Shown: piece by piece, positions 1 through 10,174 of the stretch
Numbering within the stretch: the first letter of the stretch is position 1
Layout: every line of letters begins with the position of its first letter
Source of the DNA: Okeania sp.
GTDB lineage: Bacteria > Cyanobacteriota > Cyanobacteriia > Cyanobacteriales > Microcoleaceae
Length of the DNA stretch: 10,174 nt
Assembly (NCBI RefSeq): GCF_035285525.1
Contig: NZ_JAYKGW010000130.1
Span: 1 to 10,174, forward strand
Direction of reading: 5' to 3'
Notes under the pieces: generated by a model
Database searches by the model: none
Seen by the model: the letters and a program-made list of their open reading frames with translations, nothing else
Told to the model about the DNA's origin: nothing
Position numbers and translations under genes: made by a program

Positions 1-215
1 TTATTAACTATAAATAACAAAGGCAAAAAAATTACTTTCCTACTTCCTTTTCAACAGAATAATAATTATTAACTATAAATAACAAAGGCAAAAAAATTAC
101 TTTCCTACTTCCTTTTCAACAGAACAATAATTATTAACTATCAGGAAAGAAGAAGAAAGAAGAATAACAAAGGCAAAAAAATTACTTTCCTACTTCCTTT
201 TCAACAGAACAATAA
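1..215. repeat. 65-bp tandem repeat with 3 copies (1-65, 66-130, 131-215). It abuts the TPR gene stop codon and may continue left of the window.
   Basis: Read directly. Copies 1 and 2 differ by one base. Copy 3 carries TCAGGAAAGAAGAAGAAAGAAGA (141-163) in place of TAA. The whole unit repeats with no unique spacers, and there is no ORF. Confidence 0.9.
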
Positions 216-218
216 CTA

Positions 219-1088
219 TTAATTATTTGGTAAATCTTCTATTTGAGCGAGAGTTTGTTGAATACGAGGAGTTGCCAGAAATACTTTTGCATCCTCTATT
301 AACCGTTTCCCCCACAGATGTTCTTTAAGATAATCAATTTTTGCATAATTGCTATCTAAACGTAATGCTGCTTCTCCCATCGCCAGACTTTGTTCTTTAT
401 CACCTTGAGTGTAGAGAGCTACAGCTAAAGCTAATAGTGGTTCTACTGCTTTACTATCAATAGAGAGAGCTTCACGCCATTTAGCGATCGCCTCATCTAC
501 TTTTCCTATTTCATACTCAACTAGACCAATGTTATTAATTGCAGGCCATAAATTTTGTTCTTGTCGATAAGCTTGTTCATATTGTGCGATCGCTCTTTGA
601 AATTCACCTTGCTTGTAATAAGCATTACCCAGGTCAAATAAAGCTCCGGGGGTGCCAGGTTTAAATTTTAACCCTTCGGTTAATTGCTGGATAGAATTTT
701 TATAATCAGATGTTTGAAAATAAGCTCGACCCAGAACAAATCTAACTTCCGCATTATTTGGGTCTAATTTCTGAGCTTGTTTCAAAGCAGCAATACCTTC
801 TTCTAAGTTTTCAACTTGAAGATAAAGACTACCTAATAGCGCCCAAGCTTGTTGATTATTTGGAGCTAATTCTGTAGCAAGTTCAGCTCTAGCTAAAGCC
901 AAATCAAACTGTTGAAATCTTGCTAATTGTAACGCATCTTCAGTTAAACTTAAACCTGTTTGTTCTAGTTGATCTGAATCTAATTGTAATACATGAGGAA
1001 CTAATGCCTGCCCTAGCATAGGTTTAACGTTAGTACCCCACAGACCTAGGGCAATTAATAAATAAACTAATAAATTTCGATTTAGCAT
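219..1088 (-). CDS. Secreted or periplasmic tetratricopeptide (TPR) repeat protein
   Basis: 289-aa ORF. It has an N-terminal hydrophobic signal-like segment (LLVYLLIALGLWG). This is followed by several 34-aa TPR-type repeats, e.g. ALKQAQKLDPNNAEVRFVLGRAYF and AIAQYEQAYRQEQNLWPAINNIG. Confidence 0.8.
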   Translation of the reverse strand: MLNRNLLVYLLIALGLWGTNVKPMLGQALVPHVLQLDSDQLEQTGLSLTEDALQLARFQQFDLALARAELATELAPNNQQAWALLGSLYLQVENLEEGIAALKQAQKLDPNNAEVRFVLGRAYFQTSDYKNSIQQLTEGLKFKPGTPGALFDLGNAYYKQGEFQRAIAQYEQAYRQEQNLWPAINNIGLVEYEIGKVDEAIAKWREALSIDSKAVEPLLALAVALYTQGDKEQSLAMGEAALRLDSNYAKIDYLKEHLWGKRLIEDAKVFLATPRIQQTLAQIEDLPNN

Positions 1089-1163
1089 AGTAAGCAGAGC
1101 ATATATGATTAAATAGTTTATTTTAAAGCATCTAATCTTATTCTGCTAGCCAAAAAATCTCAC

Positions 1164-1212
1164 ATTTTATAGTATACCTTAAAAGTATACTCATATTCAA
1201 TTTTATAGTATA
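1164..1212. promoter_or_regulatory. Candidate operator/promoter motifs in the divergent TPR-mazG intergenic region
   Basis: 13-nt direct repeat ATTTTATAGTATA at 1164-1176 and 1200-1212. 7-bp inverted repeat AGTATAC (1171-1177) / GTATACT (1185-1191). Each repeat contains the -10-like hexamer TATAGT. No convincing -35 was found. Confidence 0.2.
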
Positions 1213-1225
1213 ACAAAATAGCATA

Positions 1226-2020
1226 ATGAATTCAACATTATCTGCATTACAAGAACTAATAGAAATAGTATCTAAATTACGTTCTCCGGAGGGAGGTTGT
1301 CCGTGGGATTTGGCTCAAACTCCGGAAACTTTAACTCCTTATATTGTGGAAGAAGCTTATGAAGTTGTAGATGCCATTAAAAGTGGAGATAAAAAAGCAA
1401 TAATTGATGAATTAGGAGATTTATTATTACAGGTAGTTTTGCAAGCACAAATAGGGAGTGAAACTAATGATTTTACTTTAGCTGAAGTTGCTGAAAGTAT
1501 TAGTCAAAAAATGATTAGAAGACATCCTCATGTATTTGGAGATGTGAAAGTAAATAGCACTGAAGAAGTTCAACAAAATTGGGAAGAAATTAAGGGAGCA
1601 GAATTAGGAGAAAGTAATGATTTATTGAGTAAAAAATTAAGTAGATATGCTCGCCAGTTACCTCCGCTTATGGCAGCAATGAAAATTTCTAAAAAAGCTG
1701 CTGCTGTTGGTTTTGAATGGGAAAATATTGATGGAGTTTGGGAAAAATTTCACGAAGAATTAGGAGAATTTCAAGAAGCTTTAAATTCAGAAGATCAGGA
1801 ACATCAGGAAGCAGAAATGGGAGATATTTTGTTTGTTTTAGTGCAGTTAGCTCGGTGGTATGATTTAAACCCAGAGCAAGCATTGCAAGGAACAAATCAT
1901 CGATTTTTAAAACGATTTGCTTTATTAGAGTCAATGTGTGATAAACCTATTTCTGAGTATAGTTTGGCAGAATTTGAACAGATGTGGCAGAAGGCAAAAT
2001 TAATAATTAATAATGAATAA
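1226..2020 (+). CDS. mazG: Nucleoside triphosphate pyrophosphohydrolase MazG (tandem MazG domains)
   Basis: 264-aa ORF. First domain shows GGCPWDLAQTPETLTPYIVEEAYEVVDAI, LGDLLLQVV and IRRHPHVFG. Second domain shows EELGEFQEA and EMGDILFVLVQLARW. Confidence 0.9.
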   Translation: MNSTLSALQELIEIVSKLRSPEGGCPWDLAQTPETLTPYIVEEAYEVVDAIKSGDKKAIIDELGDLLLQVVLQAQIGSETNDFTLAEVAESISQKMIRRHPHVFGDVKVNSTEEVQQNWEEIKGAELGESNDLLSKKLSRYARQLPPLMAAMKISKKAAAVGFEWENIDGVWEKFHEELGEFQEALNSEDQEHQEAEMGDILFVLVQLARWYDLNPEQALQGTNHRFLKRFALLESMCDKPISEYSLAEFEQMWQKAKLIINNE

Positions 2021-2069
2021 TTATTAATTGTAATAATACAGCGGATTCTAGGTCTATGTTGTACAAATA

Positions 2070-2346
2070 TTAATATAAAATCTTTGTAGCACAGCCTTCT
2101 AGGCTGTCATAGCTGATAATGAATAATGATTAATATAAAATCTTTGTAGCACAGCCTTCTAGGCTGTCATAGCTGTACCATACTAATAATAAGGACTTAC
2201 GCAAAGGTACTATATATGGTGTGCTAGTGCGCGACGCTACCCTACCGCTAATACACCCTACCAATAGGGTTAATGCGTAAGTCCTGATAATGAATAATGA
2301 TTAATATAAAATCTTTGTAGCACAGCCTTCTAGGCTGTCATAGCTG
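2070..2346. repeat. 46-bp repeat in three copies (2070-2115, 2130-2175, 2301-2346), each with an internal 7-bp hairpin
   Basis: TTAATATAAAATCTTTGTAGCACAGCCTTCTAGGCTGTCATAGCTG is read three times. It contains the hairpin ACAGCCT-TCT-AGGCTGT. Copies 2 and 3 extend to a 63-bp identical block (2115-2177 and 2286-2348). Confidence 0.9.
2192..2285. mobile_element. 94-bp MITE of the AGGACTTACGCA-TIR family, nested inside the larger element
   Basis: Perfect 12-bp TIRs: AGGACTTACGCA at 2192-2203 and TGCGTAAGTCCT at 2274-2285. It separates copies 2 and 3 of the 46/63-bp repeat. No ORF. Confidence 0.7.
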
Positions 2347-2376
2347 TACTTAAGATGGAATCCGCTGTATTACCGA

Positions 2377-2404
2377 TTGCCTATTGTCTATTGCCTATTC
2401 CCGA
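2377..2404. repeat. Heptamer tandem repeat (TTGCCTA TTGTCTA TTGCCTA TTCCCGA), STRR-like
   Basis: Read directly: four consecutive 7-mers. Confidence 0.8.
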
Positions 2405-2440
2405 ATAATATTTCAATCCCGATGTTTCAGCCAGAGGTAC

Positions 2441-2461
2441 TGATAAGTGATAACTGATAAA
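2441..2461. repeat. Heptamer tandem repeat (TGATAAG TGATAAC TGATAAA), STRR-like
   Basis: Read directly. It lies immediately downstream of the hydrolase stop codon on the minus strand. Confidence 0.8.
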
Positions 2462-2466
2462 AACCC

Positions 2467-3306
2467 CTAAAATTTTTGGTTTTGTTGTACTAAATTAATA
2501 AACTCACGGATAATCTTGGCATATTTTTCCCCTGCCACTTCTAATAAATTATTATGACCAGCACCATCCACCCACAAAGAAAGCTTAGGTTGATTAGCCA
2601 TAGCAAAAAGTTCCTGTCCATGAGAAAAAGGAATTACTCTGTCAATATTTCCGTGCATTATCAATACCGGACAATTTACATTTTTAATCTTGTTAATACT
2701 AGGAAATTTGTCAAAAGGATAAATAGGAATCCGCGTCACTACCCGAAAAATACTTGTAAACGAACTTTCTATAATCAAACCAGCCACAGGTTCACGGGAT
2801 GTCAAATCTACTGATGGCCCTCCACCCACCGAACGTCCATAAACAATAATTTGATTTGCAGGTATCCCTAATTTTTGGGTCAAATATTCATAAGCAGCAT
2901 TAATATCTTCATAAGCACCCTTAACTGAAGGCTTTCCTTCACTTGTCCCATACCCCCGATAGTCATAAGCAAATACATTAAACCCAATATCTCGTAAATC
3001 TTGTAACCGGGGCAAAATTTGCCCCAGGTCTTCAGCATTACCATGACTGTAAAGAATTGTATATTTTGCTTTGGGTAATTTGGGAAATGGTAAATAAATT
3101 GCTGTAATTTGGACTTTATTGCCAGAGTCAAGCTTGACAAAATCTGGGTTGTCTTGATAGCTAGATGGACGAGGTAAAAAAATTAATTGGTCTGAGAAAA
3201 AAAGACCATACCAACCAATCACGATATAAATAATTAATGCAGATCTAATTAATATAAAAATAGAAAATTCTCCTACCAGGAGTTCTATAATATTTTTCTT
3301 GTCCAT
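2467..3306 (-). CDS. Membrane-anchored alpha/beta-fold serine hydrolase
   Basis: 279-aa ORF. N-terminal transmembrane segment FSIFILIRSALIIYIVIGWYGLFF. HG oxyanion motif YSHGNAED. Nucleophile elbow G-R-S-V-G (VYGRSVGGG). Candidate Asp in MHGNIDRVIP and His in DGAGHNN. Confidence 0.85.
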   Translation of the reverse strand: MDKKNIIELLVGEFSIFILIRSALIIYIVIGWYGLFFSDQLIFLPRPSSYQDNPDFVKLDSGNKVQITAIYLPFPKLPKAKYTILYSHGNAEDLGQILPRLQDLRDIGFNVFAYDYRGYGTSEGKPSVKGAYEDINAAYEYLTQKLGIPANQIIVYGRSVGGGPSVDLTSREPVAGLIIESSFTSIFRVVTRIPIYPFDKFPSINKIKNVNCPVLIMHGNIDRVIPFSHGQELFAMANQPKLSLWVDGAGHNNLLEVAGEKYAKIIREFINLVQQNQKF

Positions 3307-3412
3307 AAGAAGTGGGTGTTTACCTTATATTATTCTTTACGGAATAATTTTTAATGCAAGTCCAGTCTTAAGCTGACTGGCATAATTCATACTATTGTAG
3401 TGAGGAATATAA

Positions 3413-3811
3413 ATGACACTAGAATTTCCAGATGACCTTAAATACTTGGAAACCCATGAGTATGTAAGGATGGATGGCGAAATTGCCACCATTGGTATTA
3501 CTGCTTTTGCTATTGAACAATTGGGAGATATTGTATTTCTGGAGCTTCCAGAGGAGGGAGACCAAATAGAAAAAGAAGGGTCTTGTGGCAGTATCGAATC
3601 TGTGAAGGCAGTTGAAGACCTAAAAGCTCCTATTACTGGTACGGTAGTAGAGCGTAATGAGGAGATATTAGAAAGTCCAGAGAGGTTATCAGAAGAAGAC
3701 CCATACATAGAGGGTTGGTTGTTGAAAGTTCGTGTTAAAGATTCTGATGAACTAGAGGGAGAAGATGTTTACTCTGCTGACCAATATCGCGAGCTGGTAG
3801 AAGGAGAATAG
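3413..3811 (+). CDS. gcvH: Glycine cleavage system H protein (lipoyl carrier)
   Basis: 132-aa ORF of typical H-protein length. Motifs [32 protein letters not shown], and the lipoyl-lysine motif [11 protein letters not shown] (Lys65 codon AAG at 3605-3607). GAGGAA lies about 9 nt upstream of the ATG. Confidence 0.95.
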
Positions 3812-3815
3812 AATA

Positions 3816-3836
3816 AATAATTGATAATTGATAATT
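3816..3836. repeat. Heptamer tandem repeat (AATAATT GATAATT GATAATT)
   Basis: Read directly, just after the gcvH stop. Confidence 0.8.
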
Positions 3837-3920
3837 AGGGCTGGCTGATTAAATATAAAAGCACTATTCAATCAAGGTTTTAGCCTTTTTAAGTCCTGAT
3901 TTCTCGGAAACCGTCATTTC

Positions 3921-3944
3921 AGTTATCAGTTATCAGTTATCAGT
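3921..3944. repeat. Heptamer tandem repeat (AGTTATC x3 plus AGT)
   Basis: Read directly. It is the reverse complement of the TGATAAC-type heptamers at 2441-2461 and 9849-9876. Confidence 0.85.
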
Positions 3945-3954
3945 AGAGAGTGAA

Positions 3955-4037
3955 CCTCCGACTAAACTCGGAGGCTTGAAATACTGAGTTAAAATTTTTT
4001 CATCCCCGAACCAGGGGAGGCTTTATACCTCTTTTTT
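3955..4037 (+). terminator. Hairpin cluster downstream of gcvH; the last hairpin is followed by T6 (weak candidate intrinsic terminator)
   Basis: CCTCCGA-CTAAAC-TCGGAGG (3955-3974, perfect 7-bp stem). CCCC-GAACCA-GGGG (4004-4017). GAGG-CTTTATA-CCTC (4017-4031) followed by TTTTTT (4032-4037). The terminal stem is only 4-5 bp. Confidence 0.25.
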
Positions 4038-4366
4038 CGTAAAAGTACCTATTTTTTTGCTCTTGTCGTCTCGAAATGGCAGAGTTTTGGCACTAACAAT
4101 CAGAAAATTTGGCCGTAGCAAATAGTCTAAACTCTTCCCTTGCTTCACTAGCAGACTTCCATACCCAAACCCTAAAGTGTGGGAAGTGTGGCGAGGGCAC
4201 ATGGCCCTTCGCCCATACTAAGCGGCTGTGCGTAAGCTCTGATAAAGTTATAGTTATTTTTTCTTAGTTGAGGAGGCGATCGCCTCCATAAACTTTACTT
4301 TTCCTGTCATAAACTGACTCAGAAGGAGAATTGAATAAACTACAGTTCTTGTTATGAAAGGTTTCT

Positions 4367-4787
4367 TTAAAATTCTAGAAACTGACGAGAAGCATGACGA
4401 ATATGCAAAATATAAACAATTGATTCTGATACTGTCAGGACTTACGCAGATGAACTCAGAAACCGGGTTTCTCGTGGACTTCTATTGCTTAAAACAACGA
4501 TTTGTCCTAGAAACCGGGTTCCTCCCGTGTAAGTCCTAACTGTAAAAAGTATCCGATCAGCTCCACATCCTTTCCCATATAAAAGTTGGCAAATTTCTTG
4601 AGAAGAATCAACATTTTCTGGTGCTAGAGAACAACGCTTTGGACTATTACTTCAGGTATCAATCCCATCCATTAAGACCATCAAATCATTTTTCAGCCTG
4701 TTCTTTCGATAGTTGTTCCATCATCCACAAATACACTTCTTCAACTTCTACTGAAGCATCATCTGCTATTTCAATTTTATATTTTAT
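4367..4787 (-). pseudogene. parE: ParE/RelE-family toxin pseudogene, partner of the adjacent antitoxin, disrupted by stops, a frameshift and a MITE
   Basis: Manual minus-strand translation gives (I)KYKIEIADDASVEVEEVYLWMMEQLSKEQAEK*FDGL. After a 1-nt shift it continues MDGIDT*SNSPKRCSLAPENVDSSQEICQLLYGKGCGADRILFTV. Then comes the MITE, followed by SESIVYILHIRHASRQFLEF*. This is the classic ParE pattern (P.RC.LAPE, EI.QLLYGK, RILF, V.ILHIRH..R). Lesions: ATA where ATG is expected (4785-4787), TGA at 4686-4688 and 4652-4654, a frameshift near 4673, and an insertion at 4436-4538. Confidence 0.8.
4436..4538. mobile_element. 103-bp MITE of the AGGACTTACGCA-TIR family inserted into the parE remnant, with a 5-bp target-site duplication
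   Basis: Ends are CAGGACTTACGCA (4436-4448) and GTGTAAGTCCTA (4527-4538). It is flanked by ACTGT at 4431-4435 and 4539-4543. Removing the element plus one ACTGT restores a continuous ParE reading frame. Internal palindromes AGAAACCGGGTTTCT and AGAAACCGGGTTCCT are present. Confidence 0.8.
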
Positions 4788-5061
4788 ACTTTTGTTTAAT
4801 TTTGGTCAATGTTTCTCTAGCTGGAGATGTGCGTCCTTCTTTTACAGCTTTTAGTCCAGTTTCAATGCCTTTAACAGCTTGAATATAATCAAGCATTTCC
4901 AGCATTTTTTGATATGATTCAGGAGTTTGAACTACTGCTTCTGGTTTGCCGTTAACAGTGAGTATCAGTGGGTGTCCAGTTTGTTTAATTCGCTCTAAAT
5001 ATTCAGCAGTATTGCGCTTGAAATTGGTAAGAGAATCAATGTCTTGAGTTATGTCTAGCAT
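4777..5061 (-). CDS. Type II antitoxin, Phd/YefM family (intact)
   Basis: 94-aa ORF. N-terminal Phd/YefM pattern SLTNFKRNTAEYLERIKQTGHPLILTVNGKPEAVVQTPESYQKMLE. Its stop codon overlaps the start region of the downstream ParE-like frame, the usual antitoxin-toxin operon layout. Confidence 0.85.
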   Translation of the reverse strand: MLDITQDIDSLTNFKRNTAEYLERIKQTGHPLILTVNGKPEAVVQTPESYQKMLEMLDYIQAVKGIETGLKAVKEGRTSPARETLTKIKQKYKI

Positions 5062-5155
5062 CTTTGAAATTTTATTAACAAATACTATTTCACATCATAT
5101 TAGCATTTTTTTAGATGTTTTTTCCAGAAACCGACTTTATCCACGACAATTCCTC

Positions 5156-5246
5156 ATAACTTACGCAGCGACCCTAGATATAGTGCTTAAAACCCCATAC
5201 GCAATAGTTAAAAAACTCTATATCATAGTACATTTCCCTAAGTCCT
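5156..5246. mobile_element. Degenerate 91-bp copy of the same MITE family
   Basis: Left end ATAACTTACGCA (5156-5167) compared with consensus AGGACTTACGCA. Right end CCCTAAGTCCT (5236-5246) compared with TGCGTAAGTCCT. Its length is similar to the 94- and 103-bp copies. Confidence 0.35.
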
Positions 5247-5263
5247 GTTCCTCTTACTCTTCC

Positions 5264-5335
5264 CCACAATCCCCACACTCCTCACACTCCTCACACTCCC
5301 CACACTTCCCACACCTCCTACACCTCCCACACTCC
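5264..5335. repeat. 9-bp tandem repeat, 8 units (consensus CCACACTCC), 73 nt upstream of the gcvP start
   Basis: Units read in register: CCACAATCC CCACACTCC TCACACTCC TCACACTCC CCACACTTC CCACACCTC CTACACCTC CCACACTCC. This array generates the spurious ORF 5051-5425 (SPHSSHSSHSPHFPH...). Confidence 0.9.
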
Positions 5336-5408
5336 TCCTTCCTTGCATTAAGTTATGAATTTTTGTTACAACTTAATGATAAATTGATTTCAAGGAAAAT
5401 ACAGAATA

Positions 5409-8400
5409 GTGGTAGCAATACATAAATCTCATACAAAATCAAGTCACCAAGTACCAGAAGCCAACAAAGGCCAAAAGTCAACGGACTTTTCCCAACGACA
5501 TATTGGCCCTACCTCTGACAAAATTCAACAAATGTTGGCCATCTTAGGTATTTCATCCCTAAATGACCTAATTGACAAAACAGTACCCGAAAAAATTCGA
5601 TACCAGCAACCCCTCAATTTGCCCAAGTCTCTGAGTGAAAGTGATGCTCTTGCGCAAATTAAAGAAATAATCTCCAAAAATCAGGTATTTCGTTCCTTTA
5701 TTGGTATGGGTTATTACGACTGTATTACCCCACCAGTTATCCTCCGCAATATTCTCGAAAATCCTGGTTGGTATACCGCTTATACTCCCTATCAAGCAGA
5801 AATAGCTCAAGGACGAATGGAAGCATTACTGAATTTCCAAACTATGATAACAGACTTAACTGGTTTGGAAATAGCTAACGCTTCCCTGCTTGATGAAGGG
5901 ACAGCAGCAGCAGAAGCAATGAGTATGACTTACGGTTTATGCAAAACTAAAGCAGAAACTTTTTTTGTTGACACTAACTGCCATCCTCAGAATATTGAAG
6001 TTGTCAAAACTCGCGCCCAACCATTGGGAATAGAAGTTATTGTCGGCGACTTCCGGACTTTTACTTTTGACAAACCAATTTTTGGCGCACTCCTCCAATA
6101 TCCTGCTACGGACGGCGCAATATATGACTACCGCGACTTTGTGGCAAGAGTTCACGAAGTCGGAGGTTTAGTAACTGTTGCTGCTGACTTACTCAGTTTA
6201 ACTTTACTAACACCTCCTGGAGAATTTGGTGCTGATGTTGCTGTGGGTAATACTCAACGTTTTGGTGTTTCTCTAGGATACGGCGGTCCCCATGCTGCTT
6301 ACTTTGCGACAAAGGAAGCTTTTAAACGCCAAACTCCAGGACGTATTATTGGGGTTTCTCAAGATGCTAATGGCAACTCAGCCTTACGGTTGGCGTTGCA
6401 AACACGGGAACAACATATTCGTCGGGAGAAGGCAACCAGTAATATTTGTACTGCTCAAGTTTTGCTAGCGGTGATGGCAAGTATGTATGCAGTTTATCAC
6501 GGTCCTGATGGTTTAAAAGAAATTGCCGAAAATATTCATAATTTAACTGTAGAGTTGGCAACAGGTTTAAAACAACTTGGTTATCAAGTTGGTGCAGAAC
6601 CATTTTTTGATACTCTTCGGATAACAGTCGATGCTGACTCTCGTCTGAAAACGGCGAAAGAAGTTATAGATGCTGCTGAAAGTGTAGGGATTAATTTGCG
6701 AACTATTGATGAGCAAACGGTTGGTATTTCTCTAGATGAAACTAAAACTGAGAAAGATGTACAAAGTCTGTGGCAAATTTTTGCTGGTGGAGAAAAGTTG
6801 CCAGATATCGAAAAAAACACTTCCCCCCTTTTAAAGGAAACCCAAAACACTCCTCCTTTTTCCAAGGAAACCCAAAACACTCCTCCTTTTTCCAAGGAAA
6901 CCCAAAACACTCCTCCTTTTTCCAAGGAAACCCAAAACACTCCCCCTTTTTCCAAGGAAACCCAAAACACTCCTCCTTTTTCCAAGGAAACCCAAAACAC
7001 TCCTCCTTTTTCCAAGGAAACCCAAAATACTCCTCCTTTTTCCAAGGAAACCCAAAATACTCCTCCTTTTTCCAAGGAAACCCAAAACACTCCCCCCCTT
7101 TCAAAGGGGGGTAAGGGGGGATTCACCCGCACCAGCAGTTATCTAACTCATCCAGTATTTAACAGTTATCATTCTGAGACCGAACTATTGCGTTACATCC
7201 ATCGTTTACAAGCAAAAGATTTGTCTTTGACAACATCAATGATACCCTTGGGTTCCTGTACAATGAAACTCAATGCAACAGCAGAAATGATACCTGTTAC
7301 CTGGCCGGAATTTGCCCAAATTCATCCTTTTGCTCCCACAGCTCAAACTCAGGGTTATCAAATAATGTTTGAGCAATTAGAGCAATGGTTAGCAGAAATC
7401 ACAGGTTATTCAGCAATTTCTCTGCAACCAAATGCAGGTTCCCAAGGAGAATATACAGGTTTATTAGTGATTCGGGAATATCATGCTCACCGTGGGGAAG
7501 CGCATCGGAATGTTTGTTTAATTCCTGATTCTGCTCACGGAACAAATCCTGCTTCAGCAGTGATGAGTGGTTTAAAAGTTGTCGTTGTTAAATGCGATAA
7601 ACAAGGAAATATAGATATGGCAGATTTGCAGAAAAAGGCAGAAAAGCACAAAGATAATTTGGCTGCCATGATGATTACTTATCCTTCTACTCACGGTGTA
7701 TTTGAGGAAGACATTGTTGACATCTGTGAAATTATCCACGGTTTTGGTGGGCAAGTTTACATGGATGGAGCAAATATGAATGCGCAAGTGGGGTTATGTC
7801 GTCCTGCGGAAATCGGTGCGGATGTTTGTCACTTGAATTTGCATAAAACTTTCTGTATTCCTCACGGTGGTGGCGGTCCGGGAATGGGTCCGATTGGGGT
7901 TAAGTCTCATTTAGCACCGTTTTTACCAGGGCATTCTGTGATTAATATTGGTGGCGAAAATTCTAGTGGAGCGGTATCTGCTGCACCTTGGGGTAGTGCG
8001 AGTATTTTGCCTATTTCTTGGATGTATATTGCCATGATGGGTCCGGATGGTTTGACTGATGCAACTAAGATCGCGATTTTGAATGCTAATTATATTGCGC
8101 AACGGTTGGATAATTATTATCCAGTTTTGTACAAAGGTAAGCATGGATTTATTGCTCACGAGTGCATTTTGGATTTGCGTCCGTTGAAAAAGTCTGCTGG
8201 TATTGAGGTAGATGATATTGCGAAACGGTTGATGGATTATGGTTTTCACGCGCCAACGGTTTCTTGGCCGGTAGCAGGTACTATTATGGTGGAACCGACA
8301 GAAAGTGAGTCTAAAGAGGAGTTAGATCGTTTTTGTGATGCCATGATTTCTATTCGTCAGGAAATAGAGGAAATTGAAACTGGTAAAGCAGATAAACAGG

Positions 8401-8603
8401 ATAATTTGTTGAAAAATGCGCCTCATACTGCTGAGAGTTTGATGGTGGATGAGTGGAAGCATAGTTATTCTCGACAACGTGCTGCTTATCCTGCTCCTTG
8501 GACGCGAGAACATAAATTTTGGCCGACTGTAGGGCGAGTTGATAATGCTTTTGGCGATCGCAACTTTGTCTGTTCTTGTTTGCCGATAGAAGCATATACT
8601 TAG
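5409..8603 (+). CDS. gcvP: Glycine dehydrogenase (aminomethyl-transferring), glycine cleavage system P protein, single-chain form with a repeat insertion
   Basis: 1064-aa ORF with GTG start (AAGGA 9-16 nt upstream). No ATG precedes the conserved N-terminal FSQRHIGP motif. Conserved blocks include [61 protein letters not shown], and the PLP-lysine motif [24 protein letters not shown] (Lys codon 7845-7847). Confidence 0.95.
6811..7110 (+). repeat. In-frame 30-bp tandem repeat inside gcvP: 8 near-identical units (6841-7080) plus degenerate flanking units
   Basis: Unit CCCAAAACACTCCTCCTTTTTCCAAGGAAA was read eight times. The only differences are at 6944, 7028 and 7058. It encodes [10 protein letters not shown] x8, flanked by KNTSPLLKE and [11 protein letters not shown]. 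Confidence 0.95.
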
Positions 8604-8687
8604 GTAGCACAGGCATCTTGCCTGTTGCGTAGCCAAATTTTTAGGGTGCGTTAGACGGCTAAATTTTAGACTCTGAAAGAGATTTAG
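8525..8687 (+). repeat. Direct repeat copy A: the last 79 nt of gcvP plus 84 nt downstream
   Basis: It aligns by eye with 9987-10174. The coding part matches at 73 of 79 positions. The downstream part is collinear, with a few substitutions and one indel of about 24 nt. Confidence 0.9.
8607..8628 (+). terminator. Stem-loop just after the gcvP stop (possible terminator or dispersed-repeat hairpin)
   Basis: GCACAGGCA-TCT-TGCCTGTTGC, a 9-bp stem with one bulge. It is not followed directly by a T run (AAATTTTT begins about 7 nt later). The hairpin shape resembles ACAGCCT-TCT-AGGCTGT in the 46-bp repeat. Confidence 0.3.
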
Positions 8688-8765
8688 GAATTCGTGGTAA
8701 CGCACCGCTTCTGGCATAATGTACGGTTCCCGAAAAATCGGTGCGTTAGCGAAGCGTAACGCACC
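8645..8765. repeat. GGTGCGTTA / TAACGCACC inverted-repeat motifs (small dispersed-repeat type)
   Basis: GGTGCGTTA at 8645-8653 pairs with TAACGCACC at 8698-8706 (44-nt spacer). A tight hairpin GGTGCGTTA-GCGAAGCG-TAACGCACC lies at 8740-8765. The same 9-mer recurs at 9826-9834 and, as GGTGCGTT, in copy B near 10107. Confidence 0.8.
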
Positions 8766-8793
8766 CTACTACTTAATTTACTAAGAACCGGAA

Positions 8794-8822
8794 TTGTTTC
8801 AGCTAAAATATTACGTTATAAT
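8794..8822 (+). promoter_or_regulatory. Candidate sigma70-type promoter for the dioxygenase gene
   Basis: TTGTTT (8794-8799), a 17-bp spacer, then TATAAT (8817-8822), 66 nt upstream of the ATG. AGGA lies 7 nt upstream of the ATG at 8888. Such matches are common by chance in AT-rich DNA. Confidence 0.25.
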
Positions 8823-8887
8823 TGTCATTATTTTGCATAATTCTTATTTAAAATTCCGAAAGTATCAGCAATAATTAGGATATAAAT

Positions 8888-9787
8888 ATGTTGACAAATA
8901 CAAATACAAAGATAGAGATACAACCATTCTCAGAAAATGTAGGTAGAAAAATTATTAATACAGAAAATGCAAGTATTTTAGAAATCAACAAAGAAGAAGT
9001 TATTAATTTGTTTAAATCTTATGGTTTTTTACTTTTTAGAGGTTTTGAAACTGATGTTAATACTTTTGCAGAATTTAGTAATTCACTGAGTAATGGTTTT
9101 ATGGATTACACTGGAGGTGCTATAAATCGGAGAATAATCAATGAGGATGGAACTATATTAACTGTTAATGATTTTAAGGATGAAATGAAACTACATGGAG
9201 AAATGTACTATATAAAAAAACCTCCGCAGATAGTTTGGTTTTTTTGTGCTAATCCACCTTTAAAAGATGGAGAAACAACAATATGTGATGGTGAGCAATT
9301 TTTCCATGAACTTAGTAATTCAATGAAAGATTTATTGAGGAGGAAGAAATTAAAGTTTCCTGGTCGTTTAAAAAAAGAAGATTGGCAAAATAAATACAAA
9401 ACTAATGATTTGAATGTGGTTAAAGAGATATGTGAAAGTCAAGGTAGGGAGGTTCAAATTAACGAAGATGAATCAATTGATTTTAAATTTATCTGTTCGG
9501 CAATACATAAAAGTAGAACTGAACAAAAAGATGTTTTTATTAATAGTTTATTACAGGCAAAAAAGGTAAATCCCAAAAGTGTATGTTTTGATGATGATTC
9601 CGAAATAACTGATGAAATAATGTCAGAATTAAATGAAATTGCTGAAAAAATAACTATAGAAATAAACTGGCAAAAGGGGGATATTTTGATGATTGATAAT
9701 ACGAGAATTATGCACGGTAGAAGAGCTTTTTATGATGACCAACGAGATATTTATGTTCGGTTGTGTTTTCCAGCATTTCCATTTTAA
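8888..9787 (+). CDS. TauD/TfdA-family Fe(II)/2-oxoglutarate-dependent dioxygenase (orphan; substrate unknown)
   Basis: 299-aa ORF. Facial-triad-like H-x-E in MKLHGEMYY. Family block PPQIVWFFCANPPLKDGETTICDG. C-terminal block GDILMIDNTRIMHGRRAF carries the distal His and Arg. Confidence 0.75.
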   Translation: MLTNTNTKIEIQPFSENVGRKIINTENASILEINKEEVINLFKSYGFLLFRGFETDVNTFAEFSNSLSNGFMDYTGGAINRRIINEDGTILTVNDFKDEMKLHGEMYYIKKPPQIVWFFCANPPLKDGETTICDGEQFFHELSNSMKDLLRRKKLKFPGRLKKEDWQNKYKTNDLNVVKEICESQGREVQINEDESIDFKFICSAIHKSRTEQKDVFINSLLQAKKVNPKSVCFDDDSEITDEIMSELNEIAEKITIEINWQKGDILMIDNTRIMHGRRAFYDDQRDIYVRLCFPAFPF

Positions 9788-9848
9788 CCCACATTCCGCA
9801 CTTCAAAAAGATGTCTAACATTATCGGTGCGTTACGCTTACTGAACTG

Positions 9849-9876
9849 CTGATAACTAATAACTGATAACTGAAAA
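9849..9876. repeat. Heptamer tandem repeat (CTGATAA CTAATAA CTGATAA CTGAAAA)
   Basis: Read directly, downstream of the dioxygenase gene. Confidence 0.85.
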
Positions 9877-9926
9877 GGCGATATCGCTCATTTTCATATT
9901 TCCCAGAAAAAAATTTGAGTAAAGGG

Positions 9927-9954
9927 TTGACTTTTAATTTATTTTTGCTATTAT
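9927..9954 (+). promoter_or_regulatory. Candidate promoter reading rightward into the gcvP 3' relic
   Basis: TTGACT (9927-9932), a 16-bp spacer, then TATTAT (9949-9954). This is the best -35 match in the window, but no ORF follows within the window. Confidence 0.25.
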
Positions 9955-9986
9955 TATTTATAATGGAGAAGGTGCGCTCAGAGATA

Positions 9987-10065
9987 GACTGTAGGGAAAG
10001 TTGATAATGCTTTTAGCGATCGTAACTTTGTCTGTTCTTGTTTGCCGATAGAAGCTTATAGTTAG
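9987..10065 (+). pseudogene. gcvP: Relic of the gcvP 3' end (last 25 codons plus stop), detached from any gcvP body
   Basis: It translates as [25 protein letters not shown]. The genuine gcvP C-terminus at 8526-8603 is [25 protein letters not shown]. There are six nucleotide differences in 79 nt. Sequence upstream of 9987 is unrelated to gcvP. Confidence 0.85.
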
Positions 10066-10174
10066 GTAGCACAGGCATCCTGCCTGTTCCCTAGCCAAAA
10101 TTTGTAGGGTGCGTTGGCGCGCTCTTTGCGGACATAAAAAGACGGACTAAATTTAGACTATGAAAGAGATTCAG
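9987..10174 (+). repeat. Direct repeat copy B (partner of 8525-8687), running to the window end
   Basis: See copy A. Copy B carries GGCGCGCTCTTTGCGGACATAAAA after GGGTGCGTT, which copy A lacks. Confidence 0.9.

Follow-up and report, generated by a model that had tools for sequence, protein, structure and literature searches.

The gcvP gene of Okeania sp. (Microcoleaceae), which encodes the P-protein of glycine decarboxylase, carries an in-frame array of ten 30-nt units at the junction between the two halves of the enzyme. We consider it likely that a dispersed REP/REPIN-like module was fixed in frame in the GcvP linker and then amplified, leaving a near-neutral, length-variable passenger. The window, that is the whole stretch of DNA that was analysed, is one entire contig of 10,174 nt from a draft assembly. 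Its relevant features are as follows.

3413..3811, + strand: gcvH (H-protein; Pfam GCV_H, E 1e-37), the syntenic partner of gcvP
5409..8603, + strand: gcvP CDS, 1064 aa, GTG start, single-chain P-protein (ORF translation, Pfam, full-length 4LGL match)
5493..6782, + strand: GcvP N-terminal (alpha-like) half, residues 29-458 (Pfam GDC-P 29-458; 1WYT chain A 35-403)
6810..6839, + strand: left, older degenerate unit, GAA AAA AAC ACT TCC CCC CTT TTA AAG GAA, with the C6 run retained
6840..7079, + strand: eight young 30-nt units, ACC CAA AAC ACT CCT CCT TTT TCC AAG GAA (TRF, unit table)
7080..7124, + strand: terminal unit with the intact element, 15 codons (unit table, codon view)
7092..7120, no strand assigned: REP-like module, with C7 at 7092-7098, loop TTTCAAA, G6 at 7106-7111, spacer TAA and G6 at 7115-7120
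7119..8600, + strand: GcvP C-terminal (beta-like) half, residues 571-1064 (4LGL alignment 571-1063 to 484-980; 1WYT chain B 590-985)
7845-7847, + strand: PLP lysine K813 in HLNLHKTF (motif position)

Anatomy of the array

TRF reports a single array at 6814-7107 (period 30, 9.8 copies, 95% matches, 0% indels, score 502), and the whole array spans window positions 6810-7124, in frame within gcvP. An in-frame 30-nt minisatellite had been proposed by a sequence-only reading of this DNA, and the period, the lack of indels and the 1064-aa ORF bear it out. In the register of that reading, positions 6841-7080 hold eight units of CCCAAAACACTCCTCCTTTTTCCAAGGAAA, five of them identical, one with a T>C and two with a C>T change, and there is one degenerate unit on either side. 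The three variant positions among the young units are all synonymous. The left degenerate unit has its orthologue in unit one (GNTFPLSKE) of the array in Okeania SIO3I5 (L001). As in other coding minisatellites, the units lie head to tail, the period is divisible by three and the ORF is uninterrupted.

The array units are about 99% identical, whereas dS to the nearest relatives is at least 0.36, so either the expansion is recent or the units are undergoing homogenisation. Near-identity had previously been read as recent expansion alone; the identity stands, and homogenisation could also account for it. All six frames of the repeat unit are open, a property of only 0.8% of random 30-mers of the window's composition; this explains the spurious overlapping ORFs that are listed over the array.

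Several other readings of the array can be discarded. On/off phase variation is ruled out by a period divisible by three, an internal restart splitting GcvP is rejected since no in-frame start codon lies near the array, and an intein or other self-excising insertion is rejected since residues 468-570 contain no splicing or endonuclease domain. Pfam gives only a sub-threshold Extensin_1 hit for these residues (30 bits against a cut-off of 105), reflecting composition. An exhaustive HMMER search with the same residues returned 257 matches; those inspected at the top of the list are unrelated decapeptide repeats that match through their periodicity. A word-index protein search with the array peptide gave no candidates, and this search is insensitive, having missed P0001, which shares an 11-residue peptide. 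Metagenome contigs yielded no match to the array junction and no identical array.

The host enzyme and its linker

The GcvP protein is an exact match to WP_324236951.1 (Okeania sp.), and the host is thus a member of the Microcoleaceae and not, as had been suggested, of the Nostocales. Both GDC-P (PF02347; 668 bits, E 8e-201) and GcvP2_C (PF21478; 210 bits, E 8e-63) score above their Pfam thresholds. The Synechocystis P-protein (4LGL) aligns at 1505 bits in two collinear stretches that cover everything except the linker, GcvP 24-467 with 4LGL 30-469 and GcvP 571-1063 with 4LGL 484-980. Residues H812, K813 and T814 are invariant across 36 sequences.

Both halves of GcvP are under strong purifying selection, with dN/dS values of 0.04-0.13 against five orthologues, and this low dN/dS rules out a pseudogene. 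The gene order MazG, hydrolase, GcvH, GcvP is kept in L002 and L005; L003 starts at the hydrolase gene and keeps hydrolase, GcvH and GcvP in that order. Because of this selection and the synteny with gcvH, we regard this gcvP as what appears to be a working orthologue at the orthologous gcv locus. The concern that it might be a decaying paralogue is answered by the same two observations and by the intact PLP-lysine motif. The enzyme had also been called essential. This is doubtful for cyanobacteria, as the glycine decarboxylase complex is reportedly dispensable in Synechocystis.

In the alignment with 4LGL, 103 residues of GcvP occupy the place of the 14-residue inter-half linker of the Synechocystis enzyme. 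The array thereby adds about 90 residues, or about 9% of the protein length, close to the 100 or so extra residues estimated earlier. The 4LGL and 1WYT alignments also agree with the earlier placement of the array at the junction of the alpha-like and beta-like halves, directly before a conserved block of 23 residues. A useful comparison is the split P-protein (GcvPA/GcvPB) of Thermus thermophilus (1WYT), of which subunit 1 matches GcvP 35-403 and subunit 2 matches 590-985. The array sits exactly at the point where one subunit ends and the other begins, and linker length is therefore unconstrained; unlike the Thermus enzyme, the Okeania chain stays fused, without a stop or restart. The loop is tolerated because the junction needs no fixed length, and some bacteria leave it open as two subunits.

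How unusual is this length? We surveyed loci with a readable pair of DET and HSET motifs, drawing on a contig scan with the protein whose listed matches were mostly distant genomes and included no Okeania. Among the matches listed, most of the 55 other readable loci have 55-62 residues between DET and HSET and others have up to 84, compared with 100 in L001 and 149 in the window. Judged from composition alone, the array probably encodes a disordered loop of about 100 residues rich in Pro, Thr, Gln, Ser, Lys and Glu. An AlphaFold2 model of full GcvP from a 36-sequence alignment is poor everywhere (mean pLDDT 47, pTM 0.34) and uninformative about the array.

A REP-like module at the end of the array

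The G/C-run flanks of the array had been described as the two halves of a small palindromic element, split by amplification of its interior. Their tie to a dispersed palindromic element holds, and copies are found both in L001 and in metagenome contigs (see below), but the details differ. A complete 29-nt module, CCCCCCC-TTTCAAA-GGGGGG-TAA-GGGGGG, lies intact at the 3' end of the array (7092-7120); on the left lies a degenerate unit of greater age. Neither was the interior amplified: the units consist of the 5' hairpin arm, the loop and about 15 nt of adjoining, gcvP-specific coding sequence (ETQNT/ETENI), and both G runs are absent from them.

In the module a second G run follows an 8-bp G/C hairpin, which is the sole hairpin of a C run and a G run in the window. 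Hairpins tagged with GTAG occur in the window at 2053-2349 and at about 8603-8640; these belong to a different family. As RNA the module hairpin is predicted to be worth about -17 kcal/mol. Neither the array nor the module folds better than its shuffled versions (z +0.5 to -1.1), though such a control is weak for G/C runs, and Rfam shows no relevant family anywhere in the window.

The module looks foreign to gcvP because it uses rare codons and is identical at all seven of its fourfold sites in four lineages. It is built with CCC and GGG, and in the rest of gcvP CCC makes up 11-18% of Pro codons and GGG 4-12% of Gly codons; elsewhere in gcvP only 50% of fourfold sites are identical (P ~0.0075). 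Such perfect synonymous-site conservation hints at a constraint at the DNA or RNA level, or at ongoing conversion, and is not predicted by pure neutrality. The spacer of the gcvP copies is TAA or TCA and not TTA, which avoids a TAG stop in frame.

The dispersed family

The consensus of the module is CCCCCC-TTnnnAA-GGGGGG-TTA-GGGGGG-ATC. L001 carries three further strict copies and one variant with 5 C and 5 G, all within 15 kb and between or outside called genes. A 28-nt pattern of 25 specified bases, which the gcvP module fits, occurs at least 134 times, spread over at least 120 metagenome stretches. The host contigs appear to be cyanobacterial because they hold about six HIP1 sites per 10 kb, and most of them carry HIP1. 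Strict copies number six in 67 kb of Okeania and Dapis loci, against none in the 1.49 Mb that surround gcvP in 80 other genomes.

The following counts refer to the matches listed. The spacer is TTA in 117 of 128 copies. An inverted partner accompanies 44 of the 128, forming doublets of 73-79 bp with a modal total of 78 bp; the gcvP copy is a singlet without such a partner. Only 19 of 134 copies lie in open spans of at least 200 codons, most being in spans without a long ORF. Tandem arrays with a period of at least 20 contain 25 of the 134 modules and 2.1% of bases in the same contigs, an enrichment of about 9-fold. Some of these arrays are non-coding and repeat the whole module, namely L095 (33 nt x6), L119 (36 nt x3.5) and L184 (31 nt x3.3).

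The module is also found in frame in other proteins. It occurs in NRPS adenylation domains (L093/L136 and L099), in a tandem array between the aminotransferase and luciferase-like domains of another NRPS (L106), as two tandem copies in a PFOR (L160), in 45-nt units with the intact module last in a PtsI fusion (L188), and in a Mur ligase and a CHAT protein. In its composite form, GATCCCCC(C)TAA...TTAGGGGGGATC, the element is about 78 bp long with ends that resemble terminal inverted repeats, and the gcvP copy corresponds to one end only. Searches of the published literature by DNA string and by peptide string did not find the module.

Copy number among relatives

We have read the linker states of relatives from both protein and DNA. 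The linker is eroded in Trichodesmium erythraeum and Dapis M126, and L009 shows an intermediate state with one G run. One unit is found in P0005, P0011 and L005, two in P0003, L002, L003 and P0043, five in L001 (Okeania SIO3I5, on an 86-kb contig) in an alternating two-unit pattern, and ten in the Okeania contig of the window. Copy number thus varies at one site between related genomes whose proteins are 92-97% identical outside the linker. This agrees with the earlier proposal that the array is lineage-specific and not an ordinary segment of GcvP, and it looks as if an old element, already in frame, had expanded in this lineage.

Between the consensus units of the window and of L001 there are three nonsynonymous and three synonymous changes, and the AAA/AAG alternation within the L001 array is synonymous. 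Apart from four missing codons, the eroded alleles can be aligned with the module codon for codon along its whole length. Linkers with one unit are 57-59 residues long against 55-62 in other cyanobacteria; the module therefore took the place of native codons in the linker and was not just added to them. In outgroups beyond the clade (P0052 and L011) no sequence resembles the module. Alleles that bear the element and eroded alleles are scattered and interleaved over the protein tree, a distribution that calls for recurrent erosion, recombination or gene conversion.

Comparison with known repeat systems

The array is a further case of a kind that is already known, from RPEs and REPs inside ORFs and from coding minisatellites. 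Rickettsia palindromic elements are in-frame inserts in protein-coding genes (Ogata et al. 2000, reviewed in PMC3184786). Like the module, they are dispersed, palindromic, selfish repeats lodged in frame at residue-tolerant sites of conserved housekeeping proteins. RPEs are about 105-146 bp long, alphaproteobacterial and unrelated in sequence, whereas the module has 29 nt, is cyanobacterial and has seeded a tandem array. With no Rfam match either, the module is not a member of an RPE family and the resemblance is functional only.

Another likeness is to REPs and REPINs, which are G/C-rich stem-loops of 20-40 nt present in many copies, with singlets regarded as decayed, immobile relics. The module is likewise a short G/C-rich palindrome with many dispersed, mostly extragenic copies that form inverted doublets, of 73-79 bp as compared with 71 or 110 bp in Pseudomonas (PMC3116915; PMC3733652). 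REPs inside genes, and REP clusters that encode 43-82 residues, have been described (PMC3733652). Two REP superfamilies are defined by a GTAG or CGTC end tag (PMC3733652), and neither tag is present at the module ends, ...T(T/C)CCCCCC and GGGGGGATC. Unlike REP clusters, the gcvP array is built from half a module together with host codons and not from whole REPs.

Cyanobacterial MITEs, such as Nezha and those of Okeania, resemble the composite form, whose ends of about 30 nt look like terminal inverted repeats around a short core. Okeania is reported to be the most MITE-diverse genus, and about 90% of conserved MITEs are intergenic (PMC11602168); the gcvP copy, in contrast, is a coding, solo half-element. 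A Porphyromonas gingivalis MITE that contains a minisatellite is a precedent for the association of a minisatellite with a small mobile element (PMC4596501).

The array further resembles bacterial coding VNTRs in having a period that is a multiple of three, near-identical units and a copy number that varies between strains. Bacterial coding VNTRs and minisatellites lie mostly in surface and contingency proteins. In gcvP the host is instead a cytoplasmic enzyme of core metabolism, and the seed is a dispersed element and not native sequence. Finally, the SDRs of Nostoc punctiforme are reportedly mobile repeats of 21-27 nt, often with hairpins and tandem repeats. They are like the module in being very short mobile repeats of filamentous cyanobacteria, a likeness that carries no claim of membership, and the taxa differ.

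Origin of the array

We propose the following history. A single copy of a REP/REPIN-like module would have become established in frame in the surface linker that joins the GcvP halves, in the common ancestor of the Okeania/Trichodesmium/Dapis clade. It would then have eroded in some lineages, while in others the 5' arm, the loop and about 15 nt of adjoining codons were presumably duplicated as a unit of 30 nt (or 33 nt). Growth and shrinkage of the array may have proceeded by replication slippage or unequal recombination. With 30 nt making ten codons, every copy number would stay in frame, and the Okeania of the window would have reached ten units. The array is predicted to be translated within a functional P-protein. 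It is most likely a near-neutral, length-variable passenger, with no sign of a dedicated function.

It is unlikely that no insertion took place and that dispersed copies instead replaced native linker DNA through ectopic gene conversion, or that this DNA came to resemble them by convergence, the array being an ordinary duplication of native codons. The ordinary length of one-unit linkers, the alignment of eroded alleles along the full module and the interleaving of alleles on the tree all suit such an account, and recurrent conversion would yield perfect synonymous-site identity. Even conversion, however, would draw on the dispersed family as donor, which leaves the sequence with its origin in an element; convergence at all 25 of 25 specified bases with rare codons is implausible, and the outgroups have nothing similar. 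We find it improbable that the long linker is adaptive, for example as a copy-number-tunable tether that affects how dimers form or how the complex with the H, T and L proteins assembles, redox regulation or localisation, and that its expansion was selected. The purely synonymous variation within both the window and L001 arrays, the identity at fourfold sites and the persistence of arrays of at least two units in several lineages speak for such an adaptive role. Against it, copy number runs from zero (eroded) through 1, 2 and 5 to 10 without phylogenetic pattern, the three nonsynonymous and three synonymous differences between window and L001 units show that the peptide is weakly constrained, the top HMMER matches inspected are only unrelated decapeptide repeats, and no Pfam domain scores over threshold. 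Module arrays also occur in non-coding DNA and unrelated ORFs, and the array habit is therefore a property of the DNA element and not of GcvP.

Could the array or its copy number be an artefact of short-read assembly? The whole window is one 10-kb contig in a draft assembly, the gcvP contig of another Okeania MAG breaks exactly at the module (P0274 begins PLSKGGQGG), and the metagenome contigs lack an identical array. Yet the longest exact repeat inside the array is 83 nt, resolvable by reads or k-mers longer than about 85 nt; the units carry positional variants between unique in-frame flanks; the independent assembly of Okeania SIO3I5 has five units with their own sequence at the same site; and a reading frame of 3195 nt would hardly be expected to survive in an artefact. 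On balance an artefact is quite improbable. Least probable of all is that the array was built by repeated transposition of the element beside itself, as in REP/BIME clusters, and not by slippage. Clusters formed by insertion beside existing REPINs have been described (PMC3116915), and the non-coding arrays of L095, L119 and L184 do repeat the whole module. The gcvP units, by contrast, join the 5' arm and loop to gcvP codons without either G run, and their strict 30-nt period, their 99% identity and the alternating two-unit pattern of L001 are typical of slippage or unequal exchange. Fixation of one module followed by its partial amplification is thus the reading that we prefer.

Implications

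On this reading the gcvP array offers a clean, datable example of a core metabolic enzyme that took up selfish repeat DNA, which then grew to about 9% of the protein's length with the enzyme unbroken. It shows that the linker between the halves of the P-protein tolerates about 90 extra residues, which is useful for the insertion of tags or domains. The array could also serve as a VNTR marker for typing Okeania strains. It also draws attention to a repeat family that breaks up assemblies of Okeania and Trichodesmium and makes proteins in databases longer.

More tentatively, and with less confidence than we place in the history of gcvP itself, the module may represent a REPIN-like mobile element, so far undescribed, that in filamentous cyanobacteria repeatedly lodges in frame in permissive enzyme linkers (GcvP, NRPS, PFOR, PtsI, Mur ligase) and seeds coding minisatellites through an intrinsic proneness to tandem amplification. 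If so, the synonymous-site conservation in gcvP would reflect ongoing conversion from the family or a role at the DNA or RNA level. If the wider pattern of modules in frame or in arrays in NRPS, PFOR and PtsI is true, it would amount to a mechanism of linker evolution in repeat-rich cyanobacteria, and the passage from selfish DNA to length-variable disordered linkers would be a general route in cyanobacterial proteins.

Glycine decarboxylase with an enlarged linker

The gcvP ORF (5409-8603, plus strand, 1064 aa, GTG start) encodes a product identical to WP_324236951.1 / MEB3341526.1 of Okeania sp., and the window is an entire contig of a draft assembly. Judged by its sequence, including Pfam matches to GDC-P (E 8e-201) and GcvP2_C (E 8e-63), this is a complete glycine decarboxylase P-protein. 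Its alignment with the Synechocystis P-protein (4LGL) falls into two blocks, query 24-467 against 30-469 and query 571-1063 against 484-980, therefore 103 linker residues stand for just 14 in Synechocystis. In Thermus thermophilus the enzyme is split, and its subunits (1WYT) align with query 35-403 and 590-985, on either side of the array, which therefore lies at the alpha/beta junction, as the sequence-only reading had proposed. The same reading was right that the gene encodes a P-protein, and its interpretation is supported overall; its label "essential" is doubtful for cyanobacteria, and the nearest relatives are Okeania, Trichodesmium, Dapis and Hydrocoleum of the Microcoleaceae, not the Nostocales that it named for comparison.

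The gene is the working orthologue. A decaying paralogue is ruled out by the neighbourhood (MazG, alpha/beta hydrolase, gcvH and gcvP occur in this order in the window and in relatives), by low dN/dS against five orthologues (N-terminal half 0.11-0.13, C-terminal half 0.04-0.08; dS 0.36-0.67), and by an intact PLP-lysine motif, HLNLHKTF (K813), invariant in 36 relatives.

The array

At 6814-7107 Tandem Repeats Finder calls one strong array with a 30-nt period, 9.8 copies and 95% matches, free of indels. Together with direct reading of the sequence this confirms the eight head-to-tail 30-bp copies that had been noticed at 6841-7080, with a degenerate unit on either side. In codon register the parts are:

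6810-6839, plus strand: left degenerate unit, 10 residues
6840-7079, plus strand: eight core units, a 10-residue peptide eight times
7080-7124, plus strand: terminal unit, 15 residues

Five core units are identical, one carries CCT>CCC and two carry AAC>AAT. Since 30 is divisible by three, a change in copy number alters the length of GcvP and never the frame, and an on/off switch by copy number is rejected for this reason. The unit is also free of stops in all six frames, which is true of 0.8% of random 30-mers of the same composition, hence the spurious overlapping ORFs on both strands.

Could the array, or its copy number, be an artefact of assembly? The window contig does come from a draft, and in the MAG of Okeania sp. 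SIO3C4 the gcvP contig and the partial protein (P0274) begin at PLSKGGQGG, inside the module, the REP-like palindromic element of 29 nt that lies at 7092-7120 in the window. However, exact internal repeats reach 83 nt at most, a length that ordinary 150-nt reads or k-mers above 85 nt can resolve, and an independent assembly (SIO3I5) has a five-unit array at the same site. We regard the existence of the array as secure on this evidence, and a count of exactly ten units as probable. It is suggested that the module fragments short-read Okeania assemblies.

A graded series of linkers

Protein and DNA sequences of orthologues, read at the same site, form a graded series.

Linker states in GcvP orthologues (L, DNA locus; P, protein)
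Eroded: ENENISPVSQSAYA; T. erythraeum IMS101, Dapis M126
Intermediate, one G run: NISLVQEGGSHS; L009
One unit: ENENTPPLTKGGQGG and similar; P0011, P0005, L005
Two units: P0003, Dapis M229 (L002), L003, P0043
Five units: GNTFPLSKE + (TENIPPLSKE)x3 + 14 residues; Okeania SIO3I5 (L001)
Ten units: the window

Each codon of the eroded alleles can be matched to the one-unit allele, from which they lack four codons, and they are therefore decayed versions; that they are empty sites is rejected by this match. No module-like linker was found outside the clade in the sequences compared (P0052, L011). The distance between the flanking DET and HSET motifs is 149 residues in the window and 100 in L001; it is 55-62 in most of 55 other readable loci, and up to 84 elsewhere.

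Linker length varies across the phylum. Small in-frame duplications occur in other GcvP linkers, such as VGVIHECVGVIHE in Floridaenema aerugineum (L012), and duplications or repeat-derived peptides are found in L055, L058 and L071 (NSKFKILNSEFKI; a duplicated FLQH.VFN.Y block). The alpha/beta junction seems to be a general hot spot for repeat insertion.

The module and its dispersed family

Every array ends in a 3′ segment encoding PPL[STA]KGG[QK]GG, which is also encoded by the one-unit alleles P0005 and P0011. In four array-bearing loci the DNA reads ACT CCC CCC CTT nnn AAG GGG GGT [C/A]AG GGG GGA, that is, a hairpin (C7, a 7-nt loop, G6) followed, after 3 nt of spacer, by another G6; L005 has lost the first G run to decay. 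The sequence-only reading guessed at a dispersed palindromic element, which holds, but took the array flanks for its two halves, which does not, as the intact module lies at the 3′ end only.

Codon use marks the module as probably foreign to gcvP. It is composed of CCC and GGG codons, which make up 11-18% of proline and 4-12% of glycine codons in the rest of the gene; in the core units of the window its CCC CCC is now CCT CCT, the preferred codons. All seven of its fourfold-degenerate sites are identical in four lineages, versus 50% of 358 elsewhere in gcvP (P about 0.0075). This suggests either constraint at the DNA/RNA level or repeated conversion from the family.

The 28-nt pattern of the module, CCCCCCTTNNNAAGGGGGGTNAGGGGGG, is widespread beyond gcvP; as it specifies 25 bases, matches by chance are negligible. 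The Okeania SIO3I5 locus holds three more strict copies and a 5-C/5-G variant, on both strands, between or outside called genes. Okeania/Dapis loci contain six strict copies in 67 kb, and the 1.49 Mb surrounding gcvP in 80 other genomes contain none. Metagenome contigs contribute at least 134 copies in at least 120 stretches; these contigs carry about 6 sites of the cyanobacterial motif HIP1 per 10 kb and are therefore largely cyanobacterial. Among the 128 listed metagenome copies with enough upstream flank, 117 have a TTA spacer and a downstream ATC, while 44 have an inverted upstream partner, giving a double hairpin of 73-79 bp (GATCCCCC(C)TAA...TTAGGGGGGATC), laid out as in REPINs or small MITEs. 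The module in gcvP stands alone, as a singlet. In its frame the canonical TTA spacer would create a stop (GGT TAG); the spacer of gcvP copies is TAA or TCA, not TTA. In seven of the 12 listed metagenome copies with other spacers, the longest open frame is that of the gcvP module.

Formation of the array

Internal units consist of the 5′ arm of the hairpin, the loop and about 15 nt resembling the upstream ENxNT codons. Because both G runs are missing from them, and only the last unit retains the whole module, the array may have formed by local duplication and subsequent slippage or unequal exchange, which this pattern fits. Repeated transposition does not fit internal units without G runs.

Units are more alike within a lineage than between orthologous positions (TCA in the window and L001, ACY in L002, GCT in L003), therefore either the arrays grew independently or homogenisation is under way. 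The leftmost units of the window (NTSPL) and L001 (NTFPL) look orthologous, which suggests that a short array was already present in their common ancestor. The eight core units differ at three positions in 240 nt, against a dS of 0.36 to the nearest relative; these comparisons point to recent expansion in the window from a shared older array. In L001 the alternation of AAA and AAG suggests growth in two-unit steps.

The array habit is a property of the family. Of 134 listed modules, 25 lie in tandem arrays (period at least 20, typically 30-49 nt), which make up 2.1% of the sequence of these contigs, roughly a nine-fold enrichment. Modules also lie in frame within long ORFs, in several frames and both orientations:

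L093/L136 and L099: NRPS adenylation domains
L106:5873-11491, minus strand: tandem array, NRPS, aminotransferase / luciferase-like junction, GIDPPLTPLDKGGDVDVTLDK units of 63 nt
L160: two tandem copies, pyruvate:ferredoxin oxidoreductase
L188:287-2797, minus strand: array of 45-nt units, EIIA-HPr-PtsI fusion, HPr / EI junction
Further ORFs: Mur ligase and CHAT protein

The L188 array (SPPFQEELEEIVKKK units ending in SPPFQGGLGG), which like the L106 array comes from a metagenome, resembles that of gcvP in keeping the intact module in its final unit.

Other repeats in the window

The window hosts further repeats. The last ~80 nt of gcvP (25 residues) and ~85 nt downstream recur at 83-91% identity (8525-8687 and 9987-10174), the downstream part containing a GTAG-tagged hairpin, GTAGCACAGGCATCTTGCCTGT. 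The second copy directly follows a TauD-family dioxygenase gene (8888-9787), which appears to be a cassette between direct repeats of ~165 nt that include the gcvP 3′ fragment. A tandem repeat of 9 nt (TCCCCACAC, ~8 copies, 5252-5341) lies about 70 nt before the gcvP GTG, likely in the promoter or 5′ leader, and creates a spurious 124-aa ORF (5051-5425) reading SPHSSHSSHSPH. The gcvH-gcvP spacer (3812-5408) is unlike that of relatives: it holds a Phd/YefM-type antitoxin gene (4777-5061, minus strand) that stands alone, no toxin partner being evident, and at this position L002, L003 and L005 carry an ORF of 115-117 aa and a pentapeptide-repeat gene.

Between MazG and the hydrolase (2053-2349) a 66-nt repeat occurs three times (82-100% identity), each copy with a GTAG-tagged hairpin, GTAGCACAGCCTTCTAGGCTGT; this REP family is distinct from the gcvP module and resembles cyanobacterial GTAG REPs (PMC3733652). 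Three copies of an A/T-rich repeat (65-71 nt, at least 93% identical) occupy the contig start (13-233), downstream of a minus-strand TPR-protein gene. Many intergenic tandem repeats of heptamers (AATTAAT, TATTGCC, ACTGATA, ATAATTG, TCAGTTA, CTGATAA) at 1998-2029, 2368-2399, 2439-2460, 3817-3836, 3919-3944 and 9849-9873 resemble the short tandemly repeated repeats of filamentous cyanobacteria, and some pair as long-range inverted repeats, e.g. 3907-3946 with 9846-9885.

Consequences and comparison with known repeats

GcvP presumably carries the translated array as a loop of some 100 residues, in which Pro, Thr, Gln, Asn, Ser, Lys and Glu abound. Given this composition, and a junction that needs no covalent continuity, the loop is probably disordered and tolerated. 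Pfam finds no domain in the segment (Extensin_1 scores 30 bits against a cut-off of 105, a composition effect), and an AlphaFold model of full GcvP was too poor overall to inform on the array.

MITEs are reported to be exceptionally abundant and diverse in Okeania genomes (PMC11602168), a MITE containing a minisatellite has been described (PMC4596501), and so have REPIN doublets with decayed singlets (PMC3116915). REPs within ORFs include clusters encoding 43-82 residues (PMC3733652); unlike the REP superfamilies of that study, the module has no GTAG or CGTC tag. We found no mention of its sequence or peptide translations in the literature. From its sequence features, we propose that the module is a REP/RPE-like element captured in frame, from which a coding minisatellite has grown. 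In-frame palindromic elements are already known in housekeeping genes, e.g. the Rickettsia RPEs (PMC3184786); the gcvP case adds a minisatellite grown from such an element. The array is most likely a tolerated passenger of selfish DNA.

Follow-up and report, generated by a model that had tools for sequence, protein, structure and literature searches.

A displaced gcvP tail beside a TauD gene in Okeania fits rearrangement in a repeat-rich spacer better than a decayed integrative island

Introduction

How can a decayed integrative island be told from an ordinary duplication when a locus shows an intact gene, a displaced copy of its 3' end and a foreign-looking gene in between? A direct repeat of a gene 3' end around such a gene mimics attL/attR, yet ordinary duplication can yield it, and it is the comparison with empty sites, not the topology of the repeat, that separates the two. 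The question is raised by gcvP in a 10,174-nt stretch of DNA (called the window for simplicity), which is the complete contig of Okeania sp., order Oscillatoriales; a sequence-only reading of the same DNA had placed the host among the Nostocales and had interpreted the locus as an att-like, decayed mini-island around an orphan dioxygenase.

Results

The gcvP tail and its displaced copy

The repeat involves three coding features:
5409..8603, + strand: gcvP (glycine dehydrogenase P-protein), intact (Pfam GDC-P 8e-201, GcvP2_C 8e-63)
8525..8603, + strand: coding part of copy A, the functional gcvP tail (last 79 nt), from the alignment with copy B and relatives
9987..10065, + strand: coding part of copy B, the gcvP tail relic, with no start codon

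Alignment confirmed the claimed duplication of 8525-8687 at 9987-10174 as a direct repeat of two blocks, one of 117 nt with 91% identity (8525-8641 versus 9987-10103) and, after a 24-nt indel, a second of 35 nt with 83% identity (8653-8687 versus 10140-10174). The finer points of the sequence-only reading were reproduced by pairwise alignment as well: 73 of the 79 coding positions are identical, similarity begins abruptly at GACTGT, to the left of which the two copies have nothing in common, and the indel is a 24-nt insertion in copy B relative to copy A. The two copies stay collinear across a hairpin and then a miniature inverted-repeat element (MITE); half of the repeat consists of members of dispersed repeat families, and no identical core exceeds about 35 nt.

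The last 1.4 kb of gcvP are 92-93% identical at the nucleotide level to gcvP of Dapis and Okeania (for the exact protein we found no database record), and copy A differs from relatives by synonymous or conservative changes (CGC, GCA and S>T at the last residue). Copy B is directly preceded by an in-frame TAG at 9985-9987, and its private changes are both non-synonymous, namely R>K and a G>S within the FGDRN motif, which is invariant elsewhere. The relic is a dead, decaying gcvP tail and copy A is the working gcvP end. A scan of the genome collection with a degenerate gcvP-tail pattern gave one match in each of 17 genomes and no second relic-bearing reference genome, indicating that the 79-nt tail is not a dispersed repeat.

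Hairpins and MITEs in the gcvP spacer

Downstream of both gcvP tails the DNA is made up of small repeats:
8604..8635, + strand: hairpin T_A, a GTAG-tagged REP-like palindrome (folding -15.3 kcal/mol, z = -2.5)
8640..8770, + strand: MITE_A, complete with left and right halves, aligned with MITEs downstream of gcvP in L009, L025 and L027
9808..9845, + strand: R', remnant of a MITE right half, aligned with L025 and L027 and common to L007
10066..10097, + strand: hairpin T_B, a copy of T_A (folding -16.2 kcal/mol, z = -3.9)
10103..10174, + strand: MITE_B, a left half with the 24-nt insertion, its right side lost at the contig end

Hairpin T_A lies directly 3' of the gcvP TAG stop. Its family (GTAGCACAGSC..GSCTGT) has five copies in the window against none expected, and the MITE motif four against 0.01 expected. 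MITE_A has the terminal inverted repeats GGGTGCGTTA / TAACGCACCC with TA on both flanks, as seen by eye for most MITE copies, and the family occurs also at unrelated loci (L003-L006, L013, L014 and L017). Nezha-type MITEs are a cyanobacterial repeat family. The elements described here are small and ORF-free, with inverted repeats or a palindrome and many dispersed copies, and they resemble GTAG-tagged REP/MITE families in being short, palindromic, multi-copy and intergenic, in their GTAG or TA-GGG starts and in their position downstream of coding regions. They differ in that they are here only substrate and landmarks of a rearrangement, the gcvP tail itself not being dispersed. GTAG-tagged palindromes have been ascribed to RAYT (Y1) transposases (PMC3733652), and no transposase domain was detected in the ORFs of 50 aa or more of the contig. 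The contig stop at 10174 falls within MITE_B, a dispersed element, which is why the DNA to its right is unassembled. Repeat-dense spacers fill the genomes of the Trichodesmium/Okeania group, and in T. erythraeum coding sequence accounts for only about 60% of the genome (PMC4143802).

The TauD gene derives from an aldolase operon

Between the gcvP copies lies a relocated fragment of about 1 kb:
8771..8887, + strand: left part of the fragment, an aldolase stub followed by the aldolase-TauD intergenic region
8888..9787, + strand: TauD/TfdA-family Fe(II)/2-oxoglutarate dioxygenase, intact (Pfam PF02668 1e-36)

The PF02668 match is full-length (residues 11-288) and, at 127.5 bits, exceeds the Pfam gathering score of 27, while a search of NCBIfam for a more specific function returned sub-threshold matches only and no specific equivalog. 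The protein is 88% identical to that of Okeania SIO2F4. Compared with the TauD gene of an independent metagenome contig (L007), dN/dS is 0.14 at a dS of 0.13, and across comparisons dN/dS ranges from 0.14 to 0.25; judged by these rates, TauD is functional and under purifying selection. The exact protein is recorded on two contigs only, the 10,174-nt contig of the window and a Logan contig of 1,180 nt. The Okeania sp. strain or sample concerned is the one behind WP_324236952.1, and reads of SRR19514071 have identical sequence. In Okeania SIO3I5 a TauD of the same 90% cluster is found on a contig other than that of its gcvP locus.

The gene is not an orphan, as had been proposed, because it belongs to a conserved cyanobacterial family whose usual neighbour is a class II aldolase (Aldolase_II-TauD). 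It is 92% identical at the nucleotide level to the copy in a chromosomal operon of the same genus (L002), positions 8837-8887 show 86-90% identity with the spacer between aldolase and TauD in Okeania SIO2F4, and 8771-8784 preserves some 14 nt of the class II aldolase gene's 3' end; this stub gives the weaker of these alignments, yet its score was reached in 0 of 500 shuffles. On these alignments the fragment derives from an aldolase-TauD operon rather than from the cargo of a mobile element. In none of roughly a dozen related gcvP loci did we find TauD following gcvP: the fragment is the one piece of DNA foreign to this site, and MITE copies bound it at about 8771 and 9807, its ends lying 85-180 nt from the gcvP repeats.

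Empty sites and the island interpretation

The DNA between the TauD fragment and copy B holds two further features:
9846..9875, + strand: CTGATAA-type heptamer repeats (S), at the same place ahead of P in L018, L025, L027 and L028
9876..9986, + strand: promoter module P, with 10/12 consensus matches and a TG in the promoter scan

The predicted elements of P are a -35 box, TTGACT, at 9927-9932 and an extended -10 box, TGcTATTAT, at 9946-9954. In relatives P is the region upstream of a COP23-domain gene, and the arrangement P, leader, COP23 gene is found in L018, L025, L027, L028, L029 and L032. A small conserved peptide starting at ATGG... within P was considered and rejected, as, by eye, one copy of P lacks the ATG and the reading frames that follow are not the same. 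Scanned against Rfam, the window and four loci gave nothing at threshold, so no known RNA family covers P, the leader (Y) or the relic transcript. A structured relic RNA was likewise discarded, since shuffled sequences fold as well as the transcript predicted to start from P (z = +0.27).

The comparison with gcvP loci of relatives, which the sequence-only reading had proposed, shows that alleles lacking both TauD and the relic exist. The empty-site set consists of L018, L025 and L027, the last being one further site from a metagenome scan with the P pattern. In Dapis M229, Okeania SIO1I7 and L027 neither TauD nor the relic is present at the gcvP site, and the order is gcvP, MITEs, CTGATAA repeats, P, leader, COP23 gene. 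Positions 9839-9986 of the window have counterparts 370-630 nt beyond gcvP, with 83% identity across 150 nt in L025 and 82% across 132 nt in L018, and it is precisely at 9986|9987 that homology to the empty sites breaks off; beyond the 3' edge of P follows the relic in the window and in L007, and leader Y in the empty sites. The junction of R' with the heptamer repeats is the very one seen in the empty-site genomes, indicating that R', S and P are orthologous resident DNA. S and P are thus resident, and by alignment the roughly 150 nt to the left of copy B (9839-9986) are DNA of the gcvP site. At COP23 homologue loci in other genomes neither TauD nor the relic was found upstream.

These data bear directly on the interpretation as an island, in which a site-specific element entered the gcvP 3' end with a replacement tail, copies A and B would be attL and attR, and the integrase would be lost or sit further right, within a tandem array. 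Topologically the locus is the same as e14 in icd of E. coli with its displaced 163-bp pseudo-icd' (PMC6379469); TauD is missing at the gcvP site of relatives and is AT-rich relative to its neighbours (28% GC versus 42% for gcvP), and an integrase could still be located right of 10174, where the contig stops. However, 9808-9986 is present in relatives in the same order and orientation, so that the supposed island would be mostly a copy of resident spacer from the DNA adjoining attR, and the foreign DNA (about 8771-9807) is edged by MITE copies and not by the gcvP repeats. The supposed att repeats include dispersed elements and lack a long identical core, and TauD is an unlikely island cargo given its origin in a chromosomal operon of the same genus. 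That no recombinase lies between the repeats had been stated before and holds for every ORF of 50 aa or more across the contig.

Among known systems, e14 and phage 21 in icd share with gcvP the intact gene, the displaced pseudo-3'-end in direct orientation and the inserted DNA in between, and the 163 bp duplicated by e14 (PMC6379469) equal the 163-nt span of copy A. Unlike e14, which has an integrase, a defined att core and solely element DNA between its repeats, the gcvP site has no recombinase on its contig, with resident spacer beside copy B and a foreign gene edged by MITEs. An integron-like array does not describe the locus either: there is no integrase, and no shared attC-like element ends the segments behind P. 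Of the sequence-only interpretation the intact gene, the displaced relic and a gene absent from the relatives' site stood, while the att-site integrative island with resident S-P beside copy B, a MITE-bounded TauD and no recombinase did not. Overall the pattern fits ordinary rearrangement in a repeat-rich spacer better than a decayed integrase-driven island, to which we assign little probability.

The joint between P and the relic

Metagenome contig L007 carries TauD, P and the relic with the join ...ATATA|GACTGTAGGG identical to that of the window and a TauD gene 96% identical to that of the window; the structure is therefore old and no assembly artefact. A chimera at the contig end, in which the gcvP tail of a co-occurring strain was joined to P, would suit a short contig ending in a repeat, but has next to no probability with the P|GACTGTAGGG joint recurring in an independent assembly of another sample in which TauD is 4% diverged. 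The two relics differ by 16%, which on these alignments is close to the neutral divergence of TauD (dS 0.13). The L007 relic is followed by sequence of the GATAAT-repeat type, like L025 and L014, and copies A and B of the window both carry the derived TAG stop and hairpin T, unlike the L007 relic; a single origin of the relics would thus require later gene conversion or allele replacement.

We saw ten copies of P in eight sequences, and the nine that were aligned share the 3' edge ...CAKAKATA. The right breakpoint coincides with this common edge, which hints at some site preference. As a module of some 110 nt that ends sharply on its 3' side and stands in front of unrelated sequences (the COP23 leader, an operon of an 88-aa ORF and HNH, the gcvP relic), P resembles mobile promoters and cases of promoter reuse (PMC3575422), but every P copy seen lies in or beside a COP23 locus, with no sign of genome-wide spread. 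The P edge might be a favoured site of recombination or insertion where unrelated segments are placed behind a portable promoter without an integrase, the GTAG-REP/MITE machinery or an HNH-induced break acting there via the MITE-head look-alike in gcvP (see below). We hold this to be distinctly improbable; if true, the Okeania/Dapis group would have a small promoter-proximal "cassette site" of its own.

The edge also weighs on the proposal that the relic is what is left of a full second gcvP to the right of P, deleted save its last 79 nt. Large tandem duplications with subsequent deletion are common events, and the relic is collinear with gcvP through the downstream repeats. Nevertheless, this takes two events whose breakpoints happen to hit the common 3' edge of P precisely, no gcvP-derived sequence beyond the 79-nt relic was seen right of P, and the joint in L007 is identical. 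We regard such a remnant as very improbable; copy B as a piece of a second full-length gcvP, which would have contradicted the earlier claim of a displaced relic, was not borne out and that claim holds.

A better candidate, though still unlikely, is a short non-tandem insertion, in which "gcvP tail + hairpin T + MITE" (about 250-300 nt) would have moved between P and Y as an extended MITE, the local GTAG-tagged REP/MITE machinery using a pseudo-end in gcvP; the expected right flank would be the end of MITE_B followed by Y and COP23. Positions 8528-8540 of gcvP (TGTAGGGCGAGTT) share 11 of 13 nt with the MITE head TGTAGGGTGCGTT and lie 3 nt in from the edge of the duplication, both the MITE and hairpin T are palindromes of the RAYT-associated kind (PMC3733652), and in L025-type alleles the gcvP-adjacent MITE has no head of its own, for which the head-like gcvP site could substitute. 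Yet the motif resemblance was spotted post hoc, the homology of the copies starts 5 nt upstream of TA|GGG and so off the pseudo-end, the contig has no transposase, and the gcvP tail with its single match per genome is no dispersed element. Transposition from MITE ends as the only mechanism was rejected, the boundary being 5 nt outside the pseudo-end.

Discussion

We favour, with about even confidence, two recombinase-independent rearrangements in the repeat-packed gcvP-COP23 spacer: a relocation of TauD and a duplication of the segment from the gcvP tail to P. The ancestral order would be gcvP, REP/MITE copies, S, P, leader Y and the COP23 gene. In one event, the aldolase-TauD operon fragment (last aldolase codons, spacer and TauD) would have landed between two MITE copies, most likely through homologous recombination between MITE copies with excision and re-insertion of a MITE-bounded segment. 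In the other, a head-to-tail duplication of the unit from 79 nt before the gcvP stop to the 3' edge of P would have created the novel joint 9986|9987 and a functionless second "gcvP tail + hairpin + MITE", after which copy A would have been kept as the gcvP end and copy B left to neutral drift. We place the relocation before the duplication, an order that we infer, as we do the tandem nature of the second event. Had TauD been in place when the unit was duplicated, one would expect a second TauD, unless it was lost afterwards.

A tandem arrangement is consistent with resident P ending at 9986, where gcvP position 8525 follows next, and with the direct, collinear orientation of the copies; it predicts that the remainder of MITE_B and then S, P, Y and COP23 lie right of the contig end. 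A Logan contig of identical sequence breaks within P at 9920, which weakly suggests that the genome has another copy of P, since such a copy would be expected to cause the break. An inversion between GACTGT and ACAGTC was dismissed since the orientation of S-P is unchanged. The continuing tandem array that the sequence-only reading had offered as an alternative comes close to the favoured duplication, minus the site-specific mechanism.

Spontaneous tandem duplication and Campbell-type re-insertion of an excised circle (RecA-dependent or illegitimate) likewise fuse the end of a unit to its start and leave direct, collinear copies, one of them with a decaying gene fragment. The gcvP locus differs in that the latter half of the predicted second unit would lie beyond the contig end and in that the joint has no appreciable microhomology (at most 1 nt), so that the breakpoint mechanism stays unexplained under the duplication model.

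The locus is a clean natural case of a metabolic gene cut from its operon and kept functional between MITE copies. The relic now lies directly behind the conserved strong promoter P, and its position there may have separated P from its COP23 gene. Local duplications are common in the clade: TauD is present in tandem copies in L030, and in L028 and L029 duplicated P modules surround an inserted cassette of the 88-aa ORF and HNH.

The repeated gcvP 3' end

The contig encodes a TPR protein, MazG, an alpha/beta hydrolase, GcvH, GcvP and a TauD/TfdA-family dioxygenase (TauD; 8888..9787, plus strand). A domain search of the whole contig returned no recombinase or transposase, in agreement with the sequence-only reading, which had seen no recombinase between the repeats. 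Dapis and Okeania genomes match the 3' half of gcvP at 92-93% identity, and the affiliation with Nostocales assumed earlier gives way to Oscillatoriales/Microcoleaceae, to which Okeania belongs. The following small features were annotated:

4777-5061, minus strand: Phd/YefM-type antitoxin ORF (Pfam 2e-13), within the 1.6 kb of non-coding DNA that separates gcvH from gcvP
Directly after the gcvP stop: hairpin T, a GTAG-tagged REP-like palindrome (GTAGCACAGGCATCTTGCCTGT), present five times in the window, folds stably in each of the two repeat copies
Next after hairpin T: MITE with inverted arms GGGTGCGTTA / TAACGCACCC

No toxin partner for the antitoxin ORF was recognisable among the neighbouring small ORFs.

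The reported repeat of the gcvP 3' end and its downstream DNA was recovered by a repeat search of the window, which paired 8525-8641 with 9987-10103 (91% over 117 nt) and 8653-8687 with 10140-10174 (83%). In pairwise alignment of copy A (8525-8687) and copy B (9987-10174) similarity starts abruptly at GACTGT and is absent leftward of it, the coding part has 73/79 identities, and a 24-nt insertion sits in copy B. Such a repeat cannot be explained by chance. Copy B preserves the gcvP frame, has no start codon and is directly preceded by an in-frame TAG (9985-9987). The two private changes of copy B are non-synonymous (R>K, and G>S in the otherwise invariant FGDRN) and those of copy A are synonymous or conservative, which fits one working gcvP tail (A) and one pseudogene (B). 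Hairpin T and the MITE are equally placed after both tails and were therefore copied along with the tail; both are of a type catalogued in cyanobacteria, the GTAG-tagged palindromic repeat (PMC3733652), and copies of the MITE family lie downstream of gcvP in several relatives as well as at unrelated loci. The DNA right of 10174 is unassembled because the contig, which the window covers in full, stops inside a repeat element, the MITE of copy B.

Empty sites and the source of TauD

A scan of species-representative genomes for the gcvP tail gave 17 genomes with one match each, and TauD was carried by none of the related gcvP loci. Window 9839-9986, between TauD and copy B, has counterparts in Dapis sp. 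BLCC M229 and Okeania sp. SIO1I7, where the matching DNA lies a few hundred bases beyond gcvP, and it also matches a metagenome contig (L027). In all three the order is gcvP, MITE copies, CTGATAA repeats (S), a promoter-like module (P; 9876..9986 in the window), a conserved leader (Y) and a COP23-domain gene; the comparison of gcvP-downstream synteny suggested earlier thus yielded three empty sites without TauD. A MITE right-half remnant (9808-9845) joins S in the window exactly as in the empty-site genomes, and homology stops precisely at 9986|9987, where the empty sites continue with Y and the window with the gcvP relic.

An island bounded by copies A and B, as the sequence-only reading proposed from the att-like footprint, would comprise the hairpin, MITE, TauD, MITE remnant, S and P. 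All of these parts but TauD correspond, in kind and in order, to what the empty-site genomes have as resident spacer. The direct repeats carrying the gcvP 3' end stand, and the topology is that of e14 in icd with its 163-bp pseudo-icd' (PMC6379469). TauD, the only foreign piece, has its own boundaries at MITE copies (~8771 and ~9807), which leaves 85-180 nt between them and the gcvP repeats, in the order complete MITE, TauD, MITE right-half remnant. Including the missing recombinase, three of the four features tested that define an integrase-driven island were absent.

Nor is TauD an orphan dioxygenase, as had been stated: homologues number hundreds in cyanobacteria, the closest being in Okeania, Microcoleaceae and Hydrocoleum, and both in Okeania SIO2F4 and in a Microcoleaceae MAG the gene is preceded by one for a class II aldolase and one for a transporter or phosphonate-binding protein. 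Window 8837-8887 is the retained aldolase-TauD spacer (86-90% identical to SIO2F4), 8771-8784 probably retains the last few aldolase codons, and operon homology ends at the TauD stop codon. TauD is under purifying selection (dN/dS 0.14 against L007, a metagenome contig, and 0.25 against SIO2F4). Its GC content is 28% vs 42% for gcvP; the SIO2F4 gene, 92% identical, must be AT-rich too. In another MAG (L030 4187-5806) TauD is tandemly duplicated; the unit includes ~90 nt ahead of the start and ~80 nt beyond the stop, and the first copy, called as 244 aa, appears frameshifted.

Proposed relocation and head-to-tail duplication

In the simplest account two ordinary events suffice. A MITE-bounded TauD fragment would have moved out of the aldolase operon, for which homologous recombination between MITE copies is a plausible route, and a unit reaching from 8525 in gcvP to the 3' edge of P would have been duplicated head to tail, with 9986|9987 as the novel joint. 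Right of the contig this predicts the rest of the copy B MITE, followed by S-P-Y-COP23. The joint is without microhomology, and the breakpoint is the one 3' edge common to all ten P copies seen. A Logan contig of identical sequence breaks off within P, an effect that a second P copy would have. Two cases support the idea that duplications of this type are common in the clade: tandem TauD in L030, and duplicated P modules in L028 and L029. The feature is best filed as segmental duplication plus gene relocation in a MITE/REP-rich spacer, and is a worked example of an att-like footprint that needs empty-site comparison before an island is called.

The elements of P are TTGACT, a 16-nt spacer and TGcTATTAT. 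Across ~235 kb of fetched loci P is confined to COP23-related or relic contexts; it is thus the promoter region of COP23 and belongs to the resident DNA, not to the cargo of an island. In one locus (L032) P-Y-COP23 stands behind a different upstream gene. Alongside the duplication and relocation, the locus offers a case of promoter reuse (PMC3575422).

In L028 (3418-4493) and L029 (1817-2835) two P copies bracket an inserted 88-aa ORF and HNH endonuclease gene immediately before COP23, which is a second case of a segment set exactly at the 3' edge of P with P duplicated. In the 70-nt leader Y (L018 949-880 vs L025 2466-2397; also L027 and L032) Okeania SIO1I7 and Dapis M229 show 98.6% identity, far above the level in flanking DNA or gcvP (about 88-90%). 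Y could be functional, as a 5' UTR or small RNA; an Rfam search gave no match to it.

An independent copy of the joint

The 1,382-nt ENA metagenome contig L007 carries a TauD 96% identical to that of the window, in the order TauD, MITE remnant, S, P, gcvP relic, with an identical joint (ATATA|GACTGTAGGG) and different sequence upstream of TauD. Decay of the relic has gone further there (D>N, C>Y, P>R). The relic is drifting, because the 16% difference between the two relics is about what neutral divergence between the lineages gives (TauD dS 0.13). Copies A and B differ by ~9%, an age similar to that of the split from L007. Copies A and B have the derived TAG stop and hairpin T in common, and the L007 relic is followed by GATAAT-repeat type sequence, as after gcvP in Dapis M229 and another fetched locus (L014); a single origin therefore needs later gene conversion or allele replacement.

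Other repeats

Within gcvP, 8528-8540 (TGTAGGGCGAGTT) matches the local MITE-family head (TGTAGGGTGCGTT) at 11/13 positions and sits 3 nt in from the left end of the duplication. The resemblance is a lead for an event mediated by repeat machinery; however, A/B homology begins 5 nt outside the position where a MITE end would start. Downstream of gcvP in L027 (~1345-1590, minus) a MITE is split by a G+C-rich insert of ~250 nt with many self-complementary stretches, which resembles structured RNA or another small element and had no Rfam match at the gathering threshold. Further repeats in the window are a 71-nt unit present three times at the start of the contig (13-233, spaced 65-85 nt), a 66-nt unit with a GTAG hairpin, also present three times (2053-2349), and a 9-nt tandem repeat (TCCCCACAC; 5252-5341) shortly before gcvP, whose inverted counterpart lies at 4175-4195.

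In the linker joining the two halves of GcvP lies a coding 30-nt tandem repeat (6754-7167, ~9-10 copies, a 10-residue unit nine times), owing to which GcvP is 1064 aa long, compared with 984-990 aa for relatives. In several relatives a contig end cuts gcvP off near this position, which suggests that the repeat is variable and assembly-breaking.
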